DNA of 64,000 nt from Candidatus Latescibacterota bacterium. GTDB taxonomy: Bacteria > Latescibacterota > UBA2968 > UBA8231. The notes under the pieces are model-generated. The model had not been told where the DNA came from and did not search any database. It saw only the letters and a list, made by a program, of their open reading frames with translations. Location of the stretch: NCBI GenBank assembly GCA_965217585.1, contig OZ244561.1, forward strand, positions 6,560,001 through 6,624,000, given 5' to 3'. Positions 1-64,000 of the stretch are shown in pieces. The position numbers and the translations under genes are program-made. The first letter of the stretch is position 1, and each line of letters begins with the position of its first letter.

Positions 1-837
1 CAAGGTGCGCAAAATATCTAAGCGGCGCATCGTCGCATTGACCAACCAAATTCCAGCCACTGCCCCCACCCATAGGGGTTCCAAGCCCAACGCGCCGGCC
101 ATGCCGCTGCCCAGCAGAAGTCCGGCGGCTATCATATAGTACAAGTGTCCCCTACTGACGCCGCGGGTCGCTAAGTCCACAATCAAGCCGACTAAAGCGC
201 CCAATACTAGGCACGACCCGCATTCTGCCCACGTCCCCTCAACGACGACGACCGAAGGAAAGCCCAGCGGCAAGCGCACCTCGAATCCCCCCGGGCGCAG
301 CTGCATAAGCCCCACACCGGCCAAGAGCAAGCCGGCCAGTGCGCTAGCCGAGGGCAACCAACCGGCGCTCTTTTTCTTTTTGCTGCCTCCCCTGCGGCTT
401 TGGCGCATCCAGCAAGCGGCACCCAAGCCGTAAACTCCCCATAATGCGGCCCTATCCACCCCCCCCTGAGAAAAGCCATAGCTCAGCGTCCACAAACCCA
501 AGCCCAACAAGACCAGATAGCCGATTTCCAGCAGCAGGGACCGACTAAATTGCCTGAGCAGGCGCAACTCAATGCTACACCCGATCACCAACCCGAAAAT
601 CCCCACCAAAAACGAGGTGGCCAGATTGGCCGCCGCACCGAGGATGGGCCGCATGTCCAACGGCGTGAGCAAGCCAAAAACCAACCCGGCCAACGCGTAC
701 TGTACACGGGCAGCTAAAAGCTCGGCCAAAAGGGGCGAGTGGGAAGCCCGCAACCTACAGAAGCGCACCGCTGCGTAGATCAACCCCACGACGGCCAGCC
801 CCACGCCAAAACTCAGGAGTACTTCGGCGTCAGCCAT
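1..837 (-). CDS. Multi-pass membrane protein, cation/proton antiporter-like; partial, runs off the window start
   Basis: Manually translated open frame from ATG 837 (MADAEVLLSFGVGLAVVGL...), overlapping the upstream stop; many hydrophobic helices; LGLEPLWVGAVAGIWLVN resembles a CPA-family TM motif; absent from the ORF track because no stop lies in the window. Confidence 0.6.
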   Translation of the reverse strand, partial: MADAEVLLSFGVGLAVVGLIYAAVRFCRLRASHSPLLAELLAARVQYALAGLVFGLLTPLDMRPILGAAANLATSFLVGIFGLVIGCSIELRLLRQFSRSLLLEIGYLVLLGLGLWTLSYGFSQGGVDRAALWGVYGLGAACWMRQSRRGGSKKKKSAGWLPSASALAGLLLAGVGLMQLRPGGFEVRLPLGFPSVVVVEGTWAECGSCLVLGALVGLIVDLATRGVSRGHLYYMIAAGLLLGSGMAGALGLEPLWVGAVAGIWLVNATMRRLDILRTL

Positions 838-1684
838 CGCCTGCTTCGCCCGTGTATAAATCGGGATTGCCCAACTGGGCAAAGCCCTCGTCAAACCCCT
901 GGTAGAACCTTTCCACAGCTGACTCGCCCAGCCTGACGACCTTCTCGTAGACTTGGTCTGAGGGCAACAGCGGACGAGCTAAGGCCGCGCCATCCTTAAA
1001 GCGGGCCCAGTGCTGGAGCCAATCCCCGAGGACCTTGCTCCCTAGGTGGGCAAACGCCAATGTACACAGGGGATTGGGGCGGTGGCCGGCCACGCGGATG
1101 TGCCCTCCCCACCAGAGAATTTTGGGAATTCGCTGGAGCCACCGGGCGGTGGCCTCCTCCCCTCGTTCCAGCAGGCTCTCGTCGGCATCTCGGCCGTAGA
1201 AAGCCTCCCCCACTGCCCCTAACAAGCTGTGGCCATCAGCGCGGCGGGGAAAGTGCAAGCGCGCGTTCCACAGCCCGTCCATCCCCTCGCCGGCCAGCAA
1301 GCGGCAATCAATCCCCCATTCCAAGCGCAGGTGCCACAAATCGGGCGAGGCCGGCCGGGTGCCCTCGCTGAGCAAGGCGGCCACGCAGTCCTCAACCCAA
1401 GGATGCACGGCCATATCTGTATAGACGTGCAATCCCCAACCCGCGGCAAACGCCCGCTCGTTAGCGCTGGAGGCCCCTTGGGTCAGGGCGCGCAAAAAGT
1501 CACCGGGCCGCTCCAGATGCGCGCGATGCGACAAGGCCGCGGGGCCGCCGGGGAAAAAACCGATATCCGGGCCTACAGAACCAGCGGCAAAGGCCGCCGG
1601 CATCTCTACCTCGCCCGCGCAGTCGCCAAAAACTAGGGGAAAGACGCGCTCGGCCAGCCACAAGTGGAAGAAGCTACCCGCCAA
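830..1684 (-). CDS. Zinc-dependent phospholipase C family protein
   Basis: N-terminal His, GSVGPD, GWGLHVYTDMAVHPWV and HLRLEWGID motifs. Confidence 0.7.
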   Translation of the reverse strand: MAGSFFHLWLAERVFPLVFGDCAGEVEMPAAFAAGSVGPDIGFFPGGPAALSHRAHLERPGDFLRALTQGASSANERAFAAGWGLHVYTDMAVHPWVEDCVAALLSEGTRPASPDLWHLRLEWGIDCRLLAGEGMDGLWNARLHFPRRADGHSLLGAVGEAFYGRDADESLLERGEEATARWLQRIPKILWWGGHIRVAGHRPNPLCTLAFAHLGSKVLGDWLQHWARFKDGAALARPLLPSDQVYEKVVRLGESAVERFYQGFDEGFAQLGNPDLYTGEAGDG

Positions 1685-1687
1685 ACT

Positions 1688-2206
1688 CTAGAACGGCAGG
1701 TCGTCGTCATCGCCACCCGGCGGCGGGGGCGCGGCGGGCTGAGTGCCAGGCTGAGTGCCAGCGCGATCGCCGTCATAGCCCGAACCACCGCCAGTGCGCC
1801 CATCGCCAAAGTCCGAACCGCCGCCAGCACGACTGCCGCCCTCGTCACCATAGCCCGAACCACCGCCCTCGCCGCGAGAATCGAGCATCTGCATGTCGTT
1901 GACCACGACCTCGGTCATATAGCGCTTCTGGCCGCTCTGGTCGTCCCAAGAACGAGTCTGCAACCTGCCCTCGACATAGATCTTAGCACCCTTTTTGAGG
2001 TACTGCCCGGCGATCTCGGCCAGCTTGCTCCAGAGCACGAGCCGGTGCCACTCGGTCCGCTCCTGGCGCTGGCCATCCTTGTCGTTCCAAGACTCGTTGG
2101 TCGCCAAGCTGAAATTGGCTACGGGCGCGCCATTTGGCGTGTATTTCACTTCGGGGTCGCTGCCCAAATTGCCGATCAAGATTACTTTGTTTACCCCACG
2201 GGCCAT
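1688..2206 (-). CDS. ssb: Single-stranded DNA-binding protein
   Basis: [27 protein letters not shown]-rich linker, C-terminal DDDDLPF; AAGGAG RBS upstream of ATG 2206. Confidence 0.97.
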
Positions 2207-2327
2207 ATATTCGCTCCTTTTTGCGGGCGCGCCGCAAGCGCGTACGCACCCATTAATGTTCGCAATTTCGCTTATCTTAGGCGCAAGCCTTGGCCCAGTC
2301 AAGGCCAGCCCCAGCCCTCCGGCGGGC

Positions 2328-2356
2328 TTGACTTTCTCCGATGGCTTCCCTATTCT
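2328..2356 (+). promoter_or_regulatory. Sigma-70-type promoter for ftsA
   Basis: TTGACT-N17-TATTCT about 200 nt upstream of the ftsA ATG. Confidence 0.55.
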
Positions 2357-2561
2357 TCCATATCCTTAATTATTTAAGTGCTTACGGTGGGCCGACTTCC
2401 CCCTTTGTCTGGCGTTGTAAGCACTAGTAATTTGGGGTCGAGTGCCCCAATCCGTCGCATCACTGCCGCTAGACGGTAGCCTTTCTCCCCCCAGTACGTC
2501 CTCGCCTTGCTCCTGCTGCGCTGCATTTTGCGGCTGCGCTTAGAAAGAAGGTACGCCGACC

Positions 2562-3776
2562 ATGGCTGGATCCCCCGTCGTCGTTCTCGATGTTGGTGCC
2601 TCAAAAGTTCTATGCCTAGTCGGCGAGGTGCAAAACAATTCCCAAGTCAAAATCTTGGGCCTAGGGCAAAGCCCCTGCACCGGACTGCGCCGCAGCACCG
2701 TCATCGACATGCCCCAAGTAGCAGAGTCCATCCGCGCGGCCCTCGCCGAAGCCGAGCGCTCGACCGGCCTCAAAATCGCCGGGGCCTACCTGGGCATGGC
2801 CGGCGAAGGCATCAGCGCCCAGACGAGTCCCAGCACGGTAGGCATCTCCGGCTCCTCCAACCCCATCTCCGAAGAGGACCGGGACCGCGCCCTACTCGCC
2901 GTCGCGCAGGAACAGATCGCCGAAGACCAGACGGTGATACACCGCTTCGTCCAGAGCTATGCCGTCGATGGAGAGCTGGTGCAAAACCCGCTCTGGCTGC
3001 ACGGCAACCGCCTGTCAATCGAGGTGTTGACCGTTTCTGTGGCCGAACATCTATGCACGGCCTTTCGCCACGCTGCCTCCAAGGCCGGCGTTGAGATCGC
3101 CGGCGTCGTCCTCGAAAGCGTCGGCGTTGCCCACGCCATTTTGTCTCAAGACGAGCGCGACATGGGCGTCGCCCTGCTCGATCTCGGTGCCGGCACCTGC
3201 GACCTAGCCGTTTTCCAAGGTCCAATGCGGCACGTGGAGGAAATTCCGCTGGGGGGCGACGATATAACGCGCGATCTCTCGGTCGTTTTGAGCATCCCAA
3301 TCCGCGAAGCCGAGCAGCTCAAATGCCGCTTCGGCAGCGTTAGCTGTCCCGGGGAAGACGGCGATGAGACCGTCACGTACCACACGACCGCCGGCCGCGC
3401 CTGTACCTTAACCAAGCAGCAGGTCAGCATGGTCATCGAAGCCCGGCAGCGCGAGATTTTTGAGTACGTGCGCCAAGCCCTCGTCAATACCCCATACAAC
3501 GACCGCTTGGCCGCTGGCATCGTGCTCACCGGCGGCGGGGCCGCACTCGAGCAGATCGCGCCGCTCGCCGAGGAGGTGTTCGGTCACCACGTCCGCATTG
3601 GCGTCCCCCAAGACGTGATCGCCCCGATCGCGGTCAACGACCCCAGCTATGCCACCGCGATCGGGCTGTTGCGCTTTGTCGCCGATGGACACAGCGCCCC
3701 GGTCGAGTCGCCCGACGCCGACCGGACCCGCAACAGCGTTGCCCACGCGCTGGGCAAACTGTTCAATTTCTTTTAA
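2562..3776 (+). CDS. ftsA: Cell division protein FtsA (not flanked by ftsQ/ftsZ)
   Basis: LDVGASKV, LDLGAGTCD, IPLGGDDITRD, EAEQLK, VLTGGGA, YATAIGL and C-terminal amphipathic LGKLFNFF. Confidence 0.92.
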   Translation: MAGSPVVVLDVGASKVLCLVGEVQNNSQVKILGLGQSPCTGLRRSTVIDMPQVAESIRAALAEAERSTGLKIAGAYLGMAGEGISAQTSPSTVGISGSSNPISEEDRDRALLAVAQEQIAEDQTVIHRFVQSYAVDGELVQNPLWLHGNRLSIEVLTVSVAEHLCTAFRHAASKAGVEIAGVVLESVGVAHAILSQDERDMGVALLDLGAGTCDLAVFQGPMRHVEEIPLGGDDITRDLSVVLSIPIREAEQLKCRFGSVSCPGEDGDETVTYHTTAGRACTLTKQQVSMVIEARQREIFEYVRQALVNTPYNDRLAAGIVLTGGGAALEQIAPLAEEVFGHHVRIGVPQDVIAPIAVNDPSYATAIGLLRFVADGHSAPVESPDADRTRNSVAHALGKLFNFF

Positions 3777-3801
3777 TGCGCAGCGCGGACCGGGGCGGTT
3801 C

Positions 3802-3830
3802 TTGACACCGTAGCTGGCCTCGCCTAGTTT
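3802..3830 (+). promoter_or_regulatory. Sigma-70-type promoter for tRNA-Thr
   Basis: TTGACA-N17-TAGTTT, 15 nt before the tRNA. Confidence 0.6.
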
Positions 3831-3845
3831 CTTCTTCACAGCATG

Positions 3846-3921
3846 GCCGCCATAGCTCAGTTGGTAGAGCAACTCACTCGTAATGAGTAGGTCCCCGGTT
3901 CAAGTCCGGGTGGCGGCTCCA
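3846..3921 (+). tRNA. tRNA-Thr(CGT)
   Basis: Acceptor stem GCCGCCA/TGGCGGC, D arm TAGCTCAGTTGGTAGAGC, anticodon arm ACTCA-CT-CGT-AA-TGAGT, T loop GGTTCAAGTCC, encoded CCA. Confidence 0.97.
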
Positions 3922-3927
3922 CAACGC

Positions 3928-3990
3928 AACGAGGGCTTGCGCACTAGTTCGGCCCCAGTACTGAGGCCGGACGGCTCGCAAGCCCTCGTT
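3928..3990 (+). terminator. Long hairpin downstream of the tRNA (terminator or processing structure)
   Basis: 14-bp perfect stem AACGAGGGCTTGCG/CGCAAGCCCTCGTT enclosing a second stem (3948-3971); U tract is weak. Confidence 0.5.
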
Positions 3991-4016
3991 TACATTGACC
4001 CCTTCCCGCTCAGCCT

Positions 4017-4430
4017 GTGTCTGTTCTAGATCTCCCCACGCTAAACGCCTGCCTCAACACCTTGTGCGTGTTCCTGCTCGTGCGCGGCTTCCTGCAGATC
4101 CGCCGCGGTGCGCGCCAAGCCCACCAAAAGTCTATGCTAGGTGCCCTCGTCTGCTCCGCGCTCTTCCTCTGTTCGTATTTGGTTTACCACGTTCAGGTAG
4201 GTTCGGTGCCCTATCCCCACCACGACTGGACCCGCCCCCTGTACTTCGCCGTGCTCATACCCCACGTGGTCCTCGCTGCGCTGATGGCTCCTTTCGTGGC
4301 CCTCGTCGTCTGGCGCGCTTACAACCAAGATTTCGCCCGCCACCGCCGGTTGGCGCGCTGGGTCTGGCCGGTGTGGATATTTGTCTCGGTTAGCGGCGTG
4401 GTGGTCTATCTAATGCTCTACCGGCTCTGA
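4017..4430 (+). CDS. DUF420 family membrane protein
   Basis: LPTLNACLN, AHQKSM, LFLCSYLVYH, YFAVLIPHVVLA, HRRLARWVWPVWIFVSVSGVVVYLML. Confidence 0.85.
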   Translation: MSVLDLPTLNACLNTLCVFLLVRGFLQIRRGARQAHQKSMLGALVCSALFLCSYLVYHVQVGSVPYPHHDWTRPLYFAVLIPHVVLAALMAPFVALVVWRAYNQDFARHRRLARWVWPVWIFVSVSGVVVYLMLYRL

Positions 4431-4432
4431 AA

Positions 4433-5197
4433 TCAGGGGCCACGACTGCGAGCCACCATCCAAGCGGCCCCGGCGGTCGTCAGCACTGTCCAGCCGCCGG
4501 TGACCAGTAAAGCGCGCACAAACGCCGCGTCGGCTATCAGTTGGGCCGGTGACAAGTAGAACGCCTTGCGCAAAACGACCAGCGCGTAAGTCACGGGATT
4601 GCACTGCATCACCCACTCGAGCCAAGGCGCGGCCCCTTCAATGGGAAAGAGCGCACCGGAAAGAAACCACAAGGGGATGAGCACGACGCTCATCACCGCG
4701 TGGTAGCCAGCCACTGAATCCAACTTCCACGCGACCATGAAGCCCAAACCCGTGAAACCCATGCCGATCAGCGCGCAGAGGGCCAAGAGCGCCAAGATCA
4801 TCTCCACAGCCAAGCCAATGCCGGCTACCGGCGCCAGCAGCAAAAATACAAGCACCTGCAAGAGGGCGATGAGCGTACCACCGATTAGCTTGCCCAGTGC
4901 TATGCTCAGGCGTGGCACCGGGGCTACTAGCACGCCTTGTAAAAAGCCGACGCTGCGGTCTTCGATGAGGGTGATGGTGGAAAAAATCGCCGCGAATAGC
5001 AGGAGCATCAGCACGACGCCCGGATAGAAGAATTCTCCGTAGCTCAACTCGCTGCCCCCGCTGATGAAGCTATCGGCAAAACCCGAGCCCATGAAAAACC
5101 ACAGCATCAGCGGCTGCACCAAGCTCCCCAGAAGCCGAGAAGGCTGACGGAAAAAGCGCAGCACTTCGCGCTGGGCCAGAATCCAGACGCCGTTCAA
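4433..5197 (-). CDS. ABC-2 type exporter permease
   Basis: About 6 TM helices; LAQREVLRFFRQ, EDRSVGFLQGVLVAPV, FLSGALFP, NPVTY. Confidence 0.88.
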   Translation of the reverse strand: MNGVWILAQREVLRFFRQPSRLLGSLVQPLMLWFFMGSGFADSFISGGSELSYGEFFYPGVVLMLLLFAAIFSTITLIEDRSVGFLQGVLVAPVPRLSIALGKLIGGTLIALLQVLVFLLLAPVAGIGLAVEMILALLALCALIGMGFTGLGFMVAWKLDSVAGYHAVMSVVLIPLWFLSGALFPIEGAAPWLEWVMQCNPVTYALVVLRKAFYLSPAQLIADAAFVRALLVTGGWTVLTTAGAAWMVARSRGP

Positions 5198-6147
5198 GCG
5201 GCGTTTCCTTCCTCGAGGTGCTGGCCGGTATGGCGCACGAACACATCGTCGAGCGAAGGAGGGGCCAGTGACAGCGAGCGGATCTGGGAGCCGAAGCGCT
5301 GAAATACCTCGTCGAGGCTGATGCCGCTTTTGAGTGGGACGCGCAAGTCCTGATCGACTACTAGACCCTCTAGGCCCATGGCGTGACGCAGTGCGGCTTG
5401 TAGCGCGACCGCATCGTCGCTGCGCAGCGTGAGGATTTCACGCCCCAATTGGCGCTGTAAGACCCTTGGGGGACCGCAGACGAGTAGCTGCCCTTGGTGC
5501 AAAATGGCGACTCGATCAGCGCGCTCGGCTTCGTCTAAGAGGTGGGTCGAGACCACGACCGTGAGCTGTTCATCCGCCCTGAGAGCCTCCACTTGGTGCC
5601 AGAAATCTTGGCGCGCCACTGGATCCAACCCGGCCGTCGGCTCGTCGAGCAAGAGAATCGTCGGCGTTGGCAGCAGCGCTTTGGCCAATTCAACGCGCCG
5701 CCGCATGCCTCCAGACAGCTTCTCCACTCGTTCGTTGCGCCGCTCCCACAAGCCGACGGCCTCCAGCAGCCGTTGGCTGCGCTGGCGCACGGAGCGGCGG
5801 CCCATGCCGTAGAGCAAACCCGCTGTCCACAAGTTTTCGCCGACCGTCATTTTCCCATCGAGTGCAGGATTTTGAAAGACCACTCCCAATTGGCGGCGCA
5901 CCGCCGACGGATTTTGCCCCAAGAGCGCATCGCCGACTCGCACCGCGCCCGAGGTCGGCACCAGTGCGGTGGTCAGCACGCGCAGGAGCGTGGATTTACC
6001 ACTGCCATTAGGCCCCAACAGGGCCATCGTCTCCCCGGAATGGATGTCGAGATCGATCTCTTGGAGCGCACGGCGGCCCTTTCTCTTGCGCGTACCCGCA
6101 TAGACGTGAGAAAGCTGCGAGATGCTGATGAGCACTTGGGGGTCCAA
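5194..6147 (-). CDS. ABC exporter ATP-binding protein (DrrA/NodI-like)
   Basis: GPNGSGKST, LSGGM, LLLDEPTAGLD, STH; TTG start 6147 preceded by CAGGAG. Confidence 0.9.
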   Translation of the reverse strand: MDPQVLISISQLSHVYAGTRKRKGRRALQEIDLDIHSGETMALLGPNGSGKSTLLRVLTTALVPTSGAVRVGDALLGQNPSAVRRQLGVVFQNPALDGKMTVGENLWTAGLLYGMGRRSVRQRSQRLLEAVGLWERRNERVEKLSGGMRRRVELAKALLPTPTILLLDEPTAGLDPVARQDFWHQVEALRADEQLTVVVSTHLLDEAERADRVAILHQGQLLVCGPPRVLQRQLGREILTLRSDDAVALQAALRHAMGLEGLVVDQDLRVPLKSGISLDEVFQRFGSQIRSLSLAPPSLDDVFVRHTGQHLEEGNAA

Positions 6148-6415
6148 CGGAAATCTCCTGAAATCGAAAGGGCTGGGCGCGTTGAGGCTACAAGACAAAA
6201 AATTGGGAAATTAACCGATTCCTAGCCAGCGTCAAGAAAGCGATACAGATTGACACTGCTTGCCTTTTCGTATAAATTTTCGTCTTCAGTCTTGGTTGTA
6301 AAAAAATTTCCGATCCATACTTTTGCGCTAGACCTTAAGTTCGCAGCCCGCGTCCTCTATGGATGGGCGCGAAGCTCGGCACACCCGAATCACTTTTTTA
6401 GGTAGGGCCGACAGT

Positions 6416-7447
6416 ATGTCAACTCAAACCAAGTCTGCACGCTGGTACCGCACACTCTTGCTCGGCGCGGCTATCGCGCTGGTGGGAGCGGCGTTGCCGC
6501 TTGGGGCGTTGTGGTATTTGAACCAACCGACCTACGAATACCCAGCGCGCCAGATCCACATCCCCCAAGGCGCGAGCGCCCGCTGGATCGGCCAGTTGTT
6601 AGAGCGGGAAAACCTGATCCATAACGCGCACGTTTTTGCCTGGACCGTCCGGCTCAAGGGCCTCGGGCATCAGCTCAAGGCGGGTACCTATCAGCTCGAC
6701 GGCACCGGCACGACAGCCGCCATTGCCCAATCCCTGCTCAAGGCCCCCATCCAGACCCAGCCCGCGACGATCCCCGAAGGCCTGAATCGCCACCAGATCG
6801 CGGGCCAGCTACAGGCCGCAGGCGTGGCGGACTCCGCCCGCTTTATCGCCGCCACCGAAGATTCGCATTTCATCCGCCAGCTCGGCGTGGACGCGCCCAC
6901 TCTCGAAGGCTACCTCTTCCCCGAGACGTACTTCTTCGACCTAAACGTCGATGAACGCGCCATCGCCTCCCTCATGGTCAACCAGTTCCACCGCGTATTC
7001 ACCGACTCTCTGCGCCAGCAACTCAAGGCGCGTGGTCTTTCGCTGCACCAAGCCGTGACGTTAGCCTCGATCGTCGAGCGTGAAGCTGTAGCCGTCGAGG
7101 AGCAACCCATTATCTCCGGCGTCTTCCAGCGCCGCCTCAAGCTCAACCGCCGCCTCGAATCCTGCGCGACCGTCAACTACGCTCTCGGCACCTCCAAGAA
7201 GCGGCTGACCTATGCCGACTTGGAGGTGGATTCGCCCTTCAACACCTATCTCCACCACGGCCTGCCCCCCGGACCCATTAGCAATCCCGGCCGCACAGCC
7301 CTCCTCGCCGTACTCTACCCCGAGGAAACCGAGTATCTCTACTTCGTCTCCCGCGGCGACGGTACCCACATCTTCAGCCGCACCAACAAGGAACACGAGC
7401 GCGCCAAGCGCCGGATCAAGCTAGCCCAGCGTATGCAGACGAACTGA
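6416..7447 (+). CDS. mltG: Endolytic transglycosylase MltG
   Basis: N-terminal TM, TIPEG, LEGYLFPETY, LASIVERE, SPFNTY, GLPPGPISNPG, YLYFV. Confidence 0.93.
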   Translation: MSTQTKSARWYRTLLLGAAIALVGAALPLGALWYLNQPTYEYPARQIHIPQGASARWIGQLLERENLIHNAHVFAWTVRLKGLGHQLKAGTYQLDGTGTTAAIAQSLLKAPIQTQPATIPEGLNRHQIAGQLQAAGVADSARFIAATEDSHFIRQLGVDAPTLEGYLFPETYFFDLNVDERAIASLMVNQFHRVFTDSLRQQLKARGLSLHQAVTLASIVEREAVAVEEQPIISGVFQRRLKLNRRLESCATVNYALGTSKKRLTYADLEVDSPFNTYLHHGLPPGPISNPGRTALLAVLYPEETEYLYFVSRGDGTHIFSRTNKEHERAKRRIKLAQRMQTN

Positions 7448-7449
7448 GG

Positions 7450-9666
7450 ATGTCCATACTAGACGCCCTCAATCCAGAGCAACGCCGCGCCGCCGAGACC
7501 GAGGGCGGTCCGCTGTTGATCCTCGCCGGGGCCGGTTCGGGCAAAACCCGCGTGCTCACTCATCGCATCGCCTTCCTCATCAAAGAAGTCGGCGTGGCCC
7601 CGTGGCGCATCCTCGCCGCGACCTTTACCAACAAGGCCGCGGGCGAAATGCGCGAGCGCATCGAGCAGCTAGTCGGATCGGCCGCCGCCGATCTATGGAT
7701 CGGCACCTTCCACTCGATCTGTGCACGCATCCTCCGCCACCAAGCCGAAGGGTTTGGTTTAGATCCCAACTTCTCCATCTATGACGAAGACGACCGCCGC
7801 GCCACCATCCGCCGCGTCCTCGACGCCCACCAGATCGACGAGCGCGAGCTCGCCCCGCGCGCGGTCGTCAGCCAGATCAGCCGCGCCAAGAATGCCATGC
7901 TCGACCCGTTGGAATTTGCTCACCAAGCGAGCGAGAACCAGCGGCAAATCGCCGAACTCTACGCCGACTACGAGCGCGAGTTGCGCCGCAACCAAGCTCT
8001 TGATTTTGACGATCTGCTCGTCGAGGTCGTGCGCCAGTTCGACCGCCACCCGGACATTCTGCAAATCTACCAAGAGCGCTTTGAGCACCTGCTCGTCGAT
8101 GAATACCAAGACACGAACCGACCCCAGTACTTGCTCTGCCGCCAGCTAGCGGCCCGCCACCGCAACATCTGCGTGGTCGGGGACGACGACCAGTCGATCT
8201 ACCAATTTCGCGGTGCCGACATCCGCAACATCCTCGACTTTGAGCGCGATTACCCGGACGCCCGCAGCGTGAGGCTGGAGCAAAACTACCGCTCCACCGG
8301 CCGCATTCTCGCCGCAGCCAACGCCGTCATCAGCCACAACCAAGGCCGCAAAGGCAAAGAGCTGTGGACGGCCGGCCCCGAGGGCGACCCGGTCGCGGTC
8401 GTCGAATGCGACTCGGACCGCCGCGAGGCCCGCCACGTGGTCGATGCCATCCGCCGCTACGACCGCTTGGGACGCTACGGCCTCGGGGACGCCGCCGTGC
8501 TCTACCGCACCAATGCCCAGTCGCGACCCTTTGAAGAGGAGCTACAGCGCGCCGGCCTCTCCTATGTAATCGTCGGGGGTATCCGCTTTTACGATCGCCG
8601 AGAAATCCGCGACGTGCTATCCTATTTGCGTCTGTTGGTCAACCCGGCCGACGACATTGCCCTGCGCCGCATCGTCAATACGCCCCGGCGCGGCATTGGC
8701 GACACCTCCCTCGACCGCTTGCAGGCTTTCGCCCAAGCCAAGGGCTGGAGCCTCTCCACGGCGCTCGAACACCTCGACGACGTACCCGGCCTCAGCGGCC
8801 GCGCGCAAAAGAGCCTCGCAGCTTTCGCCGCCCTGATCGGCGAGCTGATGGCAGCCACCGAGGCGCTCTCCCTGCCCGAACTAGGCTTTGCCGTCGTCGA
8901 AAAGAGTGGGTACCGCGCGATGCTCGCGGACGAAAACACCCCAGAAGCCGAGGCGCGCTTGCAGAATCTCGACCAGTTACTGGCCGAAATGACCGAGTAC
9001 GCGGACGCGAACCCCGACTCGACTTTAGCGACCTATCTCGAAGAAAAGTCGCTGCTGACCTCGGCGGACGAAAGCGACAGCGATGGCAACGCCATTACCT
9101 TGATGACTCTACACAGCGCCAAGGGCCTAGAGTTTCCCTTGGTTTTTGTCTGCGGCCTCGAAGAAAACCTCTTCCCCACGGCGCGGGCCGTCGGCGATCC
9201 CCAAGCCATTGAAGAGGAGCGCCGGCTCTGCTACGTGGGCATGACCCGTGCGCAAGAGCAGCTCAGTCTCACCTACGCCCTGCGCCGCTATGCGTACGGC
9301 TCACTGCTAGCGACCGAACCCTCGCGTTTTTTGGGCGAAATCCCTGCCGAGCTGACGGCCCAGAGCTACGAGTTGGACCGCGGTTTTGCCCGCTCGCGGC
9401 AGCGCGTCGACCCGCCGCGCCGCAAAAAGGCTCCCGAGGGGGTCCACTACGAGTGGGACGCCGAGCGGGAGCGGTCGCCTGGCTTCGACGAGCTTGTCGC
9501 CCAAGACGACTTCCTCGCCGTTGGCCAGTGGGTGCGCCACCCCCAATGGGGTCGCGGCCAGATCGTCAACCGCGAAGGGCACGGCGAAAAAATGAAGCTC
9601 TCGATCCGCTTTCAGACGCGGATCAAACGCATCGCCGTCGCGTACGCCCAGCTCGAACCTGCCTGA
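7450..9666 (+). CDS. pcrA: ATP-dependent DNA helicase PcrA/UvrD
   Basis: LAGAGSGKT, TFTNKAA, VDEYQD, VGDDDQSIY, LEQNYRS, TLHSAKGLEF, EERRLCYVGMTRA, C-terminal Tudor-like VRHPQWGRG. Confidence 0.95.
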   Translation: MSILDALNPEQRRAAETEGGPLLILAGAGSGKTRVLTHRIAFLIKEVGVAPWRILAATFTNKAAGEMRERIEQLVGSAAADLWIGTFHSICARILRHQAEGFGLDPNFSIYDEDDRRATIRRVLDAHQIDERELAPRAVVSQISRAKNAMLDPLEFAHQASENQRQIAELYADYERELRRNQALDFDDLLVEVVRQFDRHPDILQIYQERFEHLLVDEYQDTNRPQYLLCRQLAARHRNICVVGDDDQSIYQFRGADIRNILDFERDYPDARSVRLEQNYRSTGRILAAANAVISHNQGRKGKELWTAGPEGDPVAVVECDSDRREARHVVDAIRRYDRLGRYGLGDAAVLYRTNAQSRPFEEELQRAGLSYVIVGGIRFYDRREIRDVLSYLRLLVNPADDIALRRIVNTPRRGIGDTSLDRLQAFAQAKGWSLSTALEHLDDVPGLSGRAQKSLAAFAALIGELMAATEALSLPELGFAVVEKSGYRAMLADENTPEAEARLQNLDQLLAEMTEYADANPDSTLATYLEEKSLLTSADESDSDGNAITLMTLHSAKGLEFPLVFVCGLEENLFPTARAVGDPQAIEEERRLCYVGMTRAQEQLSLTYALRRYAYGSLLATEPSRFLGEIPAELTAQSYELDRGFARSRQRVDPPRRKKAPEGVHYEWDAERERSPGFDELVAQDDFLAVGQWVRHPQWGRGQIVNREGHGEKMKLSIRFQTRIKRIAVAYAQLEPA

Positions 9667-9736
9667 GCGGCCCATTGCCCCAGAGAGGGTCGATCTTTAG
9701 TTTTTATAACTTATCTCATTTCCTTGTTCTCGACTT

Positions 9737-11056
9737 ATGGGCACTCTAACATCCGCAAACACGCGCGTGGCTCTGCAAAACGTGGGTTGCAAGCTCAATG
9801 CCTACGAGGTAGAAGCCCTCGCCCACCGCCTGAACGAGCACGGCTATGCAATCGTGCCCTTCGGCTCTGAGGCCGACGTGTACGTGGTCAATACCTGCAC
9901 GGTCACCGGCGCGGGCGATGCGGACTCGCGCAAGGCCGTGCGCCGCGCCCGGCGACGCAATCCAAGCGCGGAGATCGTGGCTACCGGCTGCTATGCCCAG
10001 CGGCGGCCAGCAGACCTCGCAGCGGCCGGTGCCGACTTGGTCGTGGGCAACGGCCAAAAGGCCCAACTCGTCGAGCTGCTCGAAGCGCATCTAGCTGGCG
10101 TCGAGCCCCCCGCGCCTTCGACAACGAGGCCGCGCACCGAGCAATTTCTCGCTATTGACGGCGCGGTGCCCCAGGGCCGCACGCGCGGCAGCCTACAAAT
10201 CCAAGACGGCTGCGACGAACACTGCACCTATTGCATCATCCCGGCGGTGCGCGGGCACAGCGCGAGCCGCCCAGCTGCCGAAGTCGTCGCCCAAGCCCAG
10301 CGCATGGTCGCGGCCGGCTACCGCGAGCTCGCCCTGACCGGCGTCCACACGGGCCGCTATGGGTTCGACCACGGCCAGCCCGAGGCCCTCGTCGAGCTGC
10401 TTGAAGCGTTGGAGCAAATCGACGGCTTGGCGCGCATCCGCCTCAACTCCATTGAGCCGGGTTATGTCACCGACGCGCTGATCGACCAAGCCGCGGCTTC
10501 CCCAGCCGTCTGCCGCCACTTCCACGTGCCTTTGCAAAGCGGCGATGACCACATTCTCAAGCGGATGGGGCGGCGCTACACCCGCGCCTATTACGCCGAG
10601 CGGATCGCGCGAATCGCCAGCCGCATCCCCGATTGCGCCATTGGTGCCGACGTCATGGTCGGCTTCCCCGGGGAAACCGACGCGCATTTTGCCCAGACCC
10701 GCGCCTTGTTGGCCGACCTGCCGCTGACGTACCTCCACGTCTTTTCGTACTCCCTGCGCGAAGGCACCCCGGCCGAGCGGCTGCCCGAGCACCAAGATGC
10801 CGCCGTCAAAAAGGAGCGCGCCCAAGCGCTCATCGCCCTCGGCGCGGCCAAGCGACTCGCCTTCCACCAGCGCTTTGTCGGTCGGTCGCTCCAAGTCCTC
10901 GCCGAAGGGCGTTCAGACCCAGCCACCGGCTTGCAGGTCGGCTTGAGCGACAACTACGTCAAGGTCCTCTTCGCCGGCCCGGCCGCACCCAACGAGTTCG
11001 TGGCCGTGCGGATCGAGCAAGCCCGCGAAGAGCTAACTTTTGGAGCGCGCCAATGA
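9737..11056 (+). CDS. mtaB: tRNA threonylcarbamoyladenosine methylthiotransferase
   Basis: GCKLNAYE, NTCTVT, TGCYAQ, QDGCDEHCTYCIIP, HVFSYSLREGTPA, SDNY. Confidence 0.9.
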   Translation: MGTLTSANTRVALQNVGCKLNAYEVEALAHRLNEHGYAIVPFGSEADVYVVNTCTVTGAGDADSRKAVRRARRRNPSAEIVATGCYAQRRPADLAAAGADLVVGNGQKAQLVELLEAHLAGVEPPAPSTTRPRTEQFLAIDGAVPQGRTRGSLQIQDGCDEHCTYCIIPAVRGHSASRPAAEVVAQAQRMVAAGYRELALTGVHTGRYGFDHGQPEALVELLEALEQIDGLARIRLNSIEPGYVTDALIDQAAASPAVCRHFHVPLQSGDDHILKRMGRRYTRAYYAERIARIASRIPDCAIGADVMVGFPGETDAHFAQTRALLADLPLTYLHVFSYSLREGTPAERLPEHQDAAVKKERAQALIALGAAKRLAFHQRFVGRSLQVLAEGRSDPATGLQVGLSDNYVKVLFAGPAAPNEFVAVRIEQAREELTFGARQ

Positions 11057-12465
11057 ACTTGCCCATCCTCGAAACGCCTCACTCGCGCCCGCAGGGCGGG
11101 CCAACGACCGAATATCAGCCCGTGGCAACGCGCCCCGGTCCGGCGGGCCGACGCGTGTACATCGAGACCTATGGTTGCCAGATGAACGTGGCCGACAGCG
11201 AGCTGGTGGCCAGCATCCTCGCCGACGCGGGGTTTCAGATTACGGAACGCGCCGAACGCGCCGACATCATCCTGCTCAACACCTGCGCGGTGCGCGAGCA
11301 CGCCGAGGAGCGGGTCATTGGCCGCGTCAGCCAGCTCAACGGCCTCCGCGCCCACCGCCCCAACCTCACTTTGGGCATCCTCGGCTGTATGGCCCAGCAC
11401 CTGAGCAAGACCCTGCCGGCCCGCGCCCCTTTCGTCGATTTGGTCATGGGACCGGATTCCTACCGCCGCCTGCCCCAACTCCTCGCCCAATCTAGCGACG
11501 ACGCGCTATTAGACGTGCGCCTCGACCGCTCTGAGAACTACAGCGGCGTCCACCCCCAGCGCACAACCAGCACCAACGCTTGGGTGACCATCATCCGCGG
11601 TTGCGACAAATTCTGCACCTTCTGCATCGTGCCCTTTGTGCGCGGCCGGGAGCGCAGCGTGCCCGCCGACGAGATAGTGCGCCAAGTTCAACACATTGCT
11701 GCCGAGGGATTTAAGGAAGTCACCTTACTTGGCCAGACCGTTAATTCCTACCGCGCCGGCAGCGTGGATTTCGCGGATTTATTGCGGCAAGTCAGCCAAG
11801 TTGAAGGCATTGAGCGGGTGCGCTTCACTTCGCCCTATCCGGTTGATTTTACCGACCGCGTGATCGACGCCATGGCCGAAGTCGGCCCGGTATGCCCGAG
11901 CCTACACCTGCCGGTCCAGAGCGGCTCGGACGAACAGCTCGCCCGCATGCGTCGCGGGTACACCGTCGATCAATACCGACAGCTCGTGCAGAAGCTGCGC
12001 GCCGCCCTGCCCGACCTCGCCCTAACCACCGACATCATCACCGGCTTTTGCGGCGAGACCGATGCGGACTTCCGCCAGACCTGCGATCTAATGGGAGAGA
12101 TCCGCTACGACTCGGCTTTCATGTTCAAGTACTCCGAGCGCGAGGGCACGTACGCCCACAAGAAGCTGCCCGACGACGTTCCCGAAGCCGTCAAGGGCGA
12201 GCGCCTCCAGCACATCATCGCCCTGCAAGAGGGGATCTCGCGCCAGATCAACCAGCGGCAAGTCGGCCGCACGGTCGAGGTCCTCGTCGAAGGCCCATCC
12301 AAGCGGCCGGCTGCCGATGGCCAGCCCCGCTACTACGGCCGCACCCCGCAGGGCAAGACGGCGATTTTCTCGCAAGCAGCAGCGCGCAACGCGCTCGTAT
12401 CCATCCGCATTTCCCGCGCCACCTCGCATACCCTCTTTGGCGACCGCCTCGACGACGCTGCATAA
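11053..12465 (+). CDS. miaB: tRNA-2-methylthio-N6-dimethylallyladenosine synthase
   Basis: TYGCQMNVADSE, NTCAVREHAE, GCMAQ, RGCDKFCTFCIVP, HLPVQSGS, TRAM domain; ATGA overlap with mtaB. Confidence 0.95.
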   Translation: MNLPILETPHSRPQGGPTTEYQPVATRPGPAGRRVYIETYGCQMNVADSELVASILADAGFQITERAERADIILLNTCAVREHAEERVIGRVSQLNGLRAHRPNLTLGILGCMAQHLSKTLPARAPFVDLVMGPDSYRRLPQLLAQSSDDALLDVRLDRSENYSGVHPQRTTSTNAWVTIIRGCDKFCTFCIVPFVRGRERSVPADEIVRQVQHIAAEGFKEVTLLGQTVNSYRAGSVDFADLLRQVSQVEGIERVRFTSPYPVDFTDRVIDAMAEVGPVCPSLHLPVQSGSDEQLARMRRGYTVDQYRQLVQKLRAALPDLALTTDIITGFCGETDADFRQTCDLMGEIRYDSAFMFKYSEREGTYAHKKLPDDVPEAVKGERLQHIIALQEGISRQINQRQVGRTVEVLVEGPSKRPAADGQPRYYGRTPQGKTAIFSQAAARNALVSIRISRATSHTLFGDRLDDAA

Positions 12466-12710
12466 CATAAACCCGCTAGTAACCTGTTAGACAAAGAGTT
12501 ACGGGTTTCGTCCTAGGTCGAATAGCTCCGCCAACCTGCCGGCTTCTGCCGCTCGTTTTTTGCGCCAAAACGTTTTGCCGTCCTGCGGCAACGTATTGTT
12601 TTATATCGTTTTATAAGGTTTCTCATTATCTGGCCAGTGGTAGAGAGAGACGATACTGGGCATCAGAAACCCTAACTCCAACTCACCCTTGGAGAGTTCG
12701 GGCTGGTTTT

Positions 12711-12887
12711 CGGTCGGGTGGTGGCGCGTGTGGTATCTGGAGCGATGCTATCGACAATGCTTCCTCTGTGGTGCGCATTTATCGGGGGGAGATCAGCGCT
12801 CGCCGAAAAGTCGAAGCGACTGCGTCCTCTGCGACCGCGTCGACTTTTCACATCGCTATCCAGATTCGGCTTGAACCCACTTGACCG
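12711..12887 (+). ncRNA. Candidate structured RNA, Y-shaped, family unknown
   Basis: Nested stems 12711-12721/12877-12887, 12735-12747/12851-12865, 12756-12760/12775-12779, 12805-12814/12840-12849; both arm tips contain TCCTCTG. Confidence 0.45.
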
Positions 12888-12941
12888 CTTGACATTTTAC
12901 TTTTAATTGCACACATTATATGTTCACTTTGAGGGGGAATT

Positions 12942-13187
12942 ATGAAAGCATCTATTCTCGATTTAAGACGACGCATGAAAGATGTTTTGCTCGCGCTCGA
13001 CCGCAACGAATCGGTCACCATTTTTTATCGCGGCAAAGAAAAAGCCATCCTGTCTCCCAGCCAACAGCGAACAAACAAATCTGTAAAAGACCATGAGGCT
13101 TTTGGGATGTGGCGAGACAGAAAAGATATGACCGATGTCGATGCTTACGTCCGCAATGTGAGAAAAGGCCGCTTGAATGATTTTTGA
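12942..13187 (+). CDS. Type II antitoxin (Phd/YefM-like)
   Basis: MKASILDLRRRMKDVL...VTIFYRGKEKAIL; overlaps the PIN gene; lower GC than the backbone. Confidence 0.8.
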   Translation: MKASILDLRRRMKDVLLALDRNESVTIFYRGKEKAILSPSQQRTNKSVKDHEAFGMWRDRKDMTDVDAYVRNVRKGRLNDF

Positions 13188-13554
13188 TACCGATATTGTA
13201 ATATGGGTTTTCAGAGGCCACGAAGGGGCTGCAAACCTCGTTGACAGTATCGCTGATCGTCAGATATCAATTGTTACGTATATGGAATTTATCCAGGGTG
13301 CGAGAAATCGGCAGGAGTTAAAAAAGATCAAGAATTTTCTCACGGATCACGCCTTTCAGACCGTACCTCTCGCTGAAAATATCGGCCACCGAGCGACTGT
13401 ATATATGGAAGAATATACCCTCAAGACAGCACTGTATCTGGCCGATGCCTTGATTGCCGCAACAGCTATTGAACATCATTTAACACTTTGTACAGCCAAT
13501 AGAAAACACTACCGCGAAATCAACGAACTCAATCTAAAAATCTTTCGGCCCTGA
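13177..13554 (+). CDS. vapC: VapC PIN-domain toxin
   Basis: IFDTDIVIW, SIVTYME, ADALIAATA, TANRKHY. Confidence 0.9.
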   Translation: MIFDTDIVIWVFRGHEGAANLVDSIADRQISIVTYMEFIQGARNRQELKKIKNFLTDHAFQTVPLAENIGHRATVYMEEYTLKTALYLADALIAATAIEHHLTLCTANRKHYREINELNLKIFRP

Positions 13555-13565
13555 CCCTAGGTATT

Positions 13566-16505
13566 ATGAGGACTCTCTTTGTAGTAAGCATCCTTCTCTT
13601 TGCTGTGCTCGCTGCCCTTTGCTCCACTGCCTACGCCGACCCGCAAGCCACCCGCGACGACATTGAAATCCGCCGCATCCTCGGCGTCTCCCAAGGCACC
13701 ATCCGCATCGCCAAGGATCCACGCGATGACGCGCTCTATATCTTGCGGCAGGACGGCGCAATCGAACGCATCGACCGAGCGGCGGCCGAGCGCGTCCCAG
13801 CGTATTCCAACAGCGACCACGGCATCAGCAGCGGCTTCACGGGCTTTGCCATCGGGCCGGATGGCTCGTTCTACTTGGCGTCCAATCGCCACGGCCCTCG
13901 TGATAGCGGCCAATTTGCCCTTGCCCGCGGCATTTTGCTCGACGCCGACACCGGCGAGCGGCAGTGGGAACAGCTCGACCCGGACAACTTGCCCGCTGAC
14001 GTTCCCATCGACCACATCCTCGCCGCCTCCATCTTTGGCCGTGACCCCACGACCGACAACCGCTACGTCCTCAAAACCAATGGCGACATCACCCTTGTCC
14101 CTTCGAGCACAGTGTACACGGCCGCTGACCACGGCTTCAGCCGCCCGAGCGCCCTATTTATCGACGACGCCGGCACCTTTTACCTCCTCAAACGCATTGA
14201 CCTGTCCATCTACAACATCGCCACCATCACTAAAGGCGAAGTCGATTCGAGCAGTGGCGAGCGCACTTGGTTCACCCTCGCGGAAACTGCACCCTATGAG
14301 CGGTGCGACTGCATTTACAACCACGAAGTCAACGCGCTAGTCGTCAGCCCCGACAATCGCTCGCTTTTTATCAACAGCGGCTCGCGCACCGATCACGGCG
14401 AGATCCAAGATGGCGATGGGCACTTCCCCGGGCTGCGCGAGACCGCGCTCACCGCCGTCATTTTGCGCGTCCCGACCGATGCCCGCGACCTCGTGTTGCC
14501 CAATAGCCGCTATAGTCTCCTCGACCAAGGCTTCCTTTTTGCCGAGGGGCTGCGCAACGCCTATGACTTCGCCTTCGCGCCCAACGGCGACCTCTTCACC
14601 ACGGAAAACGGACCGGGCCGCGACATGCCCGAGGAACTCAACTGGCTGCGCCAAGGGCGGCACTACGGCTTTCCCTGGCGCATGGGACTCGACGACACCC
14701 CCCAGCAATTTCCCGATTACGACCCGGCCACCGATTTCCTCCTCTCTCCCCGCTCCACCGCCGTGCGCGAAGGCTACTACCACAACGATCCCACGTACCC
14801 ACCACCGCCGCGCGATTTCACCGATCCCGTGATCAATCTCGGTCCAGACGCCGACGCCTACCGCGACCCAGCCGACGGCCGCATCAAGGACGCCAGCGAA
14901 GAGGGTGTGCGCTTCGGCACCTTCACCGCGCACCGCTCGCCGCTCGGACTGGTATTTGACGTGGACCATGCCCTCGCCGAGCCGTTCCGCGGCGACGGCT
15001 TCACGCTCAGTTGGACTCGGGGCGACCCGGACGGCGACAGCGTCAACGGACCGTTCAACGACCCCAGCCAAGACCTGCTGCATCTCGATTTGGCGAAAGT
15101 CGGCGACAACTACGAAGCACATGTCACCCGCATCGTCGGCGGGTTTGCCAACCCCATCGACGCGGAAATCATCGGCCATCGCATCTATGTTATCGAATGG
15201 AGCGGCGAGCGCGGACTGTGGGAAATCGTCCTGCCACCGGAGGAGTTCCCACCCACGAGCTTGGCCGACGCGCAGGTTTTCAGCGACCTAGGCGCACAAA
15301 CGCCCGCGGCTGGCGTGGTGCCGTACGAAGTCAATGCGCCGTTTTGGTCGGACGGAGCCACAAAAACCCGGTTCATTCGCCCCCCACCCGGTGAGCGCAT
15401 TGCCTTTGCCAGCAGTGGGCCTTGGGGCTTTCCCGACCAGACCCTCCTGATTAAGAACTTTTACCTCGACTTGGTGCGCGGCGATCCGGCCAGCCGGCGC
15501 ATCATCGAAACGCGCTTCCTCATCAAGCGCGTGGATGCCCCGGGCTGGGACGGCTATAGCTATCTGTGGAACGAGGCCGGCACCGACGCTGCCTTGCTCG
15601 CCGACAGCACGACGGTTACATACGTGATTGACGACCCCCAAGATTCGGTAGGCTTTCTCTTGCAGGAGTACTACTTTCCCTCGCGCCAAGACTGCGCGGT
15701 CTGCCACACCAAGGGCGCGGGTTATGTCCTCGGCGTACACACGGCCCAGCTTCACACGGGCGCGACGCAAAACCAGTTGCACACCCTCGCCCAACAGGGC
15801 CTTTTCGCCGAGGAGTTGCCAGCCGACCTGTCTTCCTTACCCCGCCTGCCCAATCCCTTCAACCCCAGCGTTCCGCTCGACCAGCGCGCCCGCTCGTACC
15901 TGCACGTCAACTGTGCACCGTGCCACCGGCCCGAGAGCGTCGGCCGCACCATCATCGACCTGCGCTACGACACGCCCTTGGCCCAAACCAATACTATCGA
16001 CGCCTTCCCCACCCTCGGCGATTTGGGCGAGCTAGAGGCCCTCATCCTCACCCCCGGGGCACCCCAGCATTCCACGCTCTACCTGAGGATGCTGACGCTG
16101 GGCACCTTTCGCATGCCCCCGCTTGCTTCGTCAATCATCGACGAGCGCGGTGCCGACCTCATCGCCGAGTGGATCGCCAGCATGGGTACACCGACGGCGG
16201 TAGCCGCTCTTGCAGAGGCCACACCGGCCACCTTTGCCCTCGATCAGAACTACCCCAACCCCTTCAATGCAACCACGACCATCGAATTCCAGCTAGCGGC
16301 CCCGGCCGCCGTCGAATTGGATATCTACGACGCGATCGGTCAAAAGGTCCGCATCTTGGTCGCACGGCATCTCGCCGCCGGCCGCTACCGCACCCAGTGG
16401 GCCGGACGCGACGCCGCCGGCCACACGGTCGCCAGCGGCACCTACTTCTATAGGTTGCGAGCCGGGGCCTACCTAGACACCAAGCAACTGACCCTGCTCA
16501 AATAA
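13566..16505 (+). CDS. Secreted glucose/sorbosone dehydrogenase-type propeller fused to a di-heme c domain and FlgD-like tail
   Basis: Signal peptide; GLRNAYDFAF, ENGP, EELN, HYGFP, HRSPLG; YEVNAPFWSDGA; CAVCH and CAPCH heme motifs, RMPP; LDQNYPNPFN...ASGTYFYRL tail. Confidence 0.8.
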   Translation: MRTLFVVSILLFAVLAALCSTAYADPQATRDDIEIRRILGVSQGTIRIAKDPRDDALYILRQDGAIERIDRAAAERVPAYSNSDHGISSGFTGFAIGPDGSFYLASNRHGPRDSGQFALARGILLDADTGERQWEQLDPDNLPADVPIDHILAASIFGRDPTTDNRYVLKTNGDITLVPSSTVYTAADHGFSRPSALFIDDAGTFYLLKRIDLSIYNIATITKGEVDSSSGERTWFTLAETAPYERCDCIYNHEVNALVVSPDNRSLFINSGSRTDHGEIQDGDGHFPGLRETALTAVILRVPTDARDLVLPNSRYSLLDQGFLFAEGLRNAYDFAFAPNGDLFTTENGPGRDMPEELNWLRQGRHYGFPWRMGLDDTPQQFPDYDPATDFLLSPRSTAVREGYYHNDPTYPPPPRDFTDPVINLGPDADAYRDPADGRIKDASEEGVRFGTFTAHRSPLGLVFDVDHALAEPFRGDGFTLSWTRGDPDGDSVNGPFNDPSQDLLHLDLAKVGDNYEAHVTRIVGGFANPIDAEIIGHRIYVIEWSGERGLWEIVLPPEEFPPTSLADAQVFSDLGAQTPAAGVVPYEVNAPFWSDGATKTRFIRPPPGERIAFASSGPWGFPDQTLLIKNFYLDLVRGDPASRRIIETRFLIKRVDAPGWDGYSYLWNEAGTDAALLADSTTVTYVIDDPQDSVGFLLQEYYFPSRQDCAVCHTKGAGYVLGVHTAQLHTGATQNQLHTLAQQGLFAEELPADLSSLPRLPNPFNPSVPLDQRARSYLHVNCAPCHRPESVGRTIIDLRYDTPLAQTNTIDAFPTLGDLGELEALILTPGAPQHSTLYLRMLTLGTFRMPPLASSIIDERGADLIAEWIASMGTPTAVAALAEATPATFALDQNYPNPFNATTTIEFQLAAPAAVELDIYDAIGQKVRILVARHLAAGRYRTQWAGRDAAGHTVASGTYFYRLRAGAYLDTKQLTLLK

Positions 16506-16537
16506 AAATTTACTGGGATGCCGCTGTTTTCTCTGCA

Positions 16538-18283
16538 TCAGCGATTGGCGAGCGCGTACTTGGCGAGCGCGTCGCCGTTGATGCCCCATGCACTGCGCCA
16601 CTTGCGCCGCAACTGGAGGTTGAGGTCGCGCAATTCGCGCTGCTGCTTTTCTTGGCGGGCCAAGTAGTGGGCCTTCTGTTGGCTCAAGTCGTATTCTTGC
16701 ACTCGCTCGGGCCGGCGCTGCAAGACCTTGAAGATCGAAAAGGCCCTTTCCAAGGAACGGGGCTCGCGCAGAGAAGACGGCAAGGGGTTGACCAGTTCAA
16801 TCGGGCCTTGCAATTCCCTTTCGGGCGCGGCTATGGCCGCGTCCATCAGCTCCTTGTAAACGATCTTTTCAAATGCGCGCAGCGCGTAGAGGCCGCCGTT
16901 TTCGTCCGCGTCGCGCCGGATGCTGTGCTTGGTCGCCAGTGCGCCCATGTCGGCCCCGTTGCGAATTTGCTCCAGCAGTTCTCGGGCGAGCGACTCGTCG
17001 GCGACCATGATTTCTTGGACGACGATTTCCTCCGGTGCCCAGTACATCTCTGGATGCGCCTCGTAGTGGGTGCGCGCTTCCTCTTCGCTCACTGCTAGGG
17101 TGCCTTCGAGCAGCTCTTCCCACAGCCCTTGGAGCAGCCGCCGCTCCTTTTCGGCTTGCACCTTCTCCTGCACTTCGGGCCGCTCGGCGTAGCCGCCACG
17201 CTCGGCTGCCAAGCCTAAGAGTAGGTCCGGTGCCCCACGGCGGCGGATTCGGTCGTCGAGCAAGGCGCTGTCGATTTGGGCGCGGCCCAACCGCGTATTG
17301 TGCAGCAAATAGCTGCCCTGCTGCATGGTGATGACGCCGCTATCGTATTCGTAGAGCGGGGCGGCCCACTCCTCGGGCGTTAGCTGCGGCGCGCCAGGCT
17401 GTTCGTTCCAAGCCGCGACAAAGCGCCGCACGTGCTCCCCCACCGGGTGCAAGCCGCTCTCGGCAACTAGCTCGGCGATGTGGTCGCTGCGCAAGTCCCC
17501 GATTTTTTCGAAGAAGGTCGCCCGCTGGATCACCGAGCGATACTTCTCAAAAGATACCAATTTCTTATCGACGACCTTGGCGATCTCCCAGCCTTGCGGC
17601 GTGCGGAAGGGCGGGCTGACCTCGCCTTTATCCAACGAGAACACGCGCTCGTACACTCGGTCTGAGACCCGGTCGAAAGCATAGTATGAGGCAAACCAGC
17701 CCCTATCGGCCGCGGTCGCCGCGTCCAGCGAATGCTGGCGCGCCATGTCCTCAAAGGTGGCCCGACCGGCCTCGATCTCCGCGTAGATGGAATCGGCGCG
17801 GGCGCGGCTGTCGAGCAGGATGTGTGCGCCGCGCACGGCGTGGCGAGCCGGATGTGCATCAAAGGTGGCCCGCAGCTCGTCTGCGGAAATCTCGATTTGC
17901 AGACCGATCTGCTCGCGTATATAGGCTTCGACCATGGCCTTGTGCCGGGCTAGGTCCACAGACTTGGTCCATTCGGGATTTTTGTCCAGCCCCCGCGCAT
18001 ACGCTTCGCGCACCATGAGCTTGATGTCGATCAAACTCAGCAGATGCTCGCGGTGCTTTTCCACGCCTTGCGCTAGCGAGCGGTGCTGAGGCTGGATCCG
18101 GGCTTCGTAGCGGCGGAATTCGCGCTCGTCGATTGGGTCGTCGCCGACTTGCGCCAAGGTGGTGCCCGGCACCGTTAAGCCGCCCCTCTCTGCGGCTGGG
18201 GTCGGGTCCGCCGGCTCTTGGGCGCAACAAAAAAGGAACGCGCAGGCCATAAGCCCCGCCCATTTTCTCGCGTTATTGGTCAT
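16538..18283 (-). CDS. PpiC/SurA-like peptidyl-prolyl isomerase, probable lipoprotein
   Basis: AHILL, FEDMARQHSLD, GEVSPPFRTPQGWEIAKV, and a second parvulin domain (GADMGALATKHS). Confidence 0.75.
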   Translation of the reverse strand: MTNNARKWAGLMACAFLFCCAQEPADPTPAAERGGLTVPGTTLAQVGDDPIDEREFRRYEARIQPQHRSLAQGVEKHREHLLSLIDIKLMVREAYARGLDKNPEWTKSVDLARHKAMVEAYIREQIGLQIEISADELRATFDAHPARHAVRGAHILLDSRARADSIYAEIEAGRATFEDMARQHSLDAATAADRGWFASYYAFDRVSDRVYERVFSLDKGEVSPPFRTPQGWEIAKVVDKKLVSFEKYRSVIQRATFFEKIGDLRSDHIAELVAESGLHPVGEHVRRFVAAWNEQPGAPQLTPEEWAAPLYEYDSGVITMQQGSYLLHNTRLGRAQIDSALLDDRIRRRGAPDLLLGLAAERGGYAERPEVQEKVQAEKERRLLQGLWEELLEGTLAVSEEEARTHYEAHPEMYWAPEEIVVQEIMVADESLARELLEQIRNGADMGALATKHSIRRDADENGGLYALRAFEKIVYKELMDAAIAAPERELQGPIELVNPLPSSLREPRSLERAFSIFKVLQRRPERVQEYDLSQQKAHYLARQEKQQRELRDLNLQLRRKWRSAWGINGDALAKYALANR

Positions 18284-18298
18284 CTTTTTGCTTTCTAA

Positions 18299-18514
18299 TC
18301 AAGGCGTCGTGGATCGCTGCGCAGCCGCTCGCGGTAGCGCTGGATATCCCCCCTCGACCTGCTTGATCTTTTCGTAAGCAGCGAGGGATTTTTCTCCGGC
18401 CGCGCCACTGCGGTGGACGAAATCGACCCCAGCGGATTGCGCGATATCGACAAAGCGCGATTCCGCCGCGGCACTGCAACACAGCAGCAGGACCATGCCG
18501 TAGTGCGCCTTCAC
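18299..18514 (-). pseudogene. Remnant of a second CRTAC1/ASPIC gene fused to an unrelated tail
   Basis: Signal peptide plus RFVDIAQSAGVDFVHRSG matches the N terminus of the adjacent CRTAC1 protein (LFVDVATEAGVQLRTVSG); it then diverges and stops at 71 aa. Confidence 0.65.
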
Positions 18515-20202
18515 GGCCCCAGCCGCGGCACCGGCCCAAACCCCTCGGCGACAAGGCCTGCGCCGCGCCGGATGGTGAGCAGCCGGTTGCCCGCCACCCC
18601 GTCGATGCGCTCTTCCACCCCATCGGGCCAGCGCACCACGAGGTAATCGGCCGCGGTCGCCTCCCCCAAGCCGAAGTGCAGCCGCAGATCGTCCTGCGAC
18701 AGATACCCTGTGCCCGCGCGCACTTCCCGCATCTGCACCGCGCCGCCCACCGCGACAGTAACTCGTGCGCCAATGGCGTCTGTATTGCCCCCGGCGGCGA
18801 GCAGCCTCACCATCAGATAGTTGTGGCGATTGCCTCCGTCGTTGCGCAGCAAGGTCGGCGTGTCGTCGATGTTGACGACCGCAATGTCCAAGTCGCCGTC
18901 GTTGTCCAAATCCCCGAAGGCCGCGCCGCGACTCGACTTTTCCACCGCTAGGCCCGGGCCCGCGGCTGCGCCGACCTCGACAAATGCGCCGCCGCGATTC
19001 TCAAACAGGTGGTTGCGCTGGGCGTAGCGGGTGCCTAAGTCGCGGTGGTCAACGGCTGGGTACACGTGGCCGTTGGCGACGAACAGGTCGTCGTCGCCAT
19101 CGTTGTCGTAATCGCAAAAACCCGTTCCCCACCCCAAGGAGCTAATGCTCGCGCGGCCTAGGGTCGAACTGAAGCTGGCGTCGGTGAAAAATCCCCGGCC
19201 ATTATTATCGTAGAGCGCGTTGTTGTCGTGAGAGAAGTTGGTGACGAACAGGTCGAAATCGCCATCGCGGTCGTAGTCGCCGCCCGCCAAGCCCATGCCG
19301 CCCTGTTCGCGGCCGTCCTCGCTGTACGCAGTCGCCGATAGGAGCGCTACGTCCGCAAACGCACCCCGGTCGTTGCGGTAGAGCACATTCGGCGTCGAAT
19401 CATTGGCAATGTAAATGTCCAAGTCGCCGTCCTCGTCCCAGTCGCCAGCCAGCGTGGCAAAACCATAGTACTCGTAATCGGCAATGCCAACCGCCGCGCT
19501 GGCCTCGGCAAAGGCCCAATCCGCGCTGGGGCCGTCGTTGCGGTAAAACAGATCCCGCTCGCCCGGCATCCCACGCGGGCCGCAGAATACGTCCAGGCCT
19601 CGCCAAGTGCAATAGCTCGGATCGGCCGGGCGAAACGCCGGGTCAAAGTCGATGTAATTGGCCAAGTAAAAGTCCAAATCGCCATCTAGGTCGTAGTCGC
19701 CAAAGGCCGCAGACGAGCTCCAGCCGCCAAAATCCACGCCCCGCTCGGCGGCCACATCGACAAAAGTGCCGTCGCCGTCGTTTTCGTACAGGGCATTGGG
19801 GCCGTAGTTGGCCAAGTACAGATCGGGCCATCCATCGGCGTTGTAGTCGGCCGCCGCAGCTCCCATGCCCCAGCCCACGTGGGCGACGCCGGCCTCTCGG
19901 CCAACGCCTGTAAAGCGCCAAGCGCCGTCGTTGCGGTACAGCTCGGCGCGGGGTTCGCGGCCCGGGGCGTACCCGGCGAGGCGCGCGCCGTTGACGATGA
20001 AAATGTCCACATCCCCGTCTAGGTCGTAGTCTAAAAGGGCCGTCCCGCCCGTGTTGCATTCGACGATGTGCTCTTTTTGCGGTGTCCCGGATACCGTGCG
20101 TAATTGGACCCCCGCTTCGGTGGCCACATCGACGAAAAGGGGCCGGGCCTCCTCGCTCCCGCACCCTGCCAACGCCCAAATCGCGGCTAGTACAAACCGC
20201 AT
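18511..20202 (-). CDS. CRTAC1-family FG-GAP repeat / ASPIC-UnbV protein
   Basis: Repeated DYDxDGDxD motifs, NxLYxNxG, C-terminal GYLSQDDLRLHFGLG...VRWPDG; lipobox LAGC. Confidence 0.9.
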   Translation of the reverse strand: MRFVLAAIWALAGCGSEEARPLFVDVATEAGVQLRTVSGTPQKEHIVECNTGGTALLDYDLDGDVDIFIVNGARLAGYAPGREPRAELYRNDGAWRFTGVGREAGVAHVGWGMGAAAADYNADGWPDLYLANYGPNALYENDGDGTFVDVAAERGVDFGGWSSSAAFGDYDLDGDLDFYLANYIDFDPAFRPADPSYCTWRGLDVFCGPRGMPGERDLFYRNDGPSADWAFAEASAAVGIADYEYYGFATLAGDWDEDGDLDIYIANDSTPNVLYRNDRGAFADVALLSATAYSEDGREQGGMGLAGGDYDRDGDFDLFVTNFSHDNNALYDNNGRGFFTDASFSSTLGRASISSLGWGTGFCDYDNDGDDDLFVANGHVYPAVDHRDLGTRYAQRNHLFENRGGAFVEVGAAAGPGLAVEKSSRGAAFGDLDNDGDLDIAVVNIDDTPTLLRNDGGNRHNYLMVRLLAAGGNTDAIGARVTVAVGGAVQMREVRAGTGYLSQDDLRLHFGLGEATAADYLVVRWPDGVEERIDGVAGNRLLTIRRGAGLVAEGFGPVPRLGP

Positions 20203-21447
20203 TTACTGTTGCGCCCTCAACGCGGCGGCCTCGGCGCGGGTCGCGCGACCCTCTGCCACGCGCCCCTGCTGGATCAGCGCGGTGCCCAAGCCCTCGAGGG
20301 CCGAGACCATGCCCCCGTCGAGGGCCAAGGCGCGGCGAAACGCGGCGGCGGCCTCTTCGTACTCGCCGAGGGCCAAGCTGTTGTTGCCTATGTTCTCAAA
20401 GGCTAAGGCGTAGTCGGGCTTGTGGCGCACCGCGCGCAGTAAAAAGGGCCGGGCGACCGCGTGTTGCTCTTGTAGCGAATAGATCACCCCGATGTTGTGG
20501 CTGGCCTCCGCGTACGTGGAATCGAGGGCTAAAGCCGCCTCGAACTGCTCTAGCGCAGCCGCCAACTCTCTTCTGCGCAAATAGACCAATCCCAAGTTGA
20601 AATGCGTGGCCGCCTGCTTGTCGGTCGCCAGCGGCACGGCCTGGCGATAGAGCAAGCGGCGGTAGTGATCCTCGTCCATCGTCGAGCTGCTCAACTGCTG
20701 GAAAAGCTCAATCATCCGCGACCCCTCGGCGACGCGCTCCATGCGCGCATAGAGCGTGCCCAAGCTATAATAGGCCGAGGTGTAACCCGGGTCTGCGGCA
20801 ATGGTCTGCTCCATGGCCGCCATGGCCTGCGGATCGTCCTGCAAGCGCAAGTACACCAGCGCCAAGTAGTAGTGGGCGTGAGCCAAGCCGGGGTCGAGTT
20901 CAATTGCCTTCAGCAGCGCGGTCTTGGCGTTTTCATTGTCGCCGCGTGAACACAGCACAAAGCCCAACACAAAGTGCCCATAGCCGCTCTCTGCTGCCAG
21001 TTGCAGCCCTTCTTCGGCCGTTGCAAGCGCCTTTTCATACCCGTCGCCGCGCTCGTTGTACAGCAGCGCCAAGGCCCAGTACACCTCGGCAAAGACCGGT
21101 GCCTTTTCGAGTGCGCGTTTAAAGGCAGCTATGGCCTCGCTTTTGCGGTGCTCTTTGGCGAGGGCAACCCCGAGATAGTAGTGGGCGTCCGCGTCGTCGG
21201 GTGCGACCGCAACCAGTTCGGACAGCACGGCGGCGGCACGGCGCGTGCGGTCCTTTTTCAGGTAGAGCCACCCCAAGGCCCAGAGCACCTCTGGATCTGC
21301 GGGGTTTTGCTCGTAGGCGCGCTGGTAGAACGCGAGGGGCTGGGGCGTGGCAGGCTTTTTGAGGACGTGGCGCTCTGGGGAGCCACAGCCGATCCCTCCG
21401 AGGAGGCCGACTAGCCCTATCCACGCCATGGCAAGGCGCATGTCCAT
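20203..21447 (-). CDS. TPR-repeat lipoprotein
   Basis: Multiple TPR units (AHYYLGVAL, AYYSLGTLY, HFNLGLVY); lipobox-like GIGC. Confidence 0.85.
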   Translation of the reverse strand: MDMRLAMAWIGLVGLLGGIGCGSPERHVLKKPATPQPLAFYQRAYEQNPADPEVLWALGWLYLKKDRTRRAAAVLSELVAVAPDDADAHYYLGVALAKEHRKSEAIAAFKRALEKAPVFAEVYWALALLYNERGDGYEKALATAEEGLQLAAESGYGHFVLGFVLCSRGDNENAKTALLKAIELDPGLAHAHYYLALVYLRLQDDPQAMAAMEQTIAADPGYTSAYYSLGTLYARMERVAEGSRMIELFQQLSSSTMDEDHYRRLLYRQAVPLATDKQAATHFNLGLVYLRRRELAAALEQFEAALALDSTYAEASHNIGVIYSLQEQHAVARPFLLRAVRHKPDYALAFENIGNNSLALGEYEEAAAAFRRALALDGGMVSALEGLGTALIQQGRVAEGRATRAEAAALRAQQ

Positions 21448-21552
21448 AAAACGATGCAGAGGCGATAGATAAAGAGAGATGAAGTCGCCTCCACCTCTCT
21501 TTATTTAAACTACGCCCAAGGTGCGAACTAGCGAAAGACGCTAGGGTGCGCT

Positions 21553-22452
21553 TTATTGGGCCATATAGCCTTTGATCCGACCCCAGCTATCGGCATCGAC
21601 AGCCGTCTCGCCGCCGCTAGTGCCGCCCGTAGCGCCTTCGGTCTCCACCGTGATGAAGTCCGAGCCGTTCGAGTTATCCTGGAAGGGGCCGTTGACCGGC
21701 GTAGTGCCCGGCTGCTTCTCGCGGCCCATCTCGGGATTCTCGGTCTCGTCAAACCGGAAAGTCAGACCGATGATCTGGTCGGGGGCAAAGTTGTGGCGGG
21801 CGCTGCCGTTGGGACCCGTCTTGTCGTGGAAGGTCCACACGGCCTGCTTGACCTCGTAAGTATAGGTCACTGAACTACCAGCGGGCTGCTCCAGCGGACG
21901 AGCGTCCGGCGGATCGAGGGTCCACTCATAGACGAACCAAGGACGCTCGGTGGACCACAGGATACTCTCCTGCGGCACGTTGAAGATCCAAGTGTCCTTC
22001 TGACCAGCGGCGGGCAGGACGCGGATGCCGTACTGCTGGCCGGAGGTCATTTCGGTCTCGACGAAGTTCTCGCTCGAGTGGTCGGCATCGACGATGATTT
22101 CCAGTGAGTCGTCCTTCCAATACTCCTCGGGGTTCTCGACGAAGAGGCCCAGCGAGTCATCGGTAACCCGAGAAAAGTAGTAGAGCGAATTGTCCGGTGC
22201 CGAGCTCCAAGCCACGTAGAGAATGCAGTCCCAGTCGTCTTTGGCCGGGGGCCACTCGCTGCCGAGGATCTCGTACATGGTGTCCGGGTTGATGGCAAAA
22301 GCCAGATCGATCCAGCCCCAGTCGTCGTCGTTGCCATCGATGACCATATTGTCGGGGTTGGGAATCTGCGGCATGAAATAGTTAGCCTGATGCGCGAAAG
22401 CCGCCGAAGCAGCTATCACCGCGACCAAGGCGAGAAAACAAAGTCTCTTCAT
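21553..22452 (-). CDS. Secreted CBM9/DOMON-like protein with C-terminal AVDADSWGRIK tail
   Basis: Signal peptide AAFA; IDGNDDDW, VTDD, DSLEIIVDADHS, YTYE, IGLTFRFDE. Confidence 0.6.
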   Translation of the reverse strand: MKRLCFLALVAVIAASAAFAHQANYFMPQIPNPDNMVIDGNDDDWGWIDLAFAINPDTMYEILGSEWPPAKDDWDCILYVAWSSAPDNSLYYFSRVTDDSLGLFVENPEEYWKDDSLEIIVDADHSSENFVETEMTSGQQYGIRVLPAAGQKDTWIFNVPQESILWSTERPWFVYEWTLDPPDARPLEQPAGSSVTYTYEVKQAVWTFHDKTGPNGSARHNFAPDQIIGLTFRFDETENPEMGREKQPGTTPVNGPFQDNSNGSDFITVETEGATGGTSGGETAVDADSWGRIKGYMAQ

Positions 22453-22605
22453 TAGTAACGACCTCCAAAATAGGATGGAATGGAGACGAAAGCGCCGATT
22501 TATAGGCTATTTGCATACCTGTCAAGGAATTTTATTAGTTAGTAGTTATATTTATTAGCTTACGTTGCCCCCGGCTGCTGCATTGACAATCCCGCGTTTT
22601 TTTAC

Positions 22606-24351
22606 TTGGCCCTTTCGCCTCGCACCCTCAACGGGTTTTCCTTGCGCGATCTATCTACAACCATCGCCGTCCTCGCCCTGATCTTGGTCGGCTGGTACGC
22701 TCTTAACCAATGGGGCTTATCCGTCTATCCAGACGACCCGTCCGCCGGCGGCGAGTACACCGTCATCCGCTGGGCCTCCGACCCCAATCCGGCGCGCACC
22801 GAACAAATGGCCCTCTTCAACCGGCTCTATGAAGACAAGAAAGTGCGCGTCGTCCTCGACCCAAGCGCGGACGTGCAAAAGATCCTCACCCAGGCCGCGG
22901 CCGGCTCCGGGCCAGACGTCTTCGACATCTACAGCTATGCGACCTTCGCGCTCTACGCCTCCAAAGGCGTCATGGTCGAGTTGAACGACTACATGCGCGA
23001 GGCCAAGCTGAGCCTCGACGATTTCTGGCTGCATCGGCGCAACGCCCTCGCCGTGCCAGTGGCCGGCGCGCCGGTCGAGGCCGACGAATACGAACGCTTC
23101 CGCATCTACGCCGTCCCCAACAATGTCTCCACCAGCGTCACCTTTCTCAACCGCTCGCTCTACGACGCGGTCGCACGCGAGCGCCAAGTGCAGACCTTGG
23201 CCATGCCGCCCTTGCCGTGGAACCACTGGACTTGGTGGGACTACGTCCTCTTGTGTCAGGCCCTCACCAAAAAGAGCGCCGATGGCCGGCGCTATGAGAC
23301 CTTTGGCTCGGGCGGGCCGGGCTTTGGCGGGGGGCTGAACAACTTCATCTACCAAGCCGGCGGCAGCCTCCTCAACGACGACGGCACTGAGATTGCCCTC
23401 GATTCCCCAGCCGGCGCCGCGGCCGCTCAATATCTGTACGATCTCGTCAACACCTTCCACGTCGTGCCCTCGGCCGAAGACCAGTCCGCGCAAACAGGTG
23501 GGGGTGGTTGGGGCGGGCAATCCATACTGGGGCTGTACGCGGCGGGCAAGCTGGGCACCATTCTCATCGGCCGCTGGGGGCTGATCAAGGTGCGCCGCGA
23601 AGCCCGCTTTACCACCGAGATTTACCCCATGCCCCGCTACGTGCCCTACGAGGGGTGGGAACGCTGGATGAGCGACCCCGAGATGCGTGCCAACCCGAGC
23701 CTGCGCGACGGCCCTTGGGGCGAGGTCAGCGAGACTGGCCGCCATCGCGGCAAGGCCGCCGAGATGGGCGGGCGGGTGACGGCCATCCGCAAGGGCACCC
23801 AGCACGAGCGGGAGGCTTTTTACTTTTTGGAATACTTGTCCAGTCCGGATTTCAACAACTTGTTGACCAAGGACGCAGATGCCTTCGGCAGTCGCAAGCA
23901 GTTCTCGGTGCGCTATTTCTCTCAGCCCGACCCCGAGTTCCCCGACGAGGACCAACACCGCTCGGCCCTGCTCGACGCCATGGAATACACGGTCGCAGAG
24001 CAGGCCACAGCCTACGGGGCCGCCTTTAACATCACTCGCTTGCAGGGCGCACTGAGCACCAACCTCATCAACGCGGCCTACCAGCCCGCCGACTCAACGG
24101 CCCGTCAGACCTACCGATTCCTCGGCCGCATGCCCGACCAGAATGCAGTGGGCAACCCCACGGTCGGCCACGCCGCGGTCGCCGAAATGTCCGCCCGCAT
24201 GCGCGAGTCCTTGGCCAAAGCCAAGCGCAATCGCACGCTCTCCAGCCGCAGCCACGCACTCGACCTCTTCGGGATCGCGGCCCTCCTGTTGGCAATCGGC
24301 GTCGGCCTGGCGTTTTACGTTCGGCGGCAACGCGAGGAGATGGACGCTTGA
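22606..24351 (+). CDS. Carbohydrate ABC transporter substrate-binding protein with N- and C-terminal TM helices
   Basis: GSGPDVF, YAVP, WTWWDY, AFYFLEYL; hydrophobic helices at both ends; start uncertain. Confidence 0.75.
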   Translation: MALSPRTLNGFSLRDLSTTIAVLALILVGWYALNQWGLSVYPDDPSAGGEYTVIRWASDPNPARTEQMALFNRLYEDKKVRVVLDPSADVQKILTQAAAGSGPDVFDIYSYATFALYASKGVMVELNDYMREAKLSLDDFWLHRRNALAVPVAGAPVEADEYERFRIYAVPNNVSTSVTFLNRSLYDAVARERQVQTLAMPPLPWNHWTWWDYVLLCQALTKKSADGRRYETFGSGGPGFGGGLNNFIYQAGGSLLNDDGTEIALDSPAGAAAAQYLYDLVNTFHVVPSAEDQSAQTGGGGWGGQSILGLYAAGKLGTILIGRWGLIKVRREARFTTEIYPMPRYVPYEGWERWMSDPEMRANPSLRDGPWGEVSETGRHRGKAAEMGGRVTAIRKGTQHEREAFYFLEYLSSPDFNNLLTKDADAFGSRKQFSVRYFSQPDPEFPDEDQHRSALLDAMEYTVAEQATAYGAAFNITRLQGALSTNLINAAYQPADSTARQTYRFLGRMPDQNAVGNPTVGHAAVAEMSARMRESLAKAKRNRTLSSRSHALDLFGIAALLLAIGVGLAFYVRRQREEMDA

Positions 24352-25505
24352 AACCCCGCGAAAAGAGAATTCTGCGCTGGGCGCTGATTTTTCTCGCGCC
24401 CAATCTGACCGGGTTTTTGATCTTTACATCCCTGCCGGTGCTGTTCTCGTTTGGCCTCGCGTTCTTTCAGTGGGACACGTTCTCCGCGCCCCGCTTCATC
24501 GGCTTCGACAACTTCATTCGGCTGCTGACCGATCCCAAGCTCTGGTTCTATCTCTACAACACGGTCTTTCTCATGGTGGGCCTGCCCCTGTCTATCGGCG
24601 GCTCGCTCCTGTTGGCCATCGTCCTCTCGCAAAAACTGCGCGGCATCATCGTCTATCGCACCGTCTTCTACCTCCCCACCGTCACCAATGGGGTTGCGCT
24701 GTTCTTGCTCTGGAAGTGGCTCTACAACCCCAAATACGGCCTCGTTAACTCAATCCTGTTACCCGTGCTCTCTTGGCCCTACTTCTCGCTTGCCGTGCGC
24801 ATCGCGATCCTCGTGCTGATAGGCTTGGTCCTGCAATCCCTCGCGCGCAAAGCCACGTCCGCGCGATCGGCCCAAATCCTGTCCGCGCTCCTTGCGGCCG
24901 CCGCACTCTACTGGGTCGCCAGCGGCCTATACGAGTACGGCGGCCCCTCGGCTTGGCTGTCGGGGCGCATGGCCCTGCTGTCCGGCCTCGACAGCATCGA
25001 CGACTTGCCCAACTGGCTTTCCAGCAGCGTCGATTTGGGCTGGCTTTCTTGGCTCGGCCTAGAGCAAGCCGCCTATTGGGCCAAGACGGCCATCATCTTC
25101 ATGGGCATCTGGGCCTCCATGGGCGGGGGCAACATGATCCTCTACCTCGCGGCCCTCGCCAATGTGCCCGAGGAGTTGTACGAAGCCTCGGACATCGACG
25201 GAGCTTCGAAGTGGCAGCAGTTTTGGCATATCACTTGGCCGATGATCGCCCCGACGACCTTCTTTATATGCGTCATGTCTATTATCGGCGGGCTGCAAGG
25301 GGGCTTTGAGATCGCCTACTTGATGACCAATGGCGGCCCGGGCAAAGACGGGGACAACACGGTCACGCTCGGCTACTACATCTACCGCTCGGCCTTTGAA
25401 AACCTAGAGTTCGGGTACGCGGCCGCCGTGGCTTGGTTCATGTTCGTCATCATATTCTCTATCACGCTGTTCAACTGGCGCTTCGGTCGGGGCGCGGTCA
25501 ACTGA
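24348..25505 (+). CDS. Carbohydrate ABC permease (MalF-type) with inserted TM segment
   Basis: FIGFDNF, RTVFYLP, EAA loop ELYEASDIDGASKWQQFWHITWP. Confidence 0.9.
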   Translation: MKPREKRILRWALIFLAPNLTGFLIFTSLPVLFSFGLAFFQWDTFSAPRFIGFDNFIRLLTDPKLWFYLYNTVFLMVGLPLSIGGSLLLAIVLSQKLRGIIVYRTVFYLPTVTNGVALFLLWKWLYNPKYGLVNSILLPVLSWPYFSLAVRIAILVLIGLVLQSLARKATSARSAQILSALLAAAALYWVASGLYEYGGPSAWLSGRMALLSGLDSIDDLPNWLSSSVDLGWLSWLGLEQAAYWAKTAIIFMGIWASMGGGNMILYLAALANVPEELYEASDIDGASKWQQFWHITWPMIAPTTFFICVMSIIGGLQGGFEIAYLMTNGGPGKDGDNTVTLGYYIYRSAFENLEFGYAAAVAWFMFVIIFSITLFNWRFGRGAVN

Positions 25506-25518
25506 GGAGGAAAGGCGC

Positions 25519-27000
25519 ATGGCCAAAGTCGCGCACACGACCGCGATCCACTCGCTGAGCCACTGGCTGCTCATCCTCTTCGGCTTCACCACGCTGGTGC
25601 CGTTCCTGTGGATGGTGCTCACCTCGCTCAAGAGCGAAAACGAGGTCTTCCAGAGCCATGTATGGCCGCAGGAGGTGCGCCTCGGCAACGAAGGCGATCT
25701 GCTGAAGACCCGCGATGGCCAACCGCTGCTCGACGCCCAAGGCGAGCCGATCCGCATCACCCTCGGCAATCCGGTGATACTCGGTGCCCCCGGCGACCCG
25801 ATCCGCGACCAGCAGGGCCGCCTGATCTACGACCCGGAGGGCCAGCCCATCCCCGGCAAAAACGTCGAAGAGCGCGGCGGCATCGCCGTGTACAAAAACC
25901 GCTGGAACCCGGTCCTCGTCGAAGGTGCTCCCCTGCTGCTGACCCAAGCCCTGCGCGACAAGTGGCAGAAGCGGCTCGTGCAGCAGCGCCAGAGCTGGCG
26001 CACGGCCGAGCAGCTAGCGCCGGCCTCGGTCGAGCTTGCCGACGGCACCCCGCTGTTGCGCACCGACGGCGAGGCTTATACCTACCGCGACATTTCTTGG
26101 GATCGCGTCGGGGACCCGGTTTTGGATGTCCACACTCAAGAGCCGATTCTCGACGCCGATGGCAACACTATTCCCTTTCGCTCGGCCTTTCCCCTGCTCA
26201 GGAGCGACGACGACCCGCTGACGGAAAAAGCCGGGGGCAATGTCCTCTACGCCCGCTTCCCCGGTGAAGACCAATTGCGCATCGCGTACGGCAGCGATGT
26301 GTTGCAGATCAGCGAGCCGCGCTTCATGTGGTCTAACTACATCCGGGTCTTGCGCGACAAGGACATCAAGTTCTCGCTCTACGGCTGGAACAGCCTCTTT
26401 GTCGCCGTCTGCGTGATGGTCGGCCAAGTGACGACCTCGGCCATGGCCGGTTTTGCCTTTGCCCGCCTCGAATGGCGCTACCGCGACGCCGTCTTCCTGC
26501 TCTACTTGGCCACCTTGATGGTCCCCGGGATCGTCACCTTGCTGCCCAACTACGTGATCCTCAAAAGCCTCGGCTGGCTCGACTCGTTCCAAGCGCTCAT
26601 CATCCCGGCCATGTTCACCGCTTTTGGCACCTTTATGATGCGCCAGTTTATGACCGGGCTGCCCAGGGGGCTCGAAGAAGCCGCTGAAATCGACGGTGCC
26701 AACCTCTGGAAGACCTTCTGGAGCATCGTCATGCCCCTGTCCAAACCGGCGTTGATCACCCTCTCGATCTTCTCCTTTATGGGCACTTGGCAGTCCTTTA
26801 CCTGGCCGCTGATCGTCACCCATTCCGAGCACATGCGAGTCTTGCCGGTAGCCCTGCGCTACTTCGATTCCTCGCAGGGGACCAACTACTCGCTATTGAT
26901 GACGGGAAGCGTTCTGATGATGCTGCCGATGATCGTGATCTTCGTCTTCGGCCAGCGGTTCTTCGTGCGCGGTATCCAACTCGGCGCACTCAAAGGTTGA
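25519..27000 (+). CDS. Carbohydrate ABC permease (MalG-type) with large repetitive extracytoplasmic insert
   Basis: PFLWMVLTSLK, WNSLFVA, AGFAFAR, LEEAAEIDGA, QRFFVRGI..GALKG. Confidence 0.9.
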   Translation: MAKVAHTTAIHSLSHWLLILFGFTTLVPFLWMVLTSLKSENEVFQSHVWPQEVRLGNEGDLLKTRDGQPLLDAQGEPIRITLGNPVILGAPGDPIRDQQGRLIYDPEGQPIPGKNVEERGGIAVYKNRWNPVLVEGAPLLLTQALRDKWQKRLVQQRQSWRTAEQLAPASVELADGTPLLRTDGEAYTYRDISWDRVGDPVLDVHTQEPILDADGNTIPFRSAFPLLRSDDDPLTEKAGGNVLYARFPGEDQLRIAYGSDVLQISEPRFMWSNYIRVLRDKDIKFSLYGWNSLFVAVCVMVGQVTTSAMAGFAFARLEWRYRDAVFLLYLATLMVPGIVTLLPNYVILKSLGWLDSFQALIIPAMFTAFGTFMMRQFMTGLPRGLEEAAEIDGANLWKTFWSIVMPLSKPALITLSIFSFMGTWQSFTWPLIVTHSEHMRVLPVALRYFDSSQGTNYSLLMTGSVLMMLPMIVIFVFGQRFFVRGIQLGALKG

Positions 27001-27003
27001 CCG
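26882..27003 (+). repeat. Direct repeat copy 1 (permease 3' end)
   Basis: 122 bp; 114/122 identical to 28557-28678. Confidence 0.95.
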
Positions 27004-27064
27004 CCCTCGCCTCATCCACCATGAGCATGGCGAACAGGGTAATTGCAGCGATCATAGGCGACAT
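27004..27064 (-). pseudogene. Truncated signal-peptide start of a third array paralog
   Basis: MSPMIAAITLFAMLMVDEAR is cut at the insert boundary; it resembles the N termini of the two neighbouring genes. Confidence 0.5.
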
Positions 27065-27092
27065 ACAAATATATTCTTCCGTTATTGAGAAG

Positions 27093-27821
27093 TTAAAAGC
27101 GTAGCGTTGCTCTGGCCGACAAGCCCCTTTGGAGATCTGGCACCAAGCCGAAAGATACGCGGGGACTAGGCCGACGAAATTTTCCGAATAGCCACTTGAA
27201 TGGATTGGGATTGCGATACCGCTTGGGGAGTAGCCGGGATAGCTCCGATGCCATTATTGGGGACCCCATAGCAACCACCAAACTGGCCTTTGCGGTCGTC
27301 CCTCCCATCTTCACGCCCAGAATCACAGACCCCAGAGCCAGACCATACCCCCCTACGTATGTCATCCAGAAGGAACTCTCCACCGGATCGGCCAAATACA
27401 CGCCAAGCGGGTATCCGACAACTAGCCCGACAAAGAAGTATCCGGCCTCCTCAGGCCACAGAACCTCCTCAGGCTCCTCTCCGATAAAAGGTTGTGCCAC
27501 TATTATGGCTAGGAATCCTGTCCCGACTGCCGTCAGCACACCTAAGCCCGCCTTTGTCGGAATCCTCGTAATCGCCCTATCGTCTAGGAAGTACGAATCC
27601 ACCGGCTCAGCCTCCACGGCCAATGAATCCACCGGCTCGGCTTGGACCGACTGAACCAGCAGTTTGAACTGGCCACTAGCGCGACCAGCATCTACCTGCG
27701 TACTGTCGCTAACCATCGCTCTTGAGGAAGGCCCTGCATTGGTCGCCGCTTCGACCGTCCCGTCGGCCTTCGCTGCCCCCATGGAGGAGAACAGGGTCAG
27801 CGCAACGATTACAAAGGGCAT
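27093..27821 (-). CDS. Hypothetical exported/membrane protein with Gly-rich helices, ending in ATLRF
   Basis: Signal peptide; YPLGVYLADP; C terminus RVSFGLVPDLQRGLSARATLRF. Confidence 0.7.
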   Translation of the reverse strand: MPFVIVALTLFSSMGAAKADGTVEAATNAGPSSRAMVSDSTQVDAGRASGQFKLLVQSVQAEPVDSLAVEAEPVDSYFLDDRAITRIPTKAGLGVLTAVGTGFLAIIVAQPFIGEEPEEVLWPEEAGYFFVGLVVGYPLGVYLADPVESSFWMTYVGGYGLALGSVILGVKMGGTTAKASLVVAMGSPIMASELSRLLPKRYRNPNPFKWLFGKFRRPSPRVSFGLVPDLQRGLSARATLRF

Positions 27822-27846
27822 AGTGGGGCCTTCTCTCGTGAAATGG

Positions 27847-28486
27847 TCAAAAGCGGAGTTGGGTAACAGCGGAGAGTCCGCCGTTGAGGGTAGGGGCTAA
27901 ACCAAAGGAGACGCGGCGATCTTGAGGAGGCTTGCGCGATTTCTCTGACGCATGGAGTGAAATAATAGGGCCGAATAAGGCCACCATTCCTCCTATAGCC
28001 GGGCTCCCCCCGACTTCTACCAAGGCATAGCCAGCCAATCCAGGCATAAGACCGCCCATGAGTGTCGCGACGAAAGAATCGTGAGGATCAACTAAGGTCA
28101 CACCAATCGGGAATCCGACCATACTGCCGACAAGAAGGCCTTGAACAAAAAAGACTATCCCTTCCAAGCCGTCACTGGGAGTATATGGATCTGGATCCTC
28201 CCATCTTGCGGCCTGAACACCCGTGCCTATGATTCCCATAATAAAAAGGGGATTTTCTACCCTTACGATGTATCCCCATCAGGTCATAGGTGGAAGAAAG
28301 AGAATCAAAATCGGCGATTCCGGTAACCAACGTCCCTTCGTCAACAGCCTCTAACAGAGCCGAAACCACCGCCTTGTGCCCTCCACGGATGGAGATCGTG
28401 ATTTCTGCTGGCTCGGTTTCCGCATACGCATCGCCCATCAGCAGTACGGCGAACAACGCAATGACGACCATTCTATACGTTATCAT
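27847..28486 (-). pseudogene. Paralog of 27093-27821 split into two frames
   Basis: N part (MITYRMVVIALF..., GGAGG RBS) is out of frame with the C part (FPIGVTLVDP...RVSFGLAPTLNGGLSAVTQLRF). Confidence 0.6.
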
Positions 28487-28556
28487 TGTTGTGCCCTCCA
28501 TCGGTGAAGTCCTCCACCGTGTCTGCCACGCTCCCCACAAGGCTCCTCCACCGCGC

Positions 28557-28678
28557 CCAACTACTCGCTATTGATGACGGGGAGCGTTCTGATGATGCTG
28601 CCGATGATCGTGCTCTTTGTCTTCGGCCAGCGATTCTTCGTGCGCGGTATCCAGCTCGGCGCGCTCAAGGGCTGACCG
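28557..28678 (+). repeat. Direct repeat copy 2 (displaced permease 3' end including stop)
   Basis: Encodes NYSLLMTGSVLMMLPMIVLFVFGQRFFVRGIQLGALKG*; abuts the convergent nuclease stop at 28682. Confidence 0.95.
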
Positions 28679-28681
28679 GAG

Positions 28682-29485
28682 TCACAGCTCTGCTTCGGGA
28701 AGCTGCTCCCACTCCAGCTCGTCCTCGTCGATATCCCAATCGTCGCGCCGCGCCGCCGGCCGGTTGCAATAGGTGTGAAATTCGCAGCGCTGGCACTCGC
28801 CCTCGTCGTCGGTTTTGGCGTACGCATCCGCGTCTGGGAGGGCCTCGATGGAGGCGATCGCCTCTGACAAAAGCGCACGTGCCCGCTCGTGCTCAGCGGC
28901 CGAATAGGCAATCGGCTGCAGGGCCTGCGGGTACTGAGCGTGCCAATAGACCAACACCACATCGTCGGGTGCTAGTGCACGGCCCTCGTTCAAGACCGCG
29001 CCGGCCTCGACCAAAACGAAGCGATAGACCAGCGTTTGCCAGCTTTGGGCATAGGCGGCTTGCTCTGGCTTTCTGCGGCCGGTCTTCCAGTCGAATATCC
29101 AAGCGCGGCCATCGTCGGCTAGTACCACGCGGTCGAACTTGGCGACGAGACGCCGACCGGCTAGGGGTACGGAAAGCATGGTTTCCCCGAACACCGCCCC
29201 CGTAGGCACAACCGGTGGCTGCTCGCGCCAATTGCGCCACCAAGCGGCCAACAGCGGATCGCGGCTGCGCTGCACCGCGTCTTCCACATCCATGCCCAAG
29301 CTCTCCTGCAACACAAACTGGTGGAACGCCCGCCCGCGGCCGGCTGCGGCCTCCCACTCATCGAACTGGTCGGTCAGCGGCGCTGGCCACGCCAACCGCT
29401 CGACATAGCGCAACAGGAACTGCCGCCGACAGCGCTCAAAAGCCGTCAGGCTGCTCTGGCTGTACTTGAATCCTTGCGGTATCAT
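28682..29485 (-). CDS. PD-(D/E)xK nuclease, AddB/Cas4-like, four-cysteine cluster
   Basis: YSQSSLTAFERC, GRAFH, KFDRV, IFDWKTG, QTLVY, CQRCEFHTYC; ATGA overlap with the helicase stop. Confidence 0.88.
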   Translation of the reverse strand: MIPQGFKYSQSSLTAFERCRRQFLLRYVERLAWPAPLTDQFDEWEAAAGRGRAFHQFVLQESLGMDVEDAVQRSRDPLLAAWWRNWREQPPVVPTGAVFGETMLSVPLAGRRLVAKFDRVVLADDGRAWIFDWKTGRRKPEQAAYAQSWQTLVYRFVLVEAGAVLNEGRALAPDDVVLVYWHAQYPQALQPIAYSAAEHERARALLSEAIASIEALPDADAYAKTDDEGECQRCEFHTYCNRPAARRDDWDIDEDELEWEQLPEAEL

Positions 29486-31680
29486 CGGCTCTGCTGCTCG
29501 CAATAGAGTTGCAACTGGTGGAAGACCTCGGCCATGGGCACGGGCTGCGTCCGCGTGGCGCGCGGAATCTGGCGACTCCAGCTCAGGACCAAATAGCGCC
29601 GCGCACGAGTAATGGCGACGTAGAGTAACCGCAGCCGCTCGGCGATCACTTCGGCGTGGGAGCGATCGGTGGCCGACAGCCGGCTCGACCCGATTTCGCC
29701 GATCAGGTCCAACAGCTCGGCCCGCGCATCCTCGCAGGGATCGCCGCCGAGAAACTCGTACTCGCCCAAAAACCGCGCGTCGAGGTCGTGGGGAAACCAA
29801 TCGCCATCAACCCCCATGACATAGACTAGATCCCACTCCATCCCCTTGGCTTTGTGCATGGTCGTCAGGAAAATCCGCCCGGGCTGAGGCGCCAATGCGT
29901 CCTCTGCTTCGGCGAGCGCCCCCGCCCGGCCCTGTACGGCCTCGCTCAGCTCGCGCACCAACTCGGGCAATTGCCAATCTGCGTTTTGGTCGGCGCGGGT
30001 GCGCACATAGACCGCCAGTTGCTGCGCCCGCGCCATATCCTCTTCCTTTAACAAATCTTGGGCAACCGTCATCAGGAGCTGATCTACCGGCAACGCGACC
30101 GCCCGCAGCCAGCGCCGCAGATAGCCACACAGAAGGGCGATGGCCTCCAAATCCTGCGGCTCGATGCGATCCAGCGGAGGCAGGGCCGCTTCCATGCGCT
30201 GGCCGGCCTCCGGATAGAGCAGTGCTTCGGGCCGATAGCAACTGCGCAGCAGCATGGCCACGGCCTCCTCGTTCCCCGGCCCACTCGGCCCGGGCCAAAA
30301 GCCGACCAAGGCGCGGTAAGCCCGCTCTAACTGGTTGCGCTGCAAGGGCTCGGCGAGAAAGCCCAGCACCTCGCATAGGGCCTCGCCCACCCGCCGCGCC
30401 GAGCGCGGGCTTTGCAGCACCTCGTCGAAGTCCGCTCCGGCTTGGCGCAAGCGCTCGGCCATATCGTAGCCGATGCGGTTGGTCGGCACCAGCACCGCCA
30501 CCGTCAAGTTCGGACTGCGCTCGGCAAAACCCTTGGCCCGACGAGTGATGCTGTCGAATTCATCGAGGCGGTTGTTGTACTCGCGAAACCTTATGGCACT
30601 GTCCGCGTCCGCGGGGTTTTGCTGGGGATCGCCGCGGTCGGTGGGCTGCATTTGCTGGGGCCGGAAAGCGCGCTGGCGCACCTCGGCCAGCGGGTGTTCG
30701 ACCGCGGCCCACTCGACCAGAAAGTTGGCCAATTCCATGACCTTAGGGGCGCAGCGGCCGGAGATCGTCATCTCCGCGACTGCGACATCTTCGCGCTCCA
30801 AGAAGCGGCGCAAATAGCGAGGATCGGCTGCGGTGAAGGTGCTCATAATCGCCTGATTGGGATCGCCGACCCGGAGCCAATTGCCGCCCGGCCCCACCAA
30901 CAGCGCGATCAGCTCCTCCTGCAAGGGGACGCTGTCTTGCGCCTCGTCCTCCAAGACGAAGGGCCAACGCCGCCGGTAGCGGCTGCACAAATCCGGGTAT
31001 TGCTGCAACATATCTACAGCCATCCACACCAAGTCGTCGAAATCGAGGCCGCCGATGGTCTCGACTTGTTGCTGGTAGAGCCGGTAGATTTCCGCGCCGA
31101 TCCGCAAAAACGGGTCGCCATCTTCCCGGCCGCCGAGCCGCGCCAAGAGATCCTCGGCCCGCAGCCGGCGGTTCTTGGCCGTGGTGATGACCGTGCGGGC
31201 CACTTTCCGCGCAATGTCGCGCCACTCCTGCTCCCACTGCTGATCCACGTATTCCCCAGGTCCCAACCGGCCCCACACCCCCTTGTTGTCGTCGTTCCAG
31301 GTCCGCACCGCCTTGTCGAGCAAGCTCTCGCTAGCGCGCTCGTCGAGCACCATAAATTCGGCTGCGGCCCCCACCAGCCCGGGATTGGCTTGGACGATGC
31401 CGTAGGCCAAGCTGTGCAAGGTCCGCACGTCGTAGCCGACCGGGAGCATGTCCATCTCTTGCAAGCGCTGGCCGATCCGGGCGCGGACATTGTCCACGGC
31501 CGCGTTTTGGTAGGTCACGATTAGCACCTGCCCCCCCTCGGTGCGCCTTTCGGCGATCAGCCGAGTCGCCAAGGCGACAATCGCGGCGGTCTTACCGCTG
31601 CCGGGCACCGCTGACACGCCGAGCAGGCCGCCTTGATAGGCCAAAATCTCGCGCTGTCCCGCGCGCGGCTCAAACCTCAC
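29482..31680 (-). CDS. UvrD-like SF1 helicase with no fused nuclease
   Basis: AVPGSGKT, TLHSLA, DFDDL, EDEAQD, VGDPNQAI, TMHKAKGMEWD, RLLYVAITRA; GTG 31680 with AGGAG RBS and GTGA overlap. Confidence 0.9.
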   Translation of the reverse strand: MRFEPRAGQREILAYQGGLLGVSAVPGSGKTAAIVALATRLIAERRTEGGQVLIVTYQNAAVDNVRARIGQRLQEMDMLPVGYDVRTLHSLAYGIVQANPGLVGAAAEFMVLDERASESLLDKAVRTWNDDNKGVWGRLGPGEYVDQQWEQEWRDIARKVARTVITTAKNRRLRAEDLLARLGGREDGDPFLRIGAEIYRLYQQQVETIGGLDFDDLVWMAVDMLQQYPDLCSRYRRRWPFVLEDEAQDSVPLQEELIALLVGPGGNWLRVGDPNQAIMSTFTAADPRYLRRFLEREDVAVAEMTISGRCAPKVMELANFLVEWAAVEHPLAEVRQRAFRPQQMQPTDRGDPQQNPADADSAIRFREYNNRLDEFDSITRRAKGFAERSPNLTVAVLVPTNRIGYDMAERLRQAGADFDEVLQSPRSARRVGEALCEVLGFLAEPLQRNQLERAYRALVGFWPGPSGPGNEEAVAMLLRSCYRPEALLYPEAGQRMEAALPPLDRIEPQDLEAIALLCGYLRRWLRAVALPVDQLLMTVAQDLLKEEDMARAQQLAVYVRTRADQNADWQLPELVRELSEAVQGRAGALAEAEDALAPQPGRIFLTTMHKAKGMEWDLVYVMGVDGDWFPHDLDARFLGEYEFLGGDPCEDARAELLDLIGEIGSSRLSATDRSHAEVIAERLRLLYVAITRARRYLVLSWSRQIPRATRTQPVPMAEVFHQLQLYCEQQSR

Positions 31681-33752
31681 CCGCGACCCTCCTGCAAGAC
31701 CTGTTGCACCGCCATCATCAGCGGCCCGTCCTGTGCCGAGCCGCGGCCTTCTGAGTCGCTGGCACAGAGGTAAATCCCGTCGCGGCAGCGCAGGCACAGG
31801 CCCCGCACTAAGCGGTAGAGGTTGCGGTTGCGGATCGAGTAATCCACGGCGTCGGTCCAGCGTTCTTCTGGGTTCCAGCGCCGGGTCAGCACGTAGTGGT
31901 TGGTCAAGGGCTGGTGCAGTGGCTCCCACCAAGTCGCCGAGCCAATGTCCAGCCAGAACTGGTAGCGCGCCACATGGCCGGAGAGCAAGTAGGTATAGAC
32001 CGGCGCGACGAGGGCAATGGACTCTGGGGCCTCGTCGAGATCGACATCGGTCAGGTATTGGGCGGCGACGACCCCGGACCCTATCATCTCGACGTAGCGC
32101 TGGCCAATGGCCGCACCCTCTAGCGCCATAGCCGGAGCCACCTCGCGGAATGAGGCAGCCGAGGCAATCAGCTTGCTGTACACCTCGGCGTCTTCGGGCT
32201 CCAGCGCGGCGTGCGACAACACCTCCCCGAAGAGCCGGCGCAAAAAGTGATCCCAAGGGTCGGCCGCGCCGCCGCGATACGCCTCAATCCAAGCGCGTAG
32301 AGCCTCGTAGCGGGTGAGCGCAGCCCGGCCTATCCGCTCGCCCATAGCGGCATTCAACGCGCGCGCGGGTATGAGCTGGCCCGAGCGCGGGTCGTACAAG
32401 TGCCGCGCCATCAGCTCGGCCCGCAGCCGGTCGAGGGGTTTGAGCGCCCGCTCTAACGCCCCGGACAAATCGAAGAGCGAGAGCCGCTGTCCCCAATTGG
32501 GATGGGCGAGAATGGCCAGCGCCAGACAGGCGCGCACCACCGGCTCTTCGCGCAGCGTCTCATAGCGTCGCACGATCGCAAAGGGGATGTCGGCGGCGCG
32601 AAAGGTCTCAGACAGGAGGAAGCGCAACACCCCGTCGGCGTGCGGAGCCACGACCGCGATTTCGCCCGGGGCTATCCCCTCGGCTATTTTCTGGACGATC
32701 CGCTGGGCTACGGCCTCGATCATCTGCCCTCGGTAGCGGGCCTGCACTACATCCGCCACCGCCAGCCGAGGCGACCCTCCCGAGGCTCCGTGGGTTGCCT
32801 GACCCAACTGCGCGCCCATGCGGTCGGCAAAGGCCACCATGTTCCGGGTGGCACACGCCTCCGGTGCCACAGAGATCGCCTCCGCGCACCGCTGCTGTAG
32901 CTCCGTGGCACCAGGCGCATCAACGCCTAAAAAGATGCGAAAACCAGCTTGCGCGTCCCCGCCCAACAGGGCTGAGTCGCACCTCGGCAAGAGTCGCTTC
33001 ACCAGATCGCCGGCCACTGGCACCAGTTCCTCGGCTGAGTCCACTAAGAGGTGGCGATAGCGCTCGGTGAAGTAGCGCCAGAATTCCTCTTGCGCGATTA
33101 GGTGGCGGTTGCAGACCTCAAAGACCAGCGACGCGTCGAGCAACCCGTGCCGCAGGCAGTGGCTACGGTAGCGTTCGATGCACGTCTGCACCTGCTCGTA
33201 CACGCGCAGCCGCTGCTCTTCCCCAGCCCAAGCGCGACTCAGACGCGGTGCCACTTCCGCGAGCGCGAAATCGGCTACGGCCGCCTTGTTCAAATTGTCG
33301 AGTAATTGGGAGAGAATGCGCTGGGGCCGCAGGTACAAGCCCTCGAAATAGCCCTCGGCGAGCAGCGGCTCGACCACCTGCCCCATCAGATATTGGGCGG
33401 CCTCGTAGTTGAGGAAAACCGGCGGCCGCGCTGGTGCAGTAAAGCCGGCCTTGCTAGCCACCAGCGGCCAAAACAGCCGCACCAATCGACTCGCCAGCCC
33501 GTAGTACGTCTGTAGATCGACGGTGCTGTACGGACCCAAGTCGAGCCGATCTACTGCTTGGCGAAAGCGCCGCGCGGTTGCCCGGTCGGGCAGCAATACC
33601 AAGATCGCGTACCCGGGCACCCCTGCTGCGAGCAAAACCCGCAGCCGCTCGATCAGGGCCTGCCGCTGCCCCGCTACGAGCGGCCCGGCGAGAAAGCAAG
33701 AATGCCGCTCAAATAGGGGGGCGTGCACCGCCCTAGTGAATTCTGGAACCAT
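31677..33752 (-). CDS. Degenerate (probably inactive) SF1 helicase-fold protein
   Basis: Walker A region reads AGPLVAGQRQAL with no GKT; GVPGYAILVLLP; Walker B region RYRHLLVDSAEE; GIAPGEIAVVAP. Confidence 0.7.
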   Translation of the reverse strand: MVPEFTRAVHAPLFERHSCFLAGPLVAGQRQALIERLRVLLAAGVPGYAILVLLPDRATARRFRQAVDRLDLGPYSTVDLQTYYGLASRLVRLFWPLVASKAGFTAPARPPVFLNYEAAQYLMGQVVEPLLAEGYFEGLYLRPQRILSQLLDNLNKAAVADFALAEVAPRLSRAWAGEEQRLRVYEQVQTCIERYRSHCLRHGLLDASLVFEVCNRHLIAQEEFWRYFTERYRHLLVDSAEELVPVAGDLVKRLLPRCDSALLGGDAQAGFRIFLGVDAPGATELQQRCAEAISVAPEACATRNMVAFADRMGAQLGQATHGASGGSPRLAVADVVQARYRGQMIEAVAQRIVQKIAEGIAPGEIAVVAPHADGVLRFLLSETFRAADIPFAIVRRYETLREEPVVRACLALAILAHPNWGQRLSLFDLSGALERALKPLDRLRAELMARHLYDPRSGQLIPARALNAAMGERIGRAALTRYEALRAWIEAYRGGAADPWDHFLRRLFGEVLSHAALEPEDAEVYSKLIASAASFREVAPAMALEGAAIGQRYVEMIGSGVVAAQYLTDVDLDEAPESIALVAPVYTYLLSGHVARYQFWLDIGSATWWEPLHQPLTNHYVLTRRWNPEERWTDAVDYSIRNRNLYRLVRGLCLRCRDGIYLCASDSEGRGSAQDGPLMMAVQQVLQEGRG

Positions 33753-33768
33753 GATTTTTGCGCTGCGC

Positions 33769-34233
33769 TCAGCCCGGGGGTGGGTTGCGCGTGAAAATAT
33801 CGACGACCTCGGCCGCATCAGCCGCTTGCAGCAAGCTCTGGCGCACTTCCTCTTGCTGCAAGCGCTGCGACAGAGCCGCCAGCAGCGCCATGTGCTGTTT
33901 TTGGTGTTTCTGGGGCGTGACCAACAGTGCGATGATGTGGACGGGCTGGCCGTCAATCACGTCAAAGTCAATGCCGACCTGCGAGATGCCGATGGCTAAG
34001 AGCTGGCGCTGGATCCCGTCCTCGTGTGCGTGGGGTACGGCTACGCCCTTGCCAATGCCCGTGGAGGCCTGTTGCTCGCGCCGAATCAAGGCCGCGAGCA
34101 AGCGCTTCTGGTCGGGCACGACCTCGTCTTGCCACAGCACGGTGGCCAATTCGCGGATGGCATCGAAGTTGCGCTGCGCCGTGAGGTTCAGAACGACCTT
34201 ATTCGGATCGAGTATGCGTCTTAATTTTTCCAT
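33769..34233 (-). CDS. PTS EIIA (Fru/Ntr-type) domain protein
   Basis: REQQASTGIGKGVAVPHA, GIDFDVIDGQPVHII, HMALLAAL. Confidence 0.88.
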   Translation of the reverse strand: MEKLRRILDPNKVVLNLTAQRNFDAIRELATVLWQDEVVPDQKRLLAALIRREQQASTGIGKGVAVPHAHEDGIQRQLLAIGISQVGIDFDVIDGQPVHIIALLVTPQKHQKQHMALLAALSQRLQQEEVRQSLLQAADAAEVVDIFTRNPPPG

Positions 34234-34284
34234 AGCGACCCTCAGCGGCGTTAAAGGGGAAGCAGCCACAGCTTATATACCCGA

Positions 34285-36129
34285 TCAAGGCCCCCGCTGC
34301 AACTCGCCTGCTTTTTGGTTCCAGCGACGCGCTTCGTCATAGCGACCCTGTTCTCGCTCGATACGCGCCATCAAGCGATAGGGCATAGGCTGCCAAGGGT
34401 CGATGGCCGCCGCGGCTGCCGCATGCTCCATAGCGCGATCCAACTCGCCAACTTCAAACAACTTAAGCGCCACGTTAAAGCGCGTGGTGCGCGAGTCGAA
34501 AGCGAGGGTCGCCGCCTGCGAGTATGCGGCTGTGGCCCCGGCTCGATCCCCAGCCCACAGGCGCTCCTCGCCGGCCATAAAATAATAATTGCTCTGGATC
34601 TTCCGCACCCACGGGTCGCGGAAAAAGCCCGTGGCCAACGCGTTGCCCATCTCGATCTGCGGGGCCAGCCCAGTGCGGTCGTCGGGTGCTTGCAGGCGAT
34701 AGACCAAGCCCGCAGGCACAAACACCCACTCCGCCAGCGGCGAGCGGCGTGGGACCAAATAAAAAAGGGGCTGCCCGCCTCGGGCCAATGCGGCCTCGCG
34801 ACGCCAGCGCAGACGCTCCCGCCTTAGCGGCGGCAGCGCGTGCTCGCTCCAGCCGAGCACATCCGTCCCCCGTCCCATGCGATTGTACAGGGTTACATCC
34901 GGGCGCAAGCCCTCTATCCGCAACAGGTAGTCGAGCACAAAGGCCGCATCGTCCCCCTCGGTAATCAGGATCGCGCCCTCGGGCAAGTCGGCGAGAATGT
35001 CGCGCCCATAGCGGTCGGCGACCCAATTTCCGCTGCGGTCGGATTCCTCGTAGTGCGCGGTTAGCACCAAGGCAACCACGAGCGCGGCGACTGGAATCGA
35101 GACGGCCGGCCGCACCCGGCTGGCCAACGCGTCCAACCCCATGCCCAACCACACCGCCAATCCCACTATGCTGAGCAGGTAAAACACCGGTAGGCCATTG
35201 GGGTCGCGGTGGTAGTTGAGCGCGGCGATTAAATTGCAGGCGATTGCCCCCCCAACCAAGACAAATGCACTGCGATCGCGACGCCAAGCCACCCACCCCC
35301 CCCAAGCGACCAACGGCACTAATGTGAAGTGGAACTCGCCTGCGGCCTGCGCCAGCCAGCGCTGGGTGTTGAGCAGCATACCTTCTAAGGGCAACGAAAA
35401 AAACGACGAGCGATACAGCGCACCGCTCAAGTGCTGCCACAGGGCCGCTAGGTCGTCGAGTGGCCCCCAGTGAAACCCCGTGCCCCGGCCATTGCGCAGC
35501 GGCAGGTACGCCACCAAGCTGTACCCCCCCAGCGCAGCGAGCATCCCCTGCGCCAGCAACAAGGGCCGCCGCCAAAGCGCGGGCCAGCGCCAAGCCAAGA
35601 CCGCGACCACGCCCGGCCAGACGAGTACCTGCATTAAGTGAGCCGTGAGCCCCAAGCCCATCAGCCAGCCCAAGAGGAGCACTTGGCGCGGCTCCTTGCT
35701 CTCACACGTTCTAAGGGTTTGGGCCAGAACCAAGACCACCAGCAATAAAGCCAAGCCATAGACTTCGGCGATGACGGCCTGGGACCAAAAGGTGCGCGAA
35801 AACGCCAACGCTAAGGCCGCGGCCAAAGCCACCACGGGCCGCACCCCGCGCCCATAGAGCAAGCCTGCCAAGGCCCAGCAACAGGCAGCGGCAAACAGAG
35901 CCGACGCGGCATTGATCGCTAGGGCCGGACTAACCCACGGCAGCGCCAGCGCGAGCAAGCGGCTGCTGAGGCAGAACAGGGGATATCCGGTCGGATGCGC
36001 CGTCCCCAACCCGTAGGCCGCGCCGATCAGCTCGCCGCTCCCCTCTACGTACACGGTCGGACACAGCGTCGTCCCATAGACCACGAGCGCGGCAACCCCT
36101 GCGACCAGCCCGATGCTCCTGGCCGTCAC
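34285..36129 (-). CDS. DUF2723 (TMEM260-like GT-C) membrane protein with C-terminal TPR
   Basis: TLCPTVYVEGSGEL, LGTAHPTGYPLF, FWSQAVIAEVY, YLPLR; GTG 36129 overlaps the upstream stop. Confidence 0.8.
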   Translation of the reverse strand: MTARSIGLVAGVAALVVYGTTLCPTVYVEGSGELIGAAYGLGTAHPTGYPLFCLSSRLLALALPWVSPALAINAASALFAAACCWALAGLLYGRGVRPVVALAAALALAFSRTFWSQAVIAEVYGLALLLVVLVLAQTLRTCESKEPRQVLLLGWLMGLGLTAHLMQVLVWPGVVAVLAWRWPALWRRPLLLAQGMLAALGGYSLVAYLPLRNGRGTGFHWGPLDDLAALWQHLSGALYRSSFFSLPLEGMLLNTQRWLAQAAGEFHFTLVPLVAWGGWVAWRRDRSAFVLVGGAIACNLIAALNYHRDPNGLPVFYLLSIVGLAVWLGMGLDALASRVRPAVSIPVAALVVALVLTAHYEESDRSGNWVADRYGRDILADLPEGAILITEGDDAAFVLDYLLRIEGLRPDVTLYNRMGRGTDVLGWSEHALPPLRRERLRWRREAALARGGQPLFYLVPRRSPLAEWVFVPAGLVYRLQAPDDRTGLAPQIEMGNALATGFFRDPWVRKIQSNYYFMAGEERLWAGDRAGATAAYSQAATLAFDSRTTRFNVALKLFEVGELDRAMEHAAAAAAIDPWQPMPYRLMARIEREQGRYDEARRWNQKAGELQRGP

Positions 36130-38486
36130 GACCCCAACCCCAACCTCAGGCGTTCGAGCCACCCGCTCCACAAAGGCCCTTGCGTGGCTATTGCGTGGAG
36201 CACGAAAACCAAGGCCCCTAGCACGGCCAGGACCTTCAACTGCGCCCCCGCATCTGCCGGCATATTCTCCACCGGCGGCAAGATCAGCCGCCGGCCACCC
36301 CAAGCCAACCCCAGCCAGAGCGCGGCCGCGGCCACGCTGACTAGCAAGCCATAGCGGAAGCTATCCGGCTCGTACGAAAAGACGACCTCGCGTGCCCCGG
36401 CTGGGACCACTACGGCGCGGAACACGTGATTGGCGCGGAGGATCGGGTGCTCGACCCCATCGACAAAGGCCCGCCAGCCCGGATAGTGGGTATCGCTCAA
36501 GACCAAAATTCCCCCAGCCGAGTCGGTGAGGTCCACGGCGACTTCTTCGTCCTCGTAGCGGACGATCTGTGCCGCGCCGCCCAGGCCAATCGAGGCGGCC
36601 GGCGCTTCCTCCAAGACGACTTCGCTCCGCATGGGAAACCCGCGTGCCATATAAGTCAGCCCGGCCCGCGGACTAGTGGCGAGGTGGAATTGGCCCACCA
36701 CGTACGCGCGGGGCAAGGCCGCAGGCAGACGCTGCACATCAATGTCCCCGACGCGGCTGTAGCGCACCGCGTATTCCACGCCAGCTAAGGCGGCAAACGC
36801 CGGATAGCCGCGGGCGAATTCTCCGTGGCGATACAGGTGTAGCGGACTCCATCCCGGCAGCGCGTTGGCTATCCCATACAGCCCCCCCGCATACATCCGC
36901 AAGGTCTCGTTATAACGCCGATAGGACTCCAAGTCATAGGCCCATCCCCCGTGCCAATCAAAGGGCGAGTTCCGCTCGGAGACCAAGCTGACGATTCGCG
37001 GCGGCGCAGCAGCCGTGTGGTCGGCCAAAACCTCGCGGGCCGTCTCTGGGGTCTCGGTGTACGCAGCCGGTTCTATGGTGCCGTTAAAATCCGCGCCAAA
37101 GCTGTACAGTTCGGCAAAAATGACCACGGGCGCAGCCCACGCTGCGGCTCGCCGCGCCCGCCGGCCGAGCAGCCACGCGCCGATCGCCAATGCCCCTACG
37201 AGCCGCAAGCCGTCGCCGCGCAAGTGGTGGATGTAGCGCGATTCTGAGCCGTCGGCAAAGAGCGCGACTTCGCTGGCCCACAGCAGGCCCGCACTGGCCA
37301 CGCCGAGGATTGCAGCCAACAGCCAGCCATTCGCGGGCCGGTGCCGCTGGCGGCGCAACACTTGGTCGAGGCCGAGGCCGCAGAGCACGGATGCCCCCAC
37401 GGCAAACCACAACAAAAAGCGCGTCGGGATGCGGAACAGGCTAAACCCCGGAATTTCATAAAAAAAGGAAAAGATGGCCGTGTATTTGCCCAGCGCGAGC
37501 ACCAACCCGGCGAGGGCGAGGACGACGAAAAAACCGACTTGGCCATCCCGCCGCTCGCGCAGGGCCGCCCAAGCCAACAACAGGGGCACCACGCCGACGT
37601 AGGCGCAGAGCTGGATGAAGAAGCCCACCTCCCGGCTCCCGTACGTGCCGTGGGCCGAATTGCCGAAGAAATTGGGCCACAACAAGCTCACTAGCCGCTC
37701 GGGCGGCAGCGACATCGCCACAAAGCTGGTCCACGACAAGCCGGCCCCGCGATTGGATAGCTGCACTAATTCGGCGGTAGGTACGAGCTGGACAGCGGCT
37801 AGGACCGCACCCAGCACGAGTGCGCCAGCCAGCGCCGGCCAAGCGATCCACCCCGCGCCCTGAACCCAACTCCGATAGAGCCAGTAGCCCGCGACTGCGA
37901 CGGCTCCGTACAGGGCGGCTTGGGGGTGGCCAGCCAGCAGTTGCAAGCCAATCGCCAAGGCAAAGAGCAGCACATAAAAAAAGTGCCCCCGGTTCAGGAT
38001 GCGATCGACGAGCCAAAACAGCAGCGGCAACCAAGCACATACGTCGATGAAGTTGGGCGACATGGCCCGCACGACCATGTAGCCGCTCAGGGCGTAGCAA
38101 AGCCCGGCGCACAGCGCGGCCGGCCGCACCGCGCCAAAAGCGCGCACCAGCGCGTACATGCCCGCGCCGGCCAACCACAGGTGCAAGACAATGTTCCAGT
38201 TCAGCGCGGCCCAAGTGGGCAGGAGCAACGCCAAAATCACATTGGGCGGATACAGCGGCCCGGCTTGGCCTTCGGCAAACAAGGGGAAGCCGCAGTTGAT
38301 GGCCGCATTCCACAGCGGCAATTGGCCCTCGCGGAGGGCGCGGGCGAAAAACTCGCGGAACGGGTGGTTTTGCACCATCACGTCCTGCACGAAAAATGCC
38401 CCCTCTAGCACCGCGGCCGGCCAGAAGAAAATGGCGACCGCCGCCCCTATCAGCCCCACAGCACCGAGATCTTTGCGCCACTCCAC
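36126..38486 (-). CDS. YfhO-family GT-C membrane glycosyltransferase
   Basis: GQLPLWN...GFP, LYP, LLAGHPQ, LAAVQLVP, FRIPTRF, LVLSDTHYPGWRAFVDG, ANHVFRAV. Confidence 0.85.
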   Translation of the reverse strand: MEWRKDLGAVGLIGAAVAIFFWPAAVLEGAFFVQDVMVQNHPFREFFARALREGQLPLWNAAINCGFPLFAEGQAGPLYPPNVILALLLPTWAALNWNIVLHLWLAGAGMYALVRAFGAVRPAALCAGLCYALSGYMVVRAMSPNFIDVCAWLPLLFWLVDRILNRGHFFYVLLFALAIGLQLLAGHPQAALYGAVAVAGYWLYRSWVQGAGWIAWPALAGALVLGAVLAAVQLVPTAELVQLSNRGAGLSWTSFVAMSLPPERLVSLLWPNFFGNSAHGTYGSREVGFFIQLCAYVGVVPLLLAWAALRERRDGQVGFFVVLALAGLVLALGKYTAIFSFFYEIPGFSLFRIPTRFLLWFAVGASVLCGLGLDQVLRRQRHRPANGWLLAAILGVASAGLLWASEVALFADGSESRYIHHLRGDGLRLVGALAIGAWLLGRRARRAAAWAAPVVIFAELYSFGADFNGTIEPAAYTETPETAREVLADHTAAAPPRIVSLVSERNSPFDWHGGWAYDLESYRRYNETLRMYAGGLYGIANALPGWSPLHLYRHGEFARGYPAFAALAGVEYAVRYSRVGDIDVQRLPAALPRAYVVGQFHLATSPRAGLTYMARGFPMRSEVVLEEAPAASIGLGGAAQIVRYEDEEVAVDLTDSAGGILVLSDTHYPGWRAFVDGVEHPILRANHVFRAVVVPAGAREVVFSYEPDSFRYGLLVSVAAAALWLGLAWGGRRLILPPVENMPADAGAQLKVLAVLGALVFVLHAIATQGPLWSGWLERLRLGLGS

Positions 38487-38489
38487 GAG

Positions 38490-39611
38490 CTAGGGCCTCC
38501 GCAGATGCGCGCAGAGCCGCTCGGCCGCCAAGGCGTGGCCGGCCGCGTTCCAGTGGCTATCGCGCCAATACAGGGTTTGGGTTTGGGCCTTTTTCCTGAA
38601 CTCGTCGAGCAAGTCGATCAGCACGAATCCATGCTGCTCGGCAAAACCGGCTAGCTCGGCATTGGGCTTGCGCAGGTCGAACTCGCCAATCAGGCCGTAC
38701 AGCTCGCGCTTGGTGCGCCAATTGTCCTCTTCTACCTGGACGATCGACGGCACGTACACGACGGTCAAGCGCGCGCCGCGTCGCTCGACGCTGCGCTTAA
38801 AGGCCGCGAGGATGCGGCCCGTCAGCTCCCAGGTCGGGGCAAAGCGCGCGTCCGCGCCGTACAGGCCCGAGTAAAAATCCTGCTGCTGCCCGCGCGGCAC
38901 CTCCGGCTGCCACGCCTTTTGCACCAGCCGGTACAAATGCCAGTGCTGCGAGAAATAGCGCTGCAACCGCACCGCGAGGGGCAACGAGTCTGCGGACTGT
39001 CGCCAAAAGCCCGATTCCTTTACCGGGACGCCCGCGAGTGCGAGCCGCCCATTGACCCGCACCCGGAAGTAGGGCTTGAAGCCCCGCTCGGCACCAATGC
39101 CCCGACGCGAAGCATTATTCCACAGGTCGTTGCCGTAAAAAAAGAGCACCACCTCATCGGCCTCAAAGCGCGGCCCTTGTTGTTCGAAAAACAGCAGCGC
39201 TTGGTCGGTGCCGTAACCAGCCACCCCGAAGTTGGCCACCTCCACCGCAGCCCCCTCTCGCCGGAGGCAGGTTTCGAGTTGACGGCTGACCACGGCCTCT
39301 ATGGGGACGCCCCACCCCTCGACAAACGAGTCTCCGAACAGGGCTACGCGGCGGATGCCCGCTTCCTTTGTGGCGGCGAACTCGCGGTCGCGCAAGCCGA
39401 TGCTATTGATCCGCATTTCCACATCGAATTCCGGAGTGACCAAGCGGCCGACGCGATTTGGGATGTGGCTCCAACCCAGCTCAGGGTCGTAGCGCCAGAC
39501 GGGGGGCCGGCGGAAGAGCTGCGGATGCAGGAAGCTCAACGCCAGTTCACACAGCGCGATTCCGAGGACTAAGCTGACCAGTGCGAGGGCAATCTTGGGC
39601 GCGTAGCGCAT
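38490..39611 (-). CDS. SGNH/AlgX-like hydrolase or O-acetyltransferase
   Basis: INSIGLRD, FGDSF, NFGVAGY, GND, DSHWNAAGH. Confidence 0.82.
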   Translation of the reverse strand: MRYAPKIALALVSLVLGIALCELALSFLHPQLFRRPPVWRYDPELGWSHIPNRVGRLVTPEFDVEMRINSIGLRDREFAATKEAGIRRVALFGDSFVEGWGVPIEAVVSRQLETCLRREGAAVEVANFGVAGYGTDQALLFFEQQGPRFEADEVVLFFYGNDLWNNASRRGIGAERGFKPYFRVRVNGRLALAGVPVKESGFWRQSADSLPLAVRLQRYFSQHWHLYRLVQKAWQPEVPRGQQQDFYSGLYGADARFAPTWELTGRILAAFKRSVERRGARLTVVYVPSIVQVEEDNWRTKRELYGLIGEFDLRKPNAELAGFAEQHGFVLIDLLDEFRKKAQTQTLYWRDSHWNAAGHALAAERLCAHLRRP

Positions 39612-39846
39612 TCTCTGTTTCGTCCATTCAATATTTATTGTGATCCCTCAAAATCCACACAACAGCGATTTGCTGTCAACCGCGACGCGCTTGGCCGGGA
39701 TACCGCGCCTTATCTATATTGCACCGGCACATGACGAGATGCTCACGAACCTCTTCAACAAGATCAAGGACAATACGAGCGCGGATATTACCGCCACCAG
39801 TATCGTAAACAACCCCGTAAACCGACACCCTAACCCAGAACTAATC

Positions 39847-40977
39847 ATGTCCGAACAAACCACGTACGATTTGCCTGATACCTGCTTGTTGCGGGCGCTG
39901 GATGACGCTCACGAGAAGGGGTTCCGGGATTTTCTGCGCCATAACAAGCATGACGAAAGATGCGAAGCACATCTCAAGCAGGCTGCTGATGCGATGATAA
40001 ATCTAGAAAAAGTAGTGACAGGGAAATTTGTTCCCGACTATTATGATTATGATGACTCGTATCTGGCTGCTGCATACCTAGTCAAATACCACTTGAAACA
40101 CTGCATCCTAGCGTCCTGGGCGTTTAAGAGCATCTTTGACCGAGTTGGTGTTCCGAATACGCTGTATGTTTGTGACGTGGGAGCGGGTACTGGGGCCGGT
40201 CGTGTAGGTTTAGCTCTTGCCCTGTCCAAGTATGGTAAACAACCCGAGATCTATTTTGACGCTCAGGAACCGGCAAAAGCAATGCGGTCCGCAGGTACTT
40301 TTTTCTGGCGAGCATTTCGATGTTCCGTGCCTGATTATTTTAATTATCGCCAATATCCTACTCCGAAAAATCCGCCCGAGCTTCCGGCTAATACGGTGCG
40401 TGTGGTTACGGCATTCTATTTGAGTCTGCCTTGGGATAACAACCAATGGTCCTCGTATTGGGAAGAAAGTGTAAAGCCTGCCAAGAATACCCTAGAAGAG
40501 GTATTTCGTATAGTTAGCCCTGATTTAGGGATTTTCACCATCCCTAATACAAAAAAGAAGGCTCTGTATAGAGTGGTAGACGATTCCTACGATTGGGATA
40601 AGGAATTCGGAACTGATATAGATATTCCCAAGGATCCTGATAATCCTCAGGATCCTGGCAGATCCCATTTTTATACTAACTGCGCAGTTGATTTTGGCTT
40701 TGAAGTACCTGAAGCGGAAGGAGACACAATTAAATCTGTTCGTCGCAGGAGCCGTTATCGATTCAGTTCGCCGAAATACAGCATGTTGTCCTATCGCGTT
40801 TCATCTCGTCGTGCAGAGTTGTTGAGGCAGGGGCGAAAAGAGGCTAAGAGCAAAGCTGCCGAGCAGGAAAGACTACAGGAGTGGAAAAAAGCTGAGGCCA
40901 AGCGCAAGATCGACGAGCAAGGCGAGAAAGCTGAACGCTATCGAAGAGCACTCCGCCTGTTAAAGCCGCTTTCCTAA
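39847..40977 (+). CDS. Class I SAM-dependent methyltransferase-like protein (Rsm22-like)
   Basis: AAAYLVKY and VCDVGAGTGAG SAM motif I; lower GC; start uncertain. Confidence 0.55.
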   Translation: MSEQTTYDLPDTCLLRALDDAHEKGFRDFLRHNKHDERCEAHLKQAADAMINLEKVVTGKFVPDYYDYDDSYLAAAYLVKYHLKHCILASWAFKSIFDRVGVPNTLYVCDVGAGTGAGRVGLALALSKYGKQPEIYFDAQEPAKAMRSAGTFFWRAFRCSVPDYFNYRQYPTPKNPPELPANTVRVVTAFYLSLPWDNNQWSSYWEESVKPAKNTLEEVFRIVSPDLGIFTIPNTKKKALYRVVDDSYDWDKEFGTDIDIPKDPDNPQDPGRSHFYTNCAVDFGFEVPEAEGDTIKSVRRRSRYRFSSPKYSMLSYRVSSRRAELLRQGRKEAKSKAAEQERLQEWKKAEAKRKIDEQGEKAERYRRALRLLKPLS

Positions 40978-40989
40978 GGAGGTTTTGCA

Positions 40990-41925
40990 ATGACAGATTC
41001 TATACAGCAAGACCTGTTTGATTCCCTTGATCCCGGTGTGTCGCAGGACGTTTCCGGCCCCGATAAAACCGGCAAGGCTGACGTGACGTATGTCCAGACG
41101 GGGCAGTTGCTGACGAAGCCGACCGGGTTTATGAACGCGTATGATTTTACGCTCAACCCGTATAGCGGCTGCTCATTTGGCTGTACCTATTGCTACGCGG
41201 CGTTTTTCAGCCGAGATGCCGAAAAGCGCGACACGTGGGGCTATTGGGTTGATGTAAAAGAAAATGCAATCGAGCTGATGGATAAGCGCCGGAAGTCGCT
41301 GGACGACAAGCTCATTTATATGAGTAGCGTCACCGATCCTTATCAGCCCATCGAGCGAGAGTTGGAACTCACTCGCCGCCTGCTGGAAATTATGGCCGAG
41401 CGGCACAAGCCCAAGTTAGTCGTCCAAACCCGCAGCCCACTGGTGGCACGGGATTGCGACCTGTTCCAGCGCATTGAGAATAACGGCGGACGGGTACAGG
41501 TCAATATGACGGTCACTACCGACGATGAGGACATCCGGCGGACTTTTGAGCCGTTCTGTCCGGGTAATCACCGCCGACTAGAGGCCATCAAGGAAGTACA
41601 GGCGGCCGACATTGATACCTGCATCACGATGACGCCCCTGCTGCTGGTCAATAACAACCGTGACTTTGCCGATGCCCTGATTGATACCGGAGTCGAGAAA
41701 TTCATCGCCCAGCCTTTTCACTTCCGGCAAGGGAAATTTCTGGCCGGCACGCGGGACGGGGCGTACGACCTGATGGCGCAGAAGCTGGGCTGCGGGCGCA
41801 GTGATTTTGAACATGAGTATCTGGAACGCTATCGGCAATTCTTCGGAGTGCTCGACAACAAACTGCGCGATCGCGGTTTGCCGCCTTTAGGTGAAGGAAA
41901 GGACGGGTTTGCGCCGCCGTTTTAG
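40990..41925 (+). CDS. Spore photoproduct lyase-like radical SAM protein
   Basis: LNPYSGCSFGCTYCYA, SSVTDPYQPIE, QTRSPL; GGAGG RBS. Confidence 0.85.
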   Translation: MTDSIQQDLFDSLDPGVSQDVSGPDKTGKADVTYVQTGQLLTKPTGFMNAYDFTLNPYSGCSFGCTYCYAAFFSRDAEKRDTWGYWVDVKENAIELMDKRRKSLDDKLIYMSSVTDPYQPIERELELTRRLLEIMAERHKPKLVVQTRSPLVARDCDLFQRIENNGGRVQVNMTVTTDDEDIRRTFEPFCPGNHRRLEAIKEVQAADIDTCITMTPLLLVNNNRDFADALIDTGVEKFIAQPFHFRQGKFLAGTRDGAYDLMAQKLGCGRSDFEHEYLERYRQFFGVLDNKLRDRGLPPLGEGKDGFAPPF

Positions 41926-41972
41926 CCATCGACCTACCTCACCCCAATCTGGCCGATAAGGTACTCTATGAC

Positions 41973-42001
41973 TTGATGCATACGTCATTTTGACGTATGA
42001 T
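41973..42001 (+). promoter_or_regulatory. TA promoter with palindromic operator
   Basis: TTGATG-N17-TATGAT overlapped by perfect CATACGTCA-TTT-TGACGTATG (41979-41999). Confidence 0.65.
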
Positions 42002-42007
42002 TTAAGG

Positions 42008-42108
42008 ATGGAAAGAGTCCTATTTGACAAGGTGAGAAAAAATCTGAAATAGAAGGCGATGAGGTTAATTCTATTCAAGTTGAGGAGATCAATAAACATG
42101 ATTACTAA
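42008..42108 (+). pseudogene. Internally deleted RelE/HigB-like toxin
   Basis: MERVLFDKVRKNLK* plus an out-of-frame C-terminal IEGDEVNSIQVEEINKHDY* that overlaps the antitoxin start. Confidence 0.55.
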
Positions 42109-42400
42109 AGGACAATATGGGATTTCTAATTTGGAGAGAGACTTTGGATGTCTGACATTTGGAAATGCTCTGGCAAGCTATCGAATAGGAGAAGAAAAAA
42201 GCCAGAGAGAGTTTGCTATTTTTTTGGGTATTTCACCTCAAAGCCTTTGTGATATTGAAAAAGAAAGAAGAATTCCAAGTCCCAGTAGGGCCGCTAAAAT
42301 TGCCGGAAAACTTGGCGAACCAGAAAGTTTTTGGGTTCAGCTTGCATTACAAGATATGCTGCGAAAAGAAAATTTGAACCTTGTTGTTTCCATCGGTTGA
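42098..42400 (+). CDS. XRE-family HTH antitoxin (HigA-like)
   Basis: SQREFAIFLGISPQSLCDIEKERRIPS; very low GC. Confidence 0.82.
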   Translation: MITKGQYGISNLERDFGCLTFGNALASYRIGEEKSQREFAIFLGISPQSLCDIEKERRIPSPSRAAKIAGKLGEPESFWVQLALQDMLRKENLNLVVSIG

Positions 42401-42444
42401 TGAAAAATGCCGTACTGTGTAGCGAAGCACCCCGTCTTCAACTC

Positions 42445-43560
42445 ATGCGTCACATTCTAGTCACAGGCGGTGCTGGCTTTATCGGCTCGCACACCGTAGA
42501 TCGCCTCGTCGCCGCGGGCTATCGCGTCCGCATCCTCGACTCCCTACAGGAGCGGGTCCACCCCGAAGGCTGGCCCACCTATCTGCCCGCAGGCGTAGAA
42601 AAGATGCGCGGCGACGTGCGCCAACGCGCCGACTGGCTGGCTGCGCTCGACGGCATCGACGGCGTCATCCACCTAGCGGCCTACCAAGACTACATGCCGG
42701 ACTTCTCCACCTTCCACCACGTCAATATCGTCGGTGCCACCCTGCTCTACGAGCTGATCGTCGCCGAGAAGCTGCCCGTGCGGAAAGTAGTCCTAGCCTC
42801 GTCGCAAGCCGTCTATGGCGAGGGCAAGTACCGCTGCGACGAGCACGGCATCGTCTATCCCGACGCCCGTCCCGACGCGCAGCTAGCCAGCGCCGAGTGG
42901 GAAGTCCGCTGCCCTCACTGCGCCGCTCCCCTCGAACACCAGCCGATCACCGAAGACACCGTCAACCCTCACACCACCTATGGCATCTCCAAATACGCGG
43001 CAGAGCTGACCTCCTTTAGCCTCGGCCGCAAATACGACATCCCCACGGTCAACATGCGCTACTCCATCGTCCAGGGGCCGCGCAACTCCTTTTTCAATGC
43101 CTATTCGGGCATCGGCCGCATTTTTGCCCTCCGCGTCCTGCACGGCCAGCCCCCCGTCTGCTACGAGGACGGCCAATCGCTGCGCGACTACGTCTATGTC
43201 GGCGATGTGGCCCGCGCCAATGTTCTCTGTCTTGAAGACGAGCGCGCCGATTTCCGCTCCTTCAATATCGCCGGGCAGCGCGGCACCACCGTCCGCGAAT
43301 ACGCTCAGCTAGTAACGCGCATCGCCGGGCGGGCCATCGAACCGCTCGTAAGCGGCGAATACCGCTTTGGCGACACCCGCCACACCGTCTCCTCCGGCGA
43401 GGCCCTGCAAGCCCTCGGCTGGCAGCCCGAGGTCCCGCTCGAACAAACCATTGGCGAATACATCGAGTGGGTCAAAGGACAGCCCAACCTCGCGGACTTC
43501 TACGCCACGGCCCAAGCGAACATGCGGGCTGCCAACGTCCTTCGCAGGGCTAGCGCGTGA
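42445..43560 (+). CDS. NAD-dependent nucleotide-sugar epimerase/dehydratase
   Basis: LVTGGAGFIGSH, SSQAVYG, YGISK, RDYVYVGD, YRFGDTRH. Confidence 0.9.
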   Translation: MRHILVTGGAGFIGSHTVDRLVAAGYRVRILDSLQERVHPEGWPTYLPAGVEKMRGDVRQRADWLAALDGIDGVIHLAAYQDYMPDFSTFHHVNIVGATLLYELIVAEKLPVRKVVLASSQAVYGEGKYRCDEHGIVYPDARPDAQLASAEWEVRCPHCAAPLEHQPITEDTVNPHTTYGISKYAAELTSFSLGRKYDIPTVNMRYSIVQGPRNSFFNAYSGIGRIFALRVLHGQPPVCYEDGQSLRDYVYVGDVARANVLCLEDERADFRSFNIAGQRGTTVREYAQLVTRIAGRAIEPLVSGEYRFGDTRHTVSSGEALQALGWQPEVPLEQTIGEYIEWVKGQPNLADFYATAQANMRAANVLRRASA

Positions 43561-44276
43561 AGGCGATGATCCTAGCCGCCGGGCGCGGCACGCGCCTGCG
43601 CCCACGCACCGACGCGATTCCCAAGGCAATGGTCCCCTTTGCCGGCAAACCCCTGCTCGAATACGTCGTGCGCCTGTTGGCCCGGCACGGATTCGACGAC
43701 CTCATCATCAACCTCCACCACTTGCCCCACGTCATCACCGACTATTTCGGCGATGGCCGGGCCTGGGGGGTGTCGATTACCTATTCGCTGGAGGACGATC
43801 TGCTCGGCACCGCCGGCGCTGCGTGGCAAGTGGCCGACTTCTTCGACGGGCCTTTTTTAATGTACTACGGAGACAACCTGACCAACTTCGACCTAGGCGA
43901 CTTGTGGCAAACCCACCAACGCGAGGGCGAGATCGCCAGCACCGGGCTCCTGTGGATGGACGACCCGACCACGCGAGGCATCGTCGGCCTCGACGCGCGC
44001 GGCCGCATCGAGCGCTTCGTCGAAAAACCGCGGCCCGACCAAGTATTCGACAACTATTGGGTCAACGCCGGGATCTACGCCCTACAACCCGAAATCCTCG
44101 ATCGCATCCCGCCCGACACTCCCTGCGACTTCAGCGAGGTCTTCGCCGACTTGCTCGCCGTAGGTCGCCCTCTGCTCGGGCATCCCATGCGCGGTCAACT
44201 CCTTTCGACCGATACACCGGAGCGCTACCACCACGCCTGTCAGTGCGTGGACTCGGGAACCTTTGCCCTTCCTTGA
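43557..44276 (+). CDS. Sugar-1-phosphate nucleotidyltransferase (HddC/ManC-like)
   Basis: MILAAGRGTRLRP, PKAM, LGTAGA, YGD, FVEKP, NAGIY. Confidence 0.88.
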   Translation: MKAMILAAGRGTRLRPRTDAIPKAMVPFAGKPLLEYVVRLLARHGFDDLIINLHHLPHVITDYFGDGRAWGVSITYSLEDDLLGTAGAAWQVADFFDGPFLMYYGDNLTNFDLGDLWQTHQREGEIASTGLLWMDDPTTRGIVGLDARGRIERFVEKPRPDQVFDNYWVNAGIYALQPEILDRIPPDTPCDFSEVFADLLAVGRPLLGHPMRGQLLSTDTPERYHHACQCVDSGTFALP

Positions 44277-44288
44277 AACGAGGCTAGT

Positions 44289-45278
44289 TTGATCATCACC
44301 AGAGCGCCGCTACGCATTCCGCTCGGTGGCGGCGGCACCGATCTAGCGTCCTATTACACCCACTACGGAGGCTTTGTACTCAGCGCTGGCATCGACAAAT
44401 ACGTCTATATCCAGCTCAATGACCTCGAGGTGGAAGACTTCATTCGCGTCAAATACTCGCAAACCGAAAAGGTCGATGCGCCCGACCAGATCCAACATCC
44501 CCTGCTGCGCGAAGCCCTGATCTACGCCGGGATTGAGGGCGGGATCGAAATAAGCGCGATGTCTGACGTACCGGGACGCACGGGTTTGGGGTCGTCGGGC
44601 GCGTTCACCGTGGCGCTGCTGGCCGCGCTCCACGCCTATAAGCACCAACAGCCCTCTCCTCAAGAGCTAGCGGAGGAAGCCCACTATATCGAAGCGGTGC
44701 GGGCTGCTCAGCCAGCGGGCAAACACGACCACTACTTGGGCACTTTCGGCGGCCTGACTTGCCTCGACATCGATACCAGCGGTCGCGTCGCAGTCGCACC
44801 ACTGGCGATCTCCGCACCCACCGCCGAGGCCCTAGCCGCCAACATGCTGATCTTTTTTACCGGCATCCGGCGCGAGAGTTCGGACATCCTCGCGCAACAA
44901 AACCAAGACACCCAACAAGGCGACGACCGGGTACTAGACAGCCTGCATCAGACCAAGCAGATCGGCTACCAGATCAAGGAGGCGCTCGAACGGGACGCGC
45001 TCGACCGCTTCGGCGAATTACTCCACGAGCACTGGATGACCAAAAAGCAGCGGGCGCAGCAGATATCCAATGCGGATATCGACCGCTGGTACGCGGCCGG
45101 CCGCGCCGCCGGTGCCCTCGGCGGCAAGCTGCTAGGGGCCGGCGGCGGTGGCTTCCTCATGTTCTATTGCCCGACTGAACACCACCCCAAGCTGCGCGCC
45201 ACCATGGCCCAAGCGGGCCTGCGCGAGATGCGTTTCCGCTTCGATACAGAAGGCGCTAAAGTCCTAGCCACCCTCTGA
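44289..45278 (+). CDS. GHMP kinase, heptose-7-phosphate kinase (HddA-like)
   Basis: RAPLRIPLGGGGTD, TGLGSSG, GKHDHY, GGKLLGAGGGGF. Confidence 0.85.
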   Translation: MIITRAPLRIPLGGGGTDLASYYTHYGGFVLSAGIDKYVYIQLNDLEVEDFIRVKYSQTEKVDAPDQIQHPLLREALIYAGIEGGIEISAMSDVPGRTGLGSSGAFTVALLAALHAYKHQQPSPQELAEEAHYIEAVRAAQPAGKHDHYLGTFGGLTCLDIDTSGRVAVAPLAISAPTAEALAANMLIFFTGIRRESSDILAQQNQDTQQGDDRVLDSLHQTKQIGYQIKEALERDALDRFGELLHEHWMTKKQRAQQISNADIDRWYAAGRAAGALGGKLLGAGGGGFLMFYCPTEHHPKLRATMAQAGLREMRFRFDTEGAKVLATL

Positions 45279-46123
45279 TGCGTCGCTTGCAACTAGGCGA
45301 GGCCGAGGCCGTACACCTGCCCGGCGGCGACTTTCGACTCGACGGAGGGACTATGTTCGGCGTGGTGCCCAAGGCCCTATGGCAACGCGAGTGCCTCCCG
45401 GACGAGCACAATCGCGTCCGTCTATCGTGCAACTGCCTGCTCCTGAAAACGGGCCGTGAGTTCGTGCTGCTCGACGCCGGGTTTGGCGAGCGCTTCTCCC
45501 CGCGCGAGCGCGCCATGTACGGCATGGACGGCACACATACGCTACGCGGCTCGCTCGACGCCGCCGGTGTGGCCCCGGAGGCGATCACCATGGTCGCGCT
45601 CACCCACCTGCACTTCGACCACTTCTCTGGCTGCCTCATTGAGCAAGGCGGAGAATGGGCACCACTCTTTCCCAACGCCGTCCACGCGGTGCAGCGCGGC
45701 GAGTGGGACGACGCCTTGGCCGGCCGCAGCACCATGCGGAGCAGCTACCGACCCGAGGAACTGCACACCCTCGCCCGCCAAGTCGAGATGCGCTTCCTCG
45801 ACGGCGACAGCGCATTGGTCCCCGGGCTGACGGCCTTTGTCACCGGCGGCCACACCTGCGCCCATCAGGGCTTTCGTCTTGAGGCCAGCGGCCGCACCCT
45901 CGTCTATCCCGGAGAACTGGTGCCGACGCGCCTCCACCTACGGCCCTATTGGAACATGGCCTACGACATGTTCCCCTATCAGACCTTGACCCGCAAACAG
46001 CACTTTGCCGCCGAAGCCGCCGCCCAAGGGTGGATTGTCGCCTGGGACCACGATCCCGACTCGCCGTGGAGCCGCATCGTCCAAGACGGCGAACGCTTTG
46101 TCGCCCGCGATGTGGAATTTTGA
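45278..46123 (+). CDS. MBL-fold metallo-hydrolase (YtnP-like)
   Basis: LDGGTMFGVVPK, THLHFDH, GHTCAHQ, HDP. Confidence 0.88.
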   Translation: MRRLQLGEAEAVHLPGGDFRLDGGTMFGVVPKALWQRECLPDEHNRVRLSCNCLLLKTGREFVLLDAGFGERFSPRERAMYGMDGTHTLRGSLDAAGVAPEAITMVALTHLHFDHFSGCLIEQGGEWAPLFPNAVHAVQRGEWDDALAGRSTMRSSYRPEELHTLARQVEMRFLDGDSALVPGLTAFVTGGHTCAHQGFRLEASGRTLVYPGELVPTRLHLRPYWNMAYDMFPYQTLTRKQHFAAEAAAQGWIVAWDHDPDSPWSRIVQDGERFVARDVEF

Positions 46124-46158
46124 CCGAGATTAGGCCATGCGTTACTTTTAACGCCACT

Positions 46159-46404
46159 ATGTCCTTGGAAGTCATTGAAATTCCCGCCGCGCACCGCGAC
46201 CTGCTCAACCGCCTGTCCGAGCTGATTCCCGACCTCGAACCAGACTCGCCGCAGAGCTTGCAGCGGATCTTCGGCTTGGGGCTGATCGCTTTAACCATGC
46301 AGATCGCCAATAAGGCCCGCGCCCAAGATCAAGGCGATCTAGTCGCCGAGTTGGGCGACCTCGCCAAGTCCATGGTCGAGGCCGAAGGCTGGGCTTCACT
46401 ATGA
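46159..46404 (+). CDS. Small hypothetical protein (81 aa)
   Basis: Host-like codon use; ATGA overlap with the downstream SDR. Confidence 0.5.
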   Translation: MSLEVIEIPAAHRDLLNRLSELIPDLEPDSPQSLQRIFGLGLIALTMQIANKARAQDQGDLVAELGDLAKSMVEAEGWASL

Positions 46405-47183
46405 TGATCCCGCCCTCCTCGCTCGACCTCTTCAGCCTCAAGGGGCGCACGGCCTTGGTGACGGGCGGCAGCAAGGGCCTCGGAGAAGCCATGGCCTGCG
46501 CGCTGTCGGCGGCCGGTGCCGACGTGGCCCTCACCAGCCGCAATGTGAAAGAAGCCGACGCCGCGGCTGCGCAAATCAGTGCCCACACCAACGGCCGCGT
46601 GCTCGCCTTCCAAGCCGACGCGGCCGACCGCGCCCAAGTGGAAGCCTCGGTCCGCCAAACCAGCGACGCCTTGGGCCCTATCGACATCCTGGTCAACAAC
46701 GCCGGCATCAACATCCGCAGCCCTATCGTCGAGCTGCGCGACGAGGATTGGGACGCGGTCATCGCCATCAACCTCACCGGCCCGATGTACTACTGCCGAG
46801 CCGTGGGGCCGCAGATGATCGAGCGCGGCTACGGCCGCGTCATCAACCTCGGGTCCACGGTGTCTCAGGTCTCAATCGCCGACCGCACCCCGTATGCATC
46901 GAGCAAGGGCGGCATCGTCCAGCTCACCAAAACCCTCGCCCTCGAATGGGCACCGCACGGGATCACCGTCAACGCCATCTGCCCCGGTCCCTTTACCACC
47001 CCGATCAACGCCATCCTGCTACAAGACCCAGCCAAGGCGCGCGAAATGATTGCCAAGGTCCCCATGGACCGCTGGGGCGACCCGGCCGAACTGGCCACGG
47101 CCGTCCTCTACTTTGCCTCAGAAGCATCTGGCTTTACCACCGGGGCGACTCTAGTCGTCGACGGCGGGTACACCGCTCAGTAG
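46401..47183 (+). CDS. SDR oxidoreductase (gluconate 5-dehydrogenase-like)
   Basis: TGGSKGLG, NNAG, YASSK, NAICPG, VDGG. Confidence 0.9.
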   Translation: MMIPPSSLDLFSLKGRTALVTGGSKGLGEAMACALSAAGADVALTSRNVKEADAAAAQISAHTNGRVLAFQADAADRAQVEASVRQTSDALGPIDILVNNAGINIRSPIVELRDEDWDAVIAINLTGPMYYCRAVGPQMIERGYGRVINLGSTVSQVSIADRTPYASSKGGIVQLTKTLALEWAPHGITVNAICPGPFTTPINAILLQDPAKAREMIAKVPMDRWGDPAELATAVLYFASEASGFTTGATLVVDGGYTAQ

Positions 47184-47189
47184 CGCGGT

Positions 47190-47975
47190 CTAAAGCCGAC
47201 GGCAGACCCTCTTAAAAGCGAATCGCGTCAAGCGAGGCAAGTGCTGGCGCAGCTTGATCAGCAAATGCGCGGCCGCGTCTGGGACGCTCTTGTGCTTGCC
47301 CGCGGCTACGGCGTCTGCGATGGCCGCGGCCACTTCCTCCGCCGACTTGGCGAACTTTTCCTGCACCGGCAGGTGCTTAGTGCCGGCTCGCTCGGCAAAC
47401 TCAGTATGCACCAAGCCCGGCCCCACGAGGTGGACGCCAATGCCCTGGGGTGCCAGCTCGTAGTCGAGGCTTTCGGCCAAGCCGTTCACCGCGAATTTCG
47501 TCGCGCTGTACACGGCGTGCTTGGGCACGGGGAATTCGCCGGCAATACTCGATATGAAGACCAACCGGCCCCGCCCTTGTGCTATCATACCCGGCAGAAA
47601 GGTCCGGGTGCAGTAGATGACGCCGAGCAGGTTCGTCTGCACCACGGCCGCGCATTCGCGCACATCCGCGTCGGCAAAGGAGTTGTAATGCCCCCGACCC
47701 GCGTTGTTGATCAGCACGTCGGCTCCGCCCCATTGCGCCTCCACCTCGGCGTGCAAAGCGCCAACTTGAGCCAGATCGCCTACGTCGCACGGCACCACTA
47801 GCGGTCGGCGACCACCACTTTCTTCAATTGCCGACCCTAATTCTGCTAGAGCCTCGGCGCGGCGTGCCACCAAAACCAAGCGCGCCCCGCGCTCGGCCAG
47901 CACGAGGGCCAAGGCACGGCCGATGCCGCTGCTGGCTCCGGTCAGCACGACCCGCTGATCATCCCAGTCCATCAT
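47190..47975 (-). CDS. SDR oxidoreductase
   Basis: TGASSGIG, NNAG, YSATK. Confidence 0.9.
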   Translation of the reverse strand: MMDWDDQRVVLTGASSGIGRALALVLAERGARLVLVARRAEALAELGSAIEESGGRRPLVVPCDVGDLAQVGALHAEVEAQWGGADVLINNAGRGHYNSFADADVRECAAVVQTNLLGVIYCTRTFLPGMIAQGRGRLVFISSIAGEFPVPKHAVYSATKFAVNGLAESLDYELAPQGIGVHLVGPGLVHTEFAERAGTKHLPVQEKFAKSAEEVAAAIADAVAAGKHKSVPDAAAHLLIKLRQHLPRLTRFAFKRVCRRL

Positions 47976-48182
47976 CGCCTCGTTTTTTCATAATGAAAAT
48001 ATCACCTGTTTATTGTATTTTAGAGAAAATTTTATAACTCCATATTTTTCATTCACTTATCTGTATTATTTTCTTCGTTTTTGTGGATATATTATCATTA
48101 TGGTAATCCACTCGTTTATTACTTTGAGTCCAGTACGGCGTAAGTTCTTTATAAACAAAACCATAGCAAAATTTTTGTCCTT

Positions 48183-48198
48183 TGGCACGAAAGTTGCA
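48183..48198 (+). promoter_or_regulatory. Sigma-54 (-24/-12) promoter of groES-groEL
   Basis: TGGCACGAAAGTTGCA matches TGGCACG-N4-TTGCW; AT-rich upstream tract. Confidence 0.75.
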
Positions 48199-48243
48199 TA
48201 TAGCATGCCATAGCCATTTTACCCATAAAAGGAGGAGTCAATC

Positions 48244-50183
<1,940 letters not shown>

Positions 50184-50204
50184 GGGACGCCTAGTAAACG
50201 CGCA

Positions 50205-50247
50205 AAAGCGGGCGGGGTGTTTCATCCCGCCCGCTTTCTTTTTATTT
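50205..50247 (+). terminator. Intrinsic terminator after groEL
   Basis: AAAGCGGGCGGG/CCCGCCCGCTTT stem followed by a T-rich tract. Confidence 0.85.
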
Positions 50248-50315
50248 AAATTTTGCAAAATGAATTGCTGAGTTGGATGCGCGCCTTCAATCCACTAATT
50301 CCTTAAGGACTACAG

Positions 50316-51425
50316 ATGCCCACCCTGTATCAACGCCTAGGCCTGCGCCCTTTCATCAACGCCCGTGGCACCATCACCACGCTCGGCGGCTCCATCATGC
50401 CCGCGCCCGTGGTCGAGGCGATGGCCGAAGCGGCTCGCCAATTCATCCATCTCAACGAGCTGCACGAAAAGGCCGGTGCTCGCATCGCCGCGCTCACCGG
50501 TGCTGAAGCGGCCTTTGTGTCTTCGGGCGCGGCCGGCGGTATGCTCTTGGCCGGTGCAGCTTGCCTGACCGGAACCGACGCTCGCGCCATTGCCCAGCTT
50601 CCCGATGTCGGGGATCGGCCCAACCAGTTCGTCATCAGCTTGGTCGATTCGCATTACTACGTCCATCAGGGCTTTCGCCTCAGCGGCGGCGAGCTGGTCC
50701 GAGTCGGGACCACAGCGGCCGTGACGCTCGACGATTACGTCGCTGGCATCGGTCCCAAGACCGCAGCCGTAGTGTATTTCCTCGGCAGCCAGCCTCTGTC
50801 CGAGCTGCCCGCACTCGTCGCCGCGGCCCACGAGCACAATGTGCCGGTCATCGTCGATGCGGCCGCGCAATTGCCGCCGCGCTCCAACCTGACCGACCTG
50901 CCGGCCATGGGCTGCGACCTGTCGGTTTTCAGCGGCGGCAAGGGCCTGTTTGGGCCGCAGTCATCGGGCCTGATCTTGGGCCGCAAAGACCTGATTGCGG
51001 CGTGCCACCTCAACTCCAACCCGCACTCGGCTATCGGCCGCGGCATGAAGGTCGGCAAAGAGGAAATCTGCGGCCTGCTCCGCGCCGTCGAGCTATTCTT
51101 TGAAATGGATGAAGCAGCGCAAGTGGCCGAGTGGCAGCGCCGCTGTCGAGTCGTCGCCGAGGCTGTCGAGGGCATCGCTGGCATTAAGGCTAGTTTTACC
51201 AGCGCCTATGAGAACAAATTTCCGCCGGCCGAGCCGCTGGTGCATCTGCACTTTGGCGACGAGGCCCCCCTCTCGGCCGGCGACGTAGTGCACGCGCTCG
51301 AAGCAGGCGAGCCGTCGATCTTGGTCAGCGGCGGCGACACCGCGCTCAGCGTTGGGCCGCAAACCCTCTTAGACGGCGAAGCCGAAATCATCGCCGACCG
51401 CCTCCACCGCATCTTAACCGCCTAA
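50316..51425 (+). CDS. SelA-like PLP-dependent enzyme (DgaE-type)
   Basis: INARGTITTLGGS, VDAAA, FSGGK, GPQSSG, GRGMKVGKEE. Confidence 0.82.
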   Translation: MPTLYQRLGLRPFINARGTITTLGGSIMPAPVVEAMAEAARQFIHLNELHEKAGARIAALTGAEAAFVSSGAAGGMLLAGAACLTGTDARAIAQLPDVGDRPNQFVISLVDSHYYVHQGFRLSGGELVRVGTTAAVTLDDYVAGIGPKTAAVVYFLGSQPLSELPALVAAAHEHNVPVIVDAAAQLPPRSNLTDLPAMGCDLSVFSGGKGLFGPQSSGLILGRKDLIAACHLNSNPHSAIGRGMKVGKEEICGLLRAVELFFEMDEAAQVAEWQRRCRVVAEAVEGIAGIKASFTSAYENKFPPAEPLVHLHFGDEAPLSAGDVVHALEAGEPSILVSGGDTALSVGPQTLLDGEAEIIADRLHRILTA

Positions 51426-51450
51426 CTATCTCAACGAGGAGTCAACCGCC

Positions 51451-51756
51451 ATGACCGAAGACAAAACCACCCTCAGCGCCGCCGAAGTAGATGCCGAATT
51501 GCAAACCCTCACAGGTTGGCGTCGCGACGGCATCATCATCTCGCGCGACTTCGTCTTTGCCAACTTCAAGGACATCACCTCGTTCCTCAACCACCTGACC
51601 CGCACCATCACCGAACAGAACCACCACCCCGACTTCTCCTTGGATACCGGCAAACGCACCATTGCCGTCTCGGTAACAACTCACAGCGAAGGGGCCGTCA
51701 CCCGCTCGGATATCCTCTTCGCCCGCACGCTCAACGAGTGGCAGCCGGGGAGCTGA
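51451..51756 (+). CDS. Pterin-4a-carbinolamine dehydratase
   Basis: EQNHHPD, THSEGAVTRSD. Confidence 0.88.
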   Translation: MTEDKTTLSAAEVDAELQTLTGWRRDGIIISRDFVFANFKDITSFLNHLTRTITEQNHHPDFSLDTGKRTIAVSVTTHSEGAVTRSDILFARTLNEWQPGS

Positions 51757-51807
51757 GTCTCAGAAGCGTTCTTAAAACTCGCGTCGGGTGTCAGGTGTCG
51801 GCGCATG

Positions 51808-51844
51808 AAAAAGCGCCCGATGCCAAGGAGACACCGGGCGCTTT
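51808..51844 (-). terminator. Intrinsic terminator of the surface-protein gene
   Basis: AAAGCGCCCG/CGGGCGCTTT stem with a T run on the minus strand. Confidence 0.65.
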
Positions 51845-51864
51845 GCAGGGGTCGATGACAGAGC

Positions 51865-54800
51865 CTACTTGAGGTAGAGCAGGCGCTGAGTCTGCATCCC
51901 GCCCGGATAGTGCAGCCGCACCAAATACATCCCCGCCGACACCAACGCGCCGCGCCGGTCGCGCGCATCCCAGCGAACCTTATAGAAGCCAGCGTCCTGG
52001 TATTGATCGACCAGCGTGCGCACGGGCTGCCCGAGGAGGTTGTAGATCTCCAGGCGCACGGGGCCGTCCACGTCCAGGCGGTAGGGGATGAGGGTGCTGG
52101 CGTTGAAGGGGTTGGGCGCGTTGGGCGCGAGGCCCGGCGGCCCGTCCGCGACCGCCGGCTTGGACGCCGGGGCCGCCGGCGTGTCGATGTGGAACCAGCG
52201 GGAGCGCTCGCTCGTTCCGGCCCCGTTGATGGCCTTGATGCGGTAGGTGTACGTGGTGCTGGCCGCCACGGTGTTGTCGGTGTAGGTGGTAGCGGCCGTC
52301 CCCGTGTCCGCCACCAGCACATCGAAGTCGCCCCCGGTGTCGTTCACGCGCACGCGCCGCAGGATCACGTAGCCGGTGATGGAGTCGTCGCCGGGATCGT
52401 CCCAGGTGAGGGTCACCGAGCCGTGGGTCGCCGTGGCGGAGAGCCCCGTGGGCTGGTCCGGTGCGGAGGCTGGCGGACCGGCCACCGTCGCCGAGATCGT
52501 CTCCGACAGCGCTTGGCCGTCCTTCGTGCAGACCGCCGCCGGGGTGCCGCAGGCCGCCCCGGCCGCGAGCGTCACCGTCACGTCCGCCGGCGAATCCGGC
52601 TCGACCGTCAACTGCCACAGGTCCCTGCGCCGGTTCACCCGGCCGGCCGCCGTCGCCCGGCCCCCGGCTACCGCCACGACGTCCTCCCGCAACCGCCGGC
52701 CGTTCATCAAGCTGAGCGGCTCGCTGAACGCGATCCGGAACGTGAACGCGCGCTCCCCGTCGTGCGCCTCCGGCATGTCCACGAAGCTCGCCGTCAACGG
52801 CGGCGGCTCGTCTGGCGGACCCGCCCGGCGCAGCGACACCGCGACCCGGATCCCATCCGACGCCCCGCCCTCGTAGCGCGAGTATTCGGTACTTGGTTGT
52901 GGCGTGTGGCCCATCAGCATCGGCGGCGACTTGCCACTGTTACTTGTATACGCTTCCAGCCCCGAAATCCGGTATCCGTTCCAGTACGCCACCAAGCCCG
53001 ACGCGTCAGGTCGCGTCGAACCCGTCGCCAGCCCAAACACTCCCCTCGAATTCACGAGGAACGCATCGATTACGTAAGTCGCGCCGCCGTCCTCGAACGA
53101 GGTGACGTCCATCTCTCCGAACGACTCGCCCCGAACCCGGCCGTACCCCGCGACCCATAAGGGGAACTGATGCCAACCCAGTGTCATCGTCGTCGACAAT
53201 AGCTCCTCCTCGCCGTCTTCGAGCGGCGGATTGGCGGGTGCCGACCACACCGGCGCCGTCGCCGCGTTCGTTATCGAGCCATCGCCGCTCTCGACCCGCA
53301 CCGAGAGCCGTGCGCCCACGTCCGCCACCGTCACGACATAGGTGCTCGCCGTCGCGCCCGCGATCACTTCCGATCCGCGCAGCCACTGATACGCCAAAGC
53401 GCCACTCGCCGCTCGCCGCTTGCCGCTTGCCGCTTGCTGCTCGTCGAACGACACCCTCAAGGTGTTTCCAACCTGCGGTACCCCGTCGATCCGCAGCATC
53501 GACACAACCGGCGATTCCCCGTCGGAAATCGTACCGGTCGCCTCGGCGTCGGCAAGTGTCGCGCCCGAGGCGTTGCTCAACCGGAGCGTGAACGTTTCCC
53601 CGCTGTCGTCCTCTGCATCATTCAGAACGGCGATGCGGACCGTCTTGCCCGTCTCCCCGGGCCCGAAGGTGAGCGTCCCGCTGGCCGCGGTGTAGTCCTC
53701 GCCCGCAGTCGCAGTGCCGTCGACGGTTGTCCAATCGACCGTCACGGTCTCGCAATCGTTCCTGGCGTCGAGCGTCACCACGAAATCAACCTTTGCGTCG
53801 GTTCCCTCAGTGGCGCTCGCGTCCCCGACCGACACCTTGCGGTTTCGCGCGATGTGCAAGGGCTCGGACGCGGTGTTGGGATTTCCCACCTCGTCCGTAG
53901 TGATGCCGGCTGGAAACGTGATAGTCGTCTCCCCACCCGCTGGCTCCGGCTCCACACTGAATGTATAGATCCAGCCGAACGCGAGCCGACTGCTGATAAC
54001 CAACCACAACCGCGGAAGGCGGATGTTGTTAAACTCGATATCGTTCCTACCGAATCCCCCCAGGACCGGTTCGCTGATTTCGATATTCACCTCCGTCCTG
54101 CTGTCTGAATCCGGCGTCCCGTCCCCGCACATCACCGACACGGATGGCGGGGTGGTATCAGTGACCAACGTGAACGACGCGGTGTGCGTCGTCCCCGGCG
54201 TGCCGCCCAAATCCGCCTCTGGATAGGGCGTAGCTCTGAGCTGATAGCTCCCTGCTGGCAGGGAGCGGCCAATTATGTCCTCGAACAGCGTGTAGGGCGC
54301 AGTGTTGTCGGTGCGTGATATGTTTTGGGGACCCGTGAGCTCCAATCGCACGCTGCCGATTCCCGCCGCCGCGGACGAGTAGGTGCGAAAGTTCACTTTC
54401 TCCCCGGCGGTCACGCCCACACCCGCCAGGGACCCGCCCACGCCCATGAGCCCGTAAGAATGTGCACGCCTCGCTTGCAGCTCATCGGAGAGTCCCTCGA
54501 GACCGTCCCTGATGTTGGGATCAACCAACATGATCGCCATGTCGGTGATCGGGTCCCATGCAACCGACGACGATCCATCGTCGTCAATGATCGTGCCGGT
54601 GGTCTCGGCGTCGGCAAGTGTCGCGCCCGAGGCATTGCTCAGTCGTAGCGTGAAGGTTTCGCCCCCGTCTCCTACCGTGTCGTCCAGAGTGACGACGCTG
54701 ACCGCCTTAGTCGTCTCCTCGGTTCCGCCGTCATCGATGAAGGTGGTCCGCACCTTGATGGTCTTGCCTTGGTCGGCGGAGACCAGTGTGTAGCTAGCCT

Positions 54801-55185
54801 GCGTCGCATCCGCGATTTCCGTGTCTGTGGTCCCGTCGGATCTTATCCACTGGTAAGTGAACGTCGCCTCGCCTAGGCCGTCCTCGTCCGCAATCTCCGA
54901 CACCGAAGCCGTCAGCGTCTCCCCGACCCGTGCCATCCCGGCAATCGAGGGCACTCCGGTCGCTTGAGCGTCGACAGCCGGAGCAAGCAGTAGCAAAATG
55001 GTGATAACCCCAAGTTTAAGATGGGAAGTCGCCACTACGCCCTTGCACGGAAACCGCATTTCCATGAGTTGCTCTCTTGCAACATAGCGTCTTGCTCCGT
55101 GGGCTGGGCTAACTTGTCGGAGATGGAAACGAGGCACAGTCATGGCCTCGGCGATAGCTGAAGCGATATGAGCTAAGTTCTTCAC
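51865..55185 (-). CDS. Mosaic secreted protein with Ig-like, Calx-beta, fibronectin III and FlgD-like domains
   Basis: VDWTTVDGTATAGEDYTAASGTLTF (Calx-beta); APDQPTGL..VTLTW..YTYRIKAIN (FN3); NAPNPFN..SAGMYLVRL tail; AAAGGAG RBS before GTG. Confidence 0.82.
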   Translation of the reverse strand: MKNLAHIASAIAEAMTVPRFHLRQVSPAHGARRYVAREQLMEMRFPCKGVVATSHLKLGVITILLLLAPAVDAQATGVPSIAGMARVGETLTASVSEIADEDGLGEATFTYQWIRSDGTTDTEIADATQASYTLVSADQGKTIKVRTTFIDDGGTEETTKAVSVVTLDDTVGDGGETFTLRLSNASGATLADAETTGTIIDDDGSSSVAWDPITDMAIMLVDPNIRDGLEGLSDELQARRAHSYGLMGVGGSLAGVGVTAGEKVNFRTYSSAAAGIGSVRLELTGPQNISRTDNTAPYTLFEDIIGRSLPAGSYQLRATPYPEADLGGTPGTTHTASFTLVTDTTPPSVSVMCGDGTPDSDSRTEVNIEISEPVLGGFGRNDIEFNNIRLPRLWLVISSRLAFGWIYTFSVEPEPAGGETTITFPAGITTDEVGNPNTASEPLHIARNRKVSVGDASATEGTDAKVDFVVTLDARNDCETVTVDWTTVDGTATAGEDYTAASGTLTFGPGETGKTVRIAVLNDAEDDSGETFTLRLSNASGATLADAEATGTISDGESPVVSMLRIDGVPQVGNTLRVSFDEQQAASGKRRAASGALAYQWLRGSEVIAGATASTYVVTVADVGARLSVRVESGDGSITNAATAPVWSAPANPPLEDGEEELLSTTMTLGWHQFPLWVAGYGRVRGESFGEMDVTSFEDGGATYVIDAFLVNSRGVFGLATGSTRPDASGLVAYWNGYRISGLEAYTSNSGKSPPMLMGHTPQPSTEYSRYEGGASDGIRVAVSLRRAGPPDEPPPLTASFVDMPEAHDGERAFTFRIAFSEPLSLMNGRRLREDVVAVAGGRATAAGRVNRRRDLWQLTVEPDSPADVTVTLAAGAACGTPAAVCTKDGQALSETISATVAGPPASAPDQPTGLSATATHGSVTLTWDDPGDDSITGYVILRRVRVNDTGGDFDVLVADTGTAATTYTDNTVAASTTYTYRIKAINGAGTSERSRWFHIDTPAAPASKPAVADGPPGLAPNAPNPFNASTLIPYRLDVDGPVRLEIYNLLGQPVRTLVDQYQDAGFYKVRWDARDRRGALVSAGMYLVRLHYPGGMQTQRLLYLK

Positions 55186-55500
55186 GATAAATCTCCTTTT
55201 AAAGAGGTTTGTGGGGTGATTCCCCTTTCACAGAGGGTGGTTGACGAGCGCCGGTGCCCGGTTCAATCCCGGCCGAGGTCGTGTTTCTTCAACAGAGACG
55301 ACCTCCAACGCATCGTTTCGTATCGGTCGTGAAAATAGCGTGCTAAGGGGATAGCGAACGTTTGCTAATAAAGGACAAACGTTTATAGCAGGTCGCAGAA
55401 CAAGGGCGACCTTCGGCCCCTCGGTCCTTGGCAAAGAACCGAGCAGGCGCGGCCAAACAGACGTTGGCCGCAGTATGGAGCTAGTGGATCTTAGAGAATC

Positions 55501-55514
55501 GGGGGGGGGGGGGG
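55501..55514. repeat. G14 homopolymer
   Basis: 14 consecutive G in the intergenic region upstream of the surface-protein gene. Confidence 0.9.
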
Positions 55515-55942
55515 TAAATTATTGTTTTTAAACGACTTATGAAATTATACTTGTCGTCCAAAGCTCGGGACTGGACGCTACCTGGGGCCACCGCACCAAG
55601 CGCTGTCCTATCAAATGTCGGGTTATGGACCATTTTCTATTTTGACATCAGCCAATATGAAGATGAATACGTGTGAGGCTGCTATAATACAACATAAATC
55701 GAGGTTTGTGTCAAGCACGCAGCACAATCGGTCGTGCTCAGGCGGAGTGTATCAGCGCATCGCCCCACCGATTGCATCCCTCTAGGCAATGCCGCGCTAT
55801 ACGACGCTTCTAACCACTAAGCCAGCACGGAAATTTTAACTGATGTTACGCGGTCGGCTTATCCCCTAAAGGTCTCATTTATGGGTTGTGCCCGATACAG
55901 TCTCACTCTGCACAGCCCCGTCCGTCCCGCTGCACTTGGCCT

Positions 55943-55958
55943 TGGCATGGATATTGCA
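55943..55958 (+). promoter_or_regulatory. Sigma-54-like promoter upstream of the Rpn gene
   Basis: TGGCATGGATATTGCA with correct GG-N10-GC spacing. Confidence 0.5.
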
Positions 55959-56013
55959 ATTAGGAATCATAAATAGACCCAACCGCCCCCAGTTCGGACG
56001 GCTTGGCAAGCTC

Positions 56014-56048
56014 TAATTCCTAATTCTCAATTCTCAATTCCTAATTCC
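56014..56048 (+). repeat. Five tandem heptamers YAATTCY
   Basis: TAATTCC TAATTCT CAATTCT CAATTCC TAATTCC. Confidence 0.85.
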
Positions 56049-56060
56049 CGATGGATCGCC

Positions 56061-56936
56061 ATGGCCGAATTCGACACGATTTCTAAGCACCTCATCCACA
56101 CCTACCCCCACGACTTCGCCCGCTTCGCTCTCCAGCAAGACGACCTTGAGGTGCTCGACGTCATCGACACCGAACAACCCACCGTCGAAGCCCACCGCAC
56201 CGACAGCCTCATCCGCGTGCGTATCAACGACGAGGAGGCGTTGGTTCATCACGAATTTCAAACCACCGACAGCAAACCACCCATGCCGCACCGCATGGCT
56301 GGCTATATCGGGCGCGGTATCGAACAACACGGCCTGCCGATCTATTCCAACGTCATCTATTTGCGTCCCGACGCCGGCCGCACCGATCCGGGACACTACC
56401 TCCAAGAGCGGCACGGCTTCCGTGTCCTGGTGCAATACCAAGTGATTCGGCTGAGTGAACTAGACGGCCAACGCATGCTCGACGCGGGGCACTCGGGCTT
56501 GCTCCCCTTTGCGCCGTTGATGCAGCGGCCAGTGGGGGTGGATGCGGCGGCGTGGTTGCGCCAGTGTGTGAACCGGGCGCAGCAGGTGCCGATGGACGAG
56601 ACCCTCAAGGCGAATTACTTGGCCGATCTTGCCATTCTAAGCGGTTTGGTGTATAGATTAGAAACGATTATGACCATCATATCGGAGGCGACCATGTACG
56701 AATCGTCGGTAGTGCAGTATTTCACGGAAAAGGGCATCGAGCGGGGAGGCCGCGAACGCGCCGTTGAAGATCTGCTCGACGTGCTAGAGATTCGCTTTGG
56801 GCTGGCCGCGTCGGATCCGTTGGCCGACCGTATTGGGGCCATTGACGATGTGCAGCGTCTCAAGCAGTTGCATCGGGCGGCCATACAGGTGCCGAGCCTC
56901 GAAGCCTTTAGCAACCTGTTAGATACCGCCGAGTAG
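56061..56936 (+). CDS. Rpn/YhgA-like PD-(D/E)xK protein
   Basis: FDTISKHL, RTDSL, HHEFQT, RMAGY, VIYL, LLPFAPL, MYESSVVQ, EKGIERG, LEIRFG. Confidence 0.75.
   Translation: MAEFDTISKHLIHTYPHDFARFALQQDDLEVLDVIDTEQPTVEAHRTDSLIRVRINDEEALVHHEFQTTDSKPPMPHRMAGYIGRGIEQHGLPIYSNVIYLRPDAGRTDPGHYLQERHGFRVLVQYQVIRLSELDGQRMLDAGHSGLLPFAPLMQRPVGVDAAAWLRQCVNRAQQVPMDETLKANYLADLAILSGLVYRLETIMTIISEATMYESSVVQYFTEKGIERGGRERAVEDLLDVLEIRFGLAASDPLADRIGAIDDVQRLKQLHRAAIQVPSLEAFSNLLDTAE
56694..56936 (+). CDS. Putative in-frame small protein (RpnS-like), 80 aa
   Basis: GGAGG at 56684-88, 5 nt before in-frame ATG 56694, at the start of the C-terminal domain. Confidence 0.5.
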   Translation: MYESSVVQYFTEKGIERGGRERAVEDLLDVLEIRFGLAASDPLADRIGAIDDVQRLKQLHRAAIQVPSLEAFSNLLDTAE

Positions 56937-56974
56937 GGGCACGGCGTAACGTCAGATTTTAAGAACGCTTCTCA

Positions 56975-57906
56975 GAGGCTGTCTGAAAACCCTTGCTGTA
57001 GCCCGTATTTGAATCGGCGTACTCATCGGGCCATATTCAGGTTTCGCTACAAAATCTGAACAGAAAGGCTCGTATGATGAGTACGCCTAGTGGCCAATAT
57101 GCCACCGATGTAACCGATGCGCAATGGCGGCGGATCGAACCGTTGCTGCCGGCTTCGACTTGGCAACCGAACGGTCCGGGTCGGCCGCCGCGGGATCAAC
57201 GCCAGATGGTCAACGGCCTTTTGTATTTGACCAAGACCGGGTGTCCTTGGGCGCTGCTGCCTTCTTGCTTTGGGCCGTGGAAAACGGTGTATGATTACTT
57301 TCGTCGCTGGAGTCTACAAGGGGTCTGGCCACAGGTATTGGATCGACTCACCCAGCGAGAACGCCGCCTTAACGGACGGGCCCCTCAGCCGTCGGCTGGT
57401 TGTGTCGATAGTCAGACGATCAAGACGGCAACCCACGGTAAAACAACCGGTTATGACGCCGGCAAAAAGATCCAAGGACGTAAACGTCATCTGTTGGTCG
57501 ACACCTCGGGCTTGCTTAGAGAGGTGGTGGTCACCGCCGCCGATGTAGACGATCGCGACGGCTTGAAGCAGGTGTTGACCCGCTATAGTACTCCCGACGT
57601 ACCCCGGTTACGCAAACTGTGGGTCGATGGCGGCTATCGAGGCGATCCGATCCGAACGTGGGTGGCCAACCTAAAAAAGACGCACAAAATAGACTTGGAA
57701 GTCGTCGCCAAACAAGGCGGCGGATTTACCGTAGTCAAACGTCGTTGGGTCGTCGAGCGCACGTTTGCGTGGTTGATGAATTTTCGCCGCCATGCCCGAG
57801 ATTATGAGGTGTTGACCCGCCATAGCGAGGCCTTGATTCAGATTGCCATGATCCACTTGCTACTCAAACGGATCAAATAGAAAAAATGGAGTTTTCAGAC
57901 AGCCTC
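56975..57906 (+). mobile_element. IS5-family (IS1031-like) insertion sequence, 932 bp
   Basis: 16-bp TIRs GAGGCTGTCTGAAAAC / GTTTTCAGACAGCCTC; TCA duplication at 56972-74 and 57907-09. Confidence 0.93.
57074..57880 (+). CDS. IS5-family transposase
   Basis: TDAQW, GCPWALLP, VDSQT, GYDAGKKIQGRKRH, VDGGY, RWVVERTFAWL. Confidence 0.95.
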   Translation: MMSTPSGQYATDVTDAQWRRIEPLLPASTWQPNGPGRPPRDQRQMVNGLLYLTKTGCPWALLPSCFGPWKTVYDYFRRWSLQGVWPQVLDRLTQRERRLNGRAPQPSAGCVDSQTIKTATHGKTTGYDAGKKIQGRKRHLLVDTSGLLREVVVTAADVDDRDGLKQVLTRYSTPDVPRLRKLWVDGGYRGDPIRTWVANLKKTHKIDLEVVAKQGGGFTVVKRRWVVERTFAWLMNFRRHARDYEVLTRHSEALIQIAMIHLLLKRIK

Positions 57907-57957
57907 TCAGAAGAATATCTTGTGCAGCAGGCGCAGGTTGCGGCCTGGCTCGGGCAG
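57907..57957 (-). repeat. Displaced copy of the TonB receptor 3' end
   Basis: 51-bp exact match to 58467-58517, encoding LPEPGRNLRLLHKIFF*. Confidence 0.95.
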
Positions 57958-58069
57958 ATACCCCAAGGCCGCTCGACCGCTCTTCCTCAATTATATCCCT
58001 GTGGCGTTTGGTCAATTGCTCGTTTTCATCGGCCAGCCAAATCCACAGGTGAGTATCCAGAATAATCAC
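57958..58069 (-). pseudogene. Truncated VapC PIN toxin
   Basis: MIILDTHLWIW...GLGVS is cut at the repeat junction. Confidence 0.8.
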
Positions 58070-58284
58070 TTCAGCAGTTCCCAGTCCTCTTTAGCTACTG
58101 GCTCCGTCGGATCCAGATATTCTATGACCTTACCTCGCAGCGGTGACGGCGTCCCGGGATGGTGGACGGTTTCCTGCGACAATATAATTACCTCTACCTC
58201 ATCCCCTTCTTGAAAAGGAAGGGCATTCAGTTTCAGTTCACCGTTTGCGGCGATCTTTTTTTCTACGCGATAGGCTTTCATCAC
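58066..58284 (-). CDS. Putative antitoxin of the truncated VapC
   Basis: 72 aa, LPFQEGDEVEVII...LRGKVIEYLDPTEPV..DW; GTGA overlap with the PIN gene; GAGG RBS. Confidence 0.7.
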   Translation of the reverse strand: MMKAYRVEKKIAANGELKLNALPFQEGDEVEVIILSQETVHHPGTPSPLRGKVIEYLDPTEPVAKEDWELLK

Positions 58285-58466
58285 TCACCTCTCTAAAGAT
58301 TGGCTACGACTAATCTAGCCGAAGATAGAGTACATAATCTGGATCGCAATTTCAATTACCGATCAGCGACCGTCCCTCCTTCACTACCGAGGTCACGGGC
58401 CAGATCTGTTTGGTGTGCTACACCCTGTGCAATCCCATCGTCCAGTGGGTGAATCCAGACGAATTC

Positions 58467-60686
58467 TCAGAAGAATATCTTGTGCAGCAGGCGCAGGTTG
58501 CGGCCTGGCTCGGGCAGGATCTCTTTGACGCGGTTGAGGTGGTTGCGGTACACCGCGCCAGTGGCGTTTTCCAAGGTCAGAGAGAAGGTATGCAGCCGTC
58601 CCCCCCACTCCGCATAGTACTGACTCGAAAAATCCAGCACCGCGTAGCCCTCCGTAGGCTTTTCAAACTCGCCGATCTGGTTCTGCTCCGCCGCTAGGCG
58701 CAGATATACCGTCGCACTCAGCGCCTCGGTGGGTTCGCAGGTCAGGCCTAGGTGCCCTTGCAGGGGCGGCAGACGCGACAGGGGTTCGTCGTTGAGGTCG
58801 ATGAGACGGCCGCGCACATAGCTGAGGGTGCCAGCCACCTTCCAAGGCTCCGCTAGATGCCAATCGAAGTTGGCTTCGGCACCGTGCATGAGGACGCGCT
58901 CCCCCACGGTCCGGTAGAGGAAAAGATCGGCGCGCCGCAAGCTGCGCTCGCCGCTGTTCTTGGGGAAAATGTACCCGTCAATGGCGTTGCGAAAGACGGC
59001 CAAGTGCAGATGGCCTTCTTCGAGGTGGTAGTCGGCGAACAGTTCCAGTCCCAAGCCGCGTTCGCTGCCGAGGGCACCATTGCCCACCTCGTACGAATAA
59101 GCGGCCAAATGCGGCCCTTCTGAAAACAACTCTTCGATGCCGGGCGCGCGAAAGGTGCGCATCAAGGTCGTGCCCAGCGTCAGACCCGAGCTGGCGCGGT
59201 AGTGGTTGGACAGGCCGGCAGACATACCGGCAAAGTCGCGCGTCTGGATGCGGCCGACCCGCCGCGAGTCGCGTTCCTCGTGCGGCTCGATGCGGCGGGC
59301 GTCAACGCGCAAGGCCGCGTTGACCGCCCAAGGATCCTTCTCCCACTCTTGGTACGTGAACAAAGCGCCGGCGTATTCCTCGGCCGGCGGCGTGAAGTTA
59401 AGCCCGGCCGCGGCATAATTGCGGTACTCGTACCACAGGCCAATCGCGCCGTTTGCAAAAGGCCCCATGCGATCCAAGTGGGCCAGAGCGCCGCTGTTGT
59501 GCGTGAGCACGCCGAACTCCATCCCCAAGTCGCCACTAGCTTCGAATTCGCCGTGCTGATAGCGCGAAAACGAGTGATGCAACTCTAGGCGCTGAAGCCA
59601 GTCTGGCCCGGTGACAACTTCGCCGCGCCCTTCGAGGTGCTGGCGCTGAAGATCAATGGATACACCGTCCGGGTGGCCGCCCTCCGGGTCGGGAGGAATG
59701 CCGTAGTCGGAATCGTACAAACTGCCAGACGCGCCCACATGCCCCCAGGGACGCACCAGACTCAGGCCGACCGAAGCATTGCCCGTGCGGATGTCCGTAT
59801 TGGCGAGTTTCCCGTGCGGCGTGGCGATATCGTCGGCATTGCGCAGACTGCTGTCGAAGCGCAAGGCCAGTGGGCCGAGCCCCTGTTCGAGGGTTAGGCC
59901 GCCGGACAAACCTCGGTTGACGCTCTCCCCCTGATAGGTCACCGAGCCTCCCAAGCCATCGGGCCGCTCGGAGGGCACGTACCCCCGCACCACGTTGACG
60001 ACCCCGGCCAAGGCATTGGAGCCGTAGAGCAAGGTGCGGGGGCCGCGCACGACCTCGATGCGCTCGGTGGTCATCGGCTCAATGGCCACCGCGTGGTCCG
60101 AGGAGGTACCGGACAAATCGCCAGTGCGCTCGCCATCTTCGACCACCAGCAAGCGGTCGCCGCCCAGCCCGCGCAGCACCGGACGCGCGGGAGCTGGCCC
60201 CATCGAGCGCTGGGCAATGCCCGGCTCGTAGTCGATGGTCTCGGCGATGGTGCGGCTCAAATTCTGCCGCAGCTTGCTGCCGCTGAAGACAACTTCGGGT
60301 GTTTGGAGTGGAGAAACAGGGCTCGTGCGTTCGCCTTCGACGAGAATCTCCTCTACGTGCAGGGCCCCGTGGCCGATAACCAGATCGACATGGGTGGTAT
60401 CTCCGGTGACGACCTCGACTTCAAAGCGCGCTTCGTGGTAGCCGACGTGTAGGCTTTGCAGGACGTACGCGCCGGGGGGTACGTTGGCGAAGAAGAAGTA
60501 CCCCTCGGCGTCGCTCATCCGCGCCCGTTCGAGCCCCTCAATGACGACAGTAGTCCAACCGACGGGTTGGCCGCTTTCGGCGTCAATCACGTGGCCGGCT
60601 AGCGAGCCAGTCTGGTTATCGTTACCGGAGGCGGGTCCTACCGCCAAGCTGACGAGGACAAGGGATAAGAAAACGTAGAAGCGCAA
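58467..60686 (-). CDS. TonB-dependent receptor, ZnuD-like metal uptake
   Basis: N-terminal beta-sandwich; plug motifs RPVLRGLGGDR, DHAV, ERIEVVRGP..LLYGSNALAGVVNV; GPHLA; terminal F. Confidence 0.88.
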   Translation of the reverse strand: MRFYVFLSLVLVSLAVGPASGNDNQTGSLAGHVIDAESGQPVGWTTVVIEGLERARMSDAEGYFFFANVPPGAYVLQSLHVGYHEARFEVEVVTGDTTHVDLVIGHGALHVEEILVEGERTSPVSPLQTPEVVFSGSKLRQNLSRTIAETIDYEPGIAQRSMGPAPARPVLRGLGGDRLLVVEDGERTGDLSGTSSDHAVAIEPMTTERIEVVRGPRTLLYGSNALAGVVNVVRGYVPSERPDGLGGSVTYQGESVNRGLSGGLTLEQGLGPLALRFDSSLRNADDIATPHGKLANTDIRTGNASVGLSLVRPWGHVGASGSLYDSDYGIPPDPEGGHPDGVSIDLQRQHLEGRGEVVTGPDWLQRLELHHSFSRYQHGEFEASGDLGMEFGVLTHNSGALAHLDRMGPFANGAIGLWYEYRNYAAAGLNFTPPAEEYAGALFTYQEWEKDPWAVNAALRVDARRIEPHEERDSRRVGRIQTRDFAGMSAGLSNHYRASSGLTLGTTLMRTFRAPGIEELFSEGPHLAAYSYEVGNGALGSERGLGLELFADYHLEEGHLHLAVFRNAIDGYIFPKNSGERSLRRADLFLYRTVGERVLMHGAEANFDWHLAEPWKVAGTLSYVRGRLIDLNDEPLSRLPPLQGHLGLTCEPTEALSATVYLRLAAEQNQIGEFEKPTEGYAVLDFSSQYYAEWGGRLHTFSLTLENATGAVYRNHLNRVKEILPEPGRNLRLLHKIFF

Positions 60687-60689
60687 GCC

Positions 60690-61190
60690 CTAGCCCTCCT
60701 CGTCGGCGTGGGAGTCCTCAGAGCCCGGACCGCCTTCTTCGACGTGGATTTCGATTTCCTTAGAGACGAAGTCGGCGTGGCCTCCGTGGCTGATTTTGAT
60801 GACGATGGTGGTCTGGCCTTCCTCCAAGCCGACGATGTGAAAAGCCCAAGCACCGTCTTCCTCGTGATGCTCGACTTCGGCAATGCTCTCGTCGGCAATT
60901 TCCCAATCGAGAGCGAAACCATCGTCTTCGTCTGGAGTGAAGAGGTCGCCGTCTTCGGCGATAAAGCGCACGGATAGCAGGGCTGTTTCCAGGCCGTGGC
61001 CCACTGTAATTTCGCCTTCTACTTCTCCGTTCTCGTAGCGGACGATCTCCTCGCCGCTGCTGCGAATAATCAGGCCAACGGCCTCGGCGTGTTCTTCTTC
61101 GTGCTCGGTATCGACGGGGTTATCGTCGCCACAGCCAGCAGTAAAGAGGGCCAGGGCGAAGATGCTCAACGCGGATATGCTTTTAAACAT
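60690..61190 (-). CDS. His/Glu-rich lipoprotein, probable metal-binding TBDT partner
   Basis: Lipobox FTAGC; EHEEEH, HHEE, HGGHADF motifs. Confidence 0.7.
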   Translation of the reverse strand: MFKSISALSIFALALFTAGCGDDNPVDTEHEEEHAEAVGLIIRSSGEEIVRYENGEVEGEITVGHGLETALLSVRFIAEDGDLFTPDEDDGFALDWEIADESIAEVEHHEEDGAWAFHIVGLEEGQTTIVIKISHGGHADFVSKEIEIHVEEGGPGSEDSHADEEG

Positions 61191-61287
61191 GGTGCTAGTC
61201 TCCAATGAGTTAGGCCGTCCACGCACACACCCCTAGGCGTTGCGCGCAGAACAGGGATAATGGTACGCGAAATGGATATAGAGAGGG

Positions 61288-61323
61288 GCACCCACGCACT
61301 GAGCGGTTTACAAGCGTGGATGC
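61288..61323 (-). promoter_or_regulatory. Hairpin immediately after the leader ORF stop
   Basis: Minus strand GCATCCACGC...GCGTGGGTGC 10-bp stem. Confidence 0.5.
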
Positions 61324-61324
61324 A

Positions 61325-61639
61325 CTAGCACCGAGGCGGGCCTCGATTGAGATGAGTAAAGCGAGGGGTAAAAAGAGGTAACGGTACTGTGCACAGAGCG
61401 GACGGACTTGGCTCAGAGGCATTCAGCGCCACGAGCACGAGCACCAAGCTCCCAAAAAGGAGCGATAGGCCGCTCTGCAACAGGTAGGCCGGGCAGTGCT
61501 CTGGCTCGACGAGGCCCTCGTGGAAGAGCTGGTGGCTGAAGGGTAGTCCGCCGATTACAGCCGCAAAGAGCACTGTCAGCGCCAGCAGGGCCAGCGGGTA
61601 TGCCGAGCCTATCGGGATGTCCGTTTTGCGCGTTAGCAT
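61325..61639 (-). CDS. DUF2946/CruR-like leader protein with C-terminal RGPP motif
   Basis: TM helix, SHQLFHE..EHC, second hydrophobic segment, Pro-rich tail ending LNRGPPRC. Confidence 0.65.
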   Translation of the reverse strand: MLTRKTDIPIGSAYPLALLALTVLFAAVIGGLPFSHQLFHEGLVEPEHCPAYLLQSGLSLLFGSLVLVLVALNASEPSPSALCTVPLPLFTPRFTHLNRGPPRC

Positions 61640-61708
61640 GACCTTGGATTTTAGTATAGCGCTCCCCCTAAAAAAAGCAAATTCAAAAACTCGGGCCGTA
61701 GAGGCTTA

Positions 61709-61891
61709 GATGACCGCTTTACCCACTACGAGATAAGGGCCCCCTTCACCGGGACCATCATCTACAAACACATAACCCAAGGCGAAGTGCTCAAGGACGA
61801 TTCCGAAGCCTTCATCGTGGCCGACCTGCGTTCAGTGTGGGTTCTGTTGACGGCCTATCAGAAAGACCTGCCCTTCCTGCGCATCGGCCAA
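61709..61891 (+). pseudogene. Internal fragment of a CzcB/CusB membrane fusion protein
   Basis: YEIRAPFTGTII...GE...FIVADLRSVWV...DLPFLRIGQ with no start, joined to czcA. Confidence 0.75.
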
Positions 61892-61896
61892 GCCGC

Positions 61897-64000
61897 TTTC
61901 CCGATGTCTCGCCCAACCTAGTCCAAGTATTCACCGTCACCGAGGGCTTGGCTCCCGAAGAAATCGAAACCTACGTCACCTATCCCATCGAGACGGTGAT
62001 GAACGGCCTGCCGAGCATCGAGAACATCCGCTCCGTGTCCAACTTCGGCCTCTCGGTCGTCAACATCTATTTTGCCGACGGAATAGACATCTACTTTGCT
62101 CGCCAGTTGGTCAACGAACGACTCCAAGAGGCCCGAGAACAGATCCCGGAGGGCTTTGGCGAACCCGCGATGGGGCCGATTTCGACCGGCATGGGCTTGG
62201 TGCTGTTCTACTACCTCGAAGACACCACCGGCGAGCACTCGCGTCCGGCCCAGCCTAGTGGTGGCCCTGGCCATTCCCTTTTCAGTGCTGTTCGCAACCC
62301 TCGGCATGCACTATTTCGGCCTCTCGGCCAACCTCATGTCCCTCGGCGGCTTGGCCATCGCCATTGGCATGATGGTGGACGGGACCATTGTCGTGGTCGA
62401 AAACGTGGACCGCATTCTGCGCCAAGCCGAACCAGACGAGGGACGCATCCAAGTCGTAGCCCGCGCCTGCGTGGAAGTCGGCCGTCCCATTGTCTTCGCC
62501 ATCGTCATCATCATTCTCGTATTCCTGCCCTTGTTCACCCTGCAAGGGGTAGAGGGCAAAACCTTCCGCCCCCTCGCCTACACGGTGGCCATGGCCATGT
62601 TGGGCTCGCTGATTTTTGCCCTGTTCCTAGCCCCGGTGTTGTCGAACCTGTTGCTGCGGGCACCAAAATCCGGGCGCGAAGGCACCCAAGCCAGCGAAGG
62701 CTGGATGATGCGCCGCTTGGTGGCTGCTTATCGACCCATTGTCACGCGCTTCGTTGCCCACCGCTTCTGGGCACTCGGCTCAGCCGGCATCCTCCTGCTC
62801 ATCGGGCTGGCGATTTTTCCGCGCCTCGGATCGGAGTTTACCCCGGCCCTGCAGGAAGGCACCCTAGTCCTGCGGCTGACCATGGCCCCCTCCATCTCGC
62901 TCAAGGAAAGCACTCGCATCACCATGCTGGTCGAGCGCCGTCTATTGCAGATCCCCGAGGTTACCGGCGCGGTTTCGCGCATCGGTCGCGGCGAAATCGG
63001 CGCTCATACCGACCCCATCAACAACGCCGAGATGTTTTTGCTGCTCAAGCCCAGGGACCAGTGGCGCACGGCCCGCGACCAAGAAGAGCTACGCGAGATC
63101 ATTCGCGCCGAGTTGGGGGAAATTCCCGGTGTGCTGACCAACTTCACCCAACCCATTGCCATGACTGTGGATGAATTGCTCGAAGGGGTGCGGGCCGAAC
63201 TGGCGGTCAAGCTCTTCGGGGACGATCTGGACGTGTTAAAACAGAAGGCCGACGAAATCGCCCAAGTGGTCAATGCAGTTACCGGCGCGGCCGATGTCCA
63301 GGTGGACCAGATCAGCGGCACGCCCCAGCTACTCATCCAGGTTGACCGGCAGGCGATCTCCCGTTACGGCGTCAATGTGGCCGATGTGCAAAAGGTGGTG
63401 CAGGCGGCCGTGGGCGGCGAGACGGTGGGACAAGTGTTTGAAGGAACGCGCCGCTTCGACATTGTGGTGCGCTTCGCCCCGCAATTTCGCAGCAGCCCCG
63501 AGGCCATTGCCCAAATCCTGGTCCAGTCCCCCAAGGGCGTCCAGCTCCCGCTGGTTCAGTTGGCCCAGATCGAAGAAGTGGTCGGGCCGCGCCAGATCAC
63601 CCGCGAAAAGAGCCAGCGCTTCATCACGGTTCAGTGCAATGTCACCGACCGGGATATTGGCTCCTTTGTCGCGGACGCGCAAAAGGCCATCGCCGACCAA
63701 GTGGACCTGCCGCCGGGTTATCTGGTGACCTGGGGCGGCCAGTTCCGCCTGCAGCAAGAAGCCAACAAGCGGCTGGCCATCGTCGTGCCCATCACCCTCT
63801 TCGTGCTCTTCTTGCTGTTGTTTTCCAGCTTCAATTCGCTTAAAAACGCGACCCTTATCTTACTCAATATCCCGCTGGCGCTAGTGGGCGGAGTGGTGGC
63901 TTTGTGGCTGACCGGACAAAACCTGTCCGTGCCATCCTCGGTCGGTTTCATCGCTTTGTTCGGCATTGCCTTGGAAAACAGCATGGTGCTGGTGACCTAC
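61897..64000 (+). pseudogene. CzcA/CusA heavy-metal RND pump lacking its N terminus, with an internal deletion and frameshift; runs off the window end
   Basis: FPDVSPNLVQV...YFARQLVNERL to about 62240, then jumps frame at 62246 into RPSLVVALAIP...SANLMSLGGLAIAIGMMVDG, open to 64000. Confidence 0.8.

Follow-up and report, generated by a model that had tools for sequence, protein, structure and literature searches.

IS5-family MITEs with a TNA duplication belong to what we take to be the IS1031/IS427-like groups. Mobile insertion cassettes are likewise a known kind of element; in MIC231 of Bacillus cereus, IS231 ends surround passenger genes (passages on MIC231 in De Palmenaer et al. 2008, PMC2266710). 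The passages of the same paper on the IS4 group give IS701 a length of 1,400–1,550 bp and a duplication of exactly 4 bp, and the ISPepr1 subgroup of IS4 duplications of 7–8 bp, CT ends, and AT-rich targets (De Palmenaer 2008, PMC2266710). In the passages of Zhong et al. 2023 (PMC10400941) that deal with their spread, rpn genes are described as spreading like ISs, without defined ends or target duplications, and hitchhiking is proposed.

The 5.2-kb block described here is most likely a mobile insertion cassette. It lies in a window of 64,000 nt (the whole stretch of DNA that was analyzed) and measures 5,209 bp from TIR to TIR. With MIC231 it shares IS-type TIRs around passengers, the lack of a transposase, a target duplication, and presumed mobilization in trans (passages on MIC231, PMC2266710). 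It differs from MIC231 in having IS5-type ends, a 3-bp TNA duplication, and an origin from a 76-bp MITE, and also in its cargo (a 3.3-kb T9SS surface-protein gene), its single known copy, and the lack of a cognate autonomous IS in the one genus searched. Its 15-bp TIR starting with GAAGC, its TNA duplication, and the many short copies across the genus are those of IS5-family MITEs, from which the block differs in length (5.2 kb vs. 76–146 bp) because of the genes it carries. In an uncultured lineage associated with sponges, the locus offers a clean, empty-site-validated example of a MITE that has taken up a large surface-protein gene, and such loading may be one concrete route for shuffling adhesin-like genes between sites. 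The features are as follows.

51760–51762, no strand: TCA target duplication, left copy (single TCA here in relatives)
51763–51798, plus strand: left arm, a 15-bp IS5-type TIR (51763–51777) and 21 bp in common with the ~76-bp MITE
51810–51844, minus strand: terminator-like hairpin (intrinsic type) of the surface-protein gene, with a U run after the 15-bp stem
51865–55185, minus strand: 1106-aa surface protein with AIR9-like Ig, Big_12, Calx-beta, fn3, and T9SS C-terminal sorting domains
55186–55740, minus strand: leader/promoter region of the surface-protein gene, with a G14 tract at 55501–55514
55741–55839, no strand: inner right-arm segment, found nowhere else in the genome
55840–56955, plus strand: nested 1,116-bp cassette with IS4/IS701-type TIRs and an Rpn-like gene as its sole gene
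56061–56936, plus strand: 291-aa candidate Rpn-like PD-(D/E)XK nuclease
56957–56971, minus strand: right 15-bp IS5-type TIR
56972–56974, no strand: TCA duplication, right copy, also used as left duplication by the IS5 next to it
56975–57906, plus strand: 932-bp IS5-family IS, transposase at 57074–57880 (NF033580, 240 bits)
57907–58517, no strand: third insert by comparison with the empty site; the receptor gene's 3′ end is duplicated here over 51 bp

The boundaries of both elements, their duplications, their empty sites, and the TIRs that they have in common with real ISs and MITEs can be read directly in the DNA. The 15-mer GAAGCGTTCTTAAAA occurred exactly twice in the window, at 51763–51777 (plus strand) and 56957–56971 (minus strand), and the two copies matched at 15/15 positions; shuffled windows contained a mean of 0.06 matches, and none of 100 shuffles had two or more. 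Thus, the perfect 15-bp TIRs with TCA on each side that had been claimed in the original prediction were confirmed. The left TCA is also the stop codon of the minus-strand TonB-dependent receptor gene. Two ORFs lie between the outer TIRs (1106 aa, 51865–55185, minus strand; 291 aa, 56061–56936). The expected absence of a DDE transposase was borne out by tblastn searches with the IS5 and the IS701-type transposases as queries, which gave no match within 51763–56971, and by the 875-bp spacer, in which no stop-to-stop frame exceeded 96 aa.

The block is inserted at a TCA between a pterin dehydratase gene and the TonB-dependent receptor gene. We read the locus in nine relatives from the same genus, eight of which were informative (the search anchor matched elsewhere in the ninth, which gave no reading). 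In five of the eight, the dehydratase stop was joined to the receptor stop via a single TCA. The 23-mer empty site that had been predicted, GAGCTGAGTCTCAGAAGAATATC, was found letter for letter in one relative (G003) and with one to two changes in four more, so the claim stands that the insertion is discrete, runs from TIR to TIR, and duplicated a 3-bp TNA. Metagenome data were compared as assembled contigs only (depth, tract-length heterogeneity, and uncovered parts were unusable); contigs of all four runs joined 51757 directly to 58465. These contigs probably come from co-occurring relatives, and there was no intermediate allele among the contig matches listed.

To the right of the block, the adjacent IS5 has the TIR GAGGCTGTCTGAAAA and TCA at both ends (right copy at 57907–57909). 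A recount agreed with the earlier figure of 11/15 positions identical between this TIR and that of the block, and with the shared TCA target. The 932-bp IS5 was present in three identical copies, with the duplications TTA/TTA, TTA/TTA, and TCA/TCA. The copy adjacent to the block went into the same TCA either later or independently.

The 15-mer behaves as a transposon end in the genus. The block's own genome held six exact copies, vs. none for the reversed control, and 18 of the 31 genus genomes carried it, ending MITEs with TNA flanks. The left arm (33–36 bp) starts a 76-bp MITE in six relatives (G002, G007, G013, G014, G033, and G034), and the left 36 bp and right ~25 bp of the block match the two ends of this MITE. 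Bona fide IS5-family ISs of the same genome have TIRs beginning with GAGGC or GAAGC and TNA duplications; the first 5 nt of the block TIR are similar to a second IS5-type group, GAAGCTGTTGAGTTA. The junction between the left arm and the terminator was identical at three loci (the block, G000 203923, and G000 6193434) with different flanks (TCA, TAA, and TAA, respectively), and therefore this junction is older than the insertion of the block. Neither of the other two loci has a right TIR, and the repeat at G000 6193434 is inside a larger variable island with borders elsewhere.

The search for kin elements covered the same 31 genomes. Exact matches formed 11 short pairs, 72–147 bp apart, and were otherwise solo ends; no pair was of IS length, so the autonomous IS with these exact ends that had been proposed as support was not found. 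A search for further cargos bounded by these TIRs was negative as well: none of 22 solo ends, with 20 kb inspected at each, had a TNA-matched partner. When 20 sampled ends from the one genus were traced, none led to a transposase. Eleven of them were MITEs of 118–146 bp, and the open frames beside seven others encoded XdhC, an LRR/YWTD protein, TdeIII, HsdR, a sulfotransferase, and a creatininase. The ends of the closest candidate transposase match the block TIR at only 11/15 positions. In one relative (G005), a left-arm-type and a right-arm-type end point the same way at a distance of 2.85 Mb, and within 17 kb neither has a partner.

The surface-protein gene had been described as encoding a 1106-aa Calx-beta/FN3/FlgD protein, and profile matches to Calx-beta, fn3, and FlgD_ig upheld this description, adding a T9SS sorting domain (TIGR04183, 32.7 bits, cut-off 23). 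A signal-peptide-like stretch follows M41. The terminator-like hairpin has an MFE of −37.8 kcal/mol (z = −2.5), and its segment is conserved downstream of paralogous surface-protein genes; the leader is conserved (81–87%) upstream of six paralogous loci. Rfam gave no match at E ≤ 1 on 51000–58700, and consensus promoter and terminator scans did not exceed shuffles. A genus DNA search found no close match to the gene body, as second copy or donor, in 30 relatives, its matches being confined to leader paralogs and the C-terminal sorting domain. Metagenome contigs yielded no relative of the gene, and genome contigs yielded partial or modular relatives only. Rpn-like genes adjoin five of the six loci of this surface-protein family.

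The Rpn-like gene had been taken as original cargo of the block, a reading contradicted by the nested cassette in which it lies. This cassette is an IS4/IS701-type mobile insertion cassette, separately inserted at the right TIR, on its inner edge. Its 12-bp TIRs (CTGATGTTACGC at 55840–55851 and GCGTAACGTCAG at 56944–56955) differ from those of the block, and it is flanked by a 7-bp duplication, ATTTTAA (55833–55839 and 56956–56962). The right copy of the duplication includes the initial 6 nt of the right IS5-type TIR. TTTTAA was thereby restored, so the outer 15-bp TIR is still perfect. The uninterrupted right arm, GCCAGCACGGGAATTTTAAGAACGCTTC, is present in G005. The reported distance of 20 nt between the stop codon and the right IS5-type TIR is correct, but the significance attached to it is lost, since the gene's own cassette ends there.

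The TIRs of the nested cassette are identical to the ends of a 1,105-bp IS of the same genome, which encodes a 352-aa transposase (NCBIfam transpos_IS701_2, NF049921; 353 bits, cut-off 250). The end CTGA[CT]GTTACGC was found on the cassette and on the 1,105-bp ISs at G000 5393889, 5472940, and 5588665, and the 12-mer had 23 exact copies in the genome (approximately one expected by chance, from simple arithmetic). Ends of 12–14 bp are common to the 1,105-bp IS, MITEs of ~200 bp, and Rpn cassettes. The IS has AT-rich duplications of 7–8 bp, 5′-CT ends, and a Y-2-R-3-E-6-K motif; set against the IS701 and ISPepr1 figures of De Palmenaer 2008, these features leave its family assignment (IS4 vs. 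IS701) ambiguous. A search for the Rpn-type cassette family gave at least 162 matches in 26 of the 31 genus genomes. Among 30 genus copies fetched, 12 had the TIR pair, and five of these 12 had perfect 7- to 8-bp duplications. At the Rpn copy at G000 2068k the flanks were rearranged in relatives, which made the empty site unreadable there. Separately, Rpn-like genes were also seen at a variable hot spot, on the border that stays constant, and one Rpn-like insert was flanked by an unusual 106-bp duplication.

The naming of the 291-aa protein as an Rpn-like nuclease held in part: the conserved D/E-x-Q/R residues and the N-terminal D agree with it, but no Pfam or NCBIfam match does. Searches of the protein gave no match to either collection, PF04754 included, even at E = 10, and in this it differs from Rpn proteins. 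Among 32 aligned relatives, PF04754 was matched in one (E = 0.008), PDDEXK_2 in one (E = 0.003), and DUF4351 in two, and the DUF4351-like C-terminal helical domain of some relatives is a further likeness to Rpn. The residues D11, D63, E82, Q84, and R94 of RpnA are essential according to passages of Kingston 2017 (PMC5350276). In an hhalign comparison of the family profile with E. coli RpnA, D48, E65, Q67, and R78 stood opposite D63, E82, Q84, and R94 (E = 0.0086, with a probability of only 4.6%); conservation in these columns of the family alignment is complete or no lower than 90%, and D5, likewise invariant or nearly so, was paired with RpnA D11 by eye. The AF2 model (pLDDT 91.5) had its best PDB matches to PD-(D/E)XK proteins (XisH, EndoMS/NucS, Cap4, and restriction enzymes; probability 0.96–0.98, E ≥ 0.017, ~100 residues), and a PDB sequence search with the family profile returned chance-level matches only. 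Language-model neighbors were named Rpn family (score 0.97). The protein resembles Rpn/YhgA-like nucleases and the RpnL–RpnS toxin–antitoxin genes, as the relevant passages of PMC5350276 and PMC10400941 present them, in size (~290 aa), catalytic residues, and many paralogs per genome.

We consider it likely that a MITE-derived, IS5-type mobile insertion cassette was inserted here as a unit, with a nested Rpn cassette and a later IS5. The surface-protein gene, with its own leader and terminator, would have been loaded between the two arms of a ~76-bp MITE, and the 5,209-bp block would then have been inserted at the TCA between the dehydratase and receptor genes, with duplication of TCA, presumably by an IS5-family transposase supplied in trans. 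Either before or after this insertion, the 1,116-bp Rpn element would have entered the inner edge of the right TIR, duplicating ATTTTAA, and the autonomous IS5 would have been inserted last, at the right-hand TCA. Because the nested cassette displaces the subterminal sequence of the right arm by 1.1 kb, the present-day mobility of the block is doubtful.

It seems unlikely that a bare MITE was at the TCA first and that the surface-protein segment (4 kb) was added to it in place afterwards, through gene conversion or recombination involving a paralogous locus already carrying the arms, so that the block never transposed here. The bare 76-bp MITE with the block's arms does exist in six relatives, six paralogous surface-protein loci with common leaders and terminators could support recombination, long direct repeats and hot spots mark the region as recombinationally active, and no second copy of the loaded element was found. 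However, no relative examined has a bare MITE at the insertion TCA, and five of the eight informative ones have nothing there; arm homology amounts to only ~36 and ~25 bp; and the donor, with both arms around the gene, would itself be a loaded cassette. Very unlikely is a reading of the two repeats as independent solo ends, with the 6.7-kb difference from the empty site being one island acquired by another mechanism and the TCA match coincidental. TNA flanks occur in four forms only, with TCA and TAA predominating, and a chance flank match would therefore be expected roughly once in three to four cases; the 51-bp duplication in the right part of the insert also points to a non-transposase mechanism. 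Against this, the break with the empty-site allele on the left is located precisely at TCA and the TIR; together with the right TIR, the TCA, and the IS5 with its own TCA, this rebuilds the empty site with no extra base. The arms correspond to opposite ends of a single MITE family and are inverted as expected.

The original prediction had speculated that the Rpn-like nuclease, as a PD-(D/E)XK transposase, mobilizes the 5.2-kb block or its own gene. Its frequent place beside the surface-protein loci (five of six) and at the hot-spot border, and the insert between 106-bp duplicates, would fit this idea, but the Rpn cassette has the TIRs of an IS of the same genome that encodes a DDE transposase, its 7- to 8-bp duplications are typical of DDE transposition, and the outer duplication (3 bp vs. 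7 bp at the nested cassette) is a TNA, as in IS5 elements. Zhong et al. 2023 (PMC10400941) obtained no evidence of transposition by Rpn proteins. We therefore regard mobilization by the nuclease as extremely improbable.

Here, a whole rpn-type subfamily has defined ends and 7- to 8-bp duplications, and its ends are those of a DDE-transposase IS of the same genome, which makes the hitchhiking idea directly testable; rpn-type genes can hitchhike on IS ends. A bolder proposal, to which we give little credence, is that rpn-type genes are standard passengers of IS4/IS701-type cassettes that prefer the inner edges of MITE ends (IS5 type) and the margins of phase-variable T9SS surface-protein loci, the nuclease promoting or stabilizing the turnover of adhesin islands. 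If this were true, the nuclease would be more than a hitchhiking defense or toxin gene, and the turnover role would cover otherwise unexplained insertions with 45- to 106-bp duplications.

In the third insert at this locus, the 51-bp duplicate (57907–57957 = 58467–58517) surrounded a truncated PIN gene and a 72-aa ORF.

The 15-mer GAAGCGTTCTTAAAA had two exact matches in the window, in inverted orientation (51763-51777 and 56957-56971), and the outer end of each was abutted by TCA, as the original prediction described. In shuffled versions of the window it matched 0.06 times on average, and none of 100 shuffles contained two matches. The prediction that no transposase lies between these terminal inverted repeats (TIRs) also held: when the neighbouring IS5 transposase and the IS4/IS701-type transposase were used as tblastn queries, neither matched inside the 5,209-bp block, and the spacer between its two ORFs contained no reading frame longer than 96 aa. 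The IS5 directly to the right had the TIR GAGGCTGTCTGAAAA and was flanked by TCA on both sides.

Features of the block and of the adjacent IS5 (window positions)
51865-55185, minus strand: surface-protein ORF, 1106 aa
875 bp: spacer between the two ORFs of the block
55840-56955: nested Rpn cassette, with ATTTTAA at 55833-55839 and 56956-56962
56061-56936, plus strand: Rpn-like ORF, 291 aa
56975-57906: IS5, 932 bp, directly right of the block (NF033580, 240 bits)

The block is a precise insertion. Its left flank, with SelA-like and pterin dehydratase genes, was 90-95% identical among same-genus genomes, and we read the locus in nine relatives, eight of which were informative (in one, the search anchor matched elsewhere). 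In five of the eight, a single TCA joined the stop codon of the dehydratase gene to that of the TonB-dependent receptor gene. The site in G003 read GAGCTGAGTCTCAGAAGAATATC, identical in every letter to the empty site predicted from the sequence; G012 and G013 were one letter off, and G010 and G014 were slightly more divergent. Unrelated 70-80-bp fillers occupied the insertion site in G001 and G005, and another gene occupied it in G002. Compared with the empty site, the source genome (G000) carried three consecutive inserts: first the 5,209-bp block and then the IS5, each with a TCA, and last a 560-bp piece in which the receptor gene 3′ end is duplicated over 51 bp, together with a 72-aa ORF and a truncated PIN gene. 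The empty allele was also found in all four metagenome runs compared with the region, as assembled contigs joining 51757 to 58465 (sides of 38-53 nt, likeness threshold 90), and most likely came from co-occurring relatives.

The 51-bp duplicate forms a perfect direct repeat (57907-57957 and 58467-58517) around a 509-bp piece that is unique in the genome. Within this piece lie a truncated VapC-like PIN start (PF01850, E = 0.009, short of the cut-off) and the 72-aa ORF, which had no family.

The 15-mer is a real transposon end. We found six exact and five one-mismatch copies in G000 (reversed control, 0), and it was present in 18 of 31 genus genomes, with flanks that were almost always TNA. Eleven short inverted pairs occurred in the 31 genomes; because their members were only 72-147 bp apart, these are MITEs. 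Two bona fide kinds of IS5-family IS in G000 had related ends and TNA duplications: one, ending in GAGGCTGTCTGAAAA, was present as three identical copies (TTA/TTA, TTA/TTA, and TCA/TCA), and the other, ending in GAAGCTGTTGAGTTA, was about 870 bp long. Six relatives (G002, G007, G013, G014, G033, and G034) carried a MITE of ~76 bp at the same orthologous site. Its first 36 bp are identical to the left arm of the block, and the right arm resembles the ~25 bp at the other end of this MITE (…CACGGCGAAATTTTAAGAC(G)GCTTC); therefore, the block is this MITE, its two arms separated by about 4 kb of cargo. The left arm meets the surface-protein gene terminator at a junction that was also present at G000 203923 and 6193434, and in the G001 ortholog of the former. 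Its outer flank was TCA at the block and TAA at both other G000 sites, and the same junction with differing flanks is thus older than the insertion in the window. The right TIR was absent at both sites, and the junction at 6193434 sits inside a 5.6-kb variable island with borders elsewhere.

At G000:C1:203923-204142, the left arm was split at TTAAAA by a MITE from a different family (~190 bp, ends CCAATACGGTTTAGTTAAGC…), and the G001 ortholog was uninterrupted. Solo ends in G042 and G036 (loci L059, L060, L063, L066, and L069) were exact 15-mers directly adjoining nontransposase genes (TdeIII restriction endonuclease, type I HsdR, sulfotransferase, creatininase, and an LRR/YWTD protein), and no second matching end was found within 20 kb. 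These may be decayed cargo elements.

The Rpn-like gene, originally counted as part of the bracketed cargo, belongs to a separate, nested element with its own ends and its own ATTTTAA duplication. Among nine Rpn-like paralogs in G000, homology ended about 20 bp past the stop codon, at …GCGTAACGTCAG, and in complete copies it began about 180-220 bp upstream, at an inverted CTGA[CT]GTTACGC. The same 12-14-bp ends bounded three kinds of element: these Rpn cassettes, about ten MITEs of ~200 bp, and three ISs of 1,105-1,112 bp (G000), whose DDE transposase of 352 aa matched NCBIfam transpos_IS701_2 (353 bits; cut-off 250). NCBIfam thus labels the transposase IS701; its size, AT-rich duplications of 7-8 bp, CT ends, and Y-2-R-3-E-6-K motif, however, place it closer to the ISPepr1 subgroup of IS4 than to classical IS701, for which the duplication is 4 bp (excerpts of PMC2266710). 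One IS copy was flanked by the duplication TACATTAA and one MITE by TTCCTAA. Removal in silico of the cassette and one repeat from the block yielded …GCCAGCACGGAAATTTTAAGAACGCTTC, and G005 holds an uninterrupted right arm with one mismatch to it. Given this arm and the flanking ATTTTAA, the right IS5-type TIR was the target: the cassette entered at its inner edge, and the TIR was restored by the duplication. When 30 cassette copies were fetched across the genus, 12 had a TIR pair (≤2 mismatches); five of these 12 had perfect 7-8-bp flanking repeats (TAACTAA, TTAGTAA, TTATTCA, TTACTTCA, and TTATCTAA), and a further two had repeats with 2 mismatches. Rpn-like matches at E ≤ 1e-100 numbered at least 162, in 26 of 31 genomes, with up to 13 candidates scored in each genome.

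A second such case was seen at G036:C1:5558888 (L197), where only one base separated the IS5-type 15-mer from the IS4/IS701-type end after it, CTGACGTTACGC, in the arrangement present at 56944-56971; a search over 3 kb gave no partner end. From this arrangement, the inner edge of the IS5-type TIR (…TTCTTAAAA) may be a preferred target.

We consider it probable that the block transposed as a unit: a MITE-derived cassette with the surface-protein gene would have entered TCA by means of an IS5-family transposase acting in trans, an IS4/IS701-type transposase would have moved the Rpn cassette, and the 932-bp IS5 would have arrived separately. The weaknesses of this reading are that no autonomous IS with the exact 15-bp ends was found among the sampled ends of the 31 genus genomes, and neither another loaded element nor a second copy was found in the genus. 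The main rival, in which a bare MITE landed at TCA and recombination with a loaded paralog then filled it in situ, is a good deal less plausible; a bare MITE was seen at the site in no relative, and a loaded donor would still be required. That the two 15-bp repeats are coincident solo ends is improbable, for it does not explain why the empty site can be rebuilt base for base. Mobilization of the block by the Rpn-like protein, raised earlier as a speculative alternative, is contradicted by the two DDE-type duplications and seems very improbable.

Transposase-less cassettes between IS ends are already known (MICs). The block is a new MIC, unusual in its origin (a MITE), its cargo (a T9SS adhesin-like gene), and its host (MAGs named Gemmatimonadota or Latescibacterota by their sources). 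The more useful result is the family of Rpn cassettes with defined ends, of which we found no description in the sections of the literature consulted. Hitchhiking was proposed for rpn genes by Zhong et al. (excerpts of PMC10400941), and a vehicle for it is visible here.

The 291-aa protein is called Rpn-like, not a profile-level member: Pfam and NCBIfam searches of it gave no match, and its family was large, with 1,600 representatives and with 1,710 homologs that were all unnamed or "hypothetical." Its language-model neighbours were named Rpn family (score 0.97), and a few of 32 relatives matched profiles (DUF4351, two; PDDEXK_2, one; PF04754, one). The structure model, a confident one (pLDDT 91.5), had only PD-(D/E)XK proteins as top PDB matches, all weak (E ≥ 0.017, probability 0.96-0.98, about 100 residues). 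In a profile alignment with Escherichia coli RpnA, D48, E65, Q67, and R78 corresponded to D63, E82, Q84, and R94, all essential in RpnA (excerpts of PMC5350276), and were invariant or at least 90% conserved across the family. The N-terminal D5-x3-K9 resembles RpnA D11-x3-K15 (matched by eye).

At five of the six G000 loci with the conserved surface-protein leader, an Rpn-like gene or fragment was at most a few hundred bp away from one end, in varying orientations and with varying junctions, and another copy (2068k) was 3.5 kb from a different T9SS-domain gene. Target preference, co-duplication, or selection may account for this. A divergent-subfamily Rpn-like gene (G000:C1:1562740-1563981; L037 1541-2782) was carried by a 1,030-bp insert without clear IS-type TIRs; on both sides of it the target gene 5′ end was present as a direct repeat of 106 bp (94% identical). 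The insert was present in G002, G004, G011, G014, G033, G037, and G038; G001, G003, G007, G010, G012, G036, G040, and others had the empty site with one 106-bp copy. A 14-kb island (G000 203871-218057) was likewise flanked, by a 45-bp repeat (91%). The variable hot spot G000:C1:6188948-6194577 (L053 2449-8078) held 5.6 kb with convergent surface-protein and Rpn-like genes in G000, was empty in G011 and G040, and held 2.9-8.2 kb of other contents in G001, G003, G010, G012, and G035; one border was always the upstream end of an Rpn-like unit.

The domains of the 1106-aa protein were AIR9-like Ig, Big_12, Calx-beta, and fn3, with a T9SS sorting domain at the C-terminus (TIGR04183, 32.7 bits; cut-off 23); a stretch resembling a signal peptide came after M41. 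Its gene family had six loci in G000, sharing a ~400-bp leader (81-87% identical) and a terminator segment with a predicted 15-bp hairpin followed by a U run. The gene body had no close counterpart among 30 genus relatives. Its modules reached 84% identity, in their best segments, with proteins from many Dehalococcoidia MAGs, the last third was 90-92% identical to loci titled Candidatus Latescibacterota, and the runs holding the stretch included sponge metagenome libraries. These observations suggest that different phyla living in one habitat may share adhesin-like modules.

The conserved leader in the window contains a homopolymeric G14 tract (55501-55514; C14 in gene orientation), with paralogous tracts at G000 216.5k, 1296k, 2370.5k, 6189.3k, and 7182.8k. 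The six tracts measured 10, 11, 14, 15, 15, and 17 units, and an assembled contig of one metagenome run (X8) showed 1-nt and 3-nt differences at 55500/55503. The tract is a candidate slipped-strand phase-variation switch.
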